This document shows, piece after piece, positions 1-64,000 of a stretch of DNA of 64,000 nucleotides. The position numbers and the translations under genes were made by a program. Origin of the DNA: Candidatus Nomurabacteria bacterium (GTDB taxonomy: Bacteria; Patescibacteriota; Minisyncoccia; Phycocordibacterales; SBAW01). Below the pieces are notes generated by a model. That model had not been told where the DNA came from. It worked only from the letters and a program-made list of their open reading frames with translations, and made no database searches. Within the stretch, counting starts at the first letter, position 1. The number at the start of each line of letters is the position of its first letter. The stretch lies in assembly GCA_943349945.1 (NCBI GenBank), contig CALQZS010000001.1, positions 277,953 through 341,952 on the forward strand, given 5' to 3'.

Positions 1-30
1 ACCTTTGCAAACACCGCAATCGCACCCTTA

Positions 31-1512
31 TTGGTACCCATTGGGGTGGTGCTTGGTATTGCGGTGAACGTTTGCATGAGCATTGTGTTGGGAGGCCCTC
101 TTTTGTTTCTTTTGTGGCACTTTAAATTTTTTCATGCGGGATACCTACCAGGTTTTTTGGCAGAAATAACACCCGGTGTAGCAAATATACCCTTTTGGAC
201 TGGGTTGGTTGTTGCTTCAATACTGCGCACCAAAACATCAAAAGTAGTCAACACGGTTGCGGCAAGTACAGGATTGGCAGCGCTTTCTGGCGGGGCAGCA
301 GGGGCTTTGCGCAGTGTGCTGAACATACGGAACATAAATACACAAATTTTTGCTCAAAGTAACCCTGAGTTACTTACTCAGGCACAAAATGCCGCAGATG
401 CCGTACCAAAAGACACCCATCAACGCACCGCAAGCGCCCTTATCCAAAATATAGACGGCATCCGCGCACCAAAAAATAGCGGGAGACTTGGCAAAGCAGT
501 AGGAGCAGCACTTGTCCTGTGTTTGCTTTGGATCACGCCAGCACACGCGCAAGGTATTGTGCAGCAGCCAGACCCTGTGCAATACACGGTCATACCGGAA
601 ACACCCGGCCCAAATGAGCCTGTGCGCATTGTGGTAGACGGTATAGGAACATTTTTGGGCAACTCAATGGTAACTTGGCAGAAAAATGGTATCACCGTTG
701 CAAGCGGCGCAGGACTACGCTCGTATTCCTTTACAACCGGAGGAGTCGGGGAAGTAACGCGCATACGCGTGTCTGTTGCATCAACCGTGCACGGTACCAT
801 AACCCGCGAGTTTGTATTTTCTCCCTCGGTCGTACATTTGGTGTGGGAGGCAGACACAACCGTACCACCCTTTTATCAAGGCAAAGCGCTGTATACAGCC
901 GGGTCGCGCATCAAAGTAGCAGCCTTCCCAACAGTGCTGCTACAGGGCGCACGCGTACCAAGCAGCCAGATATCATTCCAGTGGCGACACAACGACGCAC
1001 TAGTGCCCGAGCAGTCGGGATTAGGCAAGAATACTTTTACCGTCTATGGCGACCAGCTACAAACTGGCGAAAATATAGTGGTGGATTTGTATATAAATAG
1101 CACCCTTGTAGGGCAAGGGCGTATTTTTATCCCCGCAGTTGAGCCGCAGGTGTTGGTATATAGCCGTGACCCATTACGTGGCCTCTTGCTCGACCAAGCA
1201 TTGTTTGGGAATGTGAATTTGAGCGGTAAAGAAGTAACGCTACAAGCTGAGCCATTCTTTTTTGCAAACATTAGCAAAATACGCGAGACTTTGAACTTTG
1301 CGTGGACATTGAATGACTTGGAGGCTACGGGGCCAGATAGTGCACGAGGGCTACTTACATTGCGTCAAACAGGCTCGGGGGCTGGGTTTGCGTCCGTTGG
1401 AGTATCGCTCCAAAATACCGACCTTGACCGTCTTATACAGTCTGCGGATACAGCGCTCGGCATCGCTTTTGGCCAAAATAATTCTCTTATTTCTAATCTA
1501 TTTGGGATATGA
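31..1512 (+). CDS. hypothetical membrane/secreted protein, possibly 5'-partial (no in-frame stop between window start and 31). N-terminal hydrophobic helices, an internal signal-peptide-like segment (..ALVLCLLWITPAHAQG) and a large C-terminal extracellular region.
   Basis: Long ORF, hydrophobic N-terminus, no recognisable catalytic motifs; 4-bp overlap with the downstream pilin-like gene. Confidence 0.45.
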   Translation: MVPIGVVLGIAVNVCMSIVLGGPLLFLLWHFKFFHAGYLPGFLAEITPGVANIPFWTGLVVASILRTKTSKVVNTVAASTGLAALSGGAAGALRSVLNIRNINTQIFAQSNPELLTQAQNAADAVPKDTHQRTASALIQNIDGIRAPKNSGRLGKAVGAALVLCLLWITPAHAQGIVQQPDPVQYTVIPETPGPNEPVRIVVDGIGTFLGNSMVTWQKNGITVASGAGLRSYSFTTGGVGEVTRIRVSVASTVHGTITREFVFSPSVVHLVWEADTTVPPFYQGKALYTAGSRIKVAAFPTVLLQGARVPSSQISFQWRHNDALVPEQSGLGKNTFTVYGDQLQTGENIVVDLYINSTLVGQGRIFIPAVEPQVLVYSRDPLRGLLLDQALFGNVNLSGKEVTLQAEPFFFANISKIRETLNFAWTLNDLEATGPDSARGLLTLRQTGSGAGFASVGVSLQNTDLDRLIQSADTALGIAFGQNNSLISNLFGI

Positions 1513-2540
1513 GAAAAAACTTTTTAAGAATTTTATTCTATACAGCGTGTCTATTTTTTCTGCTACCACAAACGCACATATTGGCACAAAACGAAAGTGC
1601 GTGCGCCTCTGTGTCTGAAACCGTACCTGAGTTAACTGCCAACTGTGGTGCTTTTTATGACGCTTGTAATGCAAGTAACAGTGACCCCCAACAATGTTCT
1701 ATAAAATCAAGCTTGTATGTGCTTTTGCGGCACACCTATGATGTTTGTACAGGCTCTATACCCGCAGACTCAAGGATTAGTTGTGACAACTTTGATGAGG
1801 TGGCCGTACGTGCAGAGCTGAGAGAGTTATTTGGTTATCTAGAACCAAATAATACCGTGATAGACGTTGGCGCCCCCCCAAAAACTCCTACCCAACAAGG
1901 AGGCGCAGGAACCAATCAACCTTCAACAGGTACAGGGAATACTTCCGATTCAGGTACTGTGAACCAGGGAACTTTTGGTGGAGGCGCTGGTGCAGGAACG
2001 GGAGCGGTTAGAAAACAAGCAACGAGTGGAGGTGTCTTAAATTACACTCCTCTGGAGCCTTTGCCAGGGCTCGAAAATGTACAGTCTGGAAGACTCAACT
2101 TTGCAAATCTGCTTGAGAGCTTCTTTACTATTCTTATATCCATCGGCGGCCTGTTGGCCGTACTGATGCTGATTATTGGCGGTATCACCTACATGGTGTC
2201 GGACGTGGTGCACAAAAAAACAGCCGCGCTCAAGCGTATACAAGCCGCCATTTGGGGTATTTTGCTCTTGGTGGCATCATGGCTCATTTTAAATACCATC
2301 AACCCACAACTGCTAACCTTTAGCGCTTTGATACGACCTGCGCCGCCTCCATCAGCAAGCGGATTAAACACTGTAACTTCTGGTACTGTGGGAGAACTTA
2401 CCGTAGCTGACAATGACCCAAACAGAGACACGAAGCTACAGAGTTGGTGTCCAGGGGGACAAGCTCAACCTATAGGCGCACAGGACGATGAATTTGGTAA
2501 CCGGTTTTCGAATTATACCTGTACTCCGGCTGATAATTAA
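1509..2540 (+). CDS. secreted CPR-type VirB2/TrbC-like (T4SS) pilin family protein with Cys-rich N-terminal and Gly/Thr-rich linker extensions
   Basis: Signal peptide MRKNFLRILFYTACLFFLLPQTHILA. Core '..YTPLEPLPG..' followed by two hydrophobic helices '..ILISIGGLLAVLMLIIGGITYMVSD..AIWGILLLVASWLILNTINPQLL', which I recall as the CPR T4SS-pilin signature. Confidence 0.5.
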   Translation: MRKNFLRILFYTACLFFLLPQTHILAQNESACASVSETVPELTANCGAFYDACNASNSDPQQCSIKSSLYVLLRHTYDVCTGSIPADSRISCDNFDEVAVRAELRELFGYLEPNNTVIDVGAPPKTPTQQGGAGTNQPSTGTGNTSDSGTVNQGTFGGGAGAGTGAVRKQATSGGVLNYTPLEPLPGLENVQSGRLNFANLLESFFTILISIGGLLAVLMLIIGGITYMVSDVVHKKTAALKRIQAAIWGILLLVASWLILNTINPQLLTFSALIRPAPPPSASGLNTVTSGTVGELTVADNDPNRDTKLQSWCPGGQAQPIGAQDDEFGNRFSNYTCTPADN

Positions 2541-2549
2541 TACAAACAT

Positions 2550-3788
2550 ATGCAACTACCTTGGAAATCACTCGTAGCGGCCGCTGGCGTACTCATCTTA
2601 TTTGGTGTGGCGGTTTGGTTTTTCTTTTTGCGTGACACTCAGTCGGTCGTGCCAGTTGCCACTCCCCAAAGCAGCAACTTTACATCGGGCGCGGTAGTTA
2701 CCACTTCCACAACGCTGCCAGATGAAAACACCAGCAGCACCGAGGGTTCTTTTGGATATACCGGGACACAAAAAGTGTTTAAAATCGCAGACGGCCCCGT
2801 GGCAGCGGCTACGTTTATACAAACATTTAACCCCACCACGACCGTTGCCCGCTATGTGCAACAAAGCAACGGCCATGTGTTTGATATGCCCGTTGAAGTG
2901 CCAGGCAGTATGCCACGTGCAATATCAAACACCACCATCCCAGGCATCGCAAATGCACTCTGGGGCGAAGGCGGAAACTCGCTCATCCTCCAGTACCAAG
3001 AGGAGCGCCTAGTAAAAACACTCTATTTGGGGCTCCCACCACGAGCAACCAGCACACCAGGGTCATTGATAGCACCAAAAATACGCTTTTTGCCTGACAA
3101 CATTACCTCTGTCGCTCTGTCTCCCGACACCAAGCAAGTGGCCTATCTTTTGACCACCGCAAACGGGTCGAGTGGGTACGTTGCCAACATAGACGGCACC
3201 GCCAGTCGCTTGTTGTTTTCTCTACCTTTGGCCCAAGTGCGCCTTACGTGGCCAGCACAGGGGACACTGCTTGCACAAACTAAAGCAGCGACGGGCGTAC
3301 CGGGTATTGCCTTCTCTATTGCAGCACAAAGCGGTACAGTAACCCCGCTACTGCATGCACCGGGCTTGTCTGCTATTGCGGACGCTGCATTTGCAAAAAT
3401 TGTCTACCAAAACGCTACGCTTGCCGGAAAGAAAACATACGCACACGACGTGGTGAGTGGAGGGGACATACAGCTGTCATTCAACCCAATACCCGAAAAA
3501 TGTATCTGGGGCACGAGCGCAGCGTCACTCTTGTACTGCGCACTACCGCTGTCTTATACCGAGCCAAACTACCTTGATGCGTGGTATCGGGGCCTCGCGA
3601 GCGCGGCCGATAGCCTTTTGGCCATAAACATTGCTACTGGGGCGCGAATTATTATTGCCACACCTGGACTCAACGGCGGTGGCAAGCAGTCCGACATCAT
3701 AAGCCTATCTGTCGCACCAAAAGATGACTACCTTTCTTTTGTAGTAAAAGGGGACCGGTCGCTGTGGGGGGCACGACTCGTGCAGTAG
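2550..3788 (+). CDS. hypothetical membrane-anchored protein (single N-terminal TM, Thr/Ser-rich linker, large extracytoplasmic domain)
   Basis: ORF with N-terminal TM helix LVAAAGVLILFGVAVWFFFL; no identifiable motifs. Confidence 0.45.
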   Translation: MQLPWKSLVAAAGVLILFGVAVWFFFLRDTQSVVPVATPQSSNFTSGAVVTTSTTLPDENTSSTEGSFGYTGTQKVFKIADGPVAAATFIQTFNPTTTVARYVQQSNGHVFDMPVEVPGSMPRAISNTTIPGIANALWGEGGNSLILQYQEERLVKTLYLGLPPRATSTPGSLIAPKIRFLPDNITSVALSPDTKQVAYLLTTANGSSGYVANIDGTASRLLFSLPLAQVRLTWPAQGTLLAQTKAATGVPGIAFSIAAQSGTVTPLLHAPGLSAIADAAFAKIVYQNATLAGKKTYAHDVVSGGDIQLSFNPIPEKCIWGTSAASLLYCALPLSYTEPNYLDAWYRGLASAADSLLAINIATGARIIIATPGLNGGGKQSDIISLSVAPKDDYLSFVVKGDRSLWGARLVQ

Positions 3789-3797
3789 TATAAAAAA

Positions 3798-4265
3798 CTA
3801 ACGCGGCGCAAGCACCACGTGGCGAAACTTGCCCTCGCCCTCGGAGCGCGTCTCTATGTCTGGATCGTTCGCAAAAAGTTCGTGTACCACCAACCGCTCG
3901 TAGGGATTCATAGGCTCCATCTCTACTTCTCGTTTAAACAGCCGGGCACGTTGAGCAAACATGCGTGCCGTGGCGCGCACCGACTCCATTTGGGCTTCGT
4001 GATAGCCATTTACATCGATCAAAAAGTTAGCAGCCTCTTCTCCGTGTTTTTGCTCTACCATGCGGCGCAGTAGGGTGTTAAGCGCGCGCAAATGGTCGCC
4101 GTTTGGGCCTATAAAAAGCTCAGCGTCGCTCGAGCGTATAGAAATAGTGGTGCGGCCGGGACGTGTTGTAGATGCCGGTCCCACAGACACCTCTGTGCTG
4201 TCTACCGCTAGGTCGAGTAGCCCCACCGCATGCGTAACCCACTCTTTCAGTGCATCGGGACTCAT
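3798..4265 (-). CDS. jag: Jag/KhpB-like R3H-domain RNA-binding protein
   Basis: C-terminal R3H-like motif '..YERLVVHELF..', small size, immediately downstream of yidC as in the conserved rpmH-rnpA-yidC-jag origin cluster. Confidence 0.7.
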   Translation of the reverse strand: MSPDALKEWVTHAVGLLDLAVDSTEVSVGPASTTRPGRTTISIRSSDAELFIGPNGDHLRALNTLLRRMVEQKHGEEAANFLIDVNGYHEAQMESVRATARMFAQRARLFKREVEMEPMNPYERLVVHELFANDPDIETRSEGEGKFRHVVLAPR

Positions 4266-4300
4266 AGAGCCACAATACTCTAGCTGGGGGGCAGTAGCAA

Positions 4301-5017
4301 CTATTTAGTTGGTTGTCGGCGAATTATCCACTCTTGACCCAAAGAAAGGAGGTTGGTGGTCGCAAAATAGAGCCCCGCAGCAGCTGGAAGAGAGTAGGAC
4401 ACCACAGCCATAAGTGCCGGCAAGAAGTACAACATGAGGTACTTTTGCATCTTTTGCGCCATTTCTTTTTCAGGTGCAAGTGGTTTTTTGCCCGCCTGCT
4501 GCATCCGCCCCAGAGAGAGCATAACCACCCCATACTGCAGCCCTCCAACCAAAAGCGAGAGTATGATGTTGTGTGGTGTCAGCAAGTTTACAAACCCCAA
4601 AAACATAGTGTCTACAAGTGCTGGAGCCTGTACAAACGAGTACAAAAGGTCGGTTGCGATGTTTGGCAAACCTTCTTTAAAGAAGGCAAAGTATAGGGCG
4701 ATAAAGACGGGGATTTGTACCAAAAGTGCCAAAAAACCACTAAAAGGGCGTATTTTGTGCTCTTTAAATAGAGCCATGGTGCGGCGCGCGCGTTCTTCTG
4801 GCTTGTCTTTGTATGTGGTGTTTATCTCATCCACCTCGCCTTGTATGGCCTGCATGCCCATCTGAGTGCGGATAGAGGCGGTAAATGCAGGATAAAACAG
4901 GATGCGCATAATAAGCGTCATCAAAATAATTGCGAACCCAACATCACCGCCCGGCATAATACTGATTAGGTATATAAATCCGTTGTATATGGGCTGTGTC
5001 AAAAATGTTTCAAACAT
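4301..5017 (-). CDS. yidC: membrane protein insertase YidC (short form)
   Basis: Five-TM 238-aa protein; conserved position between rnpA and jag. Confidence 0.85.
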   Translation of the reverse strand: MFETFLTQPIYNGFIYLISIMPGGDVGFAIILMTLIMRILFYPAFTASIRTQMGMQAIQGEVDEINTTYKDKPEERARRTMALFKEHKIRPFSGFLALLVQIPVFIALYFAFFKEGLPNIATDLLYSFVQAPALVDTMFLGFVNLLTPHNIILSLLVGGLQYGVVMLSLGRMQQAGKKPLAPEKEMAQKMQKYLMLYFLPALMAVVSYSLPAAAGLYFATTNLLSLGQEWIIRRQPTK

Positions 5018-5020
5018 ATA

Positions 5021-5335
5021 TTAGGTGCTTTTTTTGAGTAATGTTGCCAAGTCGGCAGCAAATGCCTCGGTAAGTGGCGGGGAAGGGATTTTTTGCACAA
5101 AAACGACTATTTCTCCGGTTCCGGCAACTGGCATGAGCGCCCGATAGACTGCACGGCGCAGCCGATTACGAACTACTGCCTTCTTTGCTACCGCCTTGGA
5201 TACCACGACCGCAGCACGCAGGCTCGTGGTGCCTGGGAGGTGTTTGAGTGATATATACATGGCCCGGCTTGAGCGGCCTCGAGCCAGCACATGCCGAACC
5301 TCTGCTGCGGCAAGGCGCCGCTGTTTGGCAAGCAT
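5021..5335 (-). CDS. rnpA: ribonuclease P protein component
   Basis: Basic 104-aa protein with '..VVRNRLRRAVYRAL..' RnpA signature, directly downstream of rpmH. Confidence 0.8.
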   Translation of the reverse strand: MLAKQRRLAAAEVRHVLARGRSSRAMYISLKHLPGTTSLRAAVVVSKAVAKKAVVRNRLRRAVYRALMPVAGTGEIVVFVQKIPSPPLTEAFAADLATLLKKST

Positions 5336-5344
5336 ACGTAACTA

Positions 5345-5479
5345 TTAGACGGACAGCTTTGCCCGGCCCTTGCGCCGTCGGCGCAGAATGGTCTTTTTGC
5401 CTCCCGCAGTGCTGGTACGCTTCAAAAACCCGTGTGCACGGGCGCGTTTGCGCTTTTTTGGCTGGTACGTCTGTGACAT
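5345..5479 (-). CDS. rpmH: 50S ribosomal protein L34
   Basis: Manual translation of the minus strand: [44 protein letters not shown] (44 aa), a clear bL34 match. Not in the ORF track because it is under 60 aa. Confidence 0.85.
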
Positions 5480-5583
5480 GGGTCAAATATACCGTATCCC
5501 TACCTTGTGCACAACTTGTGTACAAAGGCGACACTTTTGACGCATGGGTCTCACTCGCGTATCCTTACCTGTACCTACTTCCC

Positions 5584-6921
5584 ATGACTACTACAAAAGA
5601 ACTTTGGGAAAACGCGCTTGTTGAGCTTGAGCTCACCATTTCTAAACCAAATTTCAACACTTGGTTTAAAGATACGCACGTAGTGCGTGTTGAAGATGGG
5701 GTGGTGTACCTGGGGGTGCCGAGTCAGTTTGCTAGAGACTGGCTTTCGACCAAATTTCATAAGGATATATTGCGGTCGCTGCGTGGACTCTCCGACAGTG
5801 TGCGCTCGGTCGAGTACGTTATATCGCGCGGGGTCAAAAAAACGGACGAACCAAAAACTGTCCCCTCGGCACCGTCGGAGTTGCCGCTCGAGAACGTACA
5901 CGCAAAAACCAACCTAAACCCACGGTTTACCCTACAAACGTTCATCGTAGGACCCTTTAACGAGCTTGCGCATGCGGCAGCCCAAGCGGTTATCCGCAAA
6001 CCCGGCATCGCCTACAACCCACTCCTTATCTACGGCCCAACGGGCCTTGGCAAAACACACCTTATACAGTCGATAGGGAACCACTTCCGCATCAATGCAC
6101 CCGACCGTAAAGTGCAGTATGTAACGTCGGAGAAGTTTTCGATGGACTATGTTTCGTCTATACAGTCGGGCAAAATACAGAGTTTTAAAGAAAAATATCG
6201 CCAATACGACCTCCTTATCATGGATGACGTGCAATTTTTGGCGAAAATGGAAAAAACAAAAGAAGAGTTCTTTCATTTGTTTAATTACCTCCACGACGGC
6301 AACAAACAGCTGGTTTTTTCATCCGACCAACACCCAAACGTTATACAAAACCTAGAAGACAGGCTTAAATCGCGCTTTAGCGCCGGAATGATTGTTTCGG
6401 TGACCCCACCAGACCACGAGTCGCGTCTTGCTATAGTGCGCTCTAAAGCATCTGCCCATGGCGTGGTGTTGCCTGACGAAGTATTAGAGTACCTTGCGAC
6501 CGCGGTCGAGGGGAACGTTCGCGAACTTGAGGGAGCACTCAATCTTCTGCTTATTCAATTAGAAATCCGCACAGAACCTCTGACTATAAACGATGCTAAA
6601 ACACTGCTTCGCGGTGCAAGCAATATGACCAGGAAAAGCGTGTCTGTGCAGGAAGTGGTCAAAACCATTGCCGGTTTTTATGGCGTAGAGGAGGGGAGTA
6701 TCTATGAAAAAACCCGCCGAAAAGAGGTAGTGCGTCCACGGCAAGTGATTATGTTTTTATTGCGCGAAGACTTTAAAATATCGTTCCCCACTATTGGGGA
6801 AAAACTAGGAGGGCGCGACCACACCACTGTTATCCATTCTTGCGAAAAAATCCGCACCAACATACAAACCGACAGTGTTTTGTCCCAAGAATTACAGCAA
6901 ATCCGACTCATGTTGAAATGA
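5584..6921 (+). CDS. dnaA: chromosomal replication initiator DnaA (true start MTTTKELWEN..., not the upstream start in the ORF track)
   Basis: N-terminal DnaA domain, Walker A 'GPTGLGKTHL', AAA+ sensor motifs, C-terminal DNA-binding helix; divergent from rpmH. Confidence 0.9.
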   Translation: MTTTKELWENALVELELTISKPNFNTWFKDTHVVRVEDGVVYLGVPSQFARDWLSTKFHKDILRSLRGLSDSVRSVEYVISRGVKKTDEPKTVPSAPSELPLENVHAKTNLNPRFTLQTFIVGPFNELAHAAAQAVIRKPGIAYNPLLIYGPTGLGKTHLIQSIGNHFRINAPDRKVQYVTSEKFSMDYVSSIQSGKIQSFKEKYRQYDLLIMDDVQFLAKMEKTKEEFFHLFNYLHDGNKQLVFSSDQHPNVIQNLEDRLKSRFSAGMIVSVTPPDHESRLAIVRSKASAHGVVLPDEVLEYLATAVEGNVRELEGALNLLLIQLEIRTEPLTINDAKTLLRGASNMTRKSVSVQEVVKTIAGFYGVEEGSIYEKTRRKEVVRPRQVIMFLLREDFKISFPTIGEKLGGRDHTTVIHSCEKIRTNIQTDSVLSQELQQIRLMLK

Positions 6922-7123
6922 TGTGGATAAGTGGCAGAATAACCTATGGAGATATGTTGAAAACAAATGCACAGAATTGTTATCCCCAGAGGAAGTTGTT
7001 AGTTACACACAGGTATTCCGGGCAAAAAAATCCTTAAAAACAGCTTCACAGCAACAAACTAACGACTTATCCGAGTAATCCACAGCCTTAGTAGTAGTAA
7101 AAAGCTTTTATAAACAGAGACTT
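6922..7123. other. candidate oriC: dnaA-dnaN intergenic region with a perfect DnaA box and several near-consensus boxes plus an AT-rich stretch
   Basis: 'tgtggataa' (the reverse complement of TTATCCACA) at ~6925-6933; 'ttatcccca', 'taatccaca' and 'ttatccgag' variants; AT-rich 'tagtagtagtaaaaagcttttataaac' just upstream of dnaN. Confidence 0.5.
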
Positions 7124-8221
7124 ATGAAATTTGAAACAAGTACAGAACAACTTTTTACAGCAACGACTATAGCGAGTCGCTTTGCTGAAAAGCGTGCAAA
7201 CCTGCCAGTGCTGCAGAGTGTGCTTTTAGTTGCTGAAGGTGGGCGCTTGTCTCTGCGCGCCACAAACCTTGAGTGCGGTGTCGAGATTATTGTTCCTGCA
7301 AAAGTTACGACGGAGGGTGTAGTGGCTATACCCGCGGGCGTGCTCAGTGGTTTTTTAAGCAATGCGCGTGGCAAGGTTGTTTCGGGAGTGCTTGAGGGTG
7401 AGGTGTTTAAAATAGAAGCTGAGCGCGCTGCAGCGTCGATGAAAACCATTCCGCACGAGGATTTCCCCTTGTTGCCACGAGTATCTGCAGAAAAAGCCTT
7501 TACGGTTAAAAGCAGCGACCTGTCTCGCGCGATACGCAATGTTGCATACTGTGCATCGACCTCGGCGGTTAAGCCAGAGCTACAGAGCGTGCTGCTGCAA
7601 GGAGAGGGTGGAAAGTTGCTTGTTGCCGCTACCGACTCATTTCGGTTGGCAGAAAAATCTATATCACTGCGCTCTGGTGGGTCGGTGCCACAACTCCTGC
7701 TCCCTGCACGCAATGCGGCAGAGCTTATGCGCATTTTGGACACTACAAACGGCGATGTAGAGGTGTATTACAACGAAAATCAGATATCTACCCACGTCGA
7801 CAATACCTACTACACCAGCCGGCTTATAGATGGCACGTTCCCCAACTATCACCAAATAATCCCCAAAACATTTTTGACCGAGGCTGTGGTGCTCAGAGAA
7901 GATCTGTCCGCGTCGCTTAAATCGTTGTCGGTGTTTGCTGATAAATTTTCGCAAGTATCGCTGGCAATAGATCCGGTAAAGAAAACCATACTCCTGTCTT
8001 CTAGAAATCCTGATGTGGGCGAGCAAACCAGCTCTTTGCGCGCAACTATAGTGGGAGAAGAAACAACCATGTCGTTTAATGGTCGTTATTTGGCAGACAG
8101 TCTGCAGGCTATAACAGGGGAGAGTGTTCGACTGCACGCCAACGGCGCGGGCAAGCCCATGCTTATTAAAGACGCAGTAGACGAATCGTTCTTCTACTTG
8201 GCGATGCCGATGAATCGCTAA
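7124..8221 (+). CDS. dnaN: DNA polymerase III beta sliding clamp
   Basis: 365-aa three-domain clamp immediately downstream of dnaA. Confidence 0.9.
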   Translation: MKFETSTEQLFTATTIASRFAEKRANLPVLQSVLLVAEGGRLSLRATNLECGVEIIVPAKVTTEGVVAIPAGVLSGFLSNARGKVVSGVLEGEVFKIEAERAAASMKTIPHEDFPLLPRVSAEKAFTVKSSDLSRAIRNVAYCASTSAVKPELQSVLLQGEGGKLLVAATDSFRLAEKSISLRSGGSVPQLLLPARNAAELMRILDTTNGDVEVYYNENQISTHVDNTYYTSRLIDGTFPNYHQIIPKTFLTEAVVLREDLSASLKSLSVFADKFSQVSLAIDPVKKTILLSSRNPDVGEQTSSLRATIVGEETTMSFNGRYLADSLQAITGESVRLHANGAGKPMLIKDAVDESFFYLAMPMNR

Positions 8222-10402
8222 CTACTGTCCAGTTTGTGGACCGCCCGGTGGGTAGGGTGAGGTTGGCACTACACCACCGCGTGATTGCATCCAGGATTGC
8301 ACAGGAGCATCCCAAAAAACAAATTGTGGGTCTTGTGCCGGATTGGATGGTACAGCTCCTAGCGGGTCATTTTTGTCGACCCAGTAGAGTATTTCGTGCA
8401 CCTTGCCGTCATCTCCTTGTGTTTGCCACATGCCACGTATTGCAGGTTTACCGCTTTGGTTTGGATCTTCGCTGCGCGTAAACGCACTTGCAGGCTGTTT
8501 GCCTAGTGCGTACTGCATCACATCGTGCCACATAGGGCCCACAATAAGGCCCGAAACTTTTTTAACCATAGAGGAATTGTCGTTGTTGCCTGCCCAGATG
8601 CCCAAAACAAAGTTGGGGGTATACCCAATGGTCCATGCGTCGCGGTAGTCGTTGGTGGTACCGGTTTTGACCGCTACGTCATAGCCAGGGAACTGCAAAG
8701 CGGAGTTTGCCCCAAGTGGTGCGCGGGCAACAGAGTCTGACAACACATCATTTATCTTTTCTGCTACTGAAGGTGTGAGTATCTGTGTGCCTATAGGTTG
8801 AGTATTGTCTTCGATAATAGTGCCCGCACGGTCTTTAACCTGCAGCACGGGGGTTGGTTGGTAGCGAGTGCCTCCATTGGCAAACACGCCGTATGCGCTG
8901 GTCATATCGAGCAAGGTTACCTCACCACCTCCAAGTACTAGGGTAAGGCCATAGCGGTCGGCGCTACCAAGTGTGGAGATGCCCATAGATTTTGCCAAGC
9001 GAAGAGTGTCGTTTATGCCTGCAAGATAGAGCACTTTGACTGCAGGGATGTTTATGGACTGTGCAAGCGCGTCGCGTAGCGTCATCGGCCCGCGGAAGAT
9101 ATTATCGTAGTTTACCGGAGAGTAACACCCCTCGGTGTCGCCATAGTCGTATGGAGAACAGTTGGTAGAAAATTGCGTCTCTAGGTCAAACAAAACAGTA
9201 TCGGGTTGGTAGCCTTTTTCAAACGCTTTTGCATAGGCAAAGGGCTTAAATGCAGACCCAGGTTGGCGTGTGGCGAGCGCGATGTTGAAGTTGCCATCTA
9301 TTTCGGTGTCAAAATAGTCGCGCGACCCAACCATCATAAGTATCTGGCCGTTGTTTGGGTCTATTGCCACCATGCCCGTGTTCGAAGCGTTGAAGCTTGT
9401 TTGGTTGCTCTGTGCTTTTGCCTGTACCACTCCTTCTGCGTGTACCTGTAGGTCGGCGTCGAGTGTGGTGATGACACTCCAGCCGCCACGCTCAAGCGCA
9501 TCTTCGCCGTACTTGTCCTCCAAATACTGCTGCACATAGAACACAAAGTGAGGGGCTTGGATGGATGATGCACGCGGCACCACAAAGTGCACCCCTGTAG
9601 CCTTCGCTGTTTCCATTTGTTCTTTGGTGATGTAGCCGTGCTCGTGCATTTTGTCGAGCACTAGGTTTTTGCGCTTATCCAAAGCATCTTTGTGGTTGCC
9701 GTACGGCGAGTAATAGGTCGGTGCGGGCATAACTGCGGCTAGGTAGGCTGCCTCGGGCAGGGTAACCTCGCTTGCATGTTTGCCAAAGAAAGTCTCGCTT
9801 GCTTGCTCGGCGCCGTACACGCTGCCTCCGTAGGGGATTTGATTTAAATACAGACCCAAAATCTGCTCCTTGCTGAGCACACGCTCTAGCTTTATAGACA
9901 ATACCCATTCTTTAAGTTTGCGGGATATGGTTTTTTCGGTAGTCAGAATGGACCCTTTAACCACCTGCTGCGTTATGGTGGAGCCGCCTTGGGTTAGACC
10001 TGTGCCGGTCAAAATAACCTGTATGTCTGCCAATATAGCGCGCACAATAGCCGTTGGTTGGATACCTTTGTGCTGGTAAAACCCTGGGTCTTCTATGGCC
10101 AAAGTTGCCTGTTTTATGTAAGGAGATATTTCGTCGAGCGACACAATGGTGCGACGCTCGTTTTTGTTGAGGTCATACAAAAGTGTGGTGCCGGTGCGGT
10201 CGTATATTTTGACCGACTGCTCTATCCGGCGCGTCTCTATAGACGACAAGTCGGGGACTTGCAGGGTTGCTGCCCACAGAAAGAATCCGCCAACCGCCAA
10301 AAGAGAAAAACTGACGCCCCACACCAAAAGCCCAAACCAGTGACGACGGATAAAACGACCAACACTGCGGGCGACCGTAAGGAGTTTTGCCATAAAGGCC
10401 AT
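8222..10402 (-). CDS. class A penicillin-binding protein (bifunctional glycosyltransferase/transpeptidase, PBP1A-like)
   Basis: N-terminal TM; GT51 motif '..AIEDPGFYQHKGI..'; transpeptidase SxxK 'SAFKPF' and 'KTGTT'. Confidence 0.8.
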   Translation of the reverse strand: MAFMAKLLTVARSVGRFIRRHWFGLLVWGVSFSLLAVGGFFLWAATLQVPDLSSIETRRIEQSVKIYDRTGTTLLYDLNKNERRTIVSLDEISPYIKQATLAIEDPGFYQHKGIQPTAIVRAILADIQVILTGTGLTQGGSTITQQVVKGSILTTEKTISRKLKEWVLSIKLERVLSKEQILGLYLNQIPYGGSVYGAEQASETFFGKHASEVTLPEAAYLAAVMPAPTYYSPYGNHKDALDKRKNLVLDKMHEHGYITKEQMETAKATGVHFVVPRASSIQAPHFVFYVQQYLEDKYGEDALERGGWSVITTLDADLQVHAEGVVQAKAQSNQTSFNASNTGMVAIDPNNGQILMMVGSRDYFDTEIDGNFNIALATRQPGSAFKPFAYAKAFEKGYQPDTVLFDLETQFSTNCSPYDYGDTEGCYSPVNYDNIFRGPMTLRDALAQSINIPAVKVLYLAGINDTLRLAKSMGISTLGSADRYGLTLVLGGGEVTLLDMTSAYGVFANGGTRYQPTPVLQVKDRAGTIIEDNTQPIGTQILTPSVAEKINDVLSDSVARAPLGANSALQFPGYDVAVKTGTTNDYRDAWTIGYTPNFVLGIWAGNNDNSSMVKKVSGLIVGPMWHDVMQYALGKQPASAFTRSEDPNQSGKPAIRGMWQTQGDDGKVHEILYWVDKNDPLGAVPSNPAQDPQFVFWDAPVQSWMQSRGGVVPTSPYPPGGPQTGQ

Positions 10403-10461
10403 TTTACCACACCGCCACAACATTTCTACTGCCATGGCTAGTGTGGTAGAGTGTTGCGTAT

Positions 10462-11664
10462 ATGGGGATTTTTTCTCGCGCAGTAAAACAAAAAGTTTCT
10501 ACAGACAAAGAAACTGTCGAGGCGCTTATGGGGCAGGGCGTCGAGAATGTTATTCCAAAAGACCTAGCACTTAAAAAGCTGGGTAGTGGGGAGCGGCTGC
10601 GCATTTACTGGGGCATAGACCCAACCGGCGCGCGTATCCACCTGGGTCATGCAGTGCCGCTGCGCAAACTTAAACGTTTTACCGAAGCGGGGCACCAGGT
10701 AATTTTTTTGGTGGGGAGTTTTACCGCAATGATAGGCGACCCAACGGACCGCGACGCCGCACGAGCGCCGCTTACCAAGCGCGAGGTGGAGGAAAACTTT
10801 CAAACCTACAAAAAACAGGCAGAAAAAATACTCGACTTTTCTAAAGTAGAGGTGCGTTACAACCACGAGTGGCTCGAGCCTCTCGACTTTTCAAAAATTG
10901 TAGAGCTGGCAAGTAAATTTACCGTGCAGCAGATGCTCCAACGCGACATGTTCCAAAAGCGCATGAACGAGGGTAAGCCTATATCGCTGCACGAGTTTTT
11001 GTACCCATTAATGGTCGGCTACGATTCTGTGGTGCTTGATGTGGACTGCGAGCTGGGCGGCTCAGACCAGGAGTTTAATATGCTCGCCGGCCGACACTTG
11101 CAACAAGTGTTTGGTAAGCGCGAAAAGTTTGTGATGACTACGAAGCTCATCGAAGGTCTCGACGGCCGAAAAATGAGTAAGTCGTACGGCAACTGCGTAT
11201 ACCTAGACGATGCGGCGGGGGATATGTACGGCAAGGTTATGTCGCTTAAAGACGAATTGGTGCGCACCTATTTTGAAATAGCGACGGATGTGTCGGCAAA
11301 AGAAATAGAGCAAGTGCTCGCCGGCCACCCCAAAGAGGCTAAGATGCGCTTGGCGCGAGAAATTGTTTCTATGTACCACTCCAAAGAAGCTGCAGAGGCG
11401 GCAGAAAAAAGCTTTACCGCAACCTTTAGCGAGGGGGGAGTGCCTGATGATGTTCCGGAAGTTACGGTTGTAAGAGAAACAACCTACCTAGAGGCGCTCG
11501 AGAGTCTGGGTGAGTCTAAAAGTGAACTGCGCCGCTTAGCTGAAGCGGGTGCCATACGCATTGTGGGCGGCGAAGTGGTTAAAGACATTACAAAACCTGT
11601 AGCTGCTACCCAGACTCTGCGTATAGGCAAACACCGCTTCCTTAAAGTAACTGTCAAAGAATAA
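10462..11664 (+). CDS. tyrS: tyrosyl-tRNA synthetase
   Basis: Class I 'HLGH' ('RIHLGHAVPL') and 'KMSKS' motifs, 'GIDPTG' TyrRS signature, C-terminal S4-like domain. Confidence 0.85.
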   Translation: MGIFSRAVKQKVSTDKETVEALMGQGVENVIPKDLALKKLGSGERLRIYWGIDPTGARIHLGHAVPLRKLKRFTEAGHQVIFLVGSFTAMIGDPTDRDAARAPLTKREVEENFQTYKKQAEKILDFSKVEVRYNHEWLEPLDFSKIVELASKFTVQQMLQRDMFQKRMNEGKPISLHEFLYPLMVGYDSVVLDVDCELGGSDQEFNMLAGRHLQQVFGKREKFVMTTKLIEGLDGRKMSKSYGNCVYLDDAAGDMYGKVMSLKDELVRTYFEIATDVSAKEIEQVLAGHPKEAKMRLAREIVSMYHSKEAAEAAEKSFTATFSEGGVPDDVPEVTVVRETTYLEALESLGESKSELRRLAEAGAIRIVGGEVVKDITKPVAATQTLRIGKHRFLKVTVKE

Positions 11665-11701
11665 AAAACACCCTGGCTACAAATGCCAGGGTGTTTTTTA
11701 T
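11664..11701. terminator. bidirectional rho-independent terminator between tyrS (+) and the acidic ORF (-)
   Basis: Hairpin 'acaccctggc-tacaaat-gccagggtgt' flanked by A-run and T-run. Confidence 0.6.
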
Positions 11702-11707
11702 GATGCG

Positions 11708-11977
11708 CTAGAGATCCGCGTCATCATCATCCTCTTCGTCCTCCGCGTCGTCCTTCTCTTCTTCGGCGTCGTCGCCGAGTTCGGTGTCCTCTACTTCCTC
11801 ATCGAGCATAAACTCATCGGGTGCAAACTCGTCGTGCATATAACGTACGTTTCTATCCTGATAATTTTTTAATACCTCGTAACTTAAGTGTTGTACCAAA
11901 CCACAAATTCTTTGCAAGTATTTTGCAAGAATCCTGTGGATAAGAGCTATTTTATCGGCCAGGGCGTACCGACGCAA
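11708..11977 (-). CDS. hypothetical small protein with an extremely acidic C-terminal tail
   Basis: 89-aa ORF ending '..DEEVEDTELGDDAEEEKDDAEDEEDDDDADL'; overlaps the 3' end of ruvC by ~26 nt; no recognised motif. Confidence 0.35.
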   Translation of the reverse strand: MRRYALADKIALIHRILAKYLQRICGLVQHLSYEVLKNYQDRNVRYMHDEFAPDEFMLDEEVEDTELGDDAEEEKDDAEDEEDDDDADL

Positions 11978-12503
11978 GGCAGGTAAGACCCACGGCTATT
12001 GCGTCCATTTCGTCATCCAACGCTCGTTTACCCGAGGGGAGCGTCTGTAACCCTAGGAGCCGCAGCACCATCATAGAAACAGCGGATTTGTTGCTCTGTC
12101 CGTAGCCCGTAATGGCCACTTTTACTTGCAGCGGTGTGTATTCGTAGACAGGTAGATTGTTTTTTGAGGCAAGATACAGCAGTACGCCACGCACCGCGGC
12201 AACATTCATAGCTGTTTTTGCATTTTTTTCGAAATAGAGACTCTCTGTGGCTGCCATGGTTGGCTGCCACTGCGCAAGAAGTGCTTCGACGGCGCTACCA
12301 AGCTGGTGCAGGCGCTCTGCAAACTCCAACTTTGCGCTGGTTTGTATGCAGGTTGAGTGCAATAAAACTTCTTTACCGCCCTGTTTTTCTACGACCGCTA
12401 CCCCTAGGCGCTCAAACCCCGGATCAAAAGCCAACACCCGCAGAGTAGATAACGAAGGACAGTCCTTCGCGAAGGACTGTCCTTCGTTTGGTTTATTCTG
12501 CAT
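11952..12503 (-). CDS. ruvC: crossover junction endodeoxyribonuclease RuvC (start uncertain; the ORF-track start at 12551 would make the intergenic palindrome coding)
   Basis: '..LRVLAFDPGFERLGVAVVE..' RuvC N-terminal catalytic motif (Asp); RNase H fold size. Confidence 0.75.
   Translation of the reverse strand: MQNKPNEGQSFAKDCPSLSTLRVLAFDPGFERLGVAVVEKQGGKEVLLHSTCIQTSAKLEFAERLHQLGSAVEALLAQWQPTMAATESLYFEKNAKTAMNVAAVRGVLLYLASKNNLPVYEYTPLQVKVAITGYGQSNKSAVSMMVLRLLGLQTLPSGKRALDDEMDAIAVGLTCLASVRPGR
12451..12488. repeat. 38-bp perfect palindrome, copy 1 of 2; core CGAAGGACAGTCCTTCGCGAAGGACTGTCCTTCG
   Basis: Checked base by base: the sequence equals its own reverse complement. Lies between the yebC stop (12493) and the likely ruvC start. 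The second copy is at 51403-51442. Confidence 0.85.
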
Positions 12504-13020
12504 TGGTGTATACCTCGTTGACGTCGTCGTGGTCTTCGAGCTGGTCAACAACCTCAGAAAGTTTTTCCAAATCTTCGTCGGACAAGTCGACGGTGGTGGT
12601 GGCGACTAGGCCTTGTTCGCCTTTGGTAAATGCCCATAGTGCCGCCCCTTGGGTAGCAAGCTCGATATCGTTTTTGCTGAGGAGATGTTTAATTTCTTGT
12701 ACAGTGCGGTTACGGTTGTCTGTGTAGGCTTCGATGATAATAGCCACACCTCCAGGGCCATAGGCTTCGTACGTTACGGGCTCAAGCTCGGCTGCGCTAG
12801 ACGAGGCTTTGTCTATGGCGCGGTCGATATTGTCGGCGGGCATGTTTTCTGCTCGAGCTTTGTCTATCGCAAGACGCAGTCCTGGCGAATTTCTATCACC
12901 TTTGGCTTTTTTAGCCTCGACGGTGATGTAGCGCACCATTTTAGAAAAGACCTTACTCTTTTTGGCATCCGTCGCCGCCTTTTTGTGTTTAATTTTGCTC
13001 CACTTGCTGTGTCCTGACAT
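12493..13020 (-). CDS. yebC: YebC/PmpR-family probable transcriptional regulator (short, 175 aa)
   Basis: N-terminal 'MSGHSKWSKIKHKKA..' YebC signature; sits between ruvC and ruvB as in many bacteria. Confidence 0.8.
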   Translation of the reverse strand: MSGHSKWSKIKHKKAATDAKKSKVFSKMVRYITVEAKKAKGDRNSPGLRLAIDKARAENMPADNIDRAIDKASSSAAELEPVTYEAYGPGGVAIIIEAYTDNRNRTVQEIKHLLSKNDIELATQGAALWAFTKGEQGLVATTTVDLSDEDLEKLSEVVDQLEDHDDVNEVYTNAE

Positions 13021-13058
13021 ACCAACAATATACCTGGCCTTAAGAAAAAATAAAAAGT

Positions 13059-14102
13059 CTACAAAAGCCGCTCGTGTAGGTCGGCCGGGGCATTTTTGCC
13101 CACGTGTTCATATGCGGCTTTTGTGGCCACGCGGCCGCGCGGGGTGCGCTCGATAAGGCCCAACTGTAAAAGAAAAGGTTCATGCACTTCCGACAGTGTG
13201 TTTGGTTCCTCTGCCAGGGCAGCAGCCAAGGCACCCACGCCTGCGGGGCCGCCCCCAAACCGCTCTATAAGCACGGTAAGGAGTTTGCGGTCGAGCGGGG
13301 TGAGGCCCAGTGCATCTACTTCGAGCATACCAAGCGACTCGTCGACTATTTGTTTAGACAGGGGAGCGCGTTTGAGTTGTGCGTAGTCTCGAGCGCGTTT
13401 GAGTAGATAGTTGGCGGTGCGTGGTGTCGAGCGGCTGCGCTTAGCAATCTCTCGTACACCACCTTCCTCTACTTCGACGCCCAATATTTTTGCCGACCGG
13501 CTGACTATGTTTGCAATATCATCTTCAGAATAAAACTCCAAGCGGTACACGCCGCCAGAAAACCGCGACCGCAGCGGCGCAGAGAGGTCGGCTACGCGCG
13601 TTGTTGCTGCGATGAGTGTAAAAGGGGGTAGGGGCAGCTCGAGTGTGCGCGCCGAAGGACCTTTACCTATGATGATATTGAGCGCACCCGACTCCATAGC
13701 AGGGTAGAGTACCTCTTCAATAGAGCGAGAGAGACGGTGTATCTCGTCGATAAATAAAATGTCACCGGGCTGCAGGTTGGTCAGCAAGGCTGCCAAGTCT
13801 CCCACGCGCTCTATGGCCGGGCCAGAAGTGGAGCGGAGTGCCCCGCCAAGTTCGCGGGCTATTAAGTGGGCGAGGGTGGTTTTGCCGAGGCCTGGCGGCC
13901 CGTAGAAAAGGATATGCTCGGGCGGGTTTTGTCGCTCGCGCGCGGCCGCAAGCAAAATATGCAAATTGTTTTTTATGGCCTCTTGGCCAACATACTCGTC
14001 CCATGATGCCGGGCGTAGTGTTTGGTCGAGTGCGGCAGCGACGCCAGAGTGTGCTGGGGGAGTGGTATCTTCCTCTTCTTTTTTAGACAATATGCTTGAC
14101 AT
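13059..14102 (-). CDS. ruvB: Holliday junction branch-migration ATPase RuvB
   Basis: Walker A '[15 protein letters not shown]', AAA+ RuvB architecture. Confidence 0.9.
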
Positions 14103-14170
14103 AAAATCAATAGTATGCTAACCTTAACTTTAGGTCTTTTTGTATACACCTATAGCTCGAGCGTGCGTAT

Positions 14171-14310
14171 CTCTAAGTAATATGACCTTCCGGGGTTTTG
14201 GAGCCATCACAAGGACACTTTGGTAACAATCTTTATGATTGTTGCGAGGGTTATCCTCAGAGACGGTTATCCGCTTTTTGACTGGTTCAAAAAGAATATT
14301 ACTTAGAGGT
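14171..14310. repeat. ~140-bp element bounded by 13-bp perfect inverted repeats (tctaagtaatat...atattacttaga); candidate MITE or structured RNA/regulatory region upstream of ruvB
   Basis: 'ctctaagtaatat' at 14170-14182 and its exact reverse complement 'atattacttagag' at 14297-14309. The interior contains two DnaA-box-like 'ggttatcc' motifs and a local hairpin 'aacaatc..gattgtt'. Confidence 0.4.
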
Positions 14311-14413
14311 ACGCGCTCTCGATTTTTCTGCTCTAACCCCCTTTACTGTACCCTTGCCCGAGCCCCTCAGCAACGTTGACCGGGCTTATTTTTGTGTCTG
14401 GGTGCCAAGTGCT

Positions 14414-16111
14414 TTAGTTTGCGGTTAGGTCGACCACGCGCTGTAGTTCCTCGAGCGAGGTGATGCCGCGCAATATTTTAATAATGCCGTCCTCTTGCAT
14501 GTTTGGGGTGCCTTGTTCGCGCGCAACGAGGGCGATTTCTCGCTCGCTGGGTTTGCTACGCAACACTTCTTCTATTTTGCGATCCATAAATATTGCCTCG
14601 AAGATGCCCACACGCCCCTTGTATCCGCGGCCATGACACTTTTCGCACCCTTGTGGCGCGGGATCGTACACGGTGTTTGTTTGTGGCGGCACCAATGAGC
14701 GGTCGACGATGCTGGCTACGTAGCGGTCAATAAGAGTCTGCTCTTCTGGAGTTGCGGGGCGCTGTTTGCGGCAGCTGATGCAGAGTTTGCGCACCAAGCG
14801 TTGTGCCATAGCCACGTTTATAGCGGAGCTGAGCACTTTTTCACTAACGCCCAGGTCTATAAGACGGGGGAAAGACCCCGCGGCGTCGTTGGTGTGCAGG
14901 GTAGAGAACACCAAGTGTCCGGTAAGTGCCGCGTTAATAGCCACCTCGGCCACCTCGGCGTCACGGATTTCTCCCACCATGATGATGTCTGGGTCTTGTC
15001 GCAAGGCAGAGCGCAGGCCTGCAGCAAACGTATAGTTCTTTTTATCTACCTGGGTCTGCACCAGCCCTTTGAGGTGGTATTCGATAGGGTCTTCTATGGT
15101 TATTATTTTGCTGCCCGGGCTGTTTATGGTGCGCATAAAAGCGTACAGGGTGGTGGTTTTGCCTGAGCCGGTAGGGCCGGTGGTCAAGATCATCCCTGTG
15201 GGCTTGAGTATCTCTTTTTCTATCCGGGCGCGGAGCGTAGGCTCAAGACCCAATTCTTCTAGTGCCACAGCTATAGCCTTTGGGTTGAGGATACGCAGCA
15301 CCAGCGTTTCGGCATAGTTGCCGGGCAACACCGAGGTACGCAGCTCTATCTCTTCTCCTTTTATTTTGATACTAAAGCGGCCATCTTGTGCATCGTCGGT
15401 TATGTTGAGCTTGAGTCCCGAGAGGAGTTTGAGACGCGACAGGGTAAGGCGATATGTTTCGTGGTCAAAGGTCAGCACGTCGACCAACACACCGTCGAGC
15501 CGGTAGCGCAGGCGCACCGCCGCTTCCTCTGGTTCGAAGTGGATGTCAGATGCTCCGGTGGAAAGGCCGCCGGCTAAAATAACTTCCAAAATGCGGGTGA
15601 TGCGGTACGTGCGCTTCATCTGTATTGCATCATGGATGAGTGCGCCTATGTCGGAGAGTCCTTTTACTTGCCCCAGCAGCTCTTCAAGCTCTGTGTCGGA
15701 GAGTTCAAACACACCGGCCTTGGTCTCTGTGGCATACGACAGGTCGGCATAGCGGTCGTAGGCGCGCTTGAGGCTTTCTTGCGACGCCATAAAAATAGTG
15801 ACCGCGAACCCACGGTCGGTAAGCTTGGCCACTATTGTTTTGACTTTAGGGTTTTCTGGTGCGCGTGCAGCAAGGCTGAGCCGTTTGCCTACTTGGCCAA
15901 ACACCGCAACCTCTGCCTCGCGAGCCTCGGCCTCAGTGAGGAGCCGCAGCGCGTCGGTGTTTATGGCCACCAGCGACAAGTCGACGTACTCGACGCCATA
16001 CTTGTAAGAAAGCATTTGCGCCAACTCTTCTTCCTCGCGTTTTTTTAAAAAGTCGATGCGCTTATTTTGTTCTGCATCTGCAAAAACTACCATGTATATA
16101 TTGTAACGCAC
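14414..16111 (-). CDS. pilB: type IV pilus assembly ATPase PilB (GspE family, full-length with N-terminal domains)
   Basis: Walker A 'GPTGSGKTTTLYA', Asp/His boxes, tetracysteine motif 'CISCRK..CEKCHGRGYKGRVGIFE'. Confidence 0.8.
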   Translation of the reverse strand: MRYNIYMVVFADAEQNKRIDFLKKREEEELAQMLSYKYGVEYVDLSLVAINTDALRLLTEAEAREAEVAVFGQVGKRLSLAARAPENPKVKTIVAKLTDRGFAVTIFMASQESLKRAYDRYADLSYATETKAGVFELSDTELEELLGQVKGLSDIGALIHDAIQMKRTYRITRILEVILAGGLSTGASDIHFEPEEAAVRLRYRLDGVLVDVLTFDHETYRLTLSRLKLLSGLKLNITDDAQDGRFSIKIKGEEIELRTSVLPGNYAETLVLRILNPKAIAVALEELGLEPTLRARIEKEILKPTGMILTTGPTGSGKTTTLYAFMRTINSPGSKIITIEDPIEYHLKGLVQTQVDKKNYTFAAGLRSALRQDPDIIMVGEIRDAEVAEVAINAALTGHLVFSTLHTNDAAGSFPRLIDLGVSEKVLSSAINVAMAQRLVRKLCISCRKQRPATPEEQTLIDRYVASIVDRSLVPPQTNTVYDPAPQGCEKCHGRGYKGRVGIFEAIFMDRKIEEVLRSKPSEREIALVAREQGTPNMQEDGIIKILRGITSLEELQRVVDLTAN

Positions 16112-16128
16112 TCTGGTACACTAGCGGT

Positions 16129-16584
16129 ATGCAAAAAGTGCGACTAGAGGACATGCAGGGGTTTGCGCGGCAGGTGCTTGAGCGTGTGGACTCAGCGCAA
16201 GGTGCTGCGTATGTCTTGGCACTACAAGGCGACTTGGGCGCCGGTAAAACTACCTTTACGCAAGCGCTCGCGAAAGAGCTCGGGGTGGAGGGTGCGGTAC
16301 AAAGCCCCACCTACGTTTTGATGAAATCATACTCAATAGCGTTTAAAGAGTTTACAAAGTTGGTGCACATCGACGCCTATCGGCTTGAAAAGCCAGAGGA
16401 GTTTGCGGCACTTAAACCTGCAAGCTTTCTGCAAGACCAAGAGGCGCTTGTGGTGGTGGAGTGGCCCGAGCGTGTGCAAGGGGAGCTCCCTAAACCAAAT
16501 TTGACCATACAATTTTCTGCCAACGACCCAGCGGACGTGGCAAGTGCTGCCAACGAGGAAGAGCGGTATATTGAGATAGTATGA
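16129..16584 (+). CDS. tsaE: tRNA threonylcarbamoyladenosine biosynthesis ATPase TsaE
   Basis: 'LQGDLGAGKTTFTQALAKELGV' P-loop typical of YjeE/TsaE, ~150 aa. Confidence 0.8.
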   Translation: MQKVRLEDMQGFARQVLERVDSAQGAAYVLALQGDLGAGKTTFTQALAKELGVEGAVQSPTYVLMKSYSIAFKEFTKLVHIDAYRLEKPEEFAALKPASFLQDQEALVVVEWPERVQGELPKPNLTIQFSANDPADVASAANEEERYIEIV

Positions 16585-18941
16585 AAAAGCGCCTCGTTAT
16601 CCTAGACACGCATGCTATTTTGCACCGCGCGTACCACGCGCTGCCGGACTTTACCTCGGGCAAGGGCGAACCTACAGGAGCCTTGTATGGGTTGGTGTCT
16701 ATGTTGGTCAAAATAATTGCTGACTTTAAGCCCGACTACATCGTGGCGGCTTTCGACTTGCCGGGCGATACGCACCGCCACACTGTATACCAAGACTATA
16801 AGGCGCACCGCGCGCCCACGGACGACGCACTTGTCTCGCAGCTTAAGCGCTCTCGCGAGGTGCTAGACGCGTTGGGTGTGGTGCGCTATGAGTGCGAGGG
16901 ATTTGAGGCCGACGACGTTATAGGCACTATTGCGCAGGAGATGAAGCAGCATGGAGACGTGGATGTGATTATTGCCTCGGGCGATATGGACATGCTGCAG
17001 CTAGTCGACGACGACCGTGTGCGCGTGTTTACGTTTAGAAAAGGCCTCGCCGACACAGTGTTGTATAACGAGGCGGCTATTATCGAGCGATTTGGATTTG
17101 GTCCACTTTCTATACCAGATCTCAAGGGCATCATGGGCGACACGTCAGATAATATTAAAGGGGTGAAGGGTGTGGGTGAGGGAAGCGCATTGAAGCTTAT
17201 AAAAACCTACGGCTCTATAGAGCAGGTGTATGTAGCGCTCAAAACAAAAGGGGTTGAGGCTGTGGCAGAGGAATCTGGGATACAAAAACGGTTTGCGCAG
17301 CTGATGTTTGATAATGAAAAAGATGCGCTGTTTTCCAAAATGCTGGCCGAAATTCGCCGTGATGCACCTATAGCCTTTGCGCTACCGACAGAGGAGTGGG
17401 CACAAACCGTATCGCCACAAAAAGTGTTAGCCATGATGGCGGAGTTTGATTTTAAATCGCTGTTGCCGCGTATTAAAAAACTGCTTGAACCAGAGCTGTT
17501 TGACCAATACGTGCAAGACGAGCCGGCTCAGGAGACCCCAGCGGTACCACAAGAAGACGTAGAGCCGCTGGCTTTGGCGGTGTGGGTGCTCGACTCTAAT
17601 GCAACAGAGCCAACGCTCGACGACATATACCGGGTGGGGAAGAGTACAGAGTTTAGTGAAGCAAGAAAAAATATTTTGGCCGATATTGCCGCAAAGGAGT
17701 TGTCGTTTGTATATGAACACATCGAGCTACCACTTGCGCCCGTGTTGCGTAGTATGGAGAAAGTAGGTATCGCGGTTGATAGTGGGTTTTTGCGCACATT
17801 GGCGACACAGTACAACAGCGAGCTAGAGAAAATTGCCGCACGCATTTTTGCAGCAGCTGGGCAAGAATTCAATATTAATTCGCCAAAACAGTTGGGCGAC
17901 GTGCTGTTCGACAAGTTGGGGCTTGCGGTCAAAAATCAAAAAAAGACAGCCGGCGGACAACGCTCCACCCGCGAGTCTGAGCTGGAGAAGATGCGCGCGC
18001 TGCACCCTATAGTGGGAGATATTTTGGCGCATCGCGAATTGCAAAAACTTCTCTCGACCTACATTAATACACTGCCGACTTTGCTCGACCAAGAGGGACG
18101 TCTGCATACGTCGTATGTGCAAACGGGTACCACCACGGGCCGCTTGTCATCACAAAACCCAAACTTGCAAAATATCCCAATCAAAACCGAACTAGGGCGG
18201 GCAATACGACACGCGTTTGTAGCAGGCGAGGGGATGCAACTGTTGTCTTTTGACTACTCACAAATCGAACTGCGTATAGCGGCGTTTCTCTCGGGGGACG
18301 AAACGCTGATAGATATATTTAAAAACGGCCGAGACGTGCACACGGAGGTGGCTATGCGCGTCTTCCACATTGAGGCAGCAGAGGTAACCTACGAGCAACG
18401 TCGCCGGGCAAAGGTGATTAACTTCGGCATTTTGTATGGCATGGGGGTGAATGCGCTTAAAGATTCGCTGGGAACAGAGCGCAAAGAAGCACAGGTTTTT
18501 TATGATCAATATTTCGCTGCCTTCCCTCGGTTGGCTGCGTATTTGGAAGAGACAAAGGCGGACGCAGCACGTCTTGGGTATACACAAACGTACTTTGGCC
18601 GTCGCCGCTATTTTGACGGTATCAAGTCACCCATACCGTATGTGCGGGCAGCTGCAGAGCGCATGGCGATTAATGCACCGGTGCAAGGAACAGCAGCCGA
18701 CATTATTAAGCTTGCGATGGTGGAGATTGGCGCGTGGGTACAGGCTCAGCAAGATGACGTGCGGCTTCTGCTCCAAGTACACGACGAATTGGTGTTTGAG
18801 GTGGCAAAGGACAAGATAGGAGCTTCGAGCGAACATATTAAAACCATGATGGAAAACGTGCTCCCAAAAGAAAAATGCCCCGTGCCACTTACGGTGGAGG
18901 GTAAGGTAGGGGAGAATTGGGGCGATATGAAGCCGCTATGA
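16581..18941 (+). CDS. polA: DNA polymerase I (5'-3' exonuclease + polymerase domains)
   Basis: N-terminal FEN-like domain; polymerase motifs '..RLSSQNPNLQNIPI..' and '..VHDELVFE..'. Confidence 0.9.
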   Translation: MKKRLVILDTHAILHRAYHALPDFTSGKGEPTGALYGLVSMLVKIIADFKPDYIVAAFDLPGDTHRHTVYQDYKAHRAPTDDALVSQLKRSREVLDALGVVRYECEGFEADDVIGTIAQEMKQHGDVDVIIASGDMDMLQLVDDDRVRVFTFRKGLADTVLYNEAAIIERFGFGPLSIPDLKGIMGDTSDNIKGVKGVGEGSALKLIKTYGSIEQVYVALKTKGVEAVAEESGIQKRFAQLMFDNEKDALFSKMLAEIRRDAPIAFALPTEEWAQTVSPQKVLAMMAEFDFKSLLPRIKKLLEPELFDQYVQDEPAQETPAVPQEDVEPLALAVWVLDSNATEPTLDDIYRVGKSTEFSEARKNILADIAAKELSFVYEHIELPLAPVLRSMEKVGIAVDSGFLRTLATQYNSELEKIAARIFAAAGQEFNINSPKQLGDVLFDKLGLAVKNQKKTAGGQRSTRESELEKMRALHPIVGDILAHRELQKLLSTYINTLPTLLDQEGRLHTSYVQTGTTTGRLSSQNPNLQNIPIKTELGRAIRHAFVAGEGMQLLSFDYSQIELRIAAFLSGDETLIDIFKNGRDVHTEVAMRVFHIEAAEVTYEQRRRAKVINFGILYGMGVNALKDSLGTERKEAQVFYDQYFAAFPRLAAYLEETKADAARLGYTQTYFGRRRYFDGIKSPIPYVRAAAERMAINAPVQGTAADIIKLAMVEIGAWVQAQQDDVRLLLQVHDELVFEVAKDKIGASSEHIKTMMENVLPKEKCPVPLTVEGKVGENWGDMKPL

Positions 18942-19522
18942 TACGAGTTGTCGTAGGTGCACAGGTACAAGGCGAAGAGTTGCGCTGGGAAACAACACCT
19001 GTTGAGGAGGTGGCTACACTGGCGTCTACAGCTTCTTTGCTTGGCGACACAAGGGTGTTTGTGCTCTCGGGCGCGCTCTCTGGCGAGCAGGCGGATGAGT
19101 TTTTTGACTTGGTGCCGGGACTAGTGCAGTCGCCACACACGTTCATATTTGTCGAAGAATCTTTACTTAAAAAACAAATCGACCGGCTGGCAAAGCAAGG
19201 GGTGGTGGCGGAAGTGTCGCCCAAACAAGCTCCAGCAGAAGAGCCTTTTTCTATTTTTGCCTTAGCAAATACGTTTGCTGTGCGCGATCGCAAAAAGCTT
19301 TGGCTGCTTTTTGCTGAAGCGCAGCGCAAAGAGGTGGCGCCCGAGGCTGTGGCCGGCATGCTGCACTGGAAGGTGCGTGACTTGCTTGCAAAAGGTGGCG
19401 GCAAGTACCAAAAGAATGAATTAGTGCAGCTGTCTCGGCAACTTGTGACTATGTATCACGATGCACACCGCGGTTTGGGTGCGCTCGACCTCTTGCTTGA
19501 GCGATTTATATTGCGGTTATAA
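18917..19522 (+). CDS. holA: probable DNA polymerase III delta subunit (short HolA-like)
   Basis: Weak similarity of '..FALANTFAVRDRKKLWLLF..' to HolA; position immediately after polA; low certainty. Confidence 0.35.
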   Translation: MGRYEAAMIRVVVGAQVQGEELRWETTPVEEVATLASTASLLGDTRVFVLSGALSGEQADEFFDLVPGLVQSPHTFIFVEESLLKKQIDRLAKQGVVAEVSPKQAPAEEPFSIFALANTFAVRDRKKLWLLFAEAQRKEVAPEAVAGMLHWKVRDLLAKGGGKYQKNELVQLSRQLVTMYHDAHRGLGALDLLLERFILRL

Positions 19523-19532
19523 TAAAAACACT

Positions 19533-20231
19533 ATGCATCATATAAAAGCTTTTCTTATAACAGTAGTTATTCTTTGTTTTGCGGCTGTGGGCGGCGCCAT
19601 GCTTGCAGGGTTGGGGCTCATCCCGCAACCTATATATTCTTTTTTGTATGAAATAGAAAAAAGTTTGGGGCTCGGCGGCGAGTCGGACATTCCAGCGTTG
19701 CAAAAATTTGAAGGCTACTGGTATGTGGCATTTGTACCCACGATAGAGGAGTCAGAGTTGGGTTCGTGTACGAGCGTTGCGGGCAACCTGCGGGTGCATA
19801 ACGGCATGTTTTCTGGATCCATCGGGCCGTTCGGTTCGTCTGTTGGGGTGCGGGCCAGTACTACAGAAAACGGCACGGTGTCGGGCGTTTTTTCTGCTGC
19901 GGGGATACATCGCGCCACCATCAGTGGGAGAATTCGCGACCAGTTTGGGACGGGTACGTGGGTTGATAACTACGAGTGTCGCGGCACCATTGCGTTTACC
20001 AAACTCGAGCCAGTGGTGGACCCAGTGCAGGGCCACATAACGCAGTTTAGTGGGGAGGTGACGTTGTTCCGCGGCGGTGTGCCGCGTTGGGCTATTGCGG
20101 GGCAACCGCTGTATGTAGGGGACAGAGTAGAGGTGGGAACCAACAGCGAGGCCTTGGTTACCATGGTGCAGAGTGGCAAAACCACCGTCCCAGCAGGTAC
20201 CGGCTTTACCGTCCCCGAGCCCATTAAATAG
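19533..20231 (+). CDS. membrane-anchored protein with FecR-like beta domain
   Basis: N-terminal TM (MHHIKAFLITVVILCFAAVGGAML); C-terminal '..GEVTLFRGGV..LYVGDRVEVGTNSEALVTMVQSG..' resembling FecR/anti-sigma sensor domains. Confidence 0.4.
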   Translation: MHHIKAFLITVVILCFAAVGGAMLAGLGLIPQPIYSFLYEIEKSLGLGGESDIPALQKFEGYWYVAFVPTIEESELGSCTSVAGNLRVHNGMFSGSIGPFGSSVGVRASTTENGTVSGVFSAAGIHRATISGRIRDQFGTGTWVDNYECRGTIAFTKLEPVVDPVQGHITQFSGEVTLFRGGVPRWAIAGQPLYVGDRVEVGTNSEALVTMVQSGKTTVPAGTGFTVPEPIK

Positions 20232-20349
20232 GTTTACGAAGGTTTGTTTTTTTTGTCATCACAACTCTCACCCTCGCCGACGCTCGGGTTCGGTCGCGAT
20301 CCCGCCTCGCGGTCTCGTCTGCTGACTCGACATCGCTCCGGCTCGGACA

Positions 20350-20390
20350 AAAGCAGAAAACCTGCCGCAGGGCAGGTGTTTCTGACTTTT
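20350..20390. terminator. hairpin terminator downstream of tRNA-Lys (bidirectional with the FecR-like gene)
   Basis: 'cctgccgcagggcagg' stem-loop flanked by T-rich runs on both strands. Confidence 0.5.
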
Positions 20391-20391
20391 G

Positions 20392-20464
20392 TCCGCCCAC
20401 CAGGATTCGAACCTGGGACCATCTCCTTAAAAGGGAGCTGCTCTACCAACTGAGCTATGGGCGG
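20392..20464 (-). tRNA. tRNA-Lys (anticodon UUU)
   Basis: Manual fold: acceptor CCGCCCA/TGGGCGG, D-arm GCTC-AGTTGGTA-GAGC, anticodon loop CTTTTAA, T-arm CCAGG-TTCGAAT-CCTGG, discriminator A, no encoded CCA. Confidence 0.85.
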
Positions 20465-20597
20465 GAAGTGAGGAAGGAAAGAAAATCTATATTCTTTCTG
20501 CCCCGAACGACCGGCCATATCCTTCGATATGGGCGGATATGCTGCACTATAGCAAAAGAAAGGGTTTTTGCGAATGCTTTATTTTTTAGCGACTAGG

Positions 20598-21083
20598 CTA
20601 TGTACGTGGATGGGTGAGTACGAACAACGCCACGCCTGTGGCGACGCTCACGTTGAGTGACTCTTTTTTGCCACGCATGGGGATTTCTACAATCACTTCT
20701 GCTTGTGCAAGTAGGGCAGGGGACACGCCGTCTACCTCGTTGCCTACAAGCAGGGCTACTGGTTTGTGTGTGGGGTTGTGTGTAGATGTTTGGAAATCAA
20801 ATATGTTTACGGAGTTTGGCGCTTGCTCGAGTGCTGCGATGCAGTACCCGGCCTTTTGCAAACTTTTCAGCATTGCCTCCGGAGTTTCTACATATTCCCA
20901 TGGCACACTGTCCTCGGCACCAAGCGATACCTTTGCAAAGTCGGTGCGCTTGCGGCCAAAACGATCTAGTGGAGTTGGCGTATAGCCAGACAGGATAATT
21001 TTTTCGACTCCGGCTGCGTCGGCAGTACGGAACATCGACCCTGTGTTGTGGACGCTGCGTATGTTGTGGAGTATGAGGATCAC
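20598..21083 (-). CDS. SpoU/TrmH-family RNA 2'-O-methyltransferase
   Basis: SPOUT motifs '..RSVHNTGSMFRTADAAGV..' and C-terminal '..EIPMRGKKESLNVSVATGVALF'. Confidence 0.75.
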   Translation of the reverse strand: MILILHNIRSVHNTGSMFRTADAAGVEKIILSGYTPTPLDRFGRKRTDFAKVSLGAEDSVPWEYVETPEAMLKSLQKAGYCIAALEQAPNSVNIFDFQTSTHNPTHKPVALLVGNEVDGVSPALLAQAEVIVEIPMRGKKESLNVSVATGVALFVLTHPRT

Positions 21084-21095
21084 CCCACTGTTGTA

Positions 21096-21497
21096 CTACA
21101 AAGGCAAATCAAACGCGAGTGCACCTGCCCCTGTGAGTAGTAGTGCCAAACATATAGCGCCAAGCAACACATAGGTGCTGCGTGCGAGTGGTGCGATGTG
21201 TTGTAAGCTGCGGCGGATGAGCGACGTTTTGATGGCAATGGCTGCGCCCACAAGCGCGGCTACTTGTGTGTATATCCCAAAGAAAAGCCCCACAGCGACG
21301 AGCATTTCAAAAATGACATAAAAAGACGCGGCCACTGCGGCAATAGCTGGGGTGAGTATAGACATCTCTGACGCAACTTCGCTCCGATTGCGGAAGTGGT
21401 GTACCCCCAAGTAGGCAAACAAAAAAGCGGCAGCAATGCGCAGCAGGGTGGGGGCCAAAATAGCGTAGTCGAGCAGTGCAGGTAGTGGGGTAAGCAT
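21096..21497 (-). CDS. DoxX-like small membrane protein
   Basis: Four hydrophobic helices, ~134 aa from the 'MLTPLPALL' start. Confidence 0.45.
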   Translation of the reverse strand: MLTPLPALLDYAILAPTLLRIAAAFLFAYLGVHHFRNRSEVASEMSILTPAIAAVAASFYVIFEMLVAVGLFFGIYTQVAALVGAAIAIKTSLIRRSLQHIAPLARSTYVLLGAICLALLLTGAGALAFDLPL

Positions 21498-21499
21498 AA

Positions 21500-21703
21500 T
21501 TATTGTGTTTGTTCTGTGTTTAGTGGCTCGGGGTTGTAGGGCTGCCCGTCGCCCAGAGGTGGTGGAGGTGCAACTAGTAGGCCGCCTTCGCCGTTGTATG
21601 ATGCGCCCCGCATCCACCACAGTACACCAAGGACAAAGAGTATGCCGAGTATAAAAAATACTGGCTCGTATGGGCTGCCTGCGGGTGCTTTGTCGTCTGC
21701 CAT
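21500..21703 (-). CDS. hypothetical small single-TM protein with proline-rich tail
   Basis: 67-aa ORF, TM 'VFFILGILFVLGVLWW', 'PPPPLGDGQPYNPEP' tail; weak. Confidence 0.3.
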   Translation of the reverse strand: MADDKAPAGSPYEPVFFILGILFVLGVLWWMRGASYNGEGGLLVAPPPPLGDGQPYNPEPLNTEQTQ

Positions 21704-21712
21704 ACCTTTATC

Positions 21713-22975
21713 CTACCGTACCGCAGGTTTTTTGTGCAGGAGTTTATCCAGCTCTTCTTCGGCGACTACTTTGTCGCTCCATTGCTGCTTGCTGCCGCCG
21801 GGCCCCATGATGTATGGGTCGGTGCCTTTGCCTGTAATAAGCACCACGTCACCCTCTGTTGCCTCGCGCAGTGCCTCGTGTATGGCAGTACGGCGGTCGA
21901 GGATAATAAATGGTTTGTGTTTGGTTATACCTGCGGCAATTGCGTCAACGATGTCTTTGGGGTCTTCGTCGTACGGGTCTTCATTGGCCAGGATGATGAC
22001 GTCGCACAACTCGTCGGCTATTTTACCCATCTCTGGACGCTTCCACTGGTCGCGGCCGCCACCAGTTGAACCCATGATGCAAATAAGGCGGCGGCCAGCG
22101 TTTGGCAGGCGGTACGTCTCGAACAATGCGCGAAGCGAGTCTGGGGTGTGCGCATAGTCCACAATGACCGCAAACTTTTGCCCGCGCGAGACACGCTCGG
22201 CACGGCCGGCAATAGGGCGCACATGTTCGAGCGCACGCTGCATGGTCTGGCGGGGTATACGCAGTGCGTCGCCTAGTGCAAGTGCCGCGAGGATATTTTT
22301 GAGGCTAAAGAGCCCAGGTAGTGGTGCGGTAAAGAGCTCTCCTTTTTTGAATAAAAAGCGCACGCTGGTGTCGTCTACGGTGTATGGATCGGCATCTGCC
22401 AAACTAAAAGGTGCGTGCACCTCGACCTCTGCGTCTAAAAACGCCTGGCCGTAGGCATCATCCAAGTTGGCCACAACATAGCGGGGGCGTTTGGGTGACT
22501 CTTCAAGGTGTGTGGCGAGCGACAATTTAGCTGCAGCGTACGCCTCTAGGCTACCGTGCGACTCCAAGTGTTCGGGCTGCAGGTTGGTAAATATAAGCGC
22601 GTCTAAGTCTATGGCTTTGTGGCGGAACTGCCGCGCGCCTTCGGAGGTCATCTCGATTACGGCGTGGGTGCAGCCAGCGTCGAGTGCTTTGCGCAAAAAG
22701 CGCTGCAAGTATGCCCGGCCGGGCATGGTCATTTTAAACTTGTTTGGCTCGCTCTCGTCGCCTATAGCAAAGCGTATGGTCGAGGCGAGTGCCACTTTGT
22801 GGCCGGCTTCTGTAAGGATGGCGCGCACCAACTCGCTGGTGGTCGATTTGCCCTTGGTACCGGTAATAGCAACCACAAACAAGTGCCGGGACGGAAAGCG
22901 GTAGAGCGCCGCACCTGCATATGCAAAGAGTAGGTGGTAGAGGTCGAGTAGTTTTTTGGGTAATAGTTTTTTCAT
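21713..22975 (-). CDS. Mur-ligase-family protein, MurE-like central and C-terminal domains but essentially no N-terminal UDP-binding domain
   Basis: P-loop 'AITGTKGKSTT' at residue ~47; MurE-like 'VDYAHTPDSL' motif; 'GKGTDPY'. The MurE 'DNPR' DAP-recognition motif is replaced by 'NEDPY'. Confidence 0.6.
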   Translation of the reverse strand: MKKLLPKKLLDLYHLLFAYAGAALYRFPSRHLFVVAITGTKGKSTTSELVRAILTEAGHKVALASTIRFAIGDESEPNKFKMTMPGRAYLQRFLRKALDAGCTHAVIEMTSEGARQFRHKAIDLDALIFTNLQPEHLESHGSLEAYAAAKLSLATHLEESPKRPRYVVANLDDAYGQAFLDAEVEVHAPFSLADADPYTVDDTSVRFLFKKGELFTAPLPGLFSLKNILAALALGDALRIPRQTMQRALEHVRPIAGRAERVSRGQKFAVIVDYAHTPDSLRALFETYRLPNAGRRLICIMGSTGGGRDQWKRPEMGKIADELCDVIILANEDPYDEDPKDIVDAIAAGITKHKPFIILDRRTAIHEALREATEGDVVLITGKGTDPYIMGPGGSKQQWSDKVVAEEELDKLLHKKPAVR

Positions 22976-23547
22976 CGGGTGGGGGTGCCTAAATAGCGCA
23001 GCGCGCTTGCCAAGCGCTCGCGCGTTTCGAGTGCTGGGTCAACTTCTTTGAGTGCGCGGCGAGCCTCGTCGGCTTTGTAGCCCAATGCCATCAATGCCTC
23101 GGCGGCATCGTCGTGCACAGCAGAAGTTGGGTCGGCTGCAACCTCGGTGCCAAGCTTGTCGCGCAGCTCGACAACCATTCGTTCGGCATTTTTCTTGCCT
23201 ATACCAAAGACTTTGGTGAGCGCCGACGCATCGCCCTTTGCTATGGCGCGCTTGAGTGTCTGTGTATCGGCCACGCTCATGATGCCGAGCGCTGTTTTGG
23301 GGCCAATGCCCGAGACGCTCATCAGTTGTTTAAAGAAACGCAGCTCTTCTTGGGTCAAAAAACCGTACAGGTCTATCGCATCATCGCGTACGGCTGTGTG
23401 GATAAAAAGAGATATGTCGCTGCCTGCCTGCCAAGGGGCTTGCCCTGGCTGTGCCGGCAAGCGCACAGTGTAGCCTACGCCGCCCACCTCTATCAAGGTC
23501 ATGCCATCGGAGAGTCCTCCAAAAGTGCCACTGAGCTTGCCTATCAT
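22972..23547 (-). CDS. ruvA: Holliday junction DNA helicase RuvA
   Basis: N-terminal OB-fold 'MIGKLSG..LIEVGGVGYTV', HhH motifs '..SVSGIGPKTALGIMS..'; start trimmed to MIGK (the ORF-track start lies further upstream). Confidence 0.8.
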   Translation of the reverse strand: MIGKLSGTFGGLSDGMTLIEVGGVGYTVRLPAQPGQAPWQAGSDISLFIHTAVRDDAIDLYGFLTQEELRFFKQLMSVSGIGPKTALGIMSVADTQTLKRAIAKGDASALTKVFGIGKKNAERMVVELRDKLGTEVAADPTSAVHDDAAEALMALGYKADEARRALKEVDPALETRERLASALRYLGTPTR

Positions 23548-23641
23548 ATGTCCATCATACTCTAGGCGCACCCCACCCACCAACGGTTTGGTGGGGGAGG
23601 ACTTGTGTTTTTTGGCCGTATTGCGTACTATGCGGCTACAT

Positions 23642-23890
23642 ATGGCAATAACCAAAGGAGCTAAAAAGGCGCATCGCCAGTCTTTGCGCAAAAACGCAAT
23701 GAATAATAAGCGCAAAGACGCTATCCGTGGCGCACTTAAAGGTGCCCGTTTGGCACCAAAAGGCGACAAAGCAGCGCTCGCTGCAGCCTACAAAGCAATC
23801 GACAAAGCCTTGAAGTCGAAGTTGATAAAAAAGAACACTGCTGCACGCCGCAAGGCAAAGGTGGCAAAACTCCTTAAGCCAACAAAATAA
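23642..23890 (+). CDS. rpsT: 30S ribosomal protein S20
   Basis: 'MAITKGAKKAHRQSLRKNAMNNKRK..' basic alpha-helical protein; start refined from the ORF track. Confidence 0.8.
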   Translation: MAITKGAKKAHRQSLRKNAMNNKRKDAIRGALKGARLAPKGDKAALAAAYKAIDKALKSKLIKKNTAARRKAKVAKLLKPTK

Positions 23891-23896
23891 GCTACA

Positions 23897-23925
23897 CAAA
23901 ACCCCGGCAAAAGCCGGGGTTTTGA
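23897..23925. terminator. rho-independent terminator after rpsT
   Basis: 'aaaaccccggc-aaaa-gccggggtttt'. Confidence 0.6.
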
Positions 23926-24135
23926 TTTGGGGAGAACAGCAACCCTTTGAGTTTGTAGAAGTCAGACTTCTACAGGTTGGTTCGGCCGGATCGCCCGCGG
24001 CTCTCGGCTCGTCGTCACTTGCCTCGGCCTGGGCACCGCCTCGCTCCCGCATCTGCTGATGCGGGGCCCGCTCCGGCGTTCGATTCCTGCACGCACGCAA
24101 AACACTTTGCGTGCTCTCTGCACAAACTTTGTTTG

Positions 24136-24207
24136 TGCTCCCGGCAGGAATCGAACCTGCAGCGCCTCCTTCGGAGGGAGGCATTCTATCCATTAAACTA
24201 CGGGAGC
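24136..24207 (-). tRNA. tRNA-Arg (anticodon CCG)
   Basis: Manual fold: acceptor GCTCCCG/CGGGAGC, D-loop AATGGATA, anticodon loop CTCCGAA, T-arm GCAGG-TTCGATT-CCTGC, discriminator A. Confidence 0.85.
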
Positions 24208-24311
24208 GATTTGAGACTCTTTGAGGATACGTAAAAAAAGGGATGAGAGCAACAAAAAATCATCCCCCACTCGCAGCTTAGTGCGGTGGGGGACTTGAGC
24301 GTGGACGGCTA

Positions 24312-24668
24312 CTATTTGGGTGCAGCCGCCGCCATTGTTTCTGCGACGAACTGCATGATTTTGGGGACTTCTGCGGATACTATCCCGAAGAACAGGAGCT
24401 TTTGGACGCTCGCGAACGTATCGAGAGCGGCGCCCTTCGACCTGAACTTGCCGGGCATGCCTTTGAGTGCGTAGACGCTCTCTCCGTCTACGCACTGCTC
24501 GCCGATCACTCGGAGAGGCAAGTCAGGTAGGGGCTGCTGTGCGGAGCCTCGTTGGAAGTCCAATTCGACGGCCACTCCCTGCGCGGGAGAGCAGTCCAGC
24601 GCCATCGCCGGGGTGGCGAGGGCGATCGCCACGATGAGGACGATCAGGAAGTTAGGGATGTAGCGCAC
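24312..24668 (-). CDS. hypothetical small secreted protein
   Basis: 118-aa ORF with signal peptide (..LIVLIVAIALATPAMA). Confidence 0.4.
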   Translation of the reverse strand: MRYIPNFLIVLIVAIALATPAMALDCSPAQGVAVELDFQRGSAQQPLPDLPLRVIGEQCVDGESVYALKGMPGKFRSKGAALDTFASVQKLLFFGIVSAEVPKIMQFVAETMAAAAPK

Positions 24669-24776
24669 TAATAAGTCTCCTTAGTTTAGTTTACGCGTTT
24701 TTTGCACGGAACTGTGCTACTTTTAATTATATACCTTTATTTAATACTTGTCAAGTACATGCGGGGTACCAAAAGC

Positions 24777-25501
24777 CTACTGCACAAAGTGGATGCTTGG
24801 GTGCCCCAGGACACTGGAGATAAAAAAGACAATAGGCACAAGGAGTGGGAGCGCGATAAGAAATGTTGCGGGGATGGCAAGGAGATGGTGGTACAAACGC
24901 ACGGGCTTAAGATTTGCTCGTGCGGGCAGGCAGTAGGCGGGTAGGTAGATCATCAGCCCGTACACAAAAATCCACTGCGCAAATCCAAGCACTTGCATGG
25001 GTCCGCCAAACGACACTTCGGCCAAAATGCCGGTGATGCCAAACAAAACGAACATTGCAAAGGGCTTGAAGTTGTATTTTGACAGGAGCACTGCCCAAGC
25101 GATAAAGAGGGGAATAAAAACAATAACACTGTGGAAGAGTACAAGGTCTATGTAGTTGGTGGTGGCGGTGATGTATGCCTCGCCCAAGTTTGCACCAAAC
25201 AGCGGCGCCATATTGGTGAGCGAGACGGTTAGAGCTTCTTCCGCTAACGCAAGCACTGTAGCAAAAAGCACAAACGTTACTTGCCAGGGTAGGGGGACTT
25301 TTTGCACCCAAGTGCGCACACGGTCGCGGTTTTTGTACATGAGCGTGCCACACACCAGCACCCAGGCACTAAGCAGCCCCCAGCTCATTTTAAGTATGGC
25401 GAGACTGCGCGGGTCGCCCACGGCGGCGGTGAGGAGTGCATTCCAGGCCAATAGCCACAGCCCCAAAAAAACCAAAAACGCTTTTGCAAGAGTTTTTTTC
25501 A
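24777..25501 (-). CDS. hypothetical polytopic membrane protein (start trimmed to MKKTLAKAF so it does not overlap the tRNA)
   Basis: ~7 predicted TM helices; no motif recognised. Confidence 0.5.
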
Positions 25502-25520
25502 TACTACGTAGTATAAACGT

Positions 25521-25548
25521 AAAAAATGCACCACGTGGTGCATTTTTT
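25521..25548. terminator. perfect hairpin terminator downstream of tRNA-Arg
   Basis: 'aaaaaatgcaccacgtggtgcatttttt', a symmetrical GC stem flanked by A and T runs. Confidence 0.6.
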
Positions 25549-25559
25549 ACTAGTCTTGG

Positions 25560-25631
25560 TGCTCCCGGCAGGAATCGAACCCACATTGCATCCTCCGCAA
25601 GGATGCGTCCTATCCATTGAACGACGGGAGC
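25560..25631 (-). tRNA. tRNA-Arg, anticodon read as GCG (unusual; bacteria normally use ACG)
   Basis: Manual fold: acceptor GCTCCCG/CGGGAGC, D-loop AATGGATA, anticodon stem CATCC/GGATG with loop TTGCGGA, T-arm GTGGG-TTCGATT-CCTGC, discriminator A. Confidence 0.7.
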
Positions 25632-25657
25632 TTGTTAGTAACTTACAACAGATATGC

Positions 25658-26158
25658 TTATAAACCAAGTATGTCGGCGAGGTGCTCGGCAAAGTGCGGA
25701 TGCTGCTCCTCTTCTTTTACAAACTGCGCAAGATAGTCGCGCACCTGTGCGGCATGCGCCACATCATCCAACGGCACCACCATGTGTGGCGACAATACGC
25801 CGCTGGTGGTCAAAAAAAGCCGCGCCTGGCGTTCGTAGTCTGGGTCTGGCTCGTCCAACTCTTCTTCTACCTCTACCCAAAATGATTTTATCGATTTAAA
25901 AGGGTACCTGGTGCCGTCTATCACGACGCCACGCTTGTCTATGTGTACGGTGTGCTCGCGTGGGCCGCGCGCCACGAGGATGCCGATGGACCCCATGCCA
26001 ATAGCCAAGATGCCCGCGAGCATATAATTTTTAAAAAAAATAGATGCGGCGATGCCTACGACTGCGATAAGTCCAAACGCCCAGTACCAGTCGGTCGACC
26101 GGTCTTTGTGCGTGTGTGTAAGAACGCTCCATGTTATGGTATTTTCCTGACCATCCAT
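25658..26158 (-). CDS. hypothetical membrane protein (two TM helices, acidic C-terminal domain)
   Basis: 166-aa ORF; no motif recognised. Confidence 0.45.
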   Translation of the reverse strand: MDGQENTITWSVLTHTHKDRSTDWYWAFGLIAVVGIAASIFFKNYMLAGILAIGMGSIGILVARGPREHTVHIDKRGVVIDGTRYPFKSIKSFWVEVEEELDEPDPDYERQARLFLTTSGVLSPHMVVPLDDVAHAAQVRDYLAQFVKEEEQHPHFAEHLADILGL

Positions 26159-26182
26159 TACTAATAGTATACACTCACTACC

Positions 26183-27172
26183 ATGAAGCGCAGTTTCGTC
26201 GTCCCCATTATAGAGAAGGTTGCAAAGGACATGGGTGTGGAAGTGTATATCGAGCCGTGGGGATATGCGGGCACTTTGGTGTTGCAGGGTGGGGGCAAGC
26301 GCTATTTTAGAGGAGCGAGTTTTGATTTGAATACACTGGGTGCATCCGAGATAGCAAAAGACAAAGACTACGCGGCGTACTTTTTAAAACGCTTAGGGTA
26401 CCCAGTGCCCGAGGGTAAAACATTTTTTGCACCCAAGTGGGCAGCGGTGTTGGGGAGCGAGCGCACGGCGGATGCGGCGTGTGCGTATGCAGAAAGTTTG
26501 GGTTGGCCAGTGATAGTAAAACCCAATAGTCGCAGCCAAGGCAGGGGGGTGGCAAAAGCGTGGAATGAAAAAGAGCTACGGCAGGCAATAGAAGAAATTG
26601 AAGTGTATGAAAATGTGTACCTGGTGCAGTGCGTGGCGAGGGGGCGCGACTACCGCATCGTGGTGCTCGACGGCGAGGTGATTAGCGCGTACGAGCGTCG
26701 GCCGCTGTGTGTGGTGGGGGATGGAGTTTTGACTGTTGCAGAATTGCTAACAGAAAAACAAAAACAGTTTGTGCAAGGCGGGCGAGACACCATTGTTCCC
26801 ACCGAAGACTTTCGCATCGACAACACACTTGCACAGCAAGGGCTCACGCTAGAGTCGGTACTTGAAAAGGGGAAAGAGGTAGAGCTGCTCCCCAACGCAA
26901 ACCTCTCGTCGGGCGGTGATGCATTTGATGTAACCGACGTGTTGCATCAAGAGTGGCACACGCTTGCGGCGCGCATAGCCCACGATGCAAACCTGCGCTA
27001 CATAGGCATCGACATTATGACCGAAGCGCCTTTGTCGGACGCGCCAAACGAGTACATTATTTTGGAAATAAATTCTGCTCCTGGGCTCGACAACTATGCA
27101 ACGCTAGGGGATGCACAGCGCGGCCGCGTGGAGGCAATGTATAAAAAGGTGGTTGAGGCGATGATGAAGTAA
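26183..27172 (+). CDS. ATP-grasp family protein resembling the N-terminal ATP-grasp domain of cyanophycin synthetase (RimK/GshB-like)
   Basis: '..WPVIVKPNSRSQGRGV..', '..YRIVVLDGEVISAYERRPLCVVGDGVLTVAELL..', '..LEINSAPGL..' ATP-grasp signatures. Confidence 0.55.
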   Translation: MKRSFVVPIIEKVAKDMGVEVYIEPWGYAGTLVLQGGGKRYFRGASFDLNTLGASEIAKDKDYAAYFLKRLGYPVPEGKTFFAPKWAAVLGSERTADAACAYAESLGWPVIVKPNSRSQGRGVAKAWNEKELRQAIEEIEVYENVYLVQCVARGRDYRIVVLDGEVISAYERRPLCVVGDGVLTVAELLTEKQKQFVQGGRDTIVPTEDFRIDNTLAQQGLTLESVLEKGKEVELLPNANLSSGGDAFDVTDVLHQEWHTLAARIAHDANLRYIGIDIMTEAPLSDAPNEYIILEINSAPGLDNYATLGDAQRGRVEAMYKKVVEAMMK

Positions 27173-27247
27173 CCGTACTGTGCGGTACACTCGATATGTA
27201 TATAACTGTAGCGAATTGTGTATAAAAAGTGTATTGTGTTCGCTATT

Positions 27248-27332
27248 GGAGGAGTGGCTGAGAGGTCTAAAGCACCGCACTTGAAATGCGGCGTACCGCA
27301 AGGTACCGTGAGTTCGAATCTCACCTCCTCCG
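27248..27332 (+). tRNA. tRNA-Ser (anticodon UGA)
   Basis: Acceptor GGAGGAG/CTCCTCC, 3-bp D-stem, anticodon loop CTTGAAA, long variable arm CGTACCGCAAGGTACCG, discriminator G. Confidence 0.85.
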
Positions 27333-27344
27333 CTTGAATAGGCT

Positions 27345-27788
27345 ATGAAATACCTCGGCATAGATTATGGGACAAAGCGCATAGGCGTGGCTGTGTCGGA
27401 CGACACGGGGACGCTCGCATTCCCCCTGGGGCTAGTGGCGGCGGGTGCGGGGGCGCTCGAGGAGGTGTTGGAGCTTGCCCGCGAGAATGGTGTCGAGACT
27501 TTTGTGTTGGGCGAGTCGCGCAATTTTAAAGGCGAGGCAAACCCGGTGATGCGCGAAATAGAGAAATTTAAAGTGGCGCTCGAGGCAGCGGGGAAGAAGG
27601 TAATACTCGAGCCCGAGTATATGACCAGCGCTGCTGCCGAGCATCAGCACACCCACACGCACGACGCGCACACGGGCCGGCCTACACGCAAAGAGGCGGT
27701 GTCGAAAGAGTTTTTGGACTCCTCGGCAGCTGCGCTTATTTTGCAATCGTTTTTGGATCGAACAAAACAACAATCTGAGGTAGAATAG
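27345..27788 (+). CDS. ruvX: YqgF/RuvX-family putative pre-16S rRNA nuclease / Holliday-junction resolvase-like protein
   Basis: 'MKYLGIDYGTKRIGVAVSD..' RNase H-fold motif. Confidence 0.8.
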   Translation: MKYLGIDYGTKRIGVAVSDDTGTLAFPLGLVAAGAGALEEVLELARENGVETFVLGESRNFKGEANPVMREIEKFKVALEAAGKKVILEPEYMTSAAAEHQHTHTHDAHTGRPTRKEAVSKEFLDSSAAALILQSFLDRTKQQSEVE

Positions 27789-27911
27789 ACTACAGCAAAT
27801 AGCAGCATCTCCGGAGTCGCATAATTTTTTGCTAAAAATTTGCTCGTTCTCGCGCCGGCGCGCTGCGAAAGACTCCGTCGACGCTCTATTTGCTTCCGAT
27901 ATCATTCATAT

Positions 27912-28241
27912 ATGGAACCTATATCAATTGATGATTTTAAAAAAGTAGAAATTCGCGTGGGCGAAATTTTGTTGGCCGAGCCTGTAGTGGGTTCGGAAAA
28001 ATTGCTGCGTCTGGAAGTAAACTTTGGTACAGAAAAAAGACAAGTGGTGTCGGGTATTGCAAAACACTTTCCCGAGCCTGCTGCGTTGGTGGGCAAAAAG
28101 TGTGCATTCGTAACCAACTTGGCGCCTCGCACGATGATGGGGCTCGAGAGCCAGGCGATGATACTCGCGGCAGGCGGGGATGAAGGCGAGCCGCTGCACC
28201 TATTTGAGTCCACAGCACCACCGGGGTCGCCCGCACGATAA
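27912..28241 (+). CDS. CsaA/Trbp111-like tRNA-binding (OB-fold) protein
   Basis: '..KKVEIRVGEILLAEPVVGSEKLLRLEVNFG..VVSGIAKHF..' matches the MetRS C-terminal / CsaA tRNA-binding domain; start set at MEPIS. Confidence 0.6.
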   Translation: MEPISIDDFKKVEIRVGEILLAEPVVGSEKLLRLEVNFGTEKRQVVSGIAKHFPEPAALVGKKCAFVTNLAPRTMMGLESQAMILAAGGDEGEPLHLFESTAPPGSPAR

Positions 28242-28243
28242 CT

Positions 28244-28852
28244 ATGAAGCTACTCTTTGCTCGCCTTGCAACTCGTCGCAACCAGCTGTGGCAGTGGTTT
28301 GTGCGGCATGCAGAAAGCAGGCATGCCTTGGCGTGGCTTGGGCTTATTGCATTTTTTGACACCATCTTTTTACCTATTGCACCGGAGATTTTTATGGTGG
28401 CGCTTATGCTGGCACACCCCAAGCGGTGGAAGGCCTACTTGGCGGTTGGCCTTTTGGCATCAACTGCGGGGGCGGTGGTTGGCTACTCGATAGCGTTCTT
28501 TTTGTTTACACAGTTGGGTCCGCTGCTGCTGCGTACCGAGGCAGTGCAACATGCCTTTTTGGCGGCGCAGCAGCTGTTTGGTTCGCACGTGTTCGTAACG
28601 ATGCTTACCACCTCTTTTACTCCGATACCAGACAAGCTATTTATATATGCCGCAGGTTTTTTGCAAGTAAGCTTCTGGCTCTTTATTGCGGGGCATGTGG
28701 TGGGGCGGGGTGCGAGGATGGCCGCCTTGGTATATTTGACCGGCAAGTATGGCAAACATGTGGTGGACATAGTTGATAGGTACTTTTTGTGGTTTGGGGT
28801 TGCGGTGGTGGCGCTTGCCGGTGCATACGCTCTGTTGCGGTGGTTATTTTAA
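28244..28852 (+). CDS. DedA/YqaA-family membrane protein
   Basis: 202-aa polytopic membrane protein with a '..FFDTIFLPIAPEIFMVAL..' re-entrant-loop-like motif. Confidence 0.5.
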   Translation: MKLLFARLATRRNQLWQWFVRHAESRHALAWLGLIAFFDTIFLPIAPEIFMVALMLAHPKRWKAYLAVGLLASTAGAVVGYSIAFFLFTQLGPLLLRTEAVQHAFLAAQQLFGSHVFVTMLTTSFTPIPDKLFIYAAGFLQVSFWLFIAGHVVGRGARMAALVYLTGKYGKHVVDIVDRYFLWFGVAVVALAGAYALLRWLF

Positions 28853-28878
28853 AACTCTGAGGGTACAATGCCCACACA

Positions 28879-28950
28879 GCCCCTGTAGTTAAATGGATAT
28901 AACTGCGGACTTCTAAGCCGTTATTCTTGGTTCGATTCCAAGCGGGGGCA
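28879..28950 (+). tRNA. tRNA-Arg (anticodon UCU)
   Basis: Acceptor GCCCCTG/CGGGGGC, D-loop AATGGATA shared with the other Arg tRNAs, anticodon loop CTTCTAA (A31-G39 mismatch), T-arm CTTGG-TTCGATT-CCAAG. Confidence 0.8.
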
Positions 28951-28997
28951 GGAAAGGTACAAATATTCCGCCTGCGCGGAATTTTGTGCTTTCATGC

Positions 28998-29081
28998 CGG
29001 CCGGAGCGATGTCCTGCAATTGCGGGACCGCGAGGCGGGGTCGAGAAAATTCTGAGCGACGGCGAAGAATTATTCGTGACC
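28998..29081 (+). repeat. tRNA-trailer repeat element, most complete copy: CCGGAGCGATGTC ... GACCGCGAGGCGGGGTCG ... a 15-bp imperfect hairpin ending GTGACC
   Basis: Blocks shared with copies at 20265-20345 (reverse strand), 23978-24092 (reverse strand) and 29298-29353. Located after the tRNA-Arg terminator hairpin and before tRNA-Val. Confidence 0.55.
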
Positions 29082-29146
29082 ACAAAAAAAAGAACTGTTG
29101 AAATTCTTTTCCAATAAGGGTACAGTAGGGTTCGGCAACAGGCCGA

Positions 29147-29219
29147 TGCGCGGTTAGCTCAGTTGGTAGAGCAACTCATTTACACTGAGAAGGTCGGGGG
29201 TTCGAGCCCCTCACCGCGC
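29147..29219 (+). tRNA. tRNA-Val (anticodon UAC), CCA encoded (29220-29222)
   Basis: Acceptor GCGCGGT/ACCGCGC, D-arm GCTC-AGTTGGTA-GAGC, anticodon loop TTTACAC, T-arm GGGGG-TTCGAGC-CCCTC, discriminator A followed by CCA. Confidence 0.85.
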
Positions 29220-29222
29220 ACC

Positions 29223-29262
29223 AAAAACAAAATCCCCGACAAAATCGGGGATTTTGTTTTTG
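29223..29262 (+). terminator. rho-independent terminator after tRNA-Val
   Basis: 'aaaatccccga-caaa-atcggggatttt' followed by 'gtttttgg'. Confidence 0.55.
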
Positions 29263-29297
29263 GTATTGGGATGTAGTGAGGGGCTCGAAAGCCACAG

Positions 29298-29353
29298 ACG
29301 CGACGGCGTCGAGGCGGGGTCGCAAAAATTTCCAGCAGGAAATTATTTGTGAC
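29298..29353 (+). repeat. second copy of the 3' part of the tRNA-trailer repeat (GCGACGGCG / GTCGAGGCGGGGTCG / a 16-bp hairpin ending GTGACC), upstream of rluA
   Basis: Hairpin 'ggtcgcaaaaatttcc-agca-ggaaattatttgtgacc', matching the 29039-29081 hairpin with compensatory stem changes. Confidence 0.5.
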
Positions 29354-29402
29354 CGAGTCTCCCTGATAGCCAAGTCTCTATATTTAGTGTTCACTGTAGT
29401 TA

Positions 29403-30118
29403 TGGACCCCACCGTACTCTACGAAGACGATTCTGTTATCGTCGTCAACAAGCCTGCTGGTCTGGCTGTGCATGCCGACGGCAAACACGACCGCGCAACG
29501 CTGGTGGACTGGTTGCTTGCCGAGTACCCAGATATTAAAGGAGTAGGGGAGCCACAAACGCTCGCCGACGGCACCACTATAGAGCGTCCGGGCATAGTGC
29601 ACCGACTCGACCGCGAGACGTCGGGAGTGTTGATTGTGGCGCGCACGCAAGAGAGTTTTGATTTTTTGAAGGAGCAGTTTCATGAACGCGAGGTGCGCAA
29701 GGTGTATCGTGCGTTTGTATATGGAAACATCAAAGACGACCGGGGTATTATCGACAAGCCCATTGGCAGCACTCGCGGCGGCACGGGCCCACGTTCTGCA
29801 AAAAACGCCTACGGGGTTATGCGCGATGCTCTGACCATGTACCGGGTTATTACCCGAACGCCAGAAGTGACCTACGTCGAAGTGTTCCCCAAAACTGGCC
29901 GTACGCACCAAATCCGTGTGCACTTTGCGGCCATACAGCGCCCTATAGTGGGGGACAGGCTCTATGCGTCGCGTCGCGAAGCAAGGCTTGGGTTCAACAG
30001 ATTAGCGCTTCATGCCTTATCGCTTACGGTCAAGATCCCTCGTGGGGGCGAGCGCACGTTTGAAGCGCCCCTACCCCCCGATTTTGTGCAGGCAGAGCAG
30101 GAATTGCGAAGTATTTGA
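29403..30118 (+). CDS. RluA-family 23S rRNA/tRNA pseudouridine synthase
   Basis: '..HRLDRETSGVLIVAR..' catalytic Asp motif; start set at MDPTVLYEDD. Confidence 0.8.
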
Positions 30119-30150
30119 GCCTGTGGTACAGTCCTGTAACCTATAGAGAT

Positions 30151-30645
30151 ATGAAATCAGCAGTCCAAACAACCCCTATAAACATGCAAGAGCGCGCAGC
30201 GCTTGGTATTCGCGCTGGCGACAGTGTGCGTGTATGGCAAAAAATCGAAGAGCTCAAAAAGAGTAAAGGCGCCAACAAAAAAGAGGTGGTGACTAAAAAC
30301 TACCGCAAACAAGCGTTTGAAGGTTTGGTCTTGGCGGTCAAGCACGGCAGCGAGCCTGGCGCGATGTTTACCGTCCGCAAAGTTGCCAGCGGTGTGGGGG
30401 TAGAGAAAATCTTCCCGCTCTACTCGCCTATGATCGACTCTATCGAAGTATTGCGTCGCACCCGTACCCGCCGTGCAAAACTCTACTTTATTCGCGAGAA
30501 GGCAACCCGCGATGTGAAGCGCGCAATGCGCAAGTCTGTCCAGGTTGAAAAAGCCGCTCCAAAAGCTGTAGAAGCAGAAGAGGTAGTAGAAACAGAGGAG
30601 CCAACAGCAGAGGCTCCACAAGAGGAAGTTGTAGTAAAAGAATAA
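30151..30645 (+). CDS. rplS: 50S ribosomal protein L19 with acidic C-terminal extension
   Basis: '..RAGDSVRVWQKIEE..KQAFEGLVLAVKHGS..FTVRKVASGVGVEKIFPLYSPMIDSIEVLRR..RAKLYFIREK' bL19 core; ~45-aa Glu/Val-rich tail. Confidence 0.8.
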   Translation: MKSAVQTTPINMQERAALGIRAGDSVRVWQKIEELKKSKGANKKEVVTKNYRKQAFEGLVLAVKHGSEPGAMFTVRKVASGVGVEKIFPLYSPMIDSIEVLRRTRTRRAKLYFIREKATRDVKRAMRKSVQVEKAAPKAVEAEEVVETEEPTAEAPQEEVVVKE

Positions 30646-30736
30646 TTATTCTCACAGAAGAACCAGAGAGATCTGGCTTTTTCTTTATAAACAATTGGTA
30701 TACGCTATTACCTTGAGGAAATGATACACTTCAAGT

Positions 30737-31408
30737 ATGGGGAAGCGTGGGTTAAAACCAAAAGGGAAAGTAAAAATAGCTTGGTCGCCAAATTTTGCGT
30801 ATGCAATAGGGTTGCTCGTTACTGACGGTTCTCTTTCTAAAGATGGTCGACACATTATTTTTGTGTCAAAAGACCTAGAGCAACTTAAGAATTTTATGAA
30901 AGCTCTTGGATTTAGTGCAAATATCAGCACAACTCGTTCTGGTTATACAGGGGAAATGACCACACGCGTTCAATTTGGAGATGTGTTATTTTACAATTTT
31001 CTTTTAGATATAGGACTTATGCCAAACAAAACGAAAGTTATAGATAGGGTGCATATACCAAACGAGTATTTTTTCGATTTTTTACGGGGATGTTTTGATG
31101 GGGACGGTTCCACGTATTCATATTTTGATCCACGCTGGAAGTCCAGTTTTATGTTCTATACCACTTTTGTTTCAGCAAGTGCGAAGCATATAGAATGGTT
31201 GCAAGAGGAGATCTCGAAACAAGCAGGCCTATATGGACATATTACAGGTCGTGGAAGTTCCAAGAGGGCTGTCCTTCAGCTCAAATATGCAAAAAAAGAA
31301 TCCCTGTTATTGCTTAAAAAAATGTACTACTCAAAAAGTCTTTTATGTCTTTCGCGTAAGCGGTTGAAAATTGAGAAGATGTTGCGTATAATCGGCGAGC
31401 AGCTTTAG
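30737..31408 (+). CDS. LAGLIDADG-family homing endonuclease-like protein (two LAGLIDADG motifs), free-standing
   Basis: '..AYAIGLLVTDGSLSKDG..' and '..FDFLRGCFDGDGSTYS..' motifs ~100 aa apart; gene lies in a markedly AT-rich segment and ends 8 bp before tRNA-Leu. Confidence 0.6.
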   Translation: MGKRGLKPKGKVKIAWSPNFAYAIGLLVTDGSLSKDGRHIIFVSKDLEQLKNFMKALGFSANISTTRSGYTGEMTTRVQFGDVLFYNFLLDIGLMPNKTKVIDRVHIPNEYFFDFLRGCFDGDGSTYSYFDPRWKSSFMFYTTFVSASAKHIEWLQEEISKQAGLYGHITGRGSSKRAVLQLKYAKKESLLLLKKMYYSKSLLCLSRKRLKIEKMLRIIGEQL

Positions 31409-31416
31409 AGACATCT

Positions 31417-31500
31417 GCCCGGGTGTTGAAATTGGTAGACATTTATCCTTGAGGTGGATAAGCCCTCACGGGCGTGGAGGTTCGAGTCCTCTCCCGGGCA
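31417..31500 (+). tRNA. tRNA-Leu (anticodon GAG)
   Basis: Acceptor GCCCGGG/CCCGGGC, D-loop AAATTGGTAGA, anticodon stem TATCC/GGATA with loop TTGAGGT, long variable arm, T-arm GGAGG-TTCGAGT-CCTCT, discriminator A. The D-stem is weak. Confidence 0.75.
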
Positions 31501-31668
31501 CAGACAGAAAACATAGAAAACATAGAAAATAGCAAGACAAATATTCTATTTGTAACCAGAACAACTGACACGAGTGCTTAGTGTATTGGTGAACAAGTTG
31601 TTTCTGGGGTGTGAAGCTTTTTCGGATATAGTATAGTGTAAAAATAGTCAAAGCTATGAGATTTAATT

Positions 31669-31956
31669 TTGTACACTATGGATCAAAATAATGAACCACC
31701 CCGGATAACATTTGAGAACGAAGGGCTTCAGCGGCCTGCTCAGGCTTTTCAAGCATCAACGCCAAAAATCGTACAATGGGTCATTCAGTATTCCGGCGGA
31801 CTTGTCAAAGATGAAAAACAAGCAATTTATGTTCTGGTTGGATTTGTGGCGGTGGCAATTTCTTTCTCTGTTTTTTCAGTTTTTAATGGAGGAACATTTG
31901 AAAGTCCGAAAGACACCGAGGTATTGCCTGCCGGATTATCACCATTGTTGCCATGA
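31669..31956 (+). CDS. hypothetical small membrane protein upstream of the pilin gene
   Basis: 95-aa ORF with one TM (IYVLVGFVAVAISFSVFSVF); AT-rich codon usage like its neighbours. Confidence 0.3.
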   Translation: MYTMDQNNEPPRITFENEGLQRPAQAFQASTPKIVQWVIQYSGGLVKDEKQAIYVLVGFVAVAISFSVFSVFNGGTFESPKDTEVLPAGLSPLLP

Positions 31957-32525
31957 ATAAATCAAGAGGATTTACCCTCATTGAGCTTTTGGTAGTTATC
32001 GCTATCATTGGAATTTTATCCAGTATAGTGTTGACGAATTTAAACACAGCTCGTTCAAAAGCTCGAGATACAAAAAGAGTTGCTGAAATAAGGCAAATAG
32101 AAACAGCTTTGGAAATGTATCATGCCAATAACGGCAGATACCCTAACATAGTGCATGGACTAGGGTTTGATACTAATTGTGGAGGAGGTGTGCCTTTGGT
32201 TGTTGGTTGTGGGCACTGTCAACGTTGGTGTGCTCTTGAAACAGCCCTCGCTCCCCATATGAGCAAATTACCCCGAGATCCTCTAGGAACCGCTCAAAGT
32301 GTTTACTACTATGCGTACTCATCAAACGCAAACGACCAAATGTATGGCCTTATGGCGGTGTTAGAAAACTTGAGTACAATAAACCAAAATGATGGGGGCT
32401 ACTACTCCTCCGCTTTTGAGAGAGGACCACGTCCAGTTTATTGCGTGAATAAATATACAGGAGGCGGCGCAGAATGGTTAAATGTCTCTGGCGCTTGGTC
32501 AAATGTTTGTGCTGGAGGAAATTAA
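31953..32525 (+). CDS. type IV pilin (prepilin with class III signal peptide)
   Basis: 'MNKSRG|FTLIELLVVIAIIGILSSIVL': canonical G-1/F+1/E+5 prepilin cleavage and methylation motif; Cys pair in the C-terminal region. Confidence 0.75.
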   Translation: MNKSRGFTLIELLVVIAIIGILSSIVLTNLNTARSKARDTKRVAEIRQIETALEMYHANNGRYPNIVHGLGFDTNCGGGVPLVVGCGHCQRWCALETALAPHMSKLPRDPLGTAQSVYYYAYSSNANDQMYGLMAVLENLSTINQNDGGYYSSAFERGPRPVYCVNKYTGGGAEWLNVSGAWSNVCAGGN

Positions 32526-32711
32526 CCACGAACGAAATTGAACCCAGTTTGTCCCAGAGTAAAACATCTCGTTAGCTGTCCGCTGGTATTGGTCTTGGGT
32601 TTATTGCACCGTTGTACTATTTGTCACAAAGAGAGCTTAAAAACCAAACACAGTAGCCGTACCCGTTTGGTCAAATATATGCTATAAAACAAGCGTCCTG
32701 TGCGTTTATAT

Positions 32712-32784
32712 GGTGCCTATGGTGTAAAGGTTAACACTCGAGTTTGTGGAACTCGCAATCTGGGTTCGATTCCCAGTAGGCACC
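32712..32784 (+). tRNA. tRNA-His (anticodon GUG) with encoded G-1 and encoded CCA (32785-32787)
   Basis: Extra 5' G pairing with discriminator C73; acceptor GTGCCTA/TAGGCAC; anticodon loop TTGTGGA; T-arm CTGGG-TTCGATT-CCCAG. Confidence 0.85.
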
Positions 32785-32803
32785 CCAGAATAATTATTTA
32801 TAC

Positions 32804-33757
32804 ATGACCTATATACTATTGATCGTTGGTTTGGTGTTTTTGATTAAGGGTGCCGAGTTTTTGGTCGACGGTGCATCGTCCATTGCCAAAAAGTTTCGCG
32901 TATCTAACTTGGTTATTGGGCTCACGATTGTGGCCTTTGGTACCAGCGCGCCAGAGCTGTTTGTAAACCTCTTCGCCTCACTAAACGGCACAACCGACAT
33001 AGCTATAGGCAACATCGTAGGAAGCAATATTGTTAACATGTTGTTTATTTTAGGCATCGCGGCGATTATCTACCCATTGCGGGTTGGTAAGGGGACGGTA
33101 TGGAAAGAAATCCCACTCAGCTTGTTGGCGGCGGGGCTGCTGCTGGTGATGGCAAACGATGTATTTGTGGATGGTGCAGGCATCAATGCGCTCACACGTA
33201 TAGACGGCATAATCTTCGTATCCTTTTTTGTCATATTTTTGTATTACACCTTCGGTATTGCAGGTAACCAAAGCGCCGACGAGCAGCCAGCGCCCCGTGT
33301 GTACTCGGGGCCAGCATCAGCGGGGCTCATTGCACTTGGCTTGGTTGGCTTGGTGCTTGGCGGTCAGTGGATAGTAAATGGCGCAGTGGCTATTGCAGCA
33401 AGTTTGGGGCTGAGTGATGCGCTTATTGGTCTTACGGTGGTGGCTATTGGCACATCGCTCCCCGAGCTCGCTACTTCTGCAGTCGCGGCGTATAAAAAGA
33501 ATGCCGACATTGCAGTGGGGAACGTTGTTGGTTCAAACATCTTTAACATATTTTGGATATTGGGCTTGAGCGCATTTATCTCGCCGTTGCCATTTGCGCC
33601 AGTACTAACGTTTGACCTGTGGGTCACGGTGGGGGCAAGCGCTCTCTTGTTTGTTTGGATGTTTTTGGGCAAGCGGCATATCTTGGAACGTTGGCAAGGC
33701 GTGGTATTTGTCCTGCTCTATGTTGTCTACGTTGCGGCCATAGTGTGGCGGGGCTAA
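32804..33757 (+). CDS. CaCA-family sodium/calcium exchanger (YrbG-like)
   Basis: Two alpha-repeat motifs '..GTSAPELFV..' and '..GTSLPELATS..', ~10 TM helices. Confidence 0.8.
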   Translation: MTYILLIVGLVFLIKGAEFLVDGASSIAKKFRVSNLVIGLTIVAFGTSAPELFVNLFASLNGTTDIAIGNIVGSNIVNMLFILGIAAIIYPLRVGKGTVWKEIPLSLLAAGLLLVMANDVFVDGAGINALTRIDGIIFVSFFVIFLYYTFGIAGNQSADEQPAPRVYSGPASAGLIALGLVGLVLGGQWIVNGAVAIAASLGLSDALIGLTVVAIGTSLPELATSAVAAYKKNADIAVGNVVGSNIFNIFWILGLSAFISPLPFAPVLTFDLWVTVGASALLFVWMFLGKRHILERWQGVVFVLLYVVYVAAIVWRG

Positions 33758-33790
33758 TCGCGTAAAAGTGGGCGGTGGTATACTGCAGAA

Positions 33791-34885
33791 ATGGAGGATA
33801 AGAAGCTTCGGGTGGGGATACTCTTTGGCGGCAAATCTGCCGAGCATGAAGTGTCTTTGCAGTCGGCAAAAAACATTGCTGACGCGATAGATAAAACCAA
33901 GTACGAAGTTTCGCTTATTGCCATAGACAAAGCGGGTAAATGGTTGCTGCCAAACCAAGCAGAGTTTCTACTCAACGCAAGCGATCCAAAAAAAATAGCG
34001 CTCAACACTACTGGTAACGATAGTGTGGCCTTGGTCCCACAAAGTAGTGGGGAAGTGACCAGTCTCTCAAACACCCAAACGCTCCCCAAGGTTGATGTGG
34101 TATTCCCGATACTCCACGGGCCCTTTGGCGAGGATGGCACTGTGCAAGGATTGCTTAAACTTGCGGGTGTGCCGTTTGTGGGTGCGGGGGTGTTGGGCTC
34201 GGCGGTGGGGATGGACAAAGATGTGATGAAGCGTCTGTTGCGCGATTCAGGAGTGCCGATTGCAAAGTTTGTGGTCTTGCATCAAGAAGAGTCTGTTGAT
34301 TTCGCTGCAATTTCTAGTGAGTTAGGACTCCCGTTGTTTATAAAGCCTGCGAACTTAGGCTCGTCGGTTGGGGTCAGTAAAGCAAAAAACAAGCAGGAGT
34401 TTGATGTAGCAGTAGCAGAAGCATTTGAATTTGATACAAAAATTATTGTCGAAGAGTTTATTGAGGGAAGAGAGTTAGAGTGTGGCGTCTTGGGCAACCA
34501 AAACCCCGAGGCTTCGGTGGTGGGGGAGATTGTGCCGCATCACGAGTTTTACTCATACGAAGCGAAATATCTTGATGAGGATGGTGCGGCGTTGGTGGTG
34601 CCCGCAGATATACCAAAAGAGGCAGCAGAGCAGTTGCGCGCCTTGGCGGTATTGGTGTTTAAAGTGCTCTCTTGCGAAGGCTTGGCACGAGTAGACTTTT
34701 TCTATACAAAAGAGGGTAAGGTATTTGTGAATGAGATAAACACGATGCCCGGGTTTACAAAAATAAGCATGTACCCGCGGCTGTGGGGTGTGTCGGGGGT
34801 GTCCTACACAGACCTCATTAGTCGCCTCATCAGCTTGGCGCTCGAGCGGTTTGTGCAGGAGCAAAAACTTAAAACAGCCAGGTAA
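33791..34885 (+). CDS. ddl: D-alanine--D-alanine ligase
   Basis: '..LRVGILFGGKSAEHEVSLQSA..' N-terminal and ATP-grasp motifs '..VNEINTMPGFT..'. Confidence 0.85.
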   Translation: MEDKKLRVGILFGGKSAEHEVSLQSAKNIADAIDKTKYEVSLIAIDKAGKWLLPNQAEFLLNASDPKKIALNTTGNDSVALVPQSSGEVTSLSNTQTLPKVDVVFPILHGPFGEDGTVQGLLKLAGVPFVGAGVLGSAVGMDKDVMKRLLRDSGVPIAKFVVLHQEESVDFAAISSELGLPLFIKPANLGSSVGVSKAKNKQEFDVAVAEAFEFDTKIIVEEFIEGRELECGVLGNQNPEASVVGEIVPHHEFYSYEAKYLDEDGAALVVPADIPKEAAEQLRALAVLVFKVLSCEGLARVDFFYTKEGKVFVNEINTMPGFTKISMYPRLWGVSGVSYTDLISRLISLALERFVQEQKLKTAR

Positions 34886-34912
34886 CTTAGGGGGTGGTAC
34901 AATCGCACTACG

Positions 34913-35419
34913 ATGGCAAAGAAAGCAAAGAAAAAGCAAAAAGAGTATATGGAGCAACTGGCGCTCACGGTTACTCGTGCGGTCGGCTCTTTGGAGTCGG
35001 TAATCATCCACACATTCATTTTTGCGGGGAGTTTTGTATTGGTGCAGCTGGGGCTCGTGCCTTTTGAGCGGATGTTGCTTGTGTTGACCACCATTGTGTC
35101 TTTGGAGGCCATATACCTTTCTATTTTTATACAAATGACTATAAATTATACGACGCGTACTATCGAAAACGTCGAACAAGATATCGAAGAGATCCAAGAA
35201 GACATTGACGAAATCCAAGAGGACGTCGACGAGATTCAAGAAGACGTGGATGAAATTCAAGAAAATGTCGACGAGATTCAAGAGGATGTGGAAGAGATGA
35301 CCGAAGACGAAAAAGCAGAGGAGGCGGCGCAAGTGGGTCAAGAAAAAACACTCGACGAAATCCGCACAGGTCTACAAAAGCTCATGCAGGATGTTGAGAA
35401 GCTGCATAACCGCCCCTAA
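34913..35419 (+). CDS. hypothetical membrane protein (2 TM) with C-terminal tandem acidic heptad repeats (D/E-I/V-D/E-E-I-Q-E x6)
   Basis: '..EQDIEEIQEDIDEIQEDVDEIQEDVDEIQENVDEIQEDVEEM..' encoded by 21-nt tandem repeats at ~35163-35290; N-terminal architecture resembles DUF1003-type proteins. Confidence 0.45.
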   Translation: MAKKAKKKQKEYMEQLALTVTRAVGSLESVIIHTFIFAGSFVLVQLGLVPFERMLLVLTTIVSLEAIYLSIFIQMTINYTTRTIENVEQDIEEIQEDIDEIQEDVDEIQEDVDEIQENVDEIQEDVEEMTEDEKAEEAAQVGQEKTLDEIRTGLQKLMQDVEKLHNRP

Positions 35420-35424
35420 ACACT

Positions 35425-35874
35425 ATGGCAAAAATACAAAGAAAAATAAGCGACAAGGCATTTGGGTTTTGGTCTGAGTTTAAAAATTTTGCTATCAAAG
35501 GCAATGCGTTTGATTTGGCAATTGCGGTGGTCATCGGTAATGCGTTTAGCGCCATTGTGAACTCGCTAGTGGCAGACATAATCACGCCGCTGCTTGGGTT
35601 TGTAACCGGCAGCACTACCGACATAAAAAAACTATCAATAGATTTGGCGGTAGGAGAGAATCAGATTTTGCTTAACTACGGTGCATTTATACAAACGATA
35701 GTAAACTTCTTTGTGATCGCGCTCTCTATTTTTATGGTGTTTAAGCTTATTTCTGTAGCGCGCCAGCGGCTGTTTGTCCAGGGTGAGGCGGCAGTCCCCG
35801 CACATACCAAGCCTGCACAAGAGCTCTTGCTCGAAGAAATAAGGGATTTGCTCAAATCTCGACCGAAGGGGTAG
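35425..35874 (+). CDS. mscL: large-conductance mechanosensitive channel
   Basis: '..FKNFAIKGNAFDLAIAVVIGNAFSAIVNSLVADIITPLLG..' MscL TM1 signature. Confidence 0.85.
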   Translation: MAKIQRKISDKAFGFWSEFKNFAIKGNAFDLAIAVVIGNAFSAIVNSLVADIITPLLGFVTGSTTDIKKLSIDLAVGENQILLNYGAFIQTIVNFFVIALSIFMVFKLISVARQRLFVQGEAAVPAHTKPAQELLLEEIRDLLKSRPKG

Positions 35875-35892
35875 GAATGGTACAATGGGCCC

Positions 35893-36570
35893 ATGTCGGA
35901 ATCAAAAAAATTAGAACTTACCCCGTCGGTGTCCATTATTATCGCAGGCGCTTTGGTGGCGTTGGCAATCATCTTTACTAACAACTCTGCAGCTGGCCCA
36001 ACTCCTCTTGGGGTGCCCACAGCAGAGGCGCAGGTACGCTCTGTTGGTGCGGGTGACCACCTACTTGGTTCGCCGGATGCGCCCATAGTGCTTGTGGAAT
36101 TCTCGGACTTTCAATGTCCATACTGCAACGTCATCCACCCCACGCTTAAGAAAATTGTAGAAGAGTCAAATGGCCAAATTGCGTGGGTATATCGCCACCT
36201 GCCACTTACCAGCATCCACCCAGAGGCAGAGGCTGCTGCGGTGGCGTCTGAGTGTGTGGCGGAGCAGCTAGGGAACACTGGCTTTTGGAAGTTTGCAGAC
36301 ACACTGTTTGCAAACCAAGCACGACTTGGCTCTGCATATTACACAGAGGTTGCGGGGCAGCTAGGTGCAGACACTGGCGCGTTCGCTGCGTGTATGAATT
36401 CGGGCAAGTATGCAGACAAGGTGGCGGCCGACACCGCAGAGGCACAAAGTAATGGCGGCAACGGCACGCCCTTTACTGTAGTGGTCAATACAAAGACCGA
36501 CAAAACAGCAGCTGTATCCGGTGCGCTACCATACGCACAAATCATGTCGGTAATTAAATCGGTGCAGTAA
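35893..36570 (+). CDS. membrane-anchored DsbA-family thiol:disulfide oxidoreductase
   Basis: Thioredoxin-fold CxxC 'FSDFQCPYCN'; N-terminal TM anchor. Confidence 0.7.
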   Translation: MSESKKLELTPSVSIIIAGALVALAIIFTNNSAAGPTPLGVPTAEAQVRSVGAGDHLLGSPDAPIVLVEFSDFQCPYCNVIHPTLKKIVEESNGQIAWVYRHLPLTSIHPEAEAAAVASECVAEQLGNTGFWKFADTLFANQARLGSAYYTEVAGQLGADTGAFAACMNSGKYADKVAADTAEAQSNGGNGTPFTVVVNTKTDKTAAVSGALPYAQIMSVIKSVQ

Positions 36571-36625
36571 CGTCCTCTTTGGGGTTGGTGTCTATTAATG
36601 TAATTAGTAACATAATCATAAACAT

Positions 36626-37447
36626 ATGGGAGGAACACTATTTGAAGGTACAACAGGGGAGCGTTTGCGTAAGGTCGTGTTCGTTGCGGTGGGCGCGCTC
36701 GCGCTGTTTTTGGTCATAGAAGTTTTGAGTGGTTTGATGGGACTGCGCTACATAGGTACAGGTGTTGCAGCAACTAATACCATCACTGTTTCGGGCGAGG
36801 GTGAGGTGGTTGCGGTGCCAGACATTGCGACCTTTACGTTTGCTGTGGTGTCGCTTAAGACTACAGTGGCGGATGCACAGACAGACGCAACAGCCAAAGC
36901 AAATGCGGCAACGGCATACTTAAAGGACGCTGGGGTTGATGAAAAAGATATTCAAACCAGCGACTACTCTATCGTGCCGCAGTATGACTATCAGCAAGGT
37001 GTGTGCCCAGCTATAGGTGCGCCAGAAGGGGTGTCGTACTGTCCTCCGGGCCGGCAGGTGCTACGCGGCTACGAAGTGCGCCAAACGACTACAGTAAAGG
37101 TACGCGACACTGCAAAAGCAGGGGAGCTGTTGGCCGGCGTTGGCTCTAAAGGGGCAACTGAAGTCAGTGGACTCAACTTTACGTTTGATAATCCAACCGA
37201 AGTCGAGCAAGAGTCTCGCCGCAAGGCAATAGACGATGCAAAAGACAAAGCGTCCGTGTTGGCAAAACAGCTTGGTGTCTCGTTGGTGCGCGTCGTGTCC
37301 TTTAGCGAAAACGGCGGCGGCTACCCATCGCCTATGTACTACGGAATGGGCGGGGCAGTGGCTCAGGATGCAAAAGTAGCTCCAGAGATATCTGTTGGGC
37401 AAAACAAGCTCACCACAGTGGTCTCGGTTACTTACGAAATCCGCTAA
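36626..37447 (+). CDS. SIMPL/DUF541-family periplasmic protein
   Basis: '..ITVSGEGEVVAVPDIATFTFAV..' start of a SIMPL domain, N-terminal TM/signal anchor. Confidence 0.55.
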   Translation: MGGTLFEGTTGERLRKVVFVAVGALALFLVIEVLSGLMGLRYIGTGVAATNTITVSGEGEVVAVPDIATFTFAVVSLKTTVADAQTDATAKANAATAYLKDAGVDEKDIQTSDYSIVPQYDYQQGVCPAIGAPEGVSYCPPGRQVLRGYEVRQTTTVKVRDTAKAGELLAGVGSKGATEVSGLNFTFDNPTEVEQESRRKAIDDAKDKASVLAKQLGVSLVRVVSFSENGGGYPSPMYYGMGGAVAQDAKVAPEISVGQNKLTTVVSVTYEIR

Positions 37448-37465
37448 TAACGGTATATACAAAAA

Positions 37466-37497
37466 CCCGCAGCCTACGACAGGTTGCGGGTTTTTGC
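37466..37497 (+). terminator. rho-independent terminator after the SIMPL gene
   Basis: 'aaaaacccgcagcctacgacaggttgcgggttttt'. Confidence 0.55.
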
Positions 37498-37564
37498 TTG
37501 GTTGACAAAAGTATATAAGGAGACTATTATATGGAGCATAAAAAGCCCTCCGGGGCTTTTAAAA

Positions 37565-37750
37565 ATGGCAAAAAATACTATGTTGCAATATTTCAAAGAC
37601 GTACAAAGCGAGATGCGGCACGTGTCCTGGCCCACCAAACAACAAACCACTGTATATACAGCGGTGGTTATTGCAGTATCTTTGACGACTGCGGTGTACC
37701 TTGGGGTGTGGGACTATGTCTTTGCTGCCCTAGTTAAAGCAATAATCTAA
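37565..37750 (+). CDS. secE: preprotein translocase subunit SecE
   Basis: 61-aa protein '..SEMRHVSWPTKQQTTVYTAVVIAVSL..' with single TM; immediately upstream of nusG as in the conserved secE-nusG-rplK operon. Confidence 0.7.
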   Translation: MAKNTMLQYFKDVQSEMRHVSWPTKQQTTVYTAVVIAVSLTTAVYLGVWDYVFAALVKAII

Positions 37751-37754
37751 CTAT

Positions 37755-38306
37755 ATGAGTAAACAAGACTCCAGTGTTGGGCGGGCGTGGTATGCGATAC
37801 ACACCTATGCCGGGTATGAAAACGCGGTGGCGCGTAACTTGCGCCAGCGTATAGAGTCGCTTGGCATCTCGGACAAAATTTTTAACGTAGTGGTTCCTAC
37901 AGAGCGCACCATTAAAATCAAAGGTGGTCGTCGCGTAGAGGAAGAAGAAAAGGTCTACCCAGGCTACGTGTTGGTAGAGATGTCCGTGGACGACCAGTCT
38001 TGGTTTGTGGTGCGCAACACTCCGCGCGTGACGGGGTTCGTAGGCTCGGGCGTAAACCCTGTGCCACTCAAACAATCAGAAGTCGACACACTCCTTGGCC
38101 GCATGCAAGAAAAGGAAGGTGCGGTAAAACATGCTATAGACTTTGCCGCCGGGGACTCGGTGGTCATTGTGGACGGGCCGTTTAAAGACCTGGATGGCAA
38201 GGTGGGCGAGGTAGATGAGGCGCGCGGCAAGGTAAAGGTGCTTGTGTCTATGTTTGGTCGCGAAACACCCGTCGAGTTGGATTTTTTGCAAATTAAGCGC
38301 ATTTAA
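37755..38306 (+). CDS. nusG: transcription termination/antitermination factor NusG
   Basis: NGN domain 'WYAIHTYAGYENAV..', KOW motif '..GDSVVIVDGPFKDLDGKVGEVD..'. Confidence 0.9.
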   Translation: MSKQDSSVGRAWYAIHTYAGYENAVARNLRQRIESLGISDKIFNVVVPTERTIKIKGGRRVEEEEKVYPGYVLVEMSVDDQSWFVVRNTPRVTGFVGSGVNPVPLKQSEVDTLLGRMQEKEGAVKHAIDFAAGDSVVIVDGPFKDLDGKVGEVDEARGKVKVLVSMFGRETPVELDFLQIKRI

Positions 38307-38327
38307 GGTAGTATCCCCAAACACGAT

Positions 38328-38750
38328 ATGGCAAAGAAAATCACCAAAAAAATAAAGATTATCGCCCCAGCAGGTAAGGCTACTCCTGCGCCTCCACTTG
38401 GTACCACTTTGGGCCCAGCCGGCATCAACATTGGCGAGTTCGTTAAGAAGTTTAACGATGCGACGCAGCCGATGATCGGTAACCTCATTCCTTGTGAGAT
38501 AACCATCTACGAGGACCGCTCGTACGACTTTATCCTCAAGACTCCTCCAGCATCAGGTCTTATCATGAAGGCACTGGGCAAGGAGAAGGGCTCGGGCAAA
38601 CCAAATACTGCAAAAATCGGCACCCTGTCTAAAGACCAGCTTCGCGCAATCGCAGAGCAAAAAATGGTAGACCTAAACGCAAACGACGTAGAGGCCGCAA
38701 TGAAAATAATCGCCGGCTCTGCTCGCTCGATGGGGGTGGACGTTAAATAA
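38328..38750 (+). CDS. rplK: 50S ribosomal protein L11
   Basis: '..[35 protein letters not shown]..' uL11 signature. Confidence 0.9.
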
Positions 38751-38769
38751 ACATTTCTCAAGTGCTAAA

Positions 38770-38800
38770 AATAAAACCGCCTCAATGAGGCGGTTTTTGT
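38770..38800 (+). terminator. rho-independent terminator after rplK (rplA does not follow)
   Basis: 'aaaaccgcctcaatgaggcggttttt'. Confidence 0.55.
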
Positions 38801-38832
38801 TGTCTGTACGTAGACGGTCTGGCGCCGTTTCG

Positions 38833-39423
38833 TCAGAATTTGGCGAGCTGCGGTCGCGCCGGAAATAGAGTCAACGCAACAACAACACCCGGCACGAATA
38901 AGTAAATTAGTGGCTGTGCAGCAGACTCAATCGACCATTGCCGGAGAGCCACTAAGATACAGATTGAAGAAACCATCATGAGAATCCATGGTAGCGGCTT
39001 CTCGACCTCTGGGTTGAGCCAGACTTCCTTAAATAGTGGAAATGAGCCTAGAACAACAGCTAGTGAGTTGAAGACGACTCCCCATAAAGGATCTCCAGTA
39101 CTTTGCCATAGTGCGATCGACGTGCCGGCCAAAACAATGCACGCCACGTCAAACGTAGACCATGCCCAGGCCTTGCCATAGCGCAAGGTGAGTACGAGCA
39201 CGACAACATCTGCGCCAGTTGTGCTAAGAATCTGGAGATTCAACGTGCCTGCTTCATACATACTCAATGTGAGCAGGGTTGATAGGACGGTCCAGACCAG
39301 CCACGTTGCCTTGGTGGGCAATATGGTGCCTCGTAGGATGCCCAGTATATAAAAAAGGGTTGCTACAGGCACCAAAACGGCGGACAGTATTTCAAGCAGT
39401 GTTCGAAACTCAGGCACGCACAC
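38833..39423 (-). CDS. hypothetical polytopic membrane protein
   Basis: 196-aa ORF, ~6 TM helices, no motif recognised. Confidence 0.45.
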   Translation of the reverse strand: MCVPEFRTLLEILSAVLVPVATLFYILGILRGTILPTKATWLVWTVLSTLLTLSMYEAGTLNLQILSTTGADVVVLVLTLRYGKAWAWSTFDVACIVLAGTSIALWQSTGDPLWGVVFNSLAVVLGSFPLFKEVWLNPEVEKPLPWILMMVSSICILVALRQWSIESAAQPLIYLFVPGVVVALTLFPARPQLAKF

Positions 39424-39515
39424 CTCCTGTTTATTGAGCGCTCATTAGTAGCGCAAGATCAAGCTTGCTGCATAGTGACAGATATCCTCTTATTGTCAAT
39501 AGATTAGCTAGAGAA

Positions 39516-40013
39516 CTAGCGTTCCAAAGTAGTCCACCTATAGTTGAGGCCGTTGTGTTGATGTTTTTCCTCGAGTATTTTTTTGGTAAAAAGATGTTCG
39601 TAGGCGGGGAAGTATGTATCAGCTGGCTTCTCGTCATCCACTAACGTGAGGTAAAGACGGTCAACAAAAGGCAGTGCTTGTTCGTACAGTTGTGCGCCAC
39701 CGCCAATATGTATTTCCACATCATCTAACGCCCGTGCTTTTTCTAACCCTTCTTCAAGTGAGTGAGCTACCAACACACCTTCGTGGTGCCAGGTTGGGTC
39801 GCGCGTAATTACAATGTTGGTGCGTCCTGGGAGTGGTGTGCCTAGTAGTGCAAGAATAGACTCAAACGTCTTGCGACCCATAATAACGGGGTGTCCCAAG
39901 GTAAGTGCTTTAAAGCGTCTCAAGTCTTCTGGAATATGCCACAATAGTCCTCCCGCATTTCCGATTTCTCGGTTTTTACCTACCGCAACAACAATACTTA
40001 CGCGGGCTGCCAT
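39516..40013 (-). CDS. folA: dihydrofolate reductase
   Basis: 'MAARVSIVVAVGKNREIGNAGGLLWHIPEDLRRFKALTLGHPVIMGRKTFESI..' DHFR signature; start set at MAARV. Confidence 0.8.
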   Translation of the reverse strand: MAARVSIVVAVGKNREIGNAGGLLWHIPEDLRRFKALTLGHPVIMGRKTFESILALLGTPLPGRTNIVITRDPTWHHEGVLVAHSLEEGLEKARALDDVEIHIGGGAQLYEQALPFVDRLYLTLVDDEKPADTYFPAYEHLFTKKILEEKHQHNGLNYRWTTLER

Positions 40014-40015
40014 AT

Positions 40016-40657
40016 TTACGCTTTCTTTTTTACTGCGAACTCTTTCTTTAGTTTTTTGATGTCTCCATTGAACACAAACTTCATTTCTGCTGATTTTTCT
40101 TTTTTGCCTTTGTCGACAACATCTTTTTGATGCCAACGACTCTTACGTGCTTCAACGGGGTGCGCTAGTTCTTCGAACACAATTTGGCAAAAACGCTCGC
40201 CAGGATGGAGTTGGATCACTTGCGAGTTAGTGTTATTGCGGATGGGGAGCGTGAGTGGGCCTTCATATCCCGAGTCGATAATACCAGTAAGGTCTACCGA
40301 GAGACCTTTGCGGTTGACCGATGAGCGAGGGTAGAGGATTGCCATAAGGTCGTTGGGAATTTTAATTGTTTCGAATGTAGAAACTAGGACATACTCCTCG
40401 GGCAGAAGGTCAAAGTGTTGCCCTTGTTCAAGCTCTATAACATCAAAATATTCTGGGCCGTGGTCGCGCAAAGGGTCAATACTGAGCGCCTCGCGTCCTT
40501 GGTCGGTCATGCGCCATGCCTTTGGGATAAGGAAGGTAAACCCAAGCCGGAGGTCGACAGCATGGGCTTGGAGTTGGAAGCTGTCGAGACCTGGGTTAAT
40601 GCCAATGTTGCCACTGTGTACGCGCTCGAGGATTTCTTGTTTGGTAAGTATAGACAT
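40016..40657 (-). CDS. dcd: dCTP deaminase (dUTPase superfamily) with Lys-rich C-terminal tail
   Basis: '..ILYPRSSVNRKGLSVDLTGIIDSGYEGPLTL..' dCTP deaminase/dUTPase motif. Confidence 0.7.
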   Translation of the reverse strand: MSILTKQEILERVHSGNIGINPGLDSFQLQAHAVDLRLGFTFLIPKAWRMTDQGREALSIDPLRDHGPEYFDVIELEQGQHFDLLPEEYVLVSTFETIKIPNDLMAILYPRSSVNRKGLSVDLTGIIDSGYEGPLTLPIRNNTNSQVIQLHPGERFCQIVFEELAHPVEARKSRWHQKDVVDKGKKEKSAEMKFVFNGDIKKLKKEFAVKKKA

Positions 40658-40662
40658 ATGAG

Positions 40663-41499
40663 TTATAAGACAACGTGTAATCCTGAAATGGCAGGCAATG
40701 GGGTGTACTGATTTTCAAAACTGGCGACCAGCTCTGCCGCTAGCTTCCTGTCCTTTTTTTCTGCACGGTCGAACGCATTTTTTGGCATGGCTACCCGGAT
40801 TGGTTTATGAGTAGGCTTGCGCTTCAAGAGTTCTTTTACGGCTGCATACTGGTTGTCATATATATGTGCGTTGGAAATTGAGTGCGAATATACGCCAACT
40901 TTGACGCCAAGTTTTTGTGCCAGTATGCACTGCAACAATGCAAACCCGGCGACGTCAGCAGGGAAGCCAAGTACCATGTCGTTTGAACGCACAATGTTGT
41001 GTAGGTGCAGTCGGCCGCCAATAATATTTACGGTAAAGGAATAGGGGCACGGCACATTTTTCTTTTTAAACAAACTGAGTCCATCGCTTGCTGGATCCCA
41101 GGTGATGATAACGCCATGGCGCGAGCTAGGTTCTTTTTTAAGGAGGTCAACAAGTTTGCCGAGCTGATCGCGACCAAAATGTTTGCGCCACCTGTAGCCG
41201 TAGGCAACGGTTACCACGTCTGCTGGGTTGGTAAAGCTGTCCCAGATTTTTGTGTACTCACGTAAAAAGTCTGCAGGCTTGCGTGTGCCAGCAATAAACC
41301 ATATCTGCTCGGCCACGAACATCTTTATTGGGATTTTGCGGAGTGTTAAAAGAGGGAAGCCATCTTTTTCGATATCTATAGAAAAATGTACGCCGGGGAG
41401 CGCGGCTGTTTCGTGTCCCGTACGCTGTGATTGCTCGCGAATGCCTTTTTTAAAAATTTGGCCAAGCATGTCCTGGTAGATTCGGTCGAAAGTGGCCAT
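40663..41499 (-). CDS. thyA: thymidylate synthase (ThyA family; divergent)
   Basis: N-terminal '..DGFPLLTLRKIPIKMFVAEQIWFIAG..' and catalytic Cys region '..NVPCPYSFTV..'; genomic context with folA/dcd/tmk. Confidence 0.65.
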   Translation of the reverse strand: MATFDRIYQDMLGQIFKKGIREQSQRTGHETAALPGVHFSIDIEKDGFPLLTLRKIPIKMFVAEQIWFIAGTRKPADFLREYTKIWDSFTNPADVVTVAYGYRWRKHFGRDQLGKLVDLLKKEPSSRHGVIITWDPASDGLSLFKKKNVPCPYSFTVNIIGGRLHLHNIVRSNDMVLGFPADVAGFALLQCILAQKLGVKVGVYSHSISNAHIYDNQYAAVKELLKRKPTHKPIRVAMPKNAFDRAEKKDRKLAAELVASFENQYTPLPAISGLHVVL

Positions 41500-41585
41500 G
41501 CGGCAATTATAGGGGTAGGCAGGGGAGGCTACAAGGTAGAGCTTTTTGGCACATATGGTATAAATGCCAAGGAAAGGATGATGCT

Positions 41586-42071
41586 ATGAATATTACATAC
41601 CCGTATCTTCCGCCTAATCGAAGTTTTTTGTACGTCGCTGCTGAGCATCCGCACATGGTTGCTGCAAAAAACCACGCACGGGAGCATTCTTTGGACGCCA
41701 CTGTTCCTACAGGATCGGTTGTAGTGGTGGGGGATATGGTCGTAGGTCGGGGGGCAAACGGCAGTACCTACCACGAAGATCATGGATGTGAGCGTGTGCG
41801 GCAAGGGGTGCCCACAGGACAAAGGTATGACCTGTGCGAAGGGTGCCACCCAAAAAACCACAGCGAGTTACGTGCGATTGCGGATGCGCAGGCACAAGGA
41901 CATCAACTAGCCGGAGCAAGTTTGTACTTGTGGGGTCACTGGTGGGCATGCCAAGATTGTTGGGAAGCGATCATCGCTGCAGGTATTACAGATGTGTTCC
42001 TTGTAGCAGGTAGCGAGAAGCTATTTAACAGAGACCACCCAGACAATAGTATTGGCCGGCAGTTTGCATAA
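41586..42071 (+). CDS. dCMP/cytidine deaminase zinc-binding family protein
   Basis: 'H(S)E..PCxxC' zinc-binding motif ('..HSELRAIADA..' and '..ACQDCWEAIIAAGI..'). Confidence 0.6.
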   Translation: MNITYPYLPPNRSFLYVAAEHPHMVAAKNHAREHSLDATVPTGSVVVVGDMVVGRGANGSTYHEDHGCERVRQGVPTGQRYDLCEGCHPKNHSELRAIADAQAQGHQLAGASLYLWGHWWACQDCWEAIIAAGITDVFLVAGSEKLFNRDHPDNSIGRQFA

Positions 42072-42088
42072 GCTGCCGGTATTTTTTT

Positions 42089-42790
42089 ATGAAACACAAA
42101 GGAAAACTAATTGTTATTGATGGATCCGACGGGGTGGGGAAGGCCACCCAGACAAAACTGCTTGTAGAGCGACTCAAAAAAGAGAAAATCCCCGTAGCGA
42201 CGCTCGACTTCCCACAGTACGAGAGCAATTTTTTTGGCAAACTGGTGGGAGGCTGCTTGGCCGGCAAGTATGGGGACTTTGTTGCGCTCGATCCGCATAT
42301 TGCATCGGTGCTCTATGCGGCCGACAGATTTGAGTCGAAGGCAAAAATAGAAAAGTGGCTGCGCGAGGGCAAGGTGGTGGTCTTGGACCGGTATGTAAGC
42401 GCCAACCAAATGCACCAAGGTGGCAAAATCCGCGATGCGCGTGCGCGGAAAAACTTTCTAACCTGGCTCGACCAGATGGAGCATGGTGTGTTTGGGCTGC
42501 CGCGGCCCGACCTTATTTTGTGTCTCCACTTGCCCTTGGAGATGTCGCTGCAGCTTTTGGCTCAAAAAAGTGCCACAGAAAAAAAGAAATATTTAGGGAA
42601 GGGGGTAGTAAAGGATACGGTAGAAAGCGATGCTCGCTACCTACTTAATGCGCAAGAAGGGGCGCTCAAGTTGGTAAAGGCGCACAATAATTGGCAAAAA
42701 ATAACCTGTGCGGTGCGGGGTGCTATTTTGCCACGCGAGGACATACACGAGCGGCTGTGGGCAATTGTCCGCACACACCTTCCGCGGTAA
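42089..42790 (+). CDS. tmk: thymidylate kinase
   Basis: '..GKLIVIDGSDGVGKATQTKLL..' P-loop, DRY-like motif '..VLDRYVSANQMHQG..'. Confidence 0.85.
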   Translation: MKHKGKLIVIDGSDGVGKATQTKLLVERLKKEKIPVATLDFPQYESNFFGKLVGGCLAGKYGDFVALDPHIASVLYAADRFESKAKIEKWLREGKVVVLDRYVSANQMHQGGKIRDARARKNFLTWLDQMEHGVFGLPRPDLILCLHLPLEMSLQLLAQKSATEKKKYLGKGVVKDTVESDARYLLNAQEGALKLVKAHNNWQKITCAVRGAILPREDIHERLWAIVRTHLPR

Positions 42791-42800
42791 CATACACGAT

Positions 42801-43136
42801 ATGGATTTTAACGAGTATCAACAGACGGCCAACAAGACGGCCACATACTCAAAAAATGACCAAGAGTATAAACTGATGTACTTGTCTTTGGGTTTGGCGG
42901 GCGAGACAGGCGAGGTTATCGAAAAAATAAAGAAAATCATTCGCAACGATGGAGCAGTGGTGAGTGAAGAAAAAAAGCACTTACTTATGCACGAGCTGGG
43001 CGACGTGTTGTGGTACCTTTCGCAAATGGCCAAAGAGCTTGATGTGTCGTTTGACGAAGTTGCGGCGGCAAACCTGCAAAAACTTGCAGACCGCGCAGCG
43101 CGTGGGGCCATCAAGAGCGAAGGGGATACGCGATAA
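42801..43136 (+). CDS. MazG-like nucleotide pyrophosphohydrolase
   Basis: '..LGLAGETGEVIEKIKK..HELGDVLWYLSQMAKEL..' all-alpha NTP-PPase EExxE motifs; start set at MDFNEYQ. Confidence 0.6.
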   Translation: MDFNEYQQTANKTATYSKNDQEYKLMYLSLGLAGETGEVIEKIKKIIRNDGAVVSEEKKHLLMHELGDVLWYLSQMAKELDVSFDEVAAANLQKLADRAARGAIKSEGDTR

Positions 43137-43196
43137 ATTTTTATGATCTAAGTTTTACACAGCACGGCACGTTTAGTTACCTAACCGATTTTTACT

Positions 43197-44465
43197 ATGC
43201 AAGAATACGACGCAATCAAAAAACAAGACGCTGAGGTGTATGGGGCAATTATGGGCGAGGAAAAACGCGAAGCAGAGGGTCTGGAACTTATTCCATCCGA
43301 AAACTATGTATCTCGTGCGGTGCGCGAGGCAAACGGATCTATTTTGACCAACAAGTATTCCGAAGGATACGCAGGACGGCGTTACTATGGCGGGCAGGAG
43401 TTTACTGATGTGGTGGAGACGCTAGCGATAGAGCGTGCAAAAAAACTTTTTAACTGCCAATTTGTAAATGTGCAGCCGCACGCGGGCGCTCCTGCAAACG
43501 TGGCGACGTACTTTGCGCTGCTAGAGCCCGGCGACACCATTATGGGTATGGACCTCTCGCATGGCGGCCACCTAACCCATGGTCACCCCGTTACCTACAT
43601 CACCAAAATATTTAACTTCGTGCGTTACAAGATGAAGAACGTCGAGACAGGCGAGATAGACTACGACGACATGCTCGAAGTGGCCAAGCGCGAGCGACCA
43701 AAGGTAATTATGGCGGGCTTCTCGGCCTATCCGCGCGAGCTCGACTACGCAAAATTTGCCGCAATTGCAAAAGAGGTGGGTGCCTTGGTTATTGCCGACA
43801 TGGCGCATATCTCGGGGCTTATTGCGGGGAAGGCGGTTAAGAATCCTTTTGACTATGGGTTTGATGTTATCCTCACGACCACACACAAGACACTTCGTGG
43901 CCCGCGCGGCGGCATGATCTTGACTCGCGAGAGCGAGGAGATTGCCAAAAAAATAGACAAGTCAGTTTTCCCAGGTTTCCAAGGGGGGCCTTTGATGAAC
44001 ACAATTGCCGCAAAAGCAGTTGCGTTTGAAGAAGCGCTGCATCCCAGTTTCCAGACCTACGCGGCGCAGATACTCAAAAACGCAAAAGCTATGGAAGACG
44101 TGCTTCGTGCCCGCAATGTGCGGATGATAACAGGCGGCACATCCAACCACCTTATATTGGCAGATGTCTTTGGGTCGCTGGGGGTTACGGGGCACGAAGC
44201 TGAGACCGTGCTCGACTCGGTGGGTATTACGCTCAACAAAAATATGATAGCCGACGACCCACGCAAGCCTATGGACCCTTCAGGCATCCGCTTTGGTACA
44301 CCGGCTATTACTACTCGCGGGCTTAAAGAAGTAGAAAGCGCAAAAGTTGCAAGCTTTATGATAGACGCGCTCGAGCAGCGTGCGGACAAAAATAAACTAG
44401 AAGGTATTCACAAAGAGATTAAACAGCTGTGTGCCGCATTCCCCATCCCTGAGTCGTTTGTGTAG
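43197..44465 (+). CDS. glyA: serine hydroxymethyltransferase
   Basis: '..LELIPSENYVSRAV..' and the PLP-lysine region '..TTTHKTLRGPRGG..'. Confidence 0.9.
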   Translation: MQEYDAIKKQDAEVYGAIMGEEKREAEGLELIPSENYVSRAVREANGSILTNKYSEGYAGRRYYGGQEFTDVVETLAIERAKKLFNCQFVNVQPHAGAPANVATYFALLEPGDTIMGMDLSHGGHLTHGHPVTYITKIFNFVRYKMKNVETGEIDYDDMLEVAKRERPKVIMAGFSAYPRELDYAKFAAIAKEVGALVIADMAHISGLIAGKAVKNPFDYGFDVILTTTHKTLRGPRGGMILTRESEEIAKKIDKSVFPGFQGGPLMNTIAAKAVAFEEALHPSFQTYAAQILKNAKAMEDVLRARNVRMITGGTSNHLILADVFGSLGVTGHEAETVLDSVGITLNKNMIADDPRKPMDPSGIRFGTPAITTRGLKEVESAKVASFMIDALEQRADKNKLEGIHKEIKQLCAAFPIPESFV

Positions 44466-44489
44466 GGGAGTGGATGGTACAGTAAAGAG

Positions 44490-45593
44490 GTGAGAGTACT
44501 ACGCAGTGTATCCACCAAAGCGGTGCGCACGTGGCAACGCTATGAGCGCCATATTAGCCTGGGCGCTGTCTTTGGCGGCTTTACCTTTGATCTCTTTTTT
44601 ATCACCGGCCCCGATAATATTATCGACAACCTGTTGCTGTTGGCGTACCTGCTGCTGGCGGCAATAATCATTGTGCTGCTCAATGTGCGTTCGCGTGCGC
44701 AGATGGACAGGGAAAGCCGCACCGAGCCGCTGATACTTTTGTTTGTGTTGCAGTTTTGTTTTGGTGCCTTGGCAAGCAACCTGCTTATTTTGTATGGCAA
44801 AAGCGGCACCTTGGGCAGTAGTGCTCTGTTTATAGGCCTGCTTGTAGCGTTTATTTTTGGTAATGAGTTTTTAAAAAATCGCTACGCGCAGTTGCGGTTA
44901 AATATTGCGGTCTATTATTTTTTGGTGCTGACGTATGTAACTATCGCGCTTCCTACGTTCGTGCTGCATGGCATAGGTGCGCAAGTGTTTATCATCAGCG
45001 GCATTGTGAGCTTGGCCGTTATTGCCGTATTCTTGGCAGCTATTTTTGTGTTCGTATTTAAGCGCAAAGAGCAACGTCGCATGTGGGAAGTTTCGGCGTT
45101 GGTGGGGATTATTTTTATGCTCTTTAACGGACTCTATTTTTTAAACATCATTCCGCCGGTGCCGTTGGCGCTTAAAGACATTGGGATATATCACACCTTG
45201 GTGCGGCAGGGCACTAATTACGACGCAACATACGAAGCGGCCCCGTGGTATGCATTTTGGCGCGACACCAGCGCCACGTACACGGCGGTGCCGGGCAAGT
45301 ATGCGTACTGCTTTAGCGCGGTGTATGCGCCGGGCGAACTATCGGCCTCGGTGGTACATCGTTGGGAGCAGTATGACGCTGCAGCAAAAGAGTGGCAGGC
45401 TCGCTCCGTCGTTTCCTTTCCTATAAATGGCGGGCGCGAGGGTGGCTACCGCGGCTGGAGCAACAAAGCAGGCCTGGAGGCGGGGAAGTGGCGCTGTAAT
45501 GTCGAAACAACTCGCGGGCAACTTATTGGCCGCACCACATTTACGGTAGTAGAGAGTGAGGCTGCTCCCGCACTTTCCACAATCACCCTTTAG
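44490..45593 (+). CDS. hypothetical membrane protein with C-terminal extracytoplasmic beta-rich domain (possibly DUF2914-like)
   Basis: ~6 TM helices then '..YAPGELSASVVHRWEQYDAAAKEWQARSVVSF..WRCNVETTRGQLIGRTTFTVVE'. Confidence 0.4.
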   Translation: MRVLRSVSTKAVRTWQRYERHISLGAVFGGFTFDLFFITGPDNIIDNLLLLAYLLLAAIIIVLLNVRSRAQMDRESRTEPLILLFVLQFCFGALASNLLILYGKSGTLGSSALFIGLLVAFIFGNEFLKNRYAQLRLNIAVYYFLVLTYVTIALPTFVLHGIGAQVFIISGIVSLAVIAVFLAAIFVFVFKRKEQRRMWEVSALVGIIFMLFNGLYFLNIIPPVPLALKDIGIYHTLVRQGTNYDATYEAAPWYAFWRDTSATYTAVPGKYAYCFSAVYAPGELSASVVHRWEQYDAAAKEWQARSVVSFPINGGREGGYRGWSNKAGLEAGKWRCNVETTRGQLIGRTTFTVVESEAAPALSTITL

Positions 45594-45611
45594 CTGGTAC
45601 TGTAGTCTGGT

Positions 45612-47300
45612 ATGGGCAAGGACAATATAGAACAAGCAATCCAAAAAGCACTAGAGGCGCTCGGCGCCTCGGGTGTGGCTTTTGTGGTGGAGCGCCCAGG
45701 GGACTTGGCGCATGGCGACTATGCCACCAACGCAGCGCTCGCTGCGGCAAAACCGCTGGGCAAGAGTCCGCGCGAGGTGGCAGAAGAGCTGAAGGCAAAA
45801 CTTGATGAGGAAATAGAGGGAGTAGAAAAAATCGAAATCGCTGGCCCGGGGTTTATCAACTTCCGTCTTTCGCGCGAAGCTATTTTAGGGGAGGTGCAAA
45901 AAGCTGCTACAGACAAAAGTTGGGGGCAGAATGATTTGTATAAAAACAAAACGGTGATGGTCGAGTATACCGACCCAAACCCGTTTAAAGAATTTCATAT
46001 TGGACACTTGATGAGCAACGCTATTGGCGAGGCTATTGCGCGCACGCTCGAGAATGCGGGGGCAAAAGTAATCCGTGCAAACTACCAAGGCGACGTGGGG
46101 CCGCACGTGGCTAAAGCTATCTTTGGGCTGCTAGAGTTAGGATTTGAAAATCCAACGAGCGAGCAGTTGGGCCAAGCATATGTGCTGGGTGCCTCGCGGT
46201 ATGAAGAAAGTGCAGAGTATAAAAAACGCATCGACGAGATAAACAAAGCCGTATACGAAAAAACAGACCCAGAGGTTAATGCTCTGTATGCAATTGGCCG
46301 CAAGGTATCGCTCGCGCATTTTGAAGAACTCTACAAAATGTTGGGGACCAAGTTCGAACATTACTTTTTTGAAAGCGAGACAAGTGCCAAGGGGCTTGCA
46401 TTGGTGGGGGAAAATACGCCGAGCGTGTTTGAAAAGAGTGACGGCGCTGTGGTCTACAAGGGCGAGAAGGTGGGTTTACACACACGTGTGTTTATAAACT
46501 CGCAAGGCTTGCCAACATACGAGGCAAAAGATTTGGGGTTACTGCAGTCTAAAATAGAGAAGGCTGCGTTTGACCAGTCTGTTACGGTAACCGCCAACGA
46601 GCAGACAGAATACTTTAAGGTGATGCTTGCGGCAGCAAAAGAAATCCCAGCGCTGCAAAATATTGCAGAAAAAACTACCCACGTAGTGCACGGTATGATG
46701 CGCTTTGCAGAGGGTAAGATGTCGTCGCGTAAGGGGAATGTTATAACCGGCGAATCGCTTTTGATGGACATACAAGAGGCGGCAAAAGAAAAAATGCAGA
46801 GTAGGGAATTGGCTGATGCAGAAAAAGTTGCGAGTCAGGTGGCTGTGGGGGCCATTAAATACACCGTGCTCAAACAAGGAAGTGGCAAGGACATTGTCTT
46901 TGATAGAGAAAAATCGCTTTCGCTCGAGGGCGACTCGGGGCCGTACCTGCAGTATGCGCACACACGCGCTGCATCTTTGGTGCAAAAGGCGCGTGCTGCA
47001 GGGGTGAGCGACAAGGTAGAGAGTGTGCAGGATGTGGAGGAATTTTTGGGCGCACTTATGCTCGACCGTTTGCTTATACACTATCCAAGTGTGGGTGCTC
47101 GCGCGGCGCACGAACTTGAGCCGCACCATGTCACCACATACCTTACAGAACTTGCTGCGGCATTTAACTCTTGGTACGCACAGGTGCGGGTTATAGACGG
47201 TGACTATCCTTCGTATGCACTTTTGCTTGCAGAGGCGGTGGAGCAGACGCTTGGCAAAGGGCTAGAACTTCTGGGCATCCCCGCGCCCAAGGAGATGTAA
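45612..47300 (+). CDS. argS: arginyl-tRNA synthetase
   Basis: '..PNPFKEFHIGHLMSNAIGEA..' HIGH motif, class I anticodon-binding DALR domain at the C-terminus. Confidence 0.9.
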   Translation: MGKDNIEQAIQKALEALGASGVAFVVERPGDLAHGDYATNAALAAAKPLGKSPREVAEELKAKLDEEIEGVEKIEIAGPGFINFRLSREAILGEVQKAATDKSWGQNDLYKNKTVMVEYTDPNPFKEFHIGHLMSNAIGEAIARTLENAGAKVIRANYQGDVGPHVAKAIFGLLELGFENPTSEQLGQAYVLGASRYEESAEYKKRIDEINKAVYEKTDPEVNALYAIGRKVSLAHFEELYKMLGTKFEHYFFESETSAKGLALVGENTPSVFEKSDGAVVYKGEKVGLHTRVFINSQGLPTYEAKDLGLLQSKIEKAAFDQSVTVTANEQTEYFKVMLAAAKEIPALQNIAEKTTHVVHGMMRFAEGKMSSRKGNVITGESLLMDIQEAAKEKMQSRELADAEKVASQVAVGAIKYTVLKQGSGKDIVFDREKSLSLEGDSGPYLQYAHTRAASLVQKARAAGVSDKVESVQDVEEFLGALMLDRLLIHYPSVGARAAHELEPHHVTTYLTELAAAFNSWYAQVRVIDGDYPSYALLLAEAVEQTLGKGLELLGIPAPKEM

Positions 47301-47329
47301 AAAGCTCAAAAAGTGGTATATTTTCATAC

Positions 47330-50300
47330 ATGGATTCAAAACCTCAGGGAGGGGAAGAGGCGCATCGTGGCGCCGAAGTAGCAAAAAAAGGCCCGCTGGC
47401 CATGCGCGAGGAGATAGTGCTCGATTTTTGGAACAAAGAAGAGATTTTTAAAAAGACCCTCGAAAAGCCAGCCCCCAAGGGCGAGTATGTATTTTATGAT
47501 GGTCCGCCGTTTGCAAACGGCTTGCCGCACTACGGGCATATTTTAGCGAGCTCGATTAAAGATGTTATCCCGCGCTACCGCACTATGCAGGGCTACCGTG
47601 TGGGGCGACAGTGGGGGTGGGACTGTCACGGACTCCCCGTCGAGAACTTGGTAGAAAAAGAGCTCGGGTTCAAAACCAAACGCGATATAGAAGACTACGG
47701 CATCGCTAAGTTTAATGCTGCTGCGCGCACTAGCATCATGAAGGATGTGTCGGACTGGAAGCGCATCATCCCGCGCATGGGGCGCTGGGCCGACATGGAC
47801 CACGACTACAAGACCATGGATGCTTCCTATACCGAGTCGGTATGGTGGGCGTTTAAAAAACTCTACGACAAAAAGCTTGTCTACGACGGCTTTAAGGCAA
47901 TGCACTTGTGTCCACGATGTGGCACTACACTTTCTAACTTTGAAGTTGCGCAGGGCTACCAAGACATAGATGACATAGCCGTAACGGTGAAGATGCCTTT
48001 GGTTGATGAGCCGGAGACGTCGTTGCTTATTTGGACCACCACACCATGGACACTGCCGGGCAACGTGGCGGTTGCGGTTAATGCGCAAGCTGCCTATGTA
48101 AAAGTCCGCACGGACGACGGTTTTGTGGTGGTCGCCAAAGATCTGGCGGCAAAAGTGCTCGGAGATGATTTAAAAATATACGGAGAAATAGCGGGCAAAG
48201 ACCTGGTGGGCAAATATTACACACCACCGTTTAATTATTTTGTTGATCAAATACACAAACACAAAACGCACGCATGGCGCGTGTACGCGGCGCCCTACGT
48301 TACCCTGACCGACGGCACAGGCATCGTGCACCTAGCGCCCGCCTATGGCGAGGAAGATCTGCAGCTGGCCCAAAAAGAAAAGATACCACTTATTCATCAT
48401 GTAACAGATGAGGGTAAGTTTGTGGCGACGGTCAGTGACTTTGCGGGGCTGCCAGTCAAACCAAAAGGCAGACACATGGAGACTGACACAAAAATAGTCG
48501 AGCACCTGCGCGCAAAAGGGCTTTTGTTTAAAGAAGAAAAAATAAACCATTCCTACCCGCACTGTTGGCGTTGCGACACTCCGCTGCTTAACTGGGCAGC
48601 CAACTCATGGTTTGTAAAAGTCTCTGCTATTAAAAGCAAACTGCTTGCGCAAAACAAAAAGGTGCAATGGGTACCTCCACATGTGGGGGAGGGGCGTTTT
48701 CAAAATGGTCTGGCAAGTGCCCCCGACTGGGCGGTGTCGCGCAGCCGCTACTGGGGTGCGCCCATTCCCGTATGGCGCCACAGCAAAACAAAAGAGATAA
48801 AAGTGCTCGGGTCAGTAGACGAGTTGTTGGCGTTGGTGCGTCGCTCGGGCAATAAGTACTTTATACTTCGCCATGGTGAAGCAAAGAGTAACGTCGAGCG
48901 TATACTCAACTGCGATAACACAGGGGAAAATCATTTGACCGACACAGGGCGCAAACAAGCTGCCGCCGCGGCGCGTGCACTACGCGGTAAAGGTATAGAC
49001 ACCATTGTTGCATCGCCGCTGCTGCGTGCACAAGAAACTGCGCGCATGCTGTGCGACCAGTTGGGCATCCCGCAGTCGGCCATTATGACGGATGTGCGGC
49101 TCAGTGAAGTGGGGTTTGGAGACCATAACAACGGCTCGGTGGATGCATGGGAGTCGCTGTTTCCCACCTTGGCAGACAAGTTTACCAAAGCAGCACCAGG
49201 CGTCGAGACGTACACGCAAGTACGCAGTCGTTTGGGAGAATTTATTTTTGATGTCGACAAACGCTACACAGGCAAACGCATTTTGGTAGTTACGCACGGG
49301 GCGCCTGCATGGCTTTTGTCTGAGTTTGCTGCACACACCGACCAAAAAACACTTGCAACCCGTGCACATGGCGGCAGTATGTTGTCGAATGGACAGTGGC
49401 AAGAGATGACCTTTACACCTTTTCCACACAACGAGACCTACGACCTCGACCTGCACCGCCCCTACATCGACGACGTGGTACTTGGCGACCCGCTGCGCGG
49501 CGAATGGAAGCGCGTCCCTGATGTGTTTGATTGTTGGTTCGAGTCTGGTTCGATGCCTTTTGCATCCAATCACTACCCGTTTAACAAACAAAAGTTTGAT
49601 CCAAAGAAGTTTTTTGGTCTTATGCCAAAGGGCTACCCTGCAGACTTTATAGCCGAAGGTCTCGACCAGACGCGCGGATGGTTTTACTCGCTTATCGTGC
49701 TGGGTACCGCGCTCTTCGGGCAAAGTCCGTACAAGCAGGTGATAGTAAACGGTTTGGTGCTTGCACAAGATGGACAAAAGATGAGCAAGCGGCTCAAAAA
49801 CTATCCCGACCCTATGGAAGTGGTAAACACCTTTGGTGCTGACGCGCTGCGATACTACCTACTTTCGTCGCCGGTTATTCGCGCCGAAGATCTTAACTTT
49901 GCGTTGCGCGGCGTAGAAGAGGTGTCTAAAAAGTTGCTCATGCGGCTCGACAATGTGCGCAGTTTTTATGACTTGTATGCAGCGGGGGAACATGCGCAAA
50001 GTGTGGCGCCAACGCACACTCTTGATGTGTGGGTGGTGTCGCGGCTTGGCGAACTTATTCGCGATACACAAGCAGGGTTCGAGTCGTACGAATTAGATTT
50101 GGCGACACGCCCTCTTGCTAGCTTTATCGACGATGTGTCCACGTGGTATCTGCGTCGCTCTCGCGACAGATTTAAAACCGAAGGCGCAGACAAACAGCAG
50201 GCGCTTGCCGTGTTGCGCTTGGTGCTCAAGACGACTGCTTTGGTGATGGCGCCTGCCATGCCGTTTTTTGCAGAAGACCTCTACCTACGGGTGCGCGACG

Positions 50301-50782
50301 CGGGCGACGCAGAAAGTGTGCACTTGGCTACATGGCCGCTGCCACAAAAAATAGACGAGTCGCTGCTTGCCGACATGGTGCGGGTGCGTGCGCTGTGTTC
50401 TCGTGGGTTGGAGTTGCGCGAAAAGGCGGGTGTCAAAGTACGCCAGCCGCTAAGCAAGCTTGTAGTAAAAGAACTCTCTTTGAGTGACGCGCTGCGTGCG
50501 GTTATTGCAGACGAGCTTAATGTAAAAGCAGTGGTAGAAGATGCGGGCATGCAAGAAGATGTGATGCTCGACACGACGCTCACTCCAGAGCTTAAAGAAG
50601 AAGGCATGCTGCGCGATATCATTCGCCACATACAAGGCTGGCGCAAAGAGCAGGGACTCACCATCACCGACCGCCCGGCTTACACTTTTGTGGGTAGTGC
50701 AGAGGAAGTTGCGGTTGCACAAAAATATACAGACGACATCCTTGCTGCGACGGGTCTCGCAAGTTTGGACGCGCATGCATAA
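47330..50782 (+). CDS. ileS: isoleucyl-tRNA synthetase (1150 aa) carrying an inserted, apparently intact histidine-phosphatase (PGAM/SixA-like) domain at residues ~505-705 (nt ~48842-49444)
   Basis: IleRS signatures: 'PPFANGLPHYGH', 'WDCHGLP', 'VFDCWFESGSMPF', 'KMSKRLKNYPDP'. Inserted domain motifs: 'ILRHGEAKSN' (RHG), 'SPLLRAQETA', 'VVTHGAPA'. Confidence 0.85.
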   Translation: MDSKPQGGEEAHRGAEVAKKGPLAMREEIVLDFWNKEEIFKKTLEKPAPKGEYVFYDGPPFANGLPHYGHILASSIKDVIPRYRTMQGYRVGRQWGWDCHGLPVENLVEKELGFKTKRDIEDYGIAKFNAAARTSIMKDVSDWKRIIPRMGRWADMDHDYKTMDASYTESVWWAFKKLYDKKLVYDGFKAMHLCPRCGTTLSNFEVAQGYQDIDDIAVTVKMPLVDEPETSLLIWTTTPWTLPGNVAVAVNAQAAYVKVRTDDGFVVVAKDLAAKVLGDDLKIYGEIAGKDLVGKYYTPPFNYFVDQIHKHKTHAWRVYAAPYVTLTDGTGIVHLAPAYGEEDLQLAQKEKIPLIHHVTDEGKFVATVSDFAGLPVKPKGRHMETDTKIVEHLRAKGLLFKEEKINHSYPHCWRCDTPLLNWAANSWFVKVSAIKSKLLAQNKKVQWVPPHVGEGRFQNGLASAPDWAVSRSRYWGAPIPVWRHSKTKEIKVLGSVDELLALVRRSGNKYFILRHGEAKSNVERILNCDNTGENHLTDTGRKQAAAAARALRGKGIDTIVASPLLRAQETARMLCDQLGIPQSAIMTDVRLSEVGFGDHNNGSVDAWESLFPTLADKFTKAAPGVETYTQVRSRLGEFIFDVDKRYTGKRILVVTHGAPAWLLSEFAAHTDQKTLATRAHGGSMLSNGQWQEMTFTPFPHNETYDLDLHRPYIDDVVLGDPLRGEWKRVPDVFDCWFESGSMPFASNHYPFNKQKFDPKKFFGLMPKGYPADFIAEGLDQTRGWFYSLIVLGTALFGQSPYKQVIVNGLVLAQDGQKMSKRLKNYPDPMEVVNTFGADALRYYLLSSPVIRAEDLNFALRGVEEVSKKLLMRLDNVRSFYDLYAAGEHAQSVAPTHTLDVWVVSRLGELIRDTQAGFESYELDLATRPLASFIDDVSTWYLRRSRDRFKTEGADKQQALAVLRLVLKTTALVMAPAMPFFAEDLYLRVRDAGDAESVHLATWPLPQKIDESLLADMVRVRALCSRGLELREKAGVKVRQPLSKLVVKELSLSDALRAVIADELNVKAVVEDAGMQEDVMLDTTLTPELKEEGMLRDIIRHIQGWRKEQGLTITDRPAYTFVGSAEEVAVAQKYTDDILAATGLASLDAHA

Positions 50783-51368
50783 GGTTGTGGCGACACAGGG
50801 GCTGGTGTTGACCAAGCGCAGCGCGGGCGAGGCAAACACGCTTGTGGCGATTTTAACTAAAGATCTGGGGCTTGTGCGCGCTGCGGCGCGCAGTGCGCGG
50901 GTAGAGCAGTCCAAATTGCGCTACGGGCTAGAGCCGCTCACACAAGGCAAGTTTTCTATGGTGCGTGGCCGGTATGAATGGAAGCTGGTCGGCACGGAAG
51001 AATTGTCTCGCGCGTATCTTGCGGGGTCGCCGCTGTCTCGTCGTGCGGCTGGGCGGGTAACTCGCTTGCTGCTGCGCCTTATACATGGGGAAGAACCCGT
51101 CGCCGATTTGTATACCACTGTTGTCGAGGGGCTCGACCGCTTGGTTCGGGCCGAGAGCGAGGCAGAGCTAGAGAGCGTTGAGTGTGTGTTGGTGTTGCGA
51201 GTATTGGCGCACCTGGGCTACTTGCCGCACACACCAGCTTTGGCGCCATTTTTGCAAACTGCCCCGGAGGGCGAGTTTATGTCCGAAGACCTGGCTGTGG
51301 CCGTGGCCCGCTCGCGCCCCTCGCTCATCCGCACCATCAACCATTCCCTCAGCGCCACCGGATTGTAA
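50775..51368 (+). CDS. recO: DNA repair protein RecO (short form, no zinc finger)
   Basis: N-terminal OB-fold '..TQGLVLTKRSAGEANTLVAILTKDLGLVRAAARSAR..'; the start overlaps the ileS stop by 8 nt. Confidence 0.55.
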   Translation: MHKVVATQGLVLTKRSAGEANTLVAILTKDLGLVRAAARSARVEQSKLRYGLEPLTQGKFSMVRGRYEWKLVGTEELSRAYLAGSPLSRRAAGRVTRLLLRLIHGEEPVADLYTTVVEGLDRLVRAESEAELESVECVLVLRVLAHLGYLPHTPALAPFLQTAPEGEFMSEDLAVAVARSRPSLIRTINHSLSATGL

Positions 51369-51402
51369 AATAAGGACTTTTGCCACTTATCCACAGAAAA
51401 CC

Positions 51403-51442
51403 TTACGAAGGTCAGTCCTTCGCGAAGGACTGACCTTCGTAA
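51403..51442. repeat. 40-bp perfect palindrome, copy 2 of 2 (TTACGAAGGTCAGTCCTTCGCGAAGGACTGACCTTCGTAA), with a perfect DnaA box 'ttatccaca' 7 bp upstream
   Basis: The sequence equals its own reverse complement. It differs from copy 1 (12451-12488) only by symmetric A<->T swaps that preserve the palindrome. Intergenic, between recO and the GspE-like ATPase. Confidence 0.85.
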
Positions 51443-51484
51443 AGAAAACTGGGGATAACTCAGTGGGGATACAATTAAGCTCTT

Positions 51485-52696
51485 GTGGAACCGCAAGAGG
51501 CGACTGTTGAAGAGGTGCTGTCCCGAGGCGGCTCTGTATCCATTATTGACCTGGTAGAGGCGCTGGTGCGACAAGCATATTTAGTGGGAGCGTCCGATAT
51601 TCATATTGATCCAACGGATGTAGCGCTTCGTGTGCGCATGCGAGTGGATGGAGTGTTGCAAGAAAAGTTTTTTCTAAGTAGGAGTATTCATTCTGAAATA
51701 ATTTCGCGTATCAAAGTGCTTTCGTGGTTGCGCACCGACGAGCATCAGGCCGTCCAAGACGGCCGTTTTCGTTTGCTTAGCGACGGGGCGATGCCAATTG
51801 ATGTGCGCGTGTCCATCGTACCTACATATTATGGAGAAAATGCTGTGCTACGGCTTTTAATCGATACTCCAGAGCAGCACACACTTGCAACGCTTGGATT
51901 TAGCGAGGATGACCAACAGAAGATACTTCGTGCCGTACGACACCCCGACGGTATGGTGCTTGCTACTGGCCCCACTGGTTCGGGCAAAACAACCACGCTC
52001 TATACATTGCTTAAAATGCTCAACACTAGCGAGGTGTCCATTGTTACGATAGAAGATCCTGTGGAGTATGCGATAAGCAACGTAACCCAAATACAAACAC
52101 AGGCAAAAACAGGACTGACTTTTGCAACTGGGTTGCGCTCTATTTTGCGCCAAGATCCAAATATTATTATGGTGGGCGAGATTCGAGACAAAGAAACTGC
52201 TGGGATTGCGGTTAATGCAGCACTCACGGGACACTTGCTGTTGTCGACCTTACATACAAGTAATGCGGCAGCAACTCTACCAAGGCTGCTTGATATGGGA
52301 GTCGATTCCTATTTGGTCGCGTCAACAGTTTCTTTGGTGATAGGGCAGCGTTTGGTTCGTAAAATTTGTACCGAGTGTCGGTCACCGTATGTCTTGTCGT
52401 CAAACGAACGCGAGAGTCTGCAATCTGTCCTGCAGGGCGCGCCAGATGATCCGTTTTTTATAGGGCAAGGGTGTGTGGTGTGCGATGGTAGCGGGTATCG
52501 CGGGCGAGTGGGTGTGGATGAAGTGCTGGTGGTAGATACGTCTGTGCGTGACGCACTTCTTGCAAGAGAGTCCGCGGCGCATATTCATGCACTTGCGGTC
52601 AAAAACGGTATGACTCCTATGTTACAAAATGGCCTACACAAAGCGCGCCTGGGTCTTACGAGTATTGCAGAATTATTGCGAACCATGCATGAATAG
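51485..52696 (+). CDS. short GspE/PilB-family secretion ATPase (no N-terminal N1 domain)
   Basis: Walker A 'GPTGSGKTTTLYTLL', Walker B/Asp box, His box, tetracysteine 'CTECRSP..CVVCDGSGYRGRVG'. Confidence 0.8.
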   Translation: MEPQEATVEEVLSRGGSVSIIDLVEALVRQAYLVGASDIHIDPTDVALRVRMRVDGVLQEKFFLSRSIHSEIISRIKVLSWLRTDEHQAVQDGRFRLLSDGAMPIDVRVSIVPTYYGENAVLRLLIDTPEQHTLATLGFSEDDQQKILRAVRHPDGMVLATGPTGSGKTTTLYTLLKMLNTSEVSIVTIEDPVEYAISNVTQIQTQAKTGLTFATGLRSILRQDPNIIMVGEIRDKETAGIAVNAALTGHLLLSTLHTSNAAATLPRLLDMGVDSYLVASTVSLVIGQRLVRKICTECRSPYVLSSNERESLQSVLQGAPDDPFFIGQGCVVCDGSGYRGRVGVDEVLVVDTSVRDALLARESAAHIHALAVKNGMTPMLQNGLHKARLGLTSIAELLRTMHE

Positions 52697-52730
52697 CCCG
52701 TACGCAATCACCTACATACAAGGGTTATGG

Positions 52731-53780
52731 ATGCGCTCTTCTATTAAAGAGCAGACTTTATTTGCCAAAAAACTCTCCTTTTTGCTGGGAGCACAAATAT
52801 CTATTGTGGAGTGTCTGGATATGCTTCGCGCACAGACGACGTCTAAAGCCAAAGAGCAAGCGTTGGATGATGTAGTGCAGAGTGTTGCGAACGGACAACT
52901 ACTGTCAGCTAGTCTTGGTAAGTATCCTCGTTTGTTTAGTGATTTTTTTATTACCCTTGTGCGCGTTGGAGAACAAAGCGGCACGCTACACACAAGCCTC
53001 GTACATCTTGCGGATGAATTAAAGAAAAAGCACCTGCTGCGCACTAAAGTGCTTGGCGCGCTCGTGTATCCAACCACTATTTTTATAGGGACTATTTTGG
53101 TGACTGTGGTGTTGATGGTGTATATTTTTCCAAAAATCTTACCCATCTTTGCAAGTCTGCAAGTGCAATTACCGCTCTCGACTCGCCTGGTGCTGGCATT
53201 GAGTGATTTTCTTATTGCGTTTGGCCTTTGGTGCGCCTTGGTTGTTGGTGTTGTTGTTATTGCTTTGTATATTGCACGTAACAAATATACAAGAGTCCGC
53301 TGGTATGTTGATGCTGCCACGCTGCATGTGCCACTGGTGCGCCACATGGTGCAGAGCTATAACCGCGCCAATGTCTGTCGTACCCTTGGGCTGCTGCTCA
53401 ACAGTGGTATGTCACTGGGAGATGCATTACTCGTTACTGCGGAGGGGACACGGAATCTGCTTTATAAAAATAGTTTGTTGGACCTGTGTCTTTGTGTGCA
53501 ACAGGGGAGTTCCTTGTCGAGCGGGTTTGTACGGTATCCAAAATTATTTTCTGCGTTAACCATGCAGCTTGTGGCGGTAGGAGAGCGGACAGGCACACTC
53601 GCTGCGTCGCTTGTGTATGTGGGCGACTTGCATGAGGGGGAAGTGGATGAACAAACAAAACACCTTGCTGCATCTATTGAACCGGTGCTTATGATTGTAA
53701 TGGGGCTCACGGTTGGTTTTGTTGCGATAGCAATTATCACGCCCTTGTATGAAATTACCTCACACCTTACTCCGCGATAA
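52731..53780 (+). CDS. pilC: type IV pilus / type II secretion platform protein PilC/GspF
   Basis: Two GspF repeats with '..LVRVGEQSGTLHTSL..' and '..LVAVGERTGTLAASL..'. Confidence 0.8.
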   Translation: MRSSIKEQTLFAKKLSFLLGAQISIVECLDMLRAQTTSKAKEQALDDVVQSVANGQLLSASLGKYPRLFSDFFITLVRVGEQSGTLHTSLVHLADELKKKHLLRTKVLGALVYPTTIFIGTILVTVVLMVYIFPKILPIFASLQVQLPLSTRLVLALSDFLIAFGLWCALVVGVVVIALYIARNKYTRVRWYVDAATLHVPLVRHMVQSYNRANVCRTLGLLLNSGMSLGDALLVTAEGTRNLLYKNSLLDLCLCVQQGSSLSSGFVRYPKLFSALTMQLVAVGERTGTLAASLVYVGDLHEGEVDEQTKHLAASIEPVLMIVMGLTVGFVAIAIITPLYEITSHLTPR

Positions 53781-54240
53781 GTGCGACGACTTATTTTTGT
53801 TGCCACATAAAAGTGGCTTTACGTTGGTGGAAGTACTGGTGGTGTTAGGGTTACTTTTGCTACTTGTGGGTCTTGGAGGGCTGGGGAGTATGGAGGCGTA
53901 CAGGTCGTATGTGTTTACTGCAGAAACACACACATTAGTTAGTGTGTTAGAGCGGGCGCGCAGTCAGGCGCTGGTCAATAAACAGCAACTGCCGCATGGC
54001 GTATGTTACCAAGCGCCGCACTACATCCTTTTTCAGGGGACTGAGTGTGTAGATACACCAAGTAGTGAACGTATTAGGACAGCACGGAGTATTGCGGACG
54101 CTTCTGATTTTGACACCATGTTTCCTGTGGTCATATTTACGCCGCTCACTGCAACTACTGTCTCGGCAACCATACATGTTACAGATGGTTTGCGGACTAC
54201 GGACATTGTAATAAATGATGAAGGCGCAATTTTTTGGTAG
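53749..54240 (+). CDS. pseudopilin / minor pilin (prepilin-type N-terminus)
   Basis: '..HKSG|FTLVEVLVVLGLLLLLVGL..' class III signal peptide with Glu+5. Confidence 0.6.
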   Translation: MKLPHTLLRDKCDDLFLLPHKSGFTLVEVLVVLGLLLLLVGLGGLGSMEAYRSYVFTAETHTLVSVLERARSQALVNKQQLPHGVCYQAPHYILFQGTECVDTPSSERIRTARSIADASDFDTMFPVVIFTPLTATTVSATIHVTDGLRTTDIVINDEGAIFW

Positions 54241-55705
54241 AGCGTATATCCGAGGTTTTAGCACTCTTGAAATGCTTATTGCGGTAAGTGTGCTTTTGCT
54301 CGGGATGACTGCAGCGTTGTTGATGCAGTTTGGTGCACAAGCTGCTGCGGTCGATGCGCAGATACAGATGCAGGCACTTGCACGAGCGGCCTCTGTGTTA
54401 GACCGTGCGCGCGTGGTGGCGGCCCAAGATGTAGTAGGTGTAATTGCAACATCTAGTGTGTGGTCTGTAGGAGGTCAGACCTATGTGCAAACAATATCAG
54501 TGGCGCATAAGACGCAGTGTCGCACACAGGCAACCAGTTCTGTGTTTTGGCAAAACAGCCCTGTGCGACCGCAACGAGTAGAATTGTCCAGGGTATTTAT
54601 AGATATAGAGCGGATGCTTTCTCTGGGGAGAGATTGCATTACCGACGTGTCACCCTGGGAGGGACTACACGCGCGTTCGGTAAACACAATTGATGCGGGT
54701 GTGCCGACAGCGCTTGATGTGCTGAACGGTCTTGTATACGGAGGTGGTACGGCTTCGCCGTATTTTTTTATACTCGACACAACCACCTCTGCCGACAAAA
54801 GCGCCAATGAGTTGGTCAGTTTTGAGAATGGATTTAACGCAGGTGCGGCAATAAACGCGCTTGATGCCACGGCGCTGCGCTCGCATGAAGGAGTGCTTAG
54901 ACACTACGTGTTTGCGGCTATGGAGGCTACTACTAGCCAGATGACGGTGATTGATGTGACCAGTCCAAAAAAACCAACAACAGTGGCGGTACGCACGCTC
55001 AATAATGTGTCGCCCGTGGGCTCTGAACCTGCAGGACATCGACTCTATTATTTTGCCGACAGACTGTACGTGCTTACGCGCTATACTGCCGGGCCAGAAC
55101 TACACACCTTTGATGTCTCGAATCCAGAAGACCCTGTAGAGCTTGGGGGAGGTGTCGAGTTGGGCGTCACCGTGAATGGTATTGCAGTGCAAGAGCGGTT
55201 TATAGAAGGAGTGTCTCGACGATTTGCCTACCTTGCAACTTCTCAAGCTGCGGGAGAGCTGAAGGTGTATGATGTGACCGACCCGCTGCGTGTAGGCGCT
55301 GCGACAGAGGTGTTGGAAGCTCGGCAAGACTTACCTGGTATACAAAATGGACTGAGCGTATACCCGCTAGGCAACAGGCTCTACGTGGGGCGCGCATCGA
55401 CTCCGCCGGGCGCAGATTTGTATGTATATGACACCACAAACCCACCGCAAGGTTTGGCTCTTGTGGGGGGACATGATATCGGCACAGGGGTAGAGACTGT
55501 GTTGGTGGTCGGTGACTTTGCGTTTTTGAGCACACCCAAATCTAAAAAGGAATTACAAGTCTGGGATATCAGGTCAGACCCTATTGCTCTTGTTGCCGAA
55601 TATGCGCTGCCGGGCAGTGTTGCAGGCGGGCTTGAGTATGAGGATGGTTTTTTATTTGTAACCGCACAAAGCGATGCTTCGGTGCACACCTTTGTTGGGT
55701 ATTGA
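54215..55705 (+). CDS. prepilin-type N-terminus fused to an LVIVD-repeat beta-propeller domain (candidate pilus tip/adhesin subunit)
   Basis: '..RG|FSTLEMLIAVSVLLLG..' then repeated '..LYVLTRY..FDVSNPEDP', '..LKVYDVTDPLRV..', '..LYVYDTTNPPQG..', '..LQVWDIRSDP..' blocks typical of LVIVD repeats. Confidence 0.55.
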   Translation: MMKAQFFGRAYIRGFSTLEMLIAVSVLLLGMTAALLMQFGAQAAAVDAQIQMQALARAASVLDRARVVAAQDVVGVIATSSVWSVGGQTYVQTISVAHKTQCRTQATSSVFWQNSPVRPQRVELSRVFIDIERMLSLGRDCITDVSPWEGLHARSVNTIDAGVPTALDVLNGLVYGGGTASPYFFILDTTTSADKSANELVSFENGFNAGAAINALDATALRSHEGVLRHYVFAAMEATTSQMTVIDVTSPKKPTTVAVRTLNNVSPVGSEPAGHRLYYFADRLYVLTRYTAGPELHTFDVSNPEDPVELGGGVELGVTVNGIAVQERFIEGVSRRFAYLATSQAAGELKVYDVTDPLRVGAATEVLEARQDLPGIQNGLSVYPLGNRLYVGRASTPPGADLYVYDTTNPPQGLALVGGHDIGTGVETVLVVGDFAFLSTPKSKKELQVWDIRSDPIALVAEYALPGSVAGGLEYEDGFLFVTAQSDASVHTFVGY

Positions 55706-55706
55706 T

Positions 55707-56186
55707 ATGTCGATCTATACACACACGAGTGCGCGTGGATTCACCCTTGTTGAGGCTGTTATGTATATAGGCCTGTTTTCTTTATTACTATCCAGTTCGC
55801 TTGTAGTGGTGTGGCAGTTGGTTGATGGTATGCAGCGCGACATGCAGCGCCTTACGATACAAGAAGAGGGGAATTTTGTGATGCAAAAAATACACCGCTC
55901 TGTAATAGACTCGGCGAGTGTCGCGGTGTTGAACGAGGATTTCTCGCACCAAATCATTTTACATACGCACGCAGCACAGCGCATTACTGTGCGGTTCAAT
56001 ATGGCAAGTAGTAGTATAGAAATGCAAAGGGGTCAGCTTGCGCCGTTTGTACCACTTACCACTAATGCGGTGCGGGTCAACGATGTAGTTTTTACAGAGA
56101 TGCTGCACGCAGGTGCTCCGGGCATACGCGCCACTATTACCATAGAAGGAGAAGTGTTTGAGGTAGAGGAGTATGTGCGCGACTAA
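55707..56186 (+). CDS. pseudopilin / minor pilin
   Basis: '..SARG|FTLVEAVMYIGLFSLLLSS..' prepilin motif. Confidence 0.55.
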   Translation: MSIYTHTSARGFTLVEAVMYIGLFSLLLSSSLVVVWQLVDGMQRDMQRLTIQEEGNFVMQKIHRSVIDSASVAVLNEDFSHQIILHTHAAQRITVRFNMASSSIEMQRGQLAPFVPLTTNAVRVNDVVFTEMLHAGAPGIRATITIEGEVFEVEEYVRD

Positions 56187-56383
56187 GCGTTGTCTCCCGC
56201 GCCACCCATAAACTCCTCAGGTTTTTTTGGCGGGGGCGGTATGGCGTGATCTCCTGCGGCTACTTCGGCAGCTTCCTCGTTGTCTATCTCTATTGCGTCG
56301 TTGGGTATGTCATTAGCCCACACAGCAATTGCCACTATGGCTAAAAATACTCCCAAGCCAATAAGAAATACAGTAATCATATC
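56183..56383 (-). CDS. hypothetical small membrane protein (antisense to the pilin operon)
   Basis: 66-aa ORF 'MITVFLIGLGVFLAIVAIAVWAND..' in a 240-bp gap between plus-strand pilin genes; weak. Confidence 0.25.
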   Translation of the reverse strand, partial: DMITVFLIGLGVFLAIVAIAVWANDIPNDAIEIDNEEAAEVAAGDHAIPPPPKKPEEFMGGAGDNA

Positions 56384-56428
56384 TACAGTATAGCAAAATG
56401 GGATTTTCCTGCGTGGTAGCCTAAAGAG

Positions 56429-56815
56429 GTGCAAAGAGTACAAAAAGGATTTATGGCACTTGCGCTTGCTGGAGTATTGTCTGCTGGGCTCCTGCTTTTG
56501 GCAGGGGTGGGGAGCTTGCGTGCTTGGTATACACGGTCAAACGTGCTCGATTTTGAAATGAAGCAACAAAGCGAAGTACTCGCTGCTGCATGTATAGAGC
56601 AAGTACGCGTACAGCTTGTGAAAGATCCTTTATATGCAGGTGATGCTGTGTTTGCGTATGGAGAGGGGGTATGCACAGTGGGCGCAGTGCATGGCACAGC
56701 AGAAAAAGCATTTACGATTGTGAGCGAGTATCACGGTTTGCGCACTATCTTGGCTGTCACCCTTGATACGGCAACTATGGAACTACTCTCTGCGACGGAA
56801 CTATCCACACTCTAA
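56429..56815 (+). CDS. pilin-like protein with hydrophobic N-terminus lacking Glu+5
   Basis: '..QKG|FMALALAGVLSAGLLLLAG..'; resembles GspK-type pseudopilins that lack E5. Confidence 0.4.
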   Translation: MQRVQKGFMALALAGVLSAGLLLLAGVGSLRAWYTRSNVLDFEMKQQSEVLAAACIEQVRVQLVKDPLYAGDAVFAYGEGVCTVGAVHGTAEKAFTIVSEYHGLRTILAVTLDTATMELLSATELSTL

Positions 56816-56893
56816 AAGTACTTCGCCCCAGCTTATTTTTTATATGATACGCTTACGGTAGTAGATTTATTGAGTTCCTAAATTTTTAAGGAA

Positions 56894-57418
56894 ATGAGAC
56901 ATCTTCTCGTGCGCGCTAGGGGCGTTGTGCCTGGTAGTCGTGTGGGGTGGGGTCGTGGGTTTACACTTATTGAGCTGCTTATTGTAATTGGGGTTATTGC
57001 CATCTTAGCAACGGTAGTAGTGGTGGCTATTAATCCTGCGCGACAATTTGCGCAGGCACGTAATAGTCAGCGGGTCAGCAACGTGACAACCATTCTAAAC
57101 GCAATAGGGCAAAATATTGCCGAGAACAGAGGTGTCTTTATGTGTGGAGGTGTGTCATTCGATATAGGTGGGGCAAGTAGTACGGCGGGTATTATCGCCA
57201 GCGGTTCTGCCGACCACGACCTAGCACCTTGTTTGGTCCCTATATACCTCACAGCGCTGCCAGTGGACCCAGTGGGTACGTCAACGTGCGCAACTCCTGA
57301 CTATGAAGACACAAATAGCTACAACACTTGTTATGAAGTGTCGCGTGATGCGGCTGGTCGCGTGACGGTGCGCGCACCCTCGGCAGAGTTGGGGGAGCAA
57401 ATAGCTGTTACGAGATAG
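56894..57418 (+). CDS. type IV pilin (candidate major pilin of the locus)
   Basis: '..GRG|FTLIELLIVIGVIAILATVVVVAINP..' canonical prepilin motif; two Cys pairs in the C-terminal half. Confidence 0.7.
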   Translation: MRHLLVRARGVVPGSRVGWGRGFTLIELLIVIGVIAILATVVVVAINPARQFAQARNSQRVSNVTTILNAIGQNIAENRGVFMCGGVSFDIGGASSTAGIIASGSADHDLAPCLVPIYLTALPVDPVGTSTCATPDYEDTNSYNTCYEVSRDAAGRVTVRAPSAELGEQIAVTR

Positions 57419-57475
57419 GCGTGCTTTTACTTCAAACCACTGTGGTGGAAAAAGGGATGATGTATACTGAGGTGC

Positions 57476-59452
57476 ATGGCCGCGGGGAAGAAAAAAGGTT
57501 CTGTTGAGGGGTTGAAAGACCAACTCTATTCACGTGCAGAGGCGCCAGAGGTACATCCAGAAGAACGCACACCGCTGTCTCATTCGGTGGCGCATGCACC
57601 CGTGGCGTGGGAAGATATTCAAAAAAAACCCGCCGCACCCACGCCGCATACGCCCCCGGTGGGCTTCCACGGTGGGGAAGTGAAGGGGCTCGAGCCTATG
57701 AAGCAAAAAAAAGGTTTTTCATTTGCCACTAAATTTCTATTTTTCTCTATTGCGTTTTTTTGCGCAGGGGCGGGGGTTGCTGCGTACATGTTTTTCTTGG
57801 GCGGCAACACTATCTCGTCGCAAAATATCGACATGCAAATTATTGCGCCGTCGCTCATCGACGGAGGCAAAGAGACCTCGTTTCAAATTTTGGTACACAA
57901 CCGCAACCAAGCGCCGCTTGAGCTGGTTGACCTGGTGATAGACTACCCCGACGGTGCCCGCGACCCCAAAGACCAAACAAAGTCGCTGATGCATGACAGA
58001 CAAACGGTCGGGACTATTTTGTCGGGCCAACAGATAAAGCGCACCGCGAGTGCCGTCTTTTATGGCCAAGAGGGGAGTCCGCAAAAAGTGCGTGCGCGCA
58101 TCGAGTACAACATCCCCGGCTCAAGTGCTGTGTTTGAACGGCAGGTAGAAGTCGACTTTACGGTTGGGTCGTCGCCTATTGCGGTGGTGGTTGAGTCTCC
58201 CGACCGGGCTGTAACGGGAGAGGAATTTACCATGGAGCTTTTGGTGCAAAGTAACGCACAGTCTGCGGTTGAAAACGTGGTCATCCAGGCACAGTATCCA
58301 TTTGGCTTTTCGGTAGTGCGCAGTACTCCTGAAGCAGAAGCAGGAGGCACGCTCTGGCGGCTTGGCTCTATGGAGCCCGGGTCGTCTAAAAAAATCACCC
58401 TCGTGGGCAAGATAGAAGGCCAAGACGGCGACGAACGCGTCTTCCGCTTTTTGGCGGGCTCTAATGCCGACCAGACCGACACCCAAGTGCGCGTGCCGTT
58501 TTTGATTGTGCCGCAAACGCTCACGGTGGAGCGGCCGTTCATCACCGCGGTCATTGCGGTGGATGGTAAAACGAGCAACATCTCGGCGCCTGCCGGCCAA
58601 AGTGTGCAGGGTACGGTTACTTGGCAAAATAATCTAAAAGAAGCAGTGTCTAACCTCGAGCTCAAATTATCGTTCAAAGGCGCGGTGTTGGATACAAACT
58701 CTGTCCGCTCGTCAAGTGGATTTTATGAATCGTCTGACGACTCGCTGGTGTGGACCAAAACGCAGGACTCGTCCTTGGGTTCTATACCACCTGGCGGATC
58801 GGGGGTTGTGCACTTTACATTCGAGACACTCAAACCCGGCGACGGCGGACTCTACGCAAACCCCACTATCGACCTAAACCTAACGGTGTCTGCCGTGCGC
58901 CAAGGTCAAGACCGCGTCCCCGAGACGGTTGACTCGGCAGCGACGGCGCGCGTGTCGGTGGCGTCGCTCGTGCAGCTAACCGCACAAGCGCTGTACTTTT
59001 CGGGGCCTTTTACCAACACAGGCCCTATGCCGCCGGTGGCCGAACAAAGCACTACCTACAGTATTGTGTGGACGGTCAACAACTCGTCGAACACGCTTGC
59101 CAACACTGCGGTGTCGTCGGTGTTGCCACCGTATGTACGATTTATCAGCTCGCAGGCAGGGAGTGGAATACAGTACAGCCCAGCCAGCCGAACGGTGACG
59201 TGGTCTCTGGGTGACGTAAAGCCCGGTGCGGGGTATAGTGGCACTGCCCGCACGGCGGCGTTCCAAGTGGCGCTGACCCCAAGTACAAGCCAGGTGGGGC
59301 AAGCGCCCGTGCTGACTGGCGAAGTAACCTTGACGGGCCAAGACAGATTTGCGCAGGTGCCCGTGCAAGCGCGCGCTAATGCACCAACCACACGTCTGAC
59401 CGCAGACAGTGACTTTGTGTCAAACATGGAGCTGGTGCTGCCAAAGCAATAA
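57476..59452 (+). CDS. large membrane-anchored protein with repeated beta-sandwich (CARDB/DUF11-like) extracellular domains
   Basis: ~95-aa cytoplasmic N-terminus, single TM (FLFFSIAFFCAGAGVAAYMFFLGG), ~550-aa extracellular region with recurring '..V.N.(S/G)N..A..V..' beta-rich segments. Confidence 0.4.
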   Translation: MAAGKKKGSVEGLKDQLYSRAEAPEVHPEERTPLSHSVAHAPVAWEDIQKKPAAPTPHTPPVGFHGGEVKGLEPMKQKKGFSFATKFLFFSIAFFCAGAGVAAYMFFLGGNTISSQNIDMQIIAPSLIDGGKETSFQILVHNRNQAPLELVDLVIDYPDGARDPKDQTKSLMHDRQTVGTILSGQQIKRTASAVFYGQEGSPQKVRARIEYNIPGSSAVFERQVEVDFTVGSSPIAVVVESPDRAVTGEEFTMELLVQSNAQSAVENVVIQAQYPFGFSVVRSTPEAEAGGTLWRLGSMEPGSSKKITLVGKIEGQDGDERVFRFLAGSNADQTDTQVRVPFLIVPQTLTVERPFITAVIAVDGKTSNISAPAGQSVQGTVTWQNNLKEAVSNLELKLSFKGAVLDTNSVRSSSGFYESSDDSLVWTKTQDSSLGSIPPGGSGVVHFTFETLKPGDGGLYANPTIDLNLTVSAVRQGQDRVPETVDSAATARVSVASLVQLTAQALYFSGPFTNTGPMPPVAEQSTTYSIVWTVNNSSNTLANTAVSSVLPPYVRFISSQAGSGIQYSPASRTVTWSLGDVKPGAGYSGTARTAAFQVALTPSTSQVGQAPVLTGEVTLTGQDRFAQVPVQARANAPTTRLTADSDFVSNMELVLPKQ

Positions 59453-59477
59453 ACCATATATGAAAGAGGAGAATGTA

Positions 59478-60848
59478 ATGGAGAAGATTGTATCGCTGTG
59501 CAAGCGACGCGGCTTTGTATATCAAGGGTCAGAAATTTATGGCGGCTTGGCGGGTACGTGGGACTATGGGCCTTTGGGCGTGGCATTGAAAAAAAATATA
59601 GAAAATTTGTGGTGGCGCTATTTTGTGGAGTCGCGCGACGATATGTACGGCATCGATTCGGCAATTTTGATGAACCCGAAAGTGTGGGAGGCAAGCGGCC
59701 ACGTGGGCGGGTTTAACGACCCACTGGTGTCTGATGTTAAAACCAAAAAACGCTACCGCGCCGACCACTTGCTTGAAGAGGTGGGTGTAGACCCAACCGG
59801 AATGACGCTCGAGCAGATGGGCGCGGCCATAGTAGAGAAGAAAATAAAAAGTCCCGAAGGCAACGAACTTTCGGTGCCGCAGCAGTTTAATATGATGTTC
59901 AAAACAGCCGTGGGCTCGGTCGACGGTACGGACACCACGGTGTACCTGCGCCCCGAGACGGCGCAGGGGATGTTTGTGAACTTTAAAAATATCGTGGACT
60001 CCTTCCACCCAAAACTCCCATTTGGTATGGCGCAGATTGGGCGCAACTTCCGTAACGAGATAGCGCCGCGCGACTTTGTGTTTCGTGTGCGCGAGCTTGA
60101 GATAATGGAGTTCGAGTACTTTATAGAAGAAAAAACATGGGAGGAGCATTTTGCGTATTGGCAAAAACAAATGCACGGCTGGTTTAGTTTGTTGGGGTTT
60201 GCTCCAGAGGACATCCGCGAGGTAGAGATACCAGACGGCGAGCGTGCGCACTACTCCAAGCGCACCGTAGACTTCCACTTTAACTACCCACACAAGTTTG
60301 ACGAGATAGGGGGCTTGGCCTACCGCACCGACTTTGATCTTAAAAATCATATCGAGCACAGCAAAGCCGACCTGCAATACATGGACCCGCAGACAAACGA
60401 AAAGTTTGTGCCGCATGTGCTTGAACCTACGTTTGGTGTAGGGCGCCACCTGTTGGCGGTGTTGGTCAAAGCGTATACCGAGGACGAGCTGGGAGGGGAG
60501 TCCCGCGTGTACCTAAAATTCCCCCCGCACTTGGCGCCTGTTAAGGCCGCCGTATTTCCATTGCTTAAAAACAAGCCCGAGTTGGTCGCAAAAGCGCGCG
60601 AGGTGTACGCCAGTCTTAAAAAAGAAATTCCACAGATTGTCTGGGACGACAACGGCAACATCGGCAAGCGCTACCGCCGCCAGGACGAAATTGGTACGCC
60701 GTTTTGCATTACGGTCGACTTCGACACTCTGGGCGAAAATGCCGAACTTAAAGACACAGTAACACTGCGCGACCGAGACACAGGCGAGCAAAAGCGCGTA
60801 GCGGTGGCTGACCTTGCAAGCATATTGACAAGTGCTATGAAAGTATAG
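59478..60848 (+). CDS. glyQS: glycyl-tRNA synthetase (alpha2 dimeric type)
   Basis: 'MEKIVSLCKRRGFVYQGSEIYGGLAGTWDYGPLG..' class II motifs and anticodon-binding domain; start refined to MEKIV. Confidence 0.85.
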   Translation: MEKIVSLCKRRGFVYQGSEIYGGLAGTWDYGPLGVALKKNIENLWWRYFVESRDDMYGIDSAILMNPKVWEASGHVGGFNDPLVSDVKTKKRYRADHLLEEVGVDPTGMTLEQMGAAIVEKKIKSPEGNELSVPQQFNMMFKTAVGSVDGTDTTVYLRPETAQGMFVNFKNIVDSFHPKLPFGMAQIGRNFRNEIAPRDFVFRVRELEIMEFEYFIEEKTWEEHFAYWQKQMHGWFSLLGFAPEDIREVEIPDGERAHYSKRTVDFHFNYPHKFDEIGGLAYRTDFDLKNHIEHSKADLQYMDPQTNEKFVPHVLEPTFGVGRHLLAVLVKAYTEDELGGESRVYLKFPPHLAPVKAAVFPLLKNKPELVAKAREVYASLKKEIPQIVWDDNGNIGKRYRRQDEIGTPFCITVDFDTLGENAELKDTVTLRDRDTGEQKRVAVADLASILTSAMKV

Positions 60849-60905
60849 CATTATGCGTGCAGCGTGCGTTTCTAAAGATCCTTAAAAAAAAAGGGGGATA
60901 CTGCG

Positions 60906-61622
60906 GTGCTAAACATTCTCAAGCGAGGCATACGGCTGGTGGCTTTGATTACGCTTGTTGTTGTGGTGCTGTCTTTTGCGGCTAAGGTGGCTGTGTATGG
61001 CCTGTACAACGCGCCAACTCAGTCGCAAAACAAAGGCCCGCTATTCGGCGAGCCAGGCAAGGAGACTCTGTACATCGCCCTGCCGAACAAGGCCGATCAT
61101 GTGGCGGGTGATGAGGCGGCTCGGGTCGTTGTCATCGCATATCTGAGCTTTGGCTGCCCCGAATGCGCCCAATACTATCGGACGTTGCGCAAGTTGGCGC
61201 GGCAAGGGGTGACGGTTATATACCGTCACTACCAGCCATCGTGGGCGTTTGGTTCGCGCGCGTTCATCGTGGCGCATGCGGCCGAATGTGTGGCGGAGCG
61301 CCTGGGGCCAGAGGGATTTTGGGAGGTAGCGGACTATATCTTTGCCAACCAAGACAAAATCTTTGGTGCGGCGTATGACCCACTGCCGCCATTGTTGGCG
61401 CGATTTGATATGCTGGACGCGCCCTTTGAAGAGTGCAAGGACACCGGTAGGCACACCGAGCGTATCGATGTAAACACGAAGGAGGCGCTGACTATCGCAA
61501 GGCAGATGCCTATAACCATAGTCCTTGACCCAAGAAATGCAGAGGCGCATCTGCTCATCGGTGCAGTTGATGAGACAGACGTGCAACAAAGACTGATGCT
61601 CATAACGGCAGTGTCTCAGTAG
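60906..61622 (+). CDS. membrane-anchored DsbA-family thioredoxin-fold protein
   Basis: CxxC 'FGCPECAQY', N-terminal TM anchor. Confidence 0.6.
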   Translation: MLNILKRGIRLVALITLVVVVLSFAAKVAVYGLYNAPTQSQNKGPLFGEPGKETLYIALPNKADHVAGDEAARVVVIAYLSFGCPECAQYYRTLRKLARQGVTVIYRHYQPSWAFGSRAFIVAHAAECVAERLGPEGFWEVADYIFANQDKIFGAAYDPLPPLLARFDMLDAPFEECKDTGRHTERIDVNTKEALTIARQMPITIVLDPRNAEAHLLIGAVDETDVQQRLMLITAVSQ

Positions 61623-61706
61623 CGCGGCCAGACAATCCCCAGCCACACGGCTGGGGATTTTTTTTATACAAAAAAGCCTTGAGGTCGAATATGCTATCAT
61701 GCTCCC

Positions 61707-62777
61707 ATGAGTCGCGATGTTAGTGTCCATATCACCACAGGCACCATTGCCCGGGTATTTTTGTTGTTGGGGCTGGCGGGGCTGTTGTGGTACTTGCGCG
61801 ATATTGTGCTTATTGTGCTTGCTGCAGTGGTTATTGCCTCGGCTATAGAGCCGGGCGTGCGCGCGCTGATGCGCTATCGCGTGGGCCGGCTGTGGTCGGT
61901 GATATTGATATATGTAGGGGTTATAGCCGGGTTTTCAGCTACGCTCTTTTTCTTTATCCCGCCGGTATTAAACGACGCGGCAAGCTTGTTGCAGCAGCTG
62001 CCCGCAACGCTGTCGAGTCTTAACCTAGCCGACTTGACCCACGGGCTCTTGCCCAACGCTATTTCCCAGACGCTTTCGTCGGCTGACTTGTTGCGCGACT
62101 TGTCCCAAACGCTTGCGAGCTCGACGGGGGGCATGTTTACCACCGCGTCGGCGTTTTTTGGCGGCCTCACCTCGCTGGTGCTCATCGGCGTTTTTGCCTT
62201 TTATTTTTCAGTCCAAGAAACAGGGGTAGACGACTTTTTGCGCATCGTAACTCCTGTTCAGCACGAGTCATACGTGCTCGACTTGTGGAAACGCAGTCAA
62301 GAAAAAATAGGCAAGTGGATGCAAGGCCAGCTGATACTAGGACTTATTGTGGGCATGCTTTTGTATTTGGGGTTGGTTATTTTGGGTATCCCGCACCCGC
62401 TCTTGTTGGCAGTGTTGGCCGCCGTGTTCGAGATTATCCCGGTGTTTGGGCAAATCTTGGCGGCCATACCAGCCATCGCGGTGGCCTTTACCTTTGGGGG
62501 TGTAACGGAAGCGCTGTTGGTAACGGGGCTCTATGCGATAGTGCAGCAGTTTGAGGCGCACCTTATTTACCCCGTGGTGGTAAAAAAGATAGTCGGTGTG
62601 CCTCCGCTGTTGGTGATTTTGGCGCTCTTGGTGGGGCTCAAGTTGGTGGGCTTTCTTGGGGTACTACTTTCGGTGCCTATTGCAGGCGCGATACAGGAAT
62701 TTGTAAACGATATCGAAAAAAGGAAGTCGCGGCTGCTGGTGCGGTCTGGCCTTGCGCCCGAGACAGAAGGGCAGTAG
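61707..62777 (+). CDS. AI-2E family transporter (PerM/UPF0118)
   Basis: 8-TM protein with '..IVLIVLAAVVIASAIEPGV..' and C-terminal '..LLSVPIAGAIQEF..' typical of PF01594. Confidence 0.7.
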   Translation: MSRDVSVHITTGTIARVFLLLGLAGLLWYLRDIVLIVLAAVVIASAIEPGVRALMRYRVGRLWSVILIYVGVIAGFSATLFFFIPPVLNDAASLLQQLPATLSSLNLADLTHGLLPNAISQTLSSADLLRDLSQTLASSTGGMFTTASAFFGGLTSLVLIGVFAFYFSVQETGVDDFLRIVTPVQHESYVLDLWKRSQEKIGKWMQGQLILGLIVGMLLYLGLVILGIPHPLLLAVLAAVFEIIPVFGQILAAIPAIAVAFTFGGVTEALLVTGLYAIVQQFEAHLIYPVVVKKIVGVPPLLVILALLVGLKLVGFLGVLLSVPIAGAIQEFVNDIEKRKSRLLVRSGLAPETEGQ

Positions 62778-62790
62778 TTTTGTTGGTATT

Positions 62791-64000
62791 ATGGCGCAGA
62801 AAAAACCTCTCTACATCACCACCACACTGCCGTATGTAAACGCCGACCCGCACATAGGGTTTGCGCTCGAGATTGTGCAGGCAGACATTGTGGCGCGCTA
62901 TCACACGCTGATGCAGCGAGAGGTGTTTTTTACTACCGGCACAGACGAACATGGGCAAAAGATTTTTCAAGTAGCCACCAAAGAGGGGCGGGATGTGCAA
63001 GAGTATGTCGACCACTTTGCCGGACAGTTTGGGAAGTTAAAAGACTCCCTTAACCTTTCGTACAATGCGTTTATCCGCACCACAGAGCCGCGTCATATAG
63101 AGGCGGCGCAAGAGCTGTGGCGCAGGTGCGAACAAGCGGGGGATATATATAAAAAGAAATACAAAGGCTTGTACTGTGTGGGCGACGAAATGTTTTTAAA
63201 AGAGACAGACATCGTGGACGGCAAGTGCCCCAACCACCCCAACATGGACCCGGTTGAGATAGAAGAAGAAAATTACTTCTTTAAGCTCAGTGCATACCAA
63301 GACAAGCTGCTTGCATACTTGGCGCGCGAAGATTCGATACTTCCAGACTGGCGTCGCCAAGAAGCGATAAAATTCGTACGTGACGGGCTCGAGGATTTTA
63401 GTATCTCGCGCGAAAAAGCGCGCATGAGTTGGGGCATCCCCGTGCCTGGCGACGAAACACAGGTGATGTATGTGTGGTTCGACGCGCTCACCAACTACAT
63501 CTCGACTACTGGGTGGCCAGACACAGAGGGGGACTTTAAAAAATACTGGCAAGAGGGCGAGGTGGTACAGACGGCAGGCAAAGACCAAGTCCGCTTCCAG
63601 TCCATTATGTGGCAGGCGATGCTTATGTCGGGGCAGGTCAAAAATACTGACAAGGTGGTGTACCACGGCTTCATCACCAGTGGGGGGCAAAAGATGAGCA
63701 AGTCGCTCGGCAACGTCATAGACCCATTTTCTATTGTTGCAGAATATGGCACCGACGCGCTGCGCTACTTTTTGGCACGGCACGTACACCCGTTTGATGA
63801 CAGCGACGTAACTATGGAGCGCTTCAAAGATGTCTACAATGCCGACTTGGCAAACGGGTTGGGTAACTTGGCTTCGCGGATTATGACCCTGGCAGAGACG
63901 CATCTTGCCGGGCCCATGGAGATTGCGTTCGTGCCGTACCCACAGGAGTACATCGAGGCGCTAGAAAAATTTGAGATCCACCGCGCAGCGGAGTATGTGT
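62791..64000 (+). CDS. metG: methionyl-tRNA synthetase (3'-partial, runs off the window)
   Basis: 'MAQKKPLYITTTLPYVNADPHIGFALE..' HIGH-class motif, 'KMSKSLGNVI'; not in the ORF track because no stop codon falls within the window. Confidence 0.85.
   Translation, partial: MAQKKPLYITTTLPYVNADPHIGFALEIVQADIVARYHTLMQREVFFTTGTDEHGQKIFQVATKEGRDVQEYVDHFAGQFGKLKDSLNLSYNAFIRTTEPRHIEAAQELWRRCEQAGDIYKKKYKGLYCVGDEMFLKETDIVDGKCPNHPNMDPVEIEEENYFFKLSAYQDKLLAYLAREDSILPDWRRQEAIKFVRDGLEDFSISREKARMSWGIPVPGDETQVMYVWFDALTNYISTTGWPDTEGDFKKYWQEGEVVQTAGKDQVRFQSIMWQAMLMSGQVKNTDKVVYHGFITSGGQKMSKSLGNVIDPFSIVAEYGTDALRYFLARHVHPFDDSDVTMERFKDVYNADLANGLGNLASRIMTLAETHLAGPMEIAFVPYPQEYIEALEKFEIHRAAEYV

Follow-up and report, generated by a model that had tools for sequence, protein, structure and literature searches.

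A short perfect palindrome at the yebC-ruvC boundary of a Nomurabacteria genome is a probable member of a family of miniature hairpin repeats dispersed among Patescibacteria

The closest described counterparts of the element reported here are the REP singlets and REPIN doublets (PMC3116915, PMC3337134), short hairpin units whose stem pairing is kept by compensatory change. In these systems singlets occur beside inverted doublets that form one long hairpin, sequence variants are specific to each genome, and most copies lie at gene 3' ends or within operons, seldom between divergent genes. They are known from Enterobacteria and Pseudomonas, where RAYT tyrosine transposases mobilise the inverted doublets. 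A second counterpart is the Rickettsia palindromic elements (RPEs), which are inserted in frame in Rickettsia ORFs (PMC10969869). MITEs (Correia/NEMIS of Neisseria, ERIC, BOX and RUP), small non-autonomous elements of inverted-repeat structure, are often co-transcribed with their neighbours and sometimes form in-frame fusions (PMC10969869). We describe a perfect palindrome in 64,000 nt of a Candidatus Nomurabacteria genome (the window) that probably belongs to a dispersed set of miniature hairpin repeats of Patescibacteria (CPR, class Paceibacteria and relatives), with the copy at ruvC an in-frame insert in that gene. CPR genomes are about 1 Mb, dense and thought to be streamlined, so that a self-propagating or self-homogenising hairpin repeat surviving in tRNA-modification, cell-wall and DNA-repair genes is unexpected. 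Such a family would parallel the Rickettsia RPEs in an unrelated host-dependent lineage, would give a testable handle on the origin of small peptide insertions in CPR proteins, and would pose the question of which enzyme copies a 17-nt hairpin. A literature search, itself of incomplete coverage and no proof of novelty, gave no sign that such elements had been described before in CPR/Patescibacteria.

The window holds two copies of the palindrome (Table 1). Copy 1 reads AACGAAGGACAGTCCTTCG followed by CGAAGGACTGTCCTTCGTT, two 19-nt arms with 100% complementarity and no spacer, which bears out the perfect self-complementarity asserted in the original prediction. Its two 17-nt units (12453-12469 and 12470-12486) are framed on either side by two paired bases. 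Copy 2 reads TTACGAAGGTCAGTCCTTCG followed by CGAAGGACTGACCTTCGTAA. The two copies had been said to differ by symmetric swaps only, and we count two, both compensatory: GGACAG/CTGTCC in copy 1 against GGTCAG/CTGACC in copy 2, and an outer pair AAC..GTT against TAC..GTA. No uncompensated change separates them. Each copy lies between co-directional genes, as was also claimed, although the wording of the location needs amending for copy 1 (below). A degenerate 32-nt pattern matched twice in the 64-kb window, at copies 1 and 2, and not once in 100 shuffles; a covariance model built from the family recovered both copies at E ~1e-17 and gave no other significant match in the rest of the window. Folded as RNA, either strand reaches -39 to -47 kcal/mol, with z of -7 to -10 against shuffles. 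All six independent assemblies of the source organism that were retrieved contain the palindrome, which is therefore not an assembly artefact.

Table 1. Positions of the two palindromes and of the surrounding features (window coordinates; a dot marks features without strand)
Feature	Position	Strand	Remarks
Palindrome copy 1, 38 bp, perfect	12451..12488	.	inverted doublet of 17-nt hairpin units
Palindrome copy 2, 40 bp, perfect doublet	51403..51442	.	units 51406-51422 and 51423-51439
Extended imperfect palindrome around copy 2, 72 nt	51387..51458	.	36-nt arms, 83% complementary
Insertion relative to empty sites, 48 nt = 16 codons	12445..12492	-	alignment with L128, L120 and L121
ruvC ORF from ancestral ATG (12503-12501), 183 aa	11952..12503	-	start picked by gene callers
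Shine-Dalgarno-like GAGGT	12512..12516	-	8 nt upstream of conserved ruvC ATG
Alternative in-frame ruvC GTG, downstream of palindrome	12435..12437	-	read from sequence
yebC, 175 aa	12493..13020	-	Pfam TACO1_YebC_N + Transcrip_reg; TAA stop 12495-12493

The basic unit of the family is a 17-nt stem-loop, CGAAGG-N5-CCTTCG, or more generally C-R-AAGG / N5 / CCTT-Y-G. Units stand alone, abut as inverted doublets or, occasionally, form larger clusters; a doublet is a 34-nt perfect palindrome with 2-3 paired flanking bases, and the stem flanks are of TTAC..GTAA or CCCC..GGGG type. Many Patescibacteria genomes contain singlets and doublets, and the contexts are unrelated. Doublets also occur in the genomes or lineages in which singlets were found, namely those of L009, L021, L063, L119 and L125/L126; in the alignment, the window has no element at the position orthologous to the L119 singlet. 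Each genome has an N5 of its own, which holds even for the orthologous MurB site, and one N5 is common to several loci of a genome or metagenome, while the arms remain complementary to each other throughout. Aligning 18 members drawn from many genomes shows pairing in 89 of 90 cells at the five variable stem positions, each of which has up to four pair types, and the earlier reading of the swaps as compensatory holds. The C before GAAGG and the G after CCTTC are present in 18/18 members, and neither is required by the search pattern.

Among the matches listed in a scan of a genome collection, N5 was fully or nearly complementary in 36/38 CPR-labelled loci against 20/59 loci of other phyla, and an abutted "GC" centre appeared, again among the matches listed, only in CPR or unlabelled bins. 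The 995-kb genome CP060229.1 has at least four copies. A species-specific pattern had no match in the metagenome collection, which evidently lacks the source organism, and the general doublet pattern had none in viral contigs, which gives no pointer to a phage vector. One N5 shared within a genome, differing between genomes and always flanked by complementary arms leads us to infer that copies are made or homogenised from each other by way of an intermediate that forms a hairpin (single-stranded or cruciform), as REP/REPIN elements are. Of the three roles first suggested for the palindrome, a REP-like genome-wide element comes closest, the same architecture being found in many Patescibacteria genomes.

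Most copies are intergenic, lying between convergent or tandem genes and rarely between divergent ones. Roughly a fifth of the sampled copies (~20-25%) are inside genes and in frame. Hosts confirmed with Pfam are Tgt, UPF0102/YraN, a PrmC-like methyltransferase, RuvC, TsaD (in two genomes), a beta-CASP RNase, a MiaB-like protein, a radical-SAM protein, MurC (twice), a metallophosphoesterase, MurB (in two genomes) and AlaRS. The reading frames of the verified genes are biased: EGxxFAKxxPS is used in six, RRxxLREGxxF in one or two and the third frame in none, and the frame used is stop-free in every case. None of the six frames of the conserved arms has a stop codon, and copies can therefore survive in frame within genes, as RPEs do.

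The ruvC copy can be compared with empty orthologous sites. Relatives without the element are L128 (RuvC 82% identical), L120 (74%) and the Adlerbacteria L121/L122; in these only 13-16 nt separate the yebC stop from the AFDPG codons, and ruvC opens at an ATG 8 nt ahead of the yebC stop, so that the genes overlap. Against them, the window has gained 48 nt that begin directly 3' of the yebC stop codon and read, on the gene strand, ACCA, the 38-bp palindrome and ATCTAC. The alignment with the empty sites reveals no direct repeat or target-site duplication flanking the insertion. The ruvC frame runs through it without a stop and encodes a NEGQSFAKDCPSLSTL-type peptide (the wrong frames give TKRRTVLREGLSFVIY), and the RuvC that starts at the ancestral ATG reads MQNKP-NEGQSFAKDCPSLSTL-RVLAFDPG, with the Pfam RuvC domain at residues 23-174. 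The GAGGT upstream of this ATG sits in the last yebC codons and is invariant in 6/6 aligned loci. The original prediction had put the palindrome between yebC and ruvC, a placement that misleads: it begins 4 nt past the yebC stop but lies within the ORF that opens at the ancestral ruvC ATG. The accompanying suggestion that the ruvC ORF extends through the element only spuriously runs against the upstream ATG of the relatives, the in-frame, stop-free character of the insert and the situation in L118. Whether relatives start ruvC downstream of the element had been proposed as a check, and the start was found upstream, at the ATG overlapping the yebC stop.

The L118 locus shares 94% nucleotide identity with the window (RuvC core 98%) and carries, at the same bond, a different palindromic element of 111 nt, also in frame; L119 does likewise. 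By BLAST, neither the window nor any of the fetched loci has a further copy of this 111-nt element. Downstream of its element L118 lacks a start codon, so ruvC there must be translated through the insert. In the window, the in-frame GTG downstream of the palindrome has no recognisable Shine-Dalgarno sequence, and in L128 and L120 the equivalent position lacks a start codon; a start at this GTG is possible, with weaker support than the ancestral ATG. With the insertion in frame and stop-free and the ruvC ATG overlapping yebC, RuvC probably reads through. Most RuvC homologues are 156-160 aa long and align to the window protein only from residue ~23, and across the clade the N-terminus is extended by 0-50 aa. 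We propose that the 48-nt insertion landed exactly past the yebC stop, among the first codons of ruvC, in a region of RuvC that tolerates variable extensions, and that RuvC is most likely still made from the ancestral ATG with a 16-residue N-terminal insert. Gene callers and human readers are both prone to mis-describe such a locus, as an intergenic regulatory hairpin or as a spurious ORF extension.

Placed 4 nt past the yebC stop and ~14 nt past the ruvC start, the hairpin would probably have a side effect on yebC-ruvC translational coupling, damping or modulating it. It does not have the appearance of a designed switch; repeats of this kind occur between genes as well as in frame inside essential genes, which makes a regulatory switch an improbable role for copy 1.

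Set beside the REP/REPIN systems, the Patescibacteria elements have the short hairpin unit with compensatory change in the stem, the singlets beside inverted doublets that form one long hairpin, the genome-specific variants and the preference for gene 3' ends or intra-operon positions over the gaps between divergent genes. They differ in being much shorter (a 17-nt unit and a 34-40-nt doublet without spacer), in a substantial intragenic fraction, and in lacking a conserved GTAG/CTAC foot, GTAG occurring only beside copy 1 of the window. The measured density, 2 copies per 64 kb, is far below that of classic REPs or RPEs; REPs and REPINs number tens to hundreds per genome. No HUH/Y1 transposase, and no RAYT, emerged from a partial search with crude regular-expression motifs that covered the window plus 1.27 Mb of fetched loci. 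The likeness to RPEs lies in palindromic repeats of a reduced genome in a host-dependent bacterium that sit in frame in unrelated housekeeping ORFs and lengthen the encoded protein by a peptide segment, as the comparison of RuvC with its empty sites illustrates. RPEs, compared here by description and not by sequence, are ~100-150 bp long and alphaproteobacterial, whereas the present elements are 34-48 nt long, are from Patescibacteria and are biased to one 11-residue peptide, EGxxFAKxxPS. The kept frame, the absence of stops, the frame bias and the lack of an alternative start in L118 suggest that the inserted segment is probably translated within the host protein, as with RPEs. MITEs share the small size, non-autonomy and inverted-repeat structure. 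Here, in contrast, the one insertion with a defined empty site has no target-site duplication, the whole element is a single perfect palindrome instead of terminal repeats around a core, and no parent IS is known. Mycobacterial MIRUs also lie at intra-operon gene junctions, where overlapping or coupled start and stop codons are preserved, but they are direct tandem repeats of 40-100 bp and not palindromes.

It has also to be asked whether the palindromes move at all. They might instead grow in place, with template switching "correcting" quasi-palindromes at short palindromes such as TTCGCGAA and gene conversion accounting for the likeness of copies within a genome. Template-switch mutagenesis could turn imperfect palindromes perfect and singlets into doublets, and could explain what we see in MurB. 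There the palindrome overlays native E-A-L-A-F-A-R codons, of which GAG GCT CTG GCA TTC GCC already resemble one arm, and the net gain is only 2-3 residues, which suggests homology-assisted conversion or an origin on the spot and not simple insertion; in one MurB homologue (P0245) a third unit is appended. A partial tandem duplication in L024, the occurrence of both unit orders (U-U' and U'-U) and a recO site with one unit or two, depending on the lineage, fit this account as well. The ruvC copy does not, being a clean 48-nt gain with no likeness to the empty-site sequence, and the same arms and N5 at many unrelated loci of one genome make purely local processes insufficient. Template switching is, moreover, a mutational mechanism and not an element family, and leaves the spread to many loci unexplained; as the full account we regard it as rather unlikely. 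Selection for an RNA hairpin acting in cis, with any spread secondary, seems unlikely too and slightly more so. On that reading the hairpin would stabilise mRNA, be processed by RNase or set the yebC:ruvC and recO:pilB ratios, for instance by stalling or slowing terminating ribosomes 4 nt past the yebC stop or by blocking re-initiation at ruvC. The very stable fold and the strict compensatory changes agree with it, as do a recO-T2SSE hairpin kept across 75-93% RecO identity and the rarity of copies between divergent genes, as expected of 3' UTR or intra-operon elements. Liang, Rudd and Deutscher reportedly found in 2015 that E. coli REPs within ~15 nt of a stop codon lower expression of the upstream gene. 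A regulatory hairpin is nevertheless hard to rationalise in the fifth or so of copies that lie in frame within unrelated essential genes. Three relatives have nothing at the yebC-ruvC site and two others have an unrelated element there, and no Rfam family matches: at the gathering threshold of Rfam 15 the window yields tRNAs only, and permissive thresholds add, around both copies, only sub-threshold generic miRNA-precursor hairpin models.

The two other roles named in the original prediction fared worse. An operator bound by a dimeric or tetrameric regulator of DNA-repair and competence genes (ruvC, recO and the pilB-like ATPase) would make sense of the dyad symmetry, of the two tandem 15-17-bp sub-palindromes and of the DNA-repair genes that adjoin both window copies. 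Yet the same junction lacks the site in close relatives (L128, L120, L121), members elsewhere lie between convergent genes and within Tgt, TsaD, MurB, MurC, AlaRS and other unrelated coding sequences, and the inner 5 nt vary by genome while staying complementary between arms, a pairing that recognition by a protein does not need. We hold this reading to be very improbable and close to refuted. Still less credence attaches to a Rho-independent, possibly bidirectional, terminator or intrinsic attenuator, even though a consensus scan flags a hairpin with a T-run at both copies. In each case the T-run belongs to the strand opposite to the flanking genes, the transcribed strand continuing after the hairpin as ATCTACTCTG at copy 1 and AAGAAAACTG at copy 2, and a terminator is rejected on that ground; copy 1 is also within an overlapping, translationally coupled gene pair, and canonical A-tract/hairpin/T-tract terminators are present elsewhere (29220-29264, 11661-11701 and 37460-37496). 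Three further candidates were set aside. A DNA-uptake sequence would call for an excess of CGAAGG and CCTTCG hexamers, and the window, with 19 and 13 of them, shows none. TIGR or CRISPR-type guides come in arrays, the TIGR architecture being a tandem repeat-spacer array with box C/D-like motifs (PMC12045711), and the copies here are isolated singlets or doublets. Finally, for an integron attC or an IS608-type TTAC target, TTAC..GTAA merely lengthens the stem and is replaced by CCCC..GGGG in other genomes.

Returning to the dispersed hairpin repeats that we favour, a wider proposition is possible but tentative: that Patescibacteria carry an undescribed, phylum-wide class of ultra-short self-complementary elements, in intergenic regions and in essential genes with EGxxFAKxxPS as the preferred frame, evolving in concert within each genome and sharing with other palindromic elements the repeated use of permissive junctions such as that of the yebC stop and the ruvC start. 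If true, this would imply a so far unrecognised machinery for hairpin-specific copying or conversion in minimal genomes and an unrecognised source of lineage-specific insertions in CPR proteins.

Copy 2 has a different history. It lies in the intergenic gap that separates the recO stop (51368) from the GTG start (51485) of the gene for a T2SSE/PilB-like ATPase, and its EGxxFAK frame contains a TGA. A hairpin is kept at the recO-T2SSE site across lineages of 75-93% RecO identity, the relative at 75% having a single unit there. Judged by these comparisons, the copy 2 site is older than the copy 1 site, an age that conserved function or long-lived junk fits equally; a single unit may have been converted to a doublet, or a doublet to a single unit. 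No matching repeat was found at the far end of the type IV pilus cluster, near window position 56800. The larger imperfect palindrome around copy 2 has DnaA-box-like 9-mers as its outer ends, TTATCCACA and, on the minus strand, TTATCCCCA, and the orthologous site of L125/L126 keeps this DnaA-box-like pair around a single hairpin unit only. The palindrome also matters for assembly: contigs of a close relative break within it.

Both palindromes of the window proved to be perfect and to differ solely by two symmetric double substitutions, in agreement with the original prediction. Each is a doublet, two abutted inverted copies of a 17-nt hairpin unit, CGAAGG-N5-CCTTCG, in which N5 stands for five variable nucleotides. 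A degenerate 32-nt pattern matched only these two sites in the window and none in 100 shuffles. The covariance model that we built later scores both at E ~1e-17 and gives no further significant copy in the 64 kb, with filters off as well, while a single-unit search of the window returned the four half-elements of the two copies and no others. The RNA of either strand has a folding energy of -39 to -47 kcal/mol (z-scores from -7 to -10). The source organism, an uncultured patescibacterium (CPR), has Candidatus Adlerbacteria and metagenome-assembled genomes of Paceibacterota as its nearest named relatives; because copy 1 was found in all six of its retrieved independent assemblies (ENA, JGI, NCBI, Logan), the palindrome is not an assembly artefact.

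Positions of the features discussed, in window coordinates unless another locus is named
Feature	Position	Strand	Remark
ruvB	13059-14102	minus	first in the order ruvB, yebC, palindrome, ruvC
yebC	12493-13020	minus	between ruvB and palindrome
GAGGT	12516-12512		upstream of ruvC ATG
ruvC ATG	12503-12501
48-nt insert	12445-12492		directly after yebC stop
Copy 1	12451-12488		AACGAAGGACAGTCCTTCG and CGAAGGACTGTCCTTCGTT; arms 19 nt, no spacer
Downstream GTG	12437-12435		possible ruvC start
111-nt element	L118 529-637; L119 10011-10119		orthologous to window ~12445-12492
recO stop	51368
DnaA-box-like 9-mer	51387-51395	plus	TTATCCACA
Copy 2	51403-51442		TTACGAAGGTCAGTCCTTCG and CGAAGGACTGACCTTCGTAA; perfect 40-bp palindrome
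DnaA-box-like 9-mer	51450-51458	minus	TTATCCCCA; inverted relative to the other, just upstream of the T2SSE/PilB-like gene
T2SSE/PilB-like ATPase, GTG start	51485
Type IV pilus-like cluster	51485 to ~57420		T2SSE, T2SSF, several small proteins, N_methyl pilin
Contig ends in palindrome	L123 10595-10656; L124 4606-4667		two independent contigs, close relative
DnaA boxes at recO, relatives	L125/L126 ~10586-10640		two perfect TTATCCACA
Partial tandem duplication	L024 2406-2490		CP060229.1
Terminator-like hairpins	29220-29264, 11661-11701, 37460-37496, 23897-23924, 38773-38797		A-tract/T-tract flanks
dnaA	~5248-6921
dnaA-dnaN spacer	6922-7084		three clustered DnaA boxes
dnaN	~7124-8221
Isoleucyl-tRNA synthetase	47330-50782	plus	1150 aa

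Copy 1 lies at the yebC-ruvC junction, a few kb from dnaA and dnaN. RuvC homologues are mostly 156-160 aa long, and their match to the 183-aa ORF of the window starts only at about residue 23, with (M)RVLAFDPG. We aligned the junction of the window with the syntenic loci of six relatives. At the sites that lack an element, those of L128 (RuvC 82% identical to the window's), L120 (74%) and the Adlerbacteria loci L121/L122, only 13-16 nt separate the yebC stop from the AFDPG codons. The ruvC start in relatives, whose position relative to the palindrome the original prediction had wanted checked, is an ATG that precedes the yebC stop by 8 nt (ATGCAGAGTAA); the resulting N-termini are MHSSLRVLAFDPG, MQSNPRILAFDPG or MQPNKNRVLAFDPG, and L128 and L120 have no other usable start codon. 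Neither this ATG nor the GAGGT that precedes it by 8 nt varies among the six aligned loci, the window included. Compared with the empty sites, the window carries exactly 48 additional nucleotides, which read ACCA, the 38-bp palindrome and ATCTAC on the gene strand and hold no stop codon in the ruvC frame; no target-site duplication is visible in the alignment. From this comparison we conclude that copy 1 is an in-frame insertion in the first ruvC codons and not an intergenic element: the proposed position between the two genes holds insofar as the palindrome follows the yebC stop by 4 nt, but it is inside the ruvC ORF when this is read from the conserved ATG. The window's RuvC would then most likely be MQNKP-NEGQSFAKDCPSLSTL-RVLAFDPG; a start at the downstream GTG instead is possible. 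The hairpin, which sits about 14 nt past the ruvC ATG, likely has some effect on translational coupling as a by-product.

The same bond is occupied by a different, 111-nt palindromic element, again in frame and stop-free, in L118 (94% nucleotide identity to the window, RuvC core 98% identical) and in the more distant relative L119 (RuvC 77% identical). It has terminal inverted repeats GGGCTCGAAATAG.TTCTC and GAGAAGCTATTTCGAGCCC and the centre GAAAATTCCT-AGC-AAGGAATTTTC, and is 96% identical between the two loci, whereas the flanking ruvC is only ~70% and yebC ~88% identical; no other copies were found in the retrieved DNA. The L118 codons that precede RVLAFDPG (CGC GTC CTT) offer no alternative start, and therefore, judging from these codons, translation of its ruvC must run through the element. 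By our estimate, chance alone would give two inserts that both have a length divisible by three and lack stops with a probability of ~1%. Since N-terminal extensions of 0-50 residues occur across the clade, the RuvC N-terminus looks like a permissive site that has been hit repeatedly by palindromic inserts. The homologues P0009 and P0012 have unrelated extensions (for example ...RKFSAKNFLRPR... and ...KPSQSFSIDAKASRE...), which, judged as peptide sequences alone, look as if they were translated from other palindromic DNA; extensions of this type suggest that the junction is a recurrent hot spot.

To place the element among other genomes, we scanned a collection with one genome per species for GAAGG-N5-CCTTC-N0-6-GAAGG-N5-CCTTC and obtained at least 111 loci. 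Among the matches listed, the second N5 is complementary to the first in 36 of 38 CPR-labelled loci versus 20 of 59 from other phyla, where the non-complementary loci are mostly EGxxF-type coding repeats, and the 17 instances of the abutted "GC" centre all come from CPR or unlabelled bins. In an 18-member alignment, GAAGG is always preceded by C and CCTTC always followed by G, neither of which the pattern demanded. Across the five N5 pairs, 89 of 90 cells are paired, each pair showing at most four types, and the covariation score is 0.458 versus 0.115 for shuffles and ≤0.08 for slid controls; extra support for an alternative fold into two short hairpins, apart from that due to the forced arms, is weak. 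Copies within one genome share an N5 (GTTAC in CP060229.1, CAAGA in two Nomurabacteria, ACAGT/TCAGT here), which differs from genome to genome. A metagenome scan with the strict doublet pattern gave 40 instances in 37 loci, 34 of them fully palindromic, with up to nine loci having one common N5. Single units (singlets, such as ATACGAAGGTTTAACCTTCGTAT) are present in the same genomes as doublets, and intergenic copies lie between convergent, tandem or, rarely, divergent genes. A dispersed family of miniature hairpin repeats would account for these data. In the CP060229.1 locus L024, a doublet and its right flank are partially duplicated in tandem (ACCCTTCGCGAAGGGTAACCCTTCGGGATGTAAAT, twice), which shows local amplification of the element.

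About one fifth of the copies sampled lie within genes. Pfam-confirmed hosts are Tgt (E = 2e-131), UPF0102/YraN, a PrmC-like methyltransferase, RuvC, TsaD (two genomes, same position), a beta-CASP RNase, a MiaB-like enzyme, a radical-SAM protein, two MurC, a metallophosphoesterase, MurB (two genomes) and AlaRS; UvrA and CarB were recognised by eye only. The conserved arms contain a stop codon in no frame, and 14 of the 21 different perfect doublets lack stops in every frame. Six verified genes have the copy in the frame EGxxFAKxxPS (EGQSFAKDCPS in RuvC here), one or two have it in RRxxLREGxxF, and the third frame is not used by any. The frame used is always stop-free for that variant; the L159 variant, with a stop in the first frame, is placed in the second. 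Selection on a translated peptide would be expected to produce such a bias.

The palindrome in MurB cannot be read as a simple insertion. Homologues that lack it have E-A-L-A-F-A-R-S-K (GAG GCT CTG GCA TTC GCC CGT in L166) and those that carry it E-G-L-A-F-A-K-A-R-P-S, a net gain of only 2-3 residues in which one arm overlays native codons already resembling that arm. In the murB of P0245 (L167, codons ~33-52), the doublet is extended in frame by a third unit, CAAAGG-GTTCC-CCTTTG, yielding EGLAFAKARPSFAKGSPLGE. At the orthologous position in two genomes the N5 is TTTAA versus CCTCG, in each case that of the genome's own family. Taken together, these comparisons suggest that units grow and are homogenised locally, through conversion or template switching, either in addition to dispersal or in its place.

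Copy 2 has recO on one side and a T2SSE/PilB-like ATPase gene on the other. Two contigs from relatives whose RecO is 93% identical stop within the palindrome (...CCTTCGACGAAGGA), probably as an assembly break. De Bruijn assemblies apparently fail at perfect palindromes of this kind, and such elements may be under-counted in metagenome-assembled genomes as a result. In L125/L126 (RecO 75% identical) only one unit, TTACAAAGGACTGACCTTTGTAA, lies in this spacer; its arms carry compensatory G-to-A and C-to-T changes, and its N5 is that of the right half of copy 2. The site is thus an old one, at which a change between singlet and doublet has taken place. Inverted DnaA-box-like 9-mers bracket the hairpin in both lineages. 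The pair looks like a property of the recO locus, not something carried by the element, and may be a DnaA-responsive promoter region or DnaA-titrating site. In the Adlerbacteria relative L127, the whole pilus cluster is absent and the spacer is 19 nt; the cluster sits between recO and a CLIPPER-domain gene, which in L127 follows recO directly.

Of the roles put forward originally, a REP-like dispersed element comes closest, as the same architecture recurs at many loci of Patescibacteria genomes. An operator for a dimeric regulator is contradicted by the empty orthologous sites and the coding locations. Both also speak against an intrinsic attenuator or terminator, as does the T-rich run flagged by a consensus terminator scanner, which is on the strand opposite the genes at both copies. 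Canonical bidirectional terminator-like hairpins do occur in the window, and they differ clearly from the element. A dedicated RNA-level role, for which the long-lived recO site would be the best candidate, seems unlikely to us; no Rfam family matches the element.

REP/REPIN sequences likewise combine singlets and inverted doublets, genome-specific variants and preserved pairing (PMC3116915, PMC3337134), but the family described here lacks their GTAG head, its copy number is low in the window (2 per 64 kb), and a crude HUH/Y1 motif search of the window and 1.27 Mb of retrieved loci found no RAYT, the tyrosine transposase of REP/REPIN. Rickettsia palindromic elements (RPEs) also reside in frame within housekeeping genes of a reduced genome (PMC10969869), yet our elements are only a third of their length. 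The family does not belong in full to either group. The family is distinct from the TIGR arrays known in CPR. Our literature search, which was not exhaustive, turned up no account of elements of this sort in Patescibacteria; they belong with miniature palindromic repeats, a known kind, rather than being categorically new.

Elsewhere in the window, the dnaA-dnaN spacer is probably oriC; one of its DnaA boxes is perfect and two have one mismatch. Boxes with at most one mismatch number 23 window-wide versus 11.5 expected. In the isoleucyl-tRNA synthetase, a histidine-phosphatase domain (PF00300, RHGE motif) splits tRNA-synt_1, an architecture that the annotation of the L123, L125 and L127 orthologues shows as well.

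Follow-up and report, generated by a model that had tools for sequence, protein, structure and literature searches.

The window, as the whole 64-kb stretch of DNA analysed here is called, carries eight tRNA genes and belongs to a genome that is placed in the Patescibacteria (Candidatus Paceibacterota) by the homologues of its RluA protein. Four of the eight genes (tRNA-Lys, tRNA-Arg(CCG), tRNA-Arg(UCU) and tRNA-Val) are occupied at the 3' end by a copy of a short, folded element; tRNA-Arg(GCG), tRNA-Ser, tRNA-Leu and tRNA-His are unoccupied. Each unit starts with a hairpin (H1), followed by a segment X', which is complementary to part of the upstream gene, and by a core that ends in GTGAC and is often adjoined by a direct copy of the 3' part of that gene. 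The core folds into two hairpins, P2 and P3. The copies, designated A to D, and their surroundings are located as follows, with the method in parentheses.

28879..28950, plus strand: tRNA-Arg(UCU), host of copy C (ARAGORN, Rfam)
28951..28993, plus strand: H1 of copy C, a long, terminator-like hairpin with loop CUGC and a U-tract (fold)
28994-28998, plus strand: X' of copy C (type 1), atgcc, complementary to the last bases of the tRNA (sequence)
28996..29081, plus strand: core C (covariance model, 87.9 bits; fold; family alignment, covariation)
29098-29126, plus strand: promoter-like site belonging to tRNA-Val(UAC) (promoter/terminator scan)
29148..29223, plus strand: tRNA-Val(UAC), host of copy D (ARAGORN, Rfam)
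29223..29261, plus strand: H1 of copy D, a hairpin formed by perfect pairing of an A-tract and a U-tract, immediately 3' of the tRNA (fold, sequence)
29276..29289, plus strand: X' of copy D, gtgaggggctcgaa (BLAST self-match, sequence)
29287..29354, plus strand: core D, short form (covariance model, 46.6 bits)
29354..29371, plus strand: diverged copy of the tRNA-Val 3' part beside copy D, CGAGTCTCCCTGATAGCC versus CGAGCCCCTCACCGCGCA (sequence)
20391..20464, minus strand: tRNA-Lys(UUU), host of copy A (ARAGORN, Rfam)
20349..20390, minus strand: H1 of copy A, a terminator-like hairpin with loop CUGC (fold, terminator scan)
20257..20346, minus strand: core A (covariance model, 77.1 bits; fold)
24135..24207, minus strand: tRNA-Arg(CCG), host of copy B (ARAGORN, Rfam)
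24093..24115, minus strand: H1 of copy B, agcacgcaaa-gtgt-tttgcgtgc (sequence)
24079..24090, minus strand: X' of copy B, gcaggaatcgaa, the reverse complement of ttcgattcctgc in the tRNA (sequence)
23992..24081, minus strand: core B, diverged, with the base of P3 altered (41.0 bits, E about 2e-7)
23976..23993, minus strand: decayed copy of the tRNA-Arg(CCG) 3' part, CGATCCGGCCGAACCAAC (sequence)

The copies were called with a covariance model built from 95 family members, which was run over the 64-kb window with filters off. Exactly four significant copies were obtained, and the best score below these is 11.9 bits. Short patterns alone occur in the window at counts not above chance; an 11/12 match at 27693 was dismissed as such a chance occurrence, since it lies inside a RuvX-like ORF and is not matched by the model. 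In core C, P2 has the form GCC-G-GA-GCG-AU-(hairpin)-CGC-GA-GGC and is connected by the linker GG to P3, in which GGUCG pairs with GUGACC around a bulged A and the apex reads GAGC-GACG-GCGA. Core A shares this architecture, with compensating differences in the stems and a P2 apex that is 2 nt longer. The short form of copy D, also found in L093, L094 and L103, has a P2 closed by a GACG loop (GACGC-GACG-GCGUC), the loop which normally caps P3 elsewhere in the family, and a P3 with a plain AGCA loop. Hairpins of the AGCA...UGCG type, represented in the window by H1 of copy B, recur in many type-2 units.

The copies within the window have only the conserved junction blocks in common. The spacing of these blocks differs by 2 nt between copies A and C, and the variable stem lengths shift the reading frame, so that there is no shared coding frame; a coding function was rejected on this ground, and no ORF is found within the units. 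A scan for transcription signals flags 28965-28982 on the plus strand and 20377-20360 on the minus strand, corresponding to H1 of copies C and A, as terminators and detects no promoter-like site 5' of any core in the window.

The original prediction had described a conserved repeat family linked to tRNA genes, and this description is borne out, with every block and hairpin lying where it had been placed. Block 1, CCGGAGCGATGTC, is found at 29001-29013 with an exact second copy at 20329-20341 on the minus strand, and GAGGCGGGGTCG is present at 29032-29043 and 29311-29322. The folding claimed for the long hairpins is confirmed at 29039-29081 and 29318-29354, with z-scores of -5.2 and -6.4, and the recurrence behind two other tRNA genes corresponds to copies A (tRNA-Lys) and B (tRNA-Arg(CCG)), both recognized by the covariance model. 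Three points need revision. The long hairpin is real, but represents only one arm (P3) of a predicted three-way junction. The terminator hairpin noted after tRNA-Arg(UCU) is indeed terminator-like; however, it is not separate from the repeat, since it is the H1 of the unit. Finally, the link to tRNA genes stands, whereas a plain processed tRNA trailer does not fit, since the features are rather those of an insertion unit.

Covariation was assessed on a MAFFT alignment of 95 cores, whose consensus comprises 31 pairs, 21 of them with compensatory double changes. Cells of the alignment that should pair do so in 95.3% of cases, a level attained by none of 500 shuffles, versus 74.6% in shuffled alignments, and pairing drops to at most 44% if the partners are slid by 1-3 columns. 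The covariation score is 0.526 compared to 0.158 in shuffles. The paired stems proposed from two copies in the window thus covary over a sample far wider than the prediction could draw on, and further copies are decisively present elsewhere, in a broad family. The covarying hairpins are P2 and P3. P2 contains a conserved internal loop (GSC-G-NA-GCG-AU ... CGC-GA-GSC), its outer helix alternates between C-G and G-C in a ratio of 47 to 46, and two G residues separate it from P3, which in copies A and C consists of GGUCG, a bulged A and GUGACC. Two features of P3 are invariant, the bulged A of its 3' strand and its fifth pair, which is G.U in 95 of 95 cores. The pairs G.U and U.G amount to 178, compared to 17 A.C and C.A, and this excess identifies the tRNA-sense strand as the one that folds. 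Together, the invariant G.U and the strand asymmetry point to one folded strand instead of a symmetric duplex site; a strand-specific single-stranded DNA intermediate would leave the same G.T bias as an RNA. A kissing interaction between the loops of H1 (CUGC) and P2 (AGCA) was rejected, since variants of the two loops do not co-vary on inspection by eye. By the criterion of a G+C-rich stem and a U-tract immediately behind the gene, H1 qualifies as an intrinsic terminator in only part of the family, and many type-2 units have an H1 without a U-tract.

X' is situated immediately 5' of P2 and occurs in two types. In type 2 it is the reverse complement of the T-loop and the 3' strand of the T-stem; in copy D, gtgaggggctcgaa matches the respective part of tRNA-Val (29201-29214) in 14 of 14 nucleotides. 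X' tracks the T-loop variants between tRNAs, UUCGA being found with UCGAA and UUCAA with UUGAA. Type 1 is represented by copies A and C; here X' is complementary to the terminal bases of the tRNA (..CAC..) and makes up the base of the long H1 hairpin. The second flanking feature is a precise duplication of the target. Direct repeats above the 95th percentile of re-paired controls are present in 63 of 146 copies, and 47 of these 63 start within 0-2 nt of GTGAC; in 28 of 107 pattern matches, at least 10 identical nucleotides counted from C56 of the T-loop follow GTGAC. Older right-hand copies are decayed, as in copies B and D. The one beside copy D begins at the last C of GTGACC, and two of its differences from tRNA-Val preserve G.U pairing with X'. 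In L097, L117 and L104, the right-hand copy includes an encoded CCA which is absent from the left copy. Both the segment just 5' of the core that is complementary to the 3' part of the tRNA itself and the direct copy of the upstream gene's 3' part, located at GTGAC in 47 of 146 copies, had escaped the original prediction.

Pairing between X' and the right-hand gene copy gives rise to a further helix, P0, and the unit is accordingly modelled as a three-way junction of P0, P2 and P3. In type-2 units P0 has a mean length of 7.1 bp versus 5.3 bp in controls, while in type-1 units it has a fixed GUG/CAC geometry of 4-6 bp. An independent alifold run on 28 type-2 units recovered P0. The linkers of the predicted junction comprise 3-4 nt before P2, GG between P2 and P3, and none at the insertion junction. 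X' is about equally complementary to the real tRNA (93%) and to the duplicate (88%). A full tRNA-like acceptor stem around the unit was considered and rejected, since complementarity upstream of H1 reaches 5.4 bp compared to 5.0 bp in the control; complementarity to the acceptor 3' strand upstream of H1 does occur in some units (L068, L090, L116).

A scan of a species-representative genome collection, using a pattern derived from the window and its syntenic copies, returned at least 120 matches to the core of about 90 nt, almost entirely from Patescibacteria among the matches listed. The groups represented among these are Paceibacterota, Nomura-, Kaiser-, Taylor-, Adler-, Giovannoni- and Moranbacteria, Minisyncoccia and MAGs labelled as Saccharibacteria. 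A few listed MAGs carry other labels, namely 'Elusimicrobia' (L019, L064) and 'Gammaproteobacteria' (L043), the binning being taken as labelled, and a few listed matches (L042, L110, L118) are chance occurrences in GC-rich coding DNA. Across 723 kb of retrieved loci, the covariance model found 150 matches. No Rfam 15 family matches the element: at the gathering threshold the whole window yields tRNAs only, the region 28940-29410 searched with E up to 10 gives only noise over tRNA and terminator, and no core was matched at E up to 0.05 in the eight loci with the best-scoring cores. A literature search, exact sequence strings included, found nothing on the element. The safest statement is that this is a superphylum-wide family of gene-less insertion units, undescribed in Rfam 15 and the literature searched, with a conserved folded core in each unit, directed at tRNA and tmRNA 3' ends and restoring the end of the target.

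The association with stable RNA genes extends over the whole family. In 115 of 163 cores a tRNA on the same strand ends less than 200 nt upstream, mostly at 40-70 nt, and these tRNAs represent 18 amino-acid identities. At six loci (L011, L028, L030, L052, L067, L082) a tmRNA gene was found upstream and no tRNA. Two cores reside in 16S-23S spacers, one directly behind tRNA-Ile (L087) and one 3' of the 16S rRNA end, with no tRNA detected upstream (L113). Tandem arrays are common (L099, L039, L107, L035, L081); that of L099 contains three units in a row, then two, then one. A gap of about 17-35 nt separates the unit from the following tRNA in L026, L033 and L071, too little to accommodate a promoter, which suggests that these units are transcribed within tRNA precursors. 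Clustering of all ORFs from 120 loci revealed housekeeping families only and no recurrent recombinase, transposase or reverse transcriptase among the neighbours, and a linked protein gene was rejected on this basis. An origin from phages was likewise rejected, since 2.9 million viral contigs contain 1 real core among 15 pattern matches.

Comparison with related genomes revealed empty and occupied alleles of the same site. In the closest available relative, L221, whose RluA is 93% identical to that of the window, the tRNA-Val site is empty and reads ...GGTTCGAGCCCCTCACCGCGCACA-aa-GTG, the latter being the start of rluA. In L001, the same gene is followed by a small H1, X' and a long-form core, and then by CGAGCCCCTCACCGCGCACA-aa-ATG. 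The right flank of L001 matches L221, so that the two represent an empty site and an insertion flanked by a 20-nt duplication. Different occupants are found at this one site: the window carries a short-form unit at the same T-loop position, with an extra spacer and a right-hand duplicate that is diverged, while intact in L001, and L222 contains yet another long-form unit. The site is empty in L003, L005 and L223. At tRNA-Arg(UCU), L001 and L003 are occupied and L005 is empty, and the set of occupied tRNAs differs in each related genome. In principle, the empty sites could be precise losses and not the ancestral state. Insertion is not confined to stable-RNA genes: L008 and L050 carry a duplication of the final ~75 nt of a topA-like ORF (24 codons and the stop) around H1, X' and core, with an X' (TTTTTGT) complementary to the beginning of the duplicate. 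The two insertions are orthologous; their P2 and P3 stems differ completely, but pairing is kept. A duplicated flank of 45 nt, which includes the terminator hairpin, is found in L022.

The preferred reading, to which a probability of about one half is assigned, is that the copies are small insertion units of about 130-200 nt, devoid of genes and specific to Patescibacteria, which reside in the 3' ends of tRNA and tmRNA genes. Such units would land in these 3' ends and, in one orthologous locus pair, in the end of the topA-like gene. A unit would open with X, which copies the target gene from the site of insertion up to its end and would keep the gene intact. H1, often a terminator look-alike, would follow X and precede X', complementary to the first 4-14 nt of X, and the core of P2 and P3 ending in GTGAC, with the displaced original copy of X placed directly 3' of GTGAC. 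On the sense strand, X' would pair with the displaced X to form P0, and the insertion junction would thereby come to lie at the exact centre of P0, P2 and P3. The conserved junction might represent the cis-acting site of a hypothetical enzyme encoded elsewhere in the genome, which would exchange strands between GTGAC and the following nucleotide with a target of the same sequence as P0; a mobilizing activity supplied in trans is thus a hypothetical component of the model. Several observations do not favour this reading. No recombinase, transposase or reverse transcriptase is linked to the units at the 120 loci. The reading gives no account of how a unit gains an X and X' that match a new target, and cores A and C lie behind a good intrinsic terminator without a promoter of their own. 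No identical copies were seen at different tRNAs, and copies within a genome differ strongly in their variable stems, so that there is no sign of a recent burst. The turnover of stems at the topA-like site, with the structure kept, fits selection in place for a host or RNA function as well as mobility.

The latter observation also belongs to the case for a host-beneficial non-coding RNA module, a possible although clearly less probable explanation, in which the three-way junction would form in the transcribed trailer of tRNA precursors and serve in tRNA or tmRNA 3'-end processing, in protection against exonucleases or in the binding of a tRNA-handling protein; the duplicated tRNA ends would be by-products of local tandem duplication and hairpin-templated mutation. 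The units are always on the sense strand behind stable-RNA genes, some lie inside tight tRNA clusters that need co-transcription, and units occupy roughly half of the tRNA genes of a streamlined genome. Moreover, the complementarity of X' to the real tRNA is no lower than that to the duplicate, and an A-B-A pattern in L099 indicates array growth by segmental duplication. However, the closest relative has no unit at tRNA-Val and a pristine junction, related genomes are occupied at different tRNAs, so that no given tRNA needs the unit, and a unit is also found in the end of a protein gene. In addition, copies A and C are located behind terminators, and the duplicate begins exactly at GTGAC in 47 cases, a position not predicted by random tandem duplication. 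That one scaffold is found at T-loops, tRNA 3' termini, tmRNA ends and a protein-coding end, with a matching X' each time, suggests guide-directed targeting. A programmable mobile element could be envisaged on this basis, with the folded junction of ~90 nt possibly catalytic between GUGAC and the next nucleotide, X' acting as a guide that could pick any sequence near a gene's 3' end, insertion accompanied by duplication of that end, and spread via RNA or imported single-stranded DNA among bacteria with tiny genomes; this version is regarded as rather unlikely. Slightly less likely again is catalysis by the RNA itself, in the form of a ribozyme capable of self-cleavage and self-ligation or of an element resembling an intron, with X' as internal guide and cleavage or joining between GUGAC and the following base, from which unit-length or circular RNAs could form and spread through RNA. 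P3 passes into P0 without a linker, so that the core ends immediately before the first base of X, in the geometry of a hammerhead cleavage site; the invariant G.U, the bulged A and tandem G.A motifs, the unit boundaries of tandem arrays between GTGAC and X, and the encoded CCA confined to the right copy in three loci are also in line with catalysis. Against it stand the lack of any Rfam ribozyme match even at permissive thresholds, the absence of a hammerhead core (no CUGANGA, and ACC in place of NUH), the absence of a linked reverse transcriptase at the 120 loci, and an upstream gene that is complete without splicing.

The full tRNA on one side, the partial copy on the other and the tandem insertions are the classical signature of integrase-carrying tRNA islands, and the units could be scars or naked attachment sites of such islands, with the core as a conserved island end. 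In L078 a segment of 4.4 kb with a large serine recombinase and cargo lies between two tRNA-Ser 3' copies, X' and core being positioned beside the right (far-end) copy, and serine recombinase genes abut tRNAs in L005, L026, L037, L109 and L117. Nevertheless, this origin is improbable and largely contradicted. L078 is the only one of 163 cores with cargo, the far ends of the other tRNA-abutting serine recombinase insertions have no core, and the single real core in the viral contigs mentioned above speaks against it as well. Serine-recombinase islands were rejected as the parent element, since 80 metagenomic loci around relatives of the L078 recombinase (571 kb, 91 tRNAs) are without a core. 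Moreover, duplex arms bound by a protein would give neither compensatory stem changes nor a G.U bias. The same bias bears on the alternative put forward in the original prediction, namely that a local regulator binds a double-stranded operator, the inverted repeat GGTC...GACC with the half-sites GTGACC/GGTCAC. P3 has a near-palindromic base and copy D lies just upstream of rluA; however, an invariant G.U at the fifth stem pair falls inside the supposed half-site, the strand asymmetry is strong, conservation extends over the second hairpin and the junction, and the genes that follow are of unrelated kinds, including other tRNAs, convergent genes and housekeeping genes, which makes an operator hardly credible.

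Among known systems, the nearest mechanistic analogues of the proposed insertion units are folded single-strand recombination sites, namely integron attC and the attP hairpin of CTX phage, and the partial-tRNA signature of tRNA-integrating islands is also close; the element nonetheless fails the defining tests of all three families. Integron attC sites contain the R''/R' core sites (RYYYAAC ... GTTRRRY), with crossover between G and TT, and integrons comprise an adjacent intI integrase, an attI platform and cassettes that carry ORFs. As in attC, the unit lies on the 3' side of a gene, the proposed recombination site is a folded single strand, structure is conserved more than sequence, with covarying stems and a conserved extrahelical base (here the invariant bulged A in P3), and the closing helix is formed between an internal box and the bases that immediately follow the junction; moreover, the units stack in arrays like integron cassettes. 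In contrast to attC, which is one hairpin, the element is predicted to be a three-way junction, and the GTTRRRY/RYYYAAC boxes are absent, the consensus ending in GUGACC and P3 starting with GGUCG. Neither an integron integrase nor attI was found among the neighbours of the 120 loci, the units are ORF-less, and their targets are tRNA and tmRNA genes. Elements of the CTX-phage type (IMEX) use a folded single-stranded attP that is recognized by the XerCD recombinase of the host. Similarly, the two inverted target copies of the unit, about 90 nt apart, would fold into a duplex mimicking the chromosomal target, no recombinase is encoded, and the target is regenerated, which permits tandem insertions. 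However, the target is not dif and varies from copy to copy, and the element comprises 150 nt and not a phage genome.

The classes of insertion sublocation within tRNA genes reportedly go back to Williams (2002). Like tRNA-integrating islands, the units use the T-loop or the 3' terminus of tRNA and tmRNA genes as insertion site, supply a new 3' end and leave a partial tRNA copy on the far side; the full tRNA on one side and the partial direct repeat on the other are directly apparent from the empty site of L221 and the occupied site of L001. Tycheposons are such tRNA/tmRNA-integrating genomic islands, in which full and partial tRNAs flank the insertion and successive insertions are separated by partial tRNAs (10.1101/2020.12.28.424599). 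Unlike these islands, the units measure about 150 nt and not kilobases, lack integrase and cargo in 162 of 163 cases and possess a conserved, covarying folded core. With REP sequences and REPINs they share being short, gene-less, intergenic, hairpin-forming and multi-copy, often beside terminators, and a presumed mobilization in trans. Repeats of the REP/MITE type are near-identical, multi-copy units with terminal inverted repeats or a GTAG-type REP hairpin. The present units differ in the high divergence of copies within a genome and in being confined to particular gene 3' ends, where they duplicate the target; terminal inverted repeats are absent and a RAYT-type gene was not seen. As predicted, the copies do not form a CRISPR array, since a repeat search found no regularly spaced, near-identical direct repeats with unique spacers, and the units have diverged from each other and are linked to tRNAs.

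The insertion sites of class C group II introns lie immediately 3' of intrinsic-terminator hairpins, which are recognized as a single-strand structure together with a few paired bases. In like manner, type-1 units are found directly behind terminator hairpins and pair with the bases before them; however, the core has 90 nt compared to more than 600 nt, and domain V/VI, a GUGYG start and a reverse transcriptase are absent. Rfam intron models do not match the cores, and both a group I and a group II reading were rejected because the defining cores are absent. The hammerhead ribozyme is a three-way junction with a CUGANGA/GAA core and an NUH cleavage triplet. Its overall form and GA-stem-GA arrangement resemble those of the element, yet this assignment was rejected, too, since the strands between P0/P2 and P2/P3 form a covarying GSC/GSC helix, the triplet is ACC and no Rfam hammerhead match was obtained.

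The genomes of Patescibacteria rank among the smallest and most poorly understood in bacteria. If the family is mobile, it would be one of the smallest known mobile elements and would show how essential genes can receive an insertion without being broken, by means of a short complementary segment specific to the target, a property that would interest research into guided DNA insertion. As a host RNA, on the other hand, the family would fill a gap in the maturation of tRNA and tmRNA in these bacteria. The element also accounts for assembly breaks beside tRNAs in Patescibacteria genomes, and genome annotation should mask or model it.

At five loci collected from other genomes and metagenomic contigs (L-numbers, each with its own coordinates), a large serine recombinase gene lies tail-to-tail with a tRNA gene. 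L078 is the sole locus, among 163 structured units, whose unit carries cargo, and here the recombinase gene and the cargo are each surrounded by inverted repeats.

L005 11564-13204, large serine recombinase gene, tail-to-tail with tRNA-His
L026 1029-2591, large serine recombinase gene, tail-to-tail with tRNA-Ser
L037 79-1821, large serine recombinase gene, tail-to-tail with tRNA-Leu
L078 931-2544, large serine recombinase gene, tail-to-tail with tRNA-Ser
L117 3275-4999, large serine recombinase gene, tail-to-tail with tRNA-Glu
L078 970-1100 versus 2506-2640, inverted repeat pair around the recombinase gene
L078 2640-2800 versus 4990-5170, second inverted pair, around the cargo

The 3' end of each of the five recombinase ORFs falls within the opposite-strand tRNA, and the last ~20 codons therefore represent antisense tRNA; by tblastn, such a tail was matched to the tRNA-His of the window (32734-32793). 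The inverted repeats flanking the recombinase gene are 60-150 bp long and take in the 3' end of the gene itself; L141 and L142 show this arrangement too. The recombinase/cargo stretch with its inverted repeats has the appearance of an invertible segment.

The short interval that separates tRNA-Val from rluA is a hotspot, with occupants beyond the structured units, and two 16S-23S spacer regions combine a unit with an intron match.

L005 9404-9984, MazE/PemK toxin-antitoxin pair in the tRNA-Val-rluA gap
L223 204-485, unrelated 93-aa ORF in the tRNA-Val-rluA gap
L113 765-872, group II intron D1-D4 match at gathering score, 16S-23S spacer region
L087 984-1099, weak group I intron match, 16S-23S spacer region

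Many type-2 units, in which X' is the reverse complement of the tRNA T-loop and the 3' strand of the T-stem, share another conserved block, GAACGAAGUGAG, situated directly after the tRNA 3' end and before hairpin H1 (L106, L034, L033, L109, L063, L012, L107 and L075). This block is absent from the window copies of the unit.

The window holds a second repeat, a perfect 36-nt palindrome, ACGAAGG(A/T)CAGTCCTTCG-CGAAGGACTG(T/A)CCTTCGT, with two copies, both non-coding (12449-12484 and 51404-51439). Separately, five or six tandem 21-nt repeats (35172-35297) lie within an ORF and encode acidic EEIQEDVD-like heptads.

Metagenomic contigs frequently stop about 100-500 nt from a tRNA gene or within a unit, as in the tRNA-Val-rluA loci of relatives (L221, L222 and L223) and many metagenomic loci around serine recombinase relatives; the unit repeats may break short-read assemblies of these genomes. 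Good cores (60-95 bits in the covariance model) also occur in MAG contigs that bear the label Elusimicrobia (L019 and L064) or Gammaproteobacteria (L043); either these contigs are mis-binned or the host range is wider.

Follow-up and report, generated by a model that had tools for sequence, protein, structure and literature searches.

A candidate homing endonuclease cassette beside the tRNA-Leu(GAG) gene of Patescibacteria

In ultrasmall bacteria of the Patescibacteria we have identified a compact four-part cassette, present in at least 446 species, that consists of a tRNA-Leu fragment, an endonuclease ORF, a promoter-like site within that ORF and a diverged tRNA-Leu(GAG). Our favoured reading, to which we give a probability of roughly 0.6, is a free-standing homing endonuclease directed against the tRNA-Leu gene and accompanied by an immune tRNA. 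We observe a conserved architecture, presence/absence polymorphism, relics and pseudogenes, an association between the endonuclease gene and particular tRNA alleles, and a paralogous cassette at tRNA-Leu(CAG).

Layout and composition of the locus

The inserted DNA amounts to about 0.77 kb and lies between rplS and tRNA-Leu(GAG) in the 64-kb stretch analysed here (the window). The features of the locus are as follows.

30115-30645, plus strand: rplS (ribosomal protein L19; Pfam Ribosomal_L19, E = 1.9e-26)
30663-30686, plus strand: rplS terminator-like hairpin CCAGAGAGATCTGG followed by a T-run (sequence and relatives' consensus)
30693-30718, plus strand: 5' fragment ('remnant') of tRNA-Leu(GAG), AATTGGTATACGCTATTACCTTGAGG, 26 nt (sequence match)
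30722-30730, plus strand: extended -10 promoter-like element TGATACACT (read from sequence; consensus match)
30737-31408, plus strand: free-standing monomeric two-domain LAGLIDADG endonuclease gene, 223 aa (ORF, Pfam, PHROG and structural model)
31364-31392, plus strand: sigma-70-type promoter-like site TTGAAA-17-TATAAT (11/12; best match in 30000-33000)
31417-31501, plus strand: complete tRNA-Leu(GAG) (ARAGORN; Rfam tRNA, 43 bits)
31506-31529, strand not given: short tandem repeat AGAAAACAT x 2.7, period 9
31669-31956, plus strand: small TM ORF, 95 aa (92 aa by gene callers; ORF call)
31953-32525, plus strand: type IV pilin or pseudopilin-like gene (N_methyl, PF07963, E = 2.3e-10; T2SSG matches)
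32713-32787, plus strand: tRNA-His(GTG), the conserved right-hand landmark, syntenic with an empty relative (L167)

The genes and repeat named in an earlier, sequence-only reading of this DNA are all present: a two-motif LAGLIDADG ORF whose stop lies 8 nt 5' of an intact tRNA-Leu(GAG), a small TM ORF and a type IV pilin after the tRNA, and a short tandem repeat (2.7 copies of a 9-nt period) 3' of the tRNA. rplS, a conserved left neighbour outside the cassette, has an L19 counterpart 5' of the endonuclease gene at 76 of the 80 related loci. Its hairpin and T-run occur at the equivalent position in most related loci, and are common to a pair of relatives of which one is occupied by the endonuclease gene and the other empty (L078/L191).

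GC content is 40.6% over positions 30646-32530 and 51.3% elsewhere in the window, making this the lowest-GC 1885-bp stretch of the window, about 3.9 s.d. under the mean. The sequence-only reading had described an AT-rich segment that begins directly after rplS, which the GC scan confirms with a dip from 30646. It had also placed the end at the pilin stop and the flanks at about 55%, but the dip runs on without a break to about 32900 and the flanks vary between about 50 and 55%.

Such a dip could reflect one foreign island of about 1.9 kb, in which endonuclease, TM protein and pilin were acquired jointly and recently beside the tRNA, and the variability of the tRNA-Leu/tRNA-His spacer between genomes would also suit this. 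However, endonuclease gene GC falls below that of its flanks in 75 of 76 loci, by a mean of 7.8 points, and tracks host GC (r = 0.82); we rejected a recent foreign island as the source of the dip because the GC/GC3 deficit is family-wide and scales with host GC. Thus, the dip over the endonuclease gene is a family trait and does not indicate that this genome acquired the gene recently. Of the endonuclease-bearing relatives, 76 of 80 also share the order rplS-LAGLIDADG-tRNA-Leu, a pattern that the sequence-only reading had itself named as speaking against a one-off acquisition. No recombinase, integrase or other mobility gene was found between rplS and tRNA-His among ORFs or by Pfam. The island reading is highly improbable and already contradicted by the present data.

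The pilin has the N-terminal prepilin cleavage/methylation motif (GFTLIE) and then a hydrophobic helix, a TIGR02532 score above cut-off and GspG-like matches; the small TM ORF had no family match in Pfam, PHROG and other profile searches. Just one of 97 loci has a prepilin gene 3' of tRNA-Leu(GAG), contrary to the suggestion that the pilin had arrived together with the endonuclease. tRNA-Leu and tRNA-His are adjacent in four relatives (L012, L049, L167 and L216), and a homologous TM-pilin pair lies elsewhere in another (L014). The pair is a separate insertion in the tRNA-Leu/tRNA-His spacer, outside the cassette.

The endonuclease and its upstream sequences

The 223-aa ORF matches Pfam LAGLIDADG_3 (E = 4e-6) and, across both domains, PHROG 4645 'endonuclease' (E = 3e-26). 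Its AlphaFold model (pLDDT 88.5) adopts a double alpha-beta-beta-alpha-beta-beta-alpha fold, for which the best PDB structural match is I-Tsp061I (2dch; TM 0.66/0.71; Foldseek E = 6e-11) and the second-best is WhiA; sequence matches in the PDB are to I-Tsp061I and I-CreI. Two motifs occur per chain, each heading its domain, as in monomeric two-domain enzymes. The acidic residues ending the motifs, which the sequence-only reading had singled out as a point to check, are intact: D30 (GLLVTDG) and D123 (FDGDG) are invariant across 25 aligned homologues, and among 79 full-length locus copies all preserve motif 1 and 76 preserve motif 2. Homologues number more than 4700, with 55-71% identity between named candidate phyla and 53 invariant columns. 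A dN/dS of 0.106 in one close pair (L044/L057) indicates purifying selection.

LAGLIDADG homing endonucleases make site-specific double-strand cuts with 4-nt 3' overhangs in targets about 20 bp long. Their genes usually lie within self-splicing introns or inteins, and free-standing members are an accepted minority. The gene studied here stands alone, as had been read from the sequence: an Rfam search of the locus matched only the two tRNAs, with no intron RNA family at E <= 1, and a group I or II intron or other structured RNA is thereby rejected. On sequence and model, we propose that ORF 30737-31408 encodes a LAGLIDADG homing endonuclease and is a free-standing member of a gene family specific to Paceibacteria/Parcubacteria (Patescibacteria), and we found no description of this family in the searchable literature. 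Carriage by phages was considered and rejected, as a viral contig collection held no member above 36% identity and none of 78 distant viral relatives had a tRNA within 250 nt.

The archaeal enzymes I-Tsp061I and I-DmoI, the best matches by sequence and by structure, resemble the window enzyme: each is a single chain of about 200 aa in which both LAGLIDADG domains have a motif that ends in an acidic catalytic residue. However, they sit inside archaeal rRNA introns, whereas the window enzyme is free-standing beside a tRNA in a bacterial chromosome and shares only 12-16% identity with them. It also differs in a conserved basic N-terminal tail (MGKRGxKPKGKVKI) and in an extra C-terminal helix, whose coding DNA holds the promoter-like site.

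The upstream fragment spans the D-loop to the anticodon loop (tRNA positions ~14-37), with one extra base near its centre, and lacks the acceptor strand and positions 1-13. It is the sole such match in the window, where chance would produce none. Across related loci, a 24-mer with at most 7 mismatches precedes the start codon in 66 of 81, and information content is near-maximal (near 2 bits) at most positions. The fragment of the occupied locus L078 aligns to the tRNA-Leu of its empty sister L191 with 87% identity over 31 nt. The start of the fragment (~position 14) and the 1-nt insertion are the same in nearly all loci, which points to one ancestral event followed by descent rather than to many independent insertions. 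We propose that the fragment may be a copy of the target sequence that acts as a homology arm, an (autoregulatory) operator, or both.

The fragment overlaps the promoter region of the endonuclease gene. The -10-like element ends 6 nt 5' of the ATG, and such a hexamer precedes the start codon in 72 of 81 loci, with a gap of exactly 6 nt in 39 and of 6-8 nt in 55; the endonuclease mRNA is thus probably leaderless. The TTGAAA-17-TATAAT site falls within the last 45 nt of the ORF and is probably the promoter of tRNA-Leu. About 40 of 77 loci carry TTGAAA-17 with a -10-like hexamer, mostly TATAAT or TATAGT, and the site is kept in deletion relics (L179, L186, L196 and L029).

The conserved non-coding element over the endonuclease promoter has about the size that would also suit a domesticated, WhiA-like LAGLIDADG DNA-binding protein that does no homing, binds a tRNA-like operator and regulates the rplS/tRNA-Leu locus, its patchy distribution reflecting dispensability. 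The strong conservation between candidate phyla, the low dN/dS, the tracking of host GC and the rank of WhiA among structural matches are in keeping with this. WhiA-type domesticated proteins have lost the catalytic acidic residues and carry a C-terminal helix-turn-helix domain. In contrast, the window enzyme retains both invariant aspartates, its model has no added helix-turn-helix, and it scores 18.2 bits against the 23.2-bit cut-off of the Pfam WhiA LAGLIDADG model. Further copies of the 24-nt fragment, sought in the window as a sign of a regulon, were not found.

Because tRNA introns canonically sit at position 37/38, about where the fragment stops, the locus might alternatively be a fossil. 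Here an ancestral LAGLIDADG intron (group I or archaeal-type) at 37/38 of tRNA-Leu(GAG) would have lost its ribozyme, a duplicate tRNA would have taken over, and only losses would have followed; surviving endonuclease copies might be retained through, for example, an RNA-maturase-like role. The archaeal intron-encoded enzymes as nearest solved relatives, the fragment boundary and 1-nt insertion common to loci, and largely vertical inheritance favour such a history. However, the intron RNA search was negative, the non-coding flanks of the ORF are only ~18 nt (5') and 8 nt (3'), and the fragment has no acceptor strand. Additionally, a pure fossil would not be expected to retain close to 2 bits per position over a divergence that has saturated synonymous sites, and the copies tested are under purifying selection.

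Alleles, presence and relics across related loci

A tRNA-Leu(GAG/AAG) lies at -36 to +31 nt from the endonuclease stop in 76 of 80 genome loci, the other four being contig edges. In one metagenome scan anchored on rplS, 50 loci were empty, with rplS followed directly by tRNA-Leu(GAG), and 8 contained the endonuclease gene. Occupied and empty alleles thus exist at one fixed site, and the fragment matches a common empty-site allele, whose sequence may be the recognition site. From endonuclease-anchored loci, the product might have been taken for a housekeeping protein conserved throughout Paceibacteria and inherited vertically; this was rejected because rplS-anchored loci are mostly empty.

The sequence of the tRNA gene differs between carriers and non-carriers. 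A 28-mer allele matching the fragment occurs in 13 of 50 empty-site tRNAs and in 0 of 85 occupied-site tRNAs (P = 8e-7), and 16 of 50 empty-site against 2 of 85 occupied-site tRNAs lie within 2 edits of the fragment consensus (P = 1.7e-6); these Fisher tests (P about 1e-6) compare endonuclease-anchored and rplS-anchored samples drawn from different collections with different anchors. Among nearest-relative pairs, the empty partner is nearer the fragment-type allele in 16 of 18 (paired test, P = 0.0013). The window tRNA-Leu(GAG) is 4 edits from the remnant consensus, and in the anticodon stem (ATTTATCC...GGATAAG) it is unlike the allele that the remnant mirrors. We suggest, on sequence comparison, that it is a cleavage-immune allele. 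Counting against homing, 30 of 50 empty-site tRNAs are not of the target-like allele, and faster tRNA divergence in occupied lineages was not seen overall.

Occupied and empty states are interleaved on an L19+RluD host tree, with 26 Fitch changes against 28 for random labels, although this tree of two short proteins is noisy and the number of gain and loss events is probably overestimated. Endonuclease nearest-neighbour relations resemble those of the host almost as well as a control gene pair does. Together with the tracking of host GC, this suggests much vertical inheritance, and gains are not separable from losses here. In a distance comparison intended to gauge horizontal transfer, endonuclease distances are flat at about 0.42 against L19/RluD, possibly through saturation of variable sites, and even 'close' L19 pairs share only about 70% DNA identity.

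Decay of the gene is evident in C-terminal relics at three loci (L179, L186 and L196) and in pseudogenes with premature stops at two others (L044 and L032). At L029 an old relic is followed by the 5' half of a tRNA, which covers positions 1-38 and has the extra T of the fragment type, and then by a new endonuclease gene and a diverged tRNA; this locus has been re-invaded. The tRNAs of relic loci L186, L196 and L179 are 0, 1 and 2 edits from the target-like allele, which a simple model in which loss leaves an immune allele does not predict. The suggestion of a mobile or horizontally acquired cassette therefore holds for mobility, given the polymorphism, relics, pseudogenes and re-invasion, but not for one recent foreign island. 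The upstream tRNA fragment, the promoter-like site within the ORF and the link between the endonuclease and its neighbouring tRNA allele did not figure in the sequence-only reading.

These observations bear on both alternatives above. Relics, pseudogenes and a re-invaded locus suit a selfish life cycle better than a domesticated regulator, for which the link to diverged tRNA alleles also has no obvious explanation; we judge that reading unlikely. Insertion at L029 into a tRNA already lying behind an older relic is at odds with an intron fossil that has undergone only losses, which we consider improbable.

A second endonuclease subfamily adjoins tRNA-Leu(CAG) at all six loci examined. The fragment upstream of it bears the anticodon CAG, and this cassette is an independent replicate of the GAG architecture. 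In two of its loci (L249 and L252) the fragment lies on the strand opposite the neighbouring tRNA-Leu(CAG), which counts against homing. Nine positions separate the GAG from the CAG subfamily, four of them in beta strands, too few for significance.

Proposed mechanism and relation to known systems

From these data we infer DNA cleavage, an exact target, immunity of the linked tRNA, a role for the fragment and a route of transfer. The target would be the tRNA-Leu(GAG) gene from D-loop to anticodon stem-loop, about TGGTAGACG[C/T]ACTACCTTGAGG(TGGTAG). The ORF-embedded promoter would drive a tRNA-Leu(GAG) that departs from the target allele in its D-arm or anticodon stem, and the host would thus keep an essential tRNA predicted to escape cleavage by the host's own enzyme. 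When cassette DNA enters a cell with a sensitive allele, the enzyme would break that tRNA gene, and recombinational repair would copy in the endonuclease gene and the immune tRNA. Homology for repair might come from the flanks (rplS) or from tRNA-derived arms, namely the fragment to the left of the gene and the 3' half of the tRNA to its right. Later, the gene may decay or be deleted in a way that spares its promoter-bearing 3' end, leaving the locus open to re-invasion.

The Seg and Mob enzymes of T-even phages, free-standing agents of 'intronless homing', are a natural comparison. Their genes lie between conserved genes (SegB in the T4 tRNA gene cluster), have their target in the neighbouring gene of non-carriers, and leave the carrier protected by sequence differences; these GIY-YIG or HNH enzymes spread with flanking markers in mixed phage infections. 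The cassette is likewise a gene between conserved genes, here rplS and tRNA-Leu(GAG), with a neighbour whose sequence differs in carriers, and cleavage is here a prediction. It differs in its LAGLIDADG fold, its place in a cellular chromosome, its upstream copy of a target fragment and the position of the neighbouring tRNA's promoter inside the ORF.

Bacterial tRNA genes can also be interrupted in the anticodon loop by group I introns, as in cyanobacterial tRNA-Leu(UAA) and in a tRNA-fMet intron with I-Ssp6803I. An interruption at the anticodon loop of tRNA-Leu and an associated homing endonuclease are features of the cassette as well. However, it has neither ribozyme nor 3' exon, and a complete tRNA follows the ORF, such that splicing is neither needed nor possible. 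Genomic islands inserted at tRNA genes by tyrosine integrases are flanked by a partial tRNA duplicate and preserve a complete tRNA, as does the cassette, but here there is no integrase, the duplicate is the 5'/middle part (~14-37) rather than the 3' end, and the insert is small. The GIY-YIG enzyme I-TevI, of another family, represses its own gene through an operator that resembles its homing site. The fragment, a target-like sequence over the enzyme's own promoter in a predicted non-cleavable configuration (1-nt insertion and truncation), may be bound and may mediate repression in a similar way.

CPR bacteria are reported to carry LAGLIDADG genes in 16S and 23S rRNA insertions or introns, one of whose enzymes is active in vitro (J Bacteriol 2024, PMC11270868); the words 'tRNA' and 'free-standing' are absent from that paper. 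Those enzymes come from the same bacterial group and superfamily and are also aimed at highly conserved RNA genes, but they lie within rRNA insertions or introns rather than beside tRNA-Leu. As the in vitro assay is already in use for them (PMC11270868), our central claim is directly testable.

A more tentative extension, to which we give somewhat less than even odds, is that the cassette is a natural 'cleave-and-rescue'-like drive: a nuclease against an essential tRNA gene that travels with an immune copy and tRNA-derived arms, invades tRNA-Leu genes class-wide whatever the flanks, and has extended its range to at least the GAG and CAG isoacceptors. Cleave-and-Rescue and Home-and-Rescue drives are engineered Cas9 systems in diploid insects (PMC6442612, PMC7968924). 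They share the pairing of a nuclease against an essential gene with a linked, recoded resistant copy, the immunity of the tRNA being presumed in our case. Unlike them, the cassette would be a natural protein-guided nuclease in a haploid bacterium, and the likeness is functional only. If this extension is true, the turnover of the cassette would show directly that uncultured Patescibacteria often take up and recombine DNA.

If the homing interpretation is true, partial duplication plus a resistant copy represents a route by which an essential, intron-free RNA gene can be colonised undamaged. It would also show a long-lived endonuclease family whose full cycle of invasion, decay, relic and re-invasion is readable from metagenomes. 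The endonuclease cassette could serve as a locus-specific marker of gene flow in Patescibacteria, which are almost entirely uncultured, and would account for the observed reshuffling of tRNA-Leu sequences relative to host phylogeny. Additionally, hundreds of natural variants of a small (~220 aa) meganuclease are available, together with a predicted target of ~22-28 bp and a mimic predicted to resist cleavage; the GAG and CAG specificities, both natural, are suited to studies of specificity change.

A tRNA-linked LAGLIDADG gene downstream of rplS

The interval from rplS to the end of a prepilin-type gene (30646-32530) has a GC content of 40.6%, compared with 51.3% elsewhere in the window, and is the lowest-GC 1,885-bp stretch in the 64 kb, ~3.9 SD under the mean. 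The low-GC interval described in the sequence-only reading is confirmed, as are the elements placed in it: a LAGLIDADG ORF with its stop codon 8 nt before tRNA-Leu(GAG), a small transmembrane (TM) ORF, a pilin gene and a tandem repeat. GC also falls to local minima of 0.40-0.42 (500-bp windows) at window positions ~6700-7300 and 35000-35750.

Features of the locus, in window coordinates
ends 30645, + strand: rplS
30693-30718, + strand: fragment of tRNA-Leu
30722-30730, + strand: extended -10-like element TGATACACT, a consensus match, ahead of the ATG at 30737
30737-31408, + strand: LAGLIDADG ORF, 223 aa, LAGLIDADG_3 match
31364-31392: promoter-like site TTGAAA-17-TATAAT
31417-31501, + strand: tRNA-Leu(GAG), starting 8 nt past the ORF stop codon
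31506-31529: tandem repeat, 9 nt x 2.7
31669-31956, + strand: small TM ORF
31953-32525, + strand: prepilin-type gene
32713-32787, + strand: tRNA-His

The dip had been taken as a sign of foreign acquisition, which comparison with related loci does not sustain. In 75 of 76 loci, the endonuclease gene has a lower GC content than the DNA on either side (by 7.8 points on average, SD 3.4), its GC tracks that of the host (r = 0.82) and GC3 is likewise depressed; the window gene, at 38.6% versus 49.5%, is typical of the family. Because the deficit is family-wide and follows host GC, it provides no evidence of recent acquisition. The sole locus with endonuclease GC above its flanks (56% versus 50%) is L018 (L-numbers denote related loci fetched for comparison), from a record titled Omnitrophica WOR_2 bacterium GWA2_47_8. 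There, rplS is absent upstream and tRNA-Leu(GAG) still directly follows the endonuclease gene, and we attribute the locus either to mis-binning of the contig or to transfer beyond Paceibacteria.

Sequence and predicted fold identify the window protein as a genuine LAGLIDADG enzyme with two domains, for which cleavage is predicted. Sequence searches of the PDB matched I-Tsp061I and I-CreI, and PHROG 4645 ('endonuclease') covers residues 17-215 of the 223 (E = 3e-26). In the AlphaFold model (pLDDT 88.5, pTM 0.87), two domains of alpha-beta-beta-alpha-beta-beta-alpha topology are accompanied by an additional C-terminal helix; structurally, the model comes closest to I-Tsp061I, an archaeal enzyme encoded in an intron, and next to WhiA, inteins, I-AniI and I-DmoI. 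The acidic catalytic residues, which the sequence-only reading had proposed checking, are intact in both LAGLIDADG motifs, with the motif-terminal aspartates D30 and D123 invariant. No intron RNA family was detectable around the ORF, so the gene is free-standing, as had been supposed. Purifying selection acts on intact copies (dN/dS = 0.106 between loci L044 and L057, versus 0.074 for RluD and 0.011 for L19).

The window endonuclease has >4700 homologues, the best 120 of which are all ~220 aa, with identities of 61-72% and every named one from Patescibacteria. Scanning one genome per species placed the gene in at least 446 species, with hosts including Kaiser-, Adler-, Nomura-, Jorgensen-, Wolfe-, Azam-, Ryan-, Harrison-, Lipton- and Staskawiczbacteria. 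A same-strand tRNA-Leu(GAG) (AAG in two loci) follows the ORF in 76 of 80 loci, -36 to +31 nt from the stop codon, and the four loci without one end at contig edges; rplS lies upstream in 76/80, usually preceded by rluD. In ~17 of the 80 (for example L012, L028, L050, L055, L062 and L070), the ORF runs into the tRNA without an earlier stop codon, overlapping it by 15-36 nt. The offsets are discrete (-15, -21 and -35/-36), and 5' processing of these tRNAs would result in a non-stop endonuclease mRNA. None of 78 distant viral-contig relatives (<=36% identity) adjoins a tRNA, and thus the linkage is specific to the window's endonuclease family. A more distant family member (L210:5864-6388, 47% identity), truncated where the locus ends, is found 2.4 kb 3' of an empty rplS-tRNA-Leu(GAG) site, and no recognisable tRNA-Leu fragment was found upstream of it.

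LAGLIDADG genes of CPR bacteria have been reported inside rRNA insertions (PMC11270868, PMC11809585). Our full-text literature search returned CPR LAGLIDADG genes only in that setting, with nothing on tRNA-linked or free-standing copies; NCBIfam holds no model covering the family, and source annotations read 'hypothetical protein' or, generically, 'LAGLIDADG family homing endonuclease'. In our assessment, enzyme class and selfish logic are both known, and the literature searched does not describe them in this architecture and host group.

A tRNA-Leu fragment and two promoter-like sites

Upstream of the endonuclease gene, 66 of 81 loci match the pattern TTGGTAGACGCTA(Y)(W)ACCTTGAGG with <=7 mismatches, in the stretch that separates the rplS terminator from the start codon. 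The window copy, TTGGTATACGCTATTACCTTGAGG at 30695-30718, is the sole match in the window, where none is expected by chance. This fragment spans tRNA-Leu from the D-loop through the 5' strand of the anticodon stem to the GAG-containing anticodon loop, and ends at about position 37/38. It has no acceptor strand and carries one extra base, located within GACGCTAT, which without that base reads GACGTAT or GACGCAT. Across lineages, the fragment is more conserved than the same stretch of the actual tRNAs, whose anticodon stems vary freely. Directly 3' of it lies a -10-like hexamer, often in the extended TGnTATAAT form. In 39 loci this hexamer ends exactly 6 nt from the start codon, and in 55 the distance is 6-8 nt; a leaderless endonuclease mRNA is predicted from this spacing.

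A DnaA-box-like motif, TTATCCACA or its complement, abuts the fragment at tRNA-Leu(GAG) and tRNA-Leu(CAG) alike. It stands upstream of the fragment in ~15 loci, for example as TTATCCACAATTGG in L015, L022, L023, L028 and L035 and as TGTGGATAATTGG in L008 and L020, and the window counterpart is TTTATAAACAATTGG at 30684-30698. This motif may simply extend a conserved protein-binding block.

The second promoter-like site, TTGAAA-17-TATAAT, is the best sigma-70-type match in 30000-33000; it falls in the final 45 nt of the ORF, 24 nt ahead of the tRNA. It is encoded by the conserved residues RLKIE..L.I(I/V)GE, and TTGAAA-17 with a -10-like hexamer (mostly TATAAT or TATAGT) occurs in ~40 of 77 loci. 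As only 0-30 nt separate the stop codon from the tRNA, the gene arrangement implies that tRNA-Leu transcription has to begin inside the endonuclease ORF or pass through it. A separate motif, TTGACAA, recurs 7-15 nt (~9 nt) before the tRNA-Leu 5' end in ~20 related loci (for example L044, L057, L069, L082, L179 and L186) and is kept in deletion relics; it is absent from the window, and at ~9 nt it is too close to be the -35 box of the tRNA.

Empty sites, tRNA alleles and decayed copies

A universally conserved gene was considered and rejected, as this appearance was an artefact of sampling via the endonuclease itself. An unbiased sample from a metagenome collection, anchored on L19 instead, reveals empty sites: tRNA-Leu(GAG) directly follows rplS in 50 loci, often within 1-50 nt, while a full endonuclease gene is present in 8 and two further copies are cut by the contig end. 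On a neighbour-joining tree of L19+RluD from 93 loci, occupied and empty states are interleaved (26 parsimony changes versus 28.0 with shuffled labels), although this host tree is noisy and gains and losses are inseparable in the present data. The nearest relatives of empty loci include occupied ones, separated by protein distances of 0.15-0.18 (empty/occupied pairs L191/L078, L168/L082 and L170/L052). Between L078 and L191, rplS and its terminator align, and the L078 fragment aligns to the L191 tRNA-Leu (87% over 31 nt).

One empty-site allele, that of the relative L167, contains GCCCAGGTGGCGAAATTGGTAGACGTACTACCTTGAGGTGGTAGCGCCCG. Many empty-site tRNAs carry TGGTAGACG[C/T]ACTACCTTGAGGTGGTAG, which is the fragment consensus minus one base. 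This 28-mer is found in 13/50 empty-site and 0/85 occupied-site tRNAs (Fisher p = 8e-7). Within two edits of the fragment consensus, itself derived from occupied loci only, are 16/50 empty-site and 2/85 occupied-site tRNAs (p = 1.7e-6). When nearest relatives are paired, with every occupied partner used once, the empty member lies nearer the target-like allele in 16 of the 18 informative pairs (p = 0.0013). Among occupied-site tRNAs, the closest ones depart from it through a C inserted into the D-loop or through changes in GTAGAC. The most economical interpretation has the fragment recording the recognition sequence of the enzyme and carrier genomes holding a tRNA allele that escapes cleavage. 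Additionally, tRNA alleles are reshuffled relative to hosts: L044 and L057 are separated by a host distance of 0.04 and a tRNA distance of 0.28, and L057 and L082 by 0.20 and 0.01.

Cassettes at tRNA-Leu(CAG) are, from their sequences, an independent replicate at a second isoacceptor. Locus L022 has a second endonuclease copy (L022:1013-1800, - strand) with an upstream fragment ...GGTATACGCTATATGCTTCAGC, anticodon CAG, and a downstream tRNA-Leu(CAG) containing the ORF stop codon. It falls in a paralogous subfamily, with 1424 homologues, that has S[FY]RFY instead of RWKSSFMFY in the C-domain beta hairpin as its hallmark. All six members examined (L022, L246 at L246:1440-2260, and L249-L252) adjoin tRNA-Leu(CAG) and have a CAG-bearing upstream fragment; five lie within an Arg(TCT)-Leu(CAG)-Val(TAC) tRNA cluster, the exception being L251, where tRNA-Arg and tRNA-Val are missing from the fetched stretch. 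Both cassette types occur on one Kaiserbacteria contig (JACPGH010000005.1). Empty tRNA-Leu(CAG) alleles (TGGTATACGCGTACGTCTCAGAAGCGTA) resemble the CAG fragments, and the endonuclease-adjacent tRNAs differ. In L249 and L252, tRNA-Leu(CAG) and the ORF converge from opposite strands; thus, the fragment travels with the endonuclease gene and is no passive leftover of the local tRNA.

Decayed copies are also found. In L179, L186 and L196, the gene is gone and its last 14-17 codons are kept before the tRNA with the TTGAAA-17-TATAAT/TATAGT site; L186 additionally retains the first bases of the fragment. Premature stops interrupt otherwise intact genes in L032 (codon 168) and L044 (L044:4001-4681; TGA at codon 5, the invariant Gly5 codon). 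The L044 tRNA has a target-like anticodon stem and an altered D-loop. Locus L029 combines a relic and an intact gene.

Order of elements in L029
first: old C-terminal relic (..ALKI*YALFIIGE*) with promoter-like site
second: 9-nt spacer
third: full tRNA 5' half, positions 1-38, with the fragment-type extra T
fourth: -10 box
fifth: intact endonuclease gene
sixth: diverged tRNA-Leu

This layout is what would be left if a cassette inserted into a tRNA belonging to an older cassette that had decayed, with recipient positions 1-13 kept and positions 14-38 converted to the donor fragment. Together, the relics, premature stops and L029 appear to be signs of a homing-endonuclease life cycle.

Proposed mechanism and the variable spacers

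Free-standing homing endonuclease genes are known from T-even phages. As there, the cassette lies beside a conserved gene in a carrier with a variant allele, and its enzyme would cut the neighbouring gene in genomes without the unit. Beyond the phage genes, the cassette has a conserved, apparently target-derived fragment with a central 1-nt insertion, and a probable tRNA promoter entangled with the ORF 3' end, which would explain why relics keep that end. The fragment could act as a left homology arm, as in L029, as an operator over the endonuclease promoter (compare I-TevI), or as both. Cleavage, target and tRNA immunity are what we propose for the cassette. Frequent independent insertions would fit poorly with an inheritance that is largely vertical, a fragment boundary identical in nearly all loci, relic-locus tRNAs at or near the target-like allele, and other alleles at 30 of the 50 empty sites.

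The suggestion that the pilin gene arrived together with the endonuclease fails, since a prepilin gene follows tRNA-Leu(GAG) in just 1 of 97 loci. tRNA-Leu and tRNA-His are adjacent in L012, L049, L167 and L216 and separated by up to 3.8 kb elsewhere. Compared with L167, the window contains three additional segments, independent of one another.

Extra segments in the window relative to L167
first: endonuclease cassette
second: TM and pilin genes, in the tRNA-Leu/tRNA-His interval
third: Na/Ca exchanger and Ddl (D-Ala-D-Ala ligase) genes, 3' of tRNA-His

The spacers between tRNA-Leu and tRNA-His and between tRNA-His and the next gene are, judging from these comparisons, a general insertion hotspot in endonuclease-bearing and empty genomes alike. 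Their cargo varies between relatives, with window 31501-32713 (TM and pilin) and 32804-34885 (exchanger and ligase) set against L167:3568-3696. Two more prepilin-motif ORFs occur in the window, at 53749-54240 (GC 47%) and 56894-57418 (52%), and the pilin at 31953-32525 (42.6% GC) is the most AT-rich of the three.
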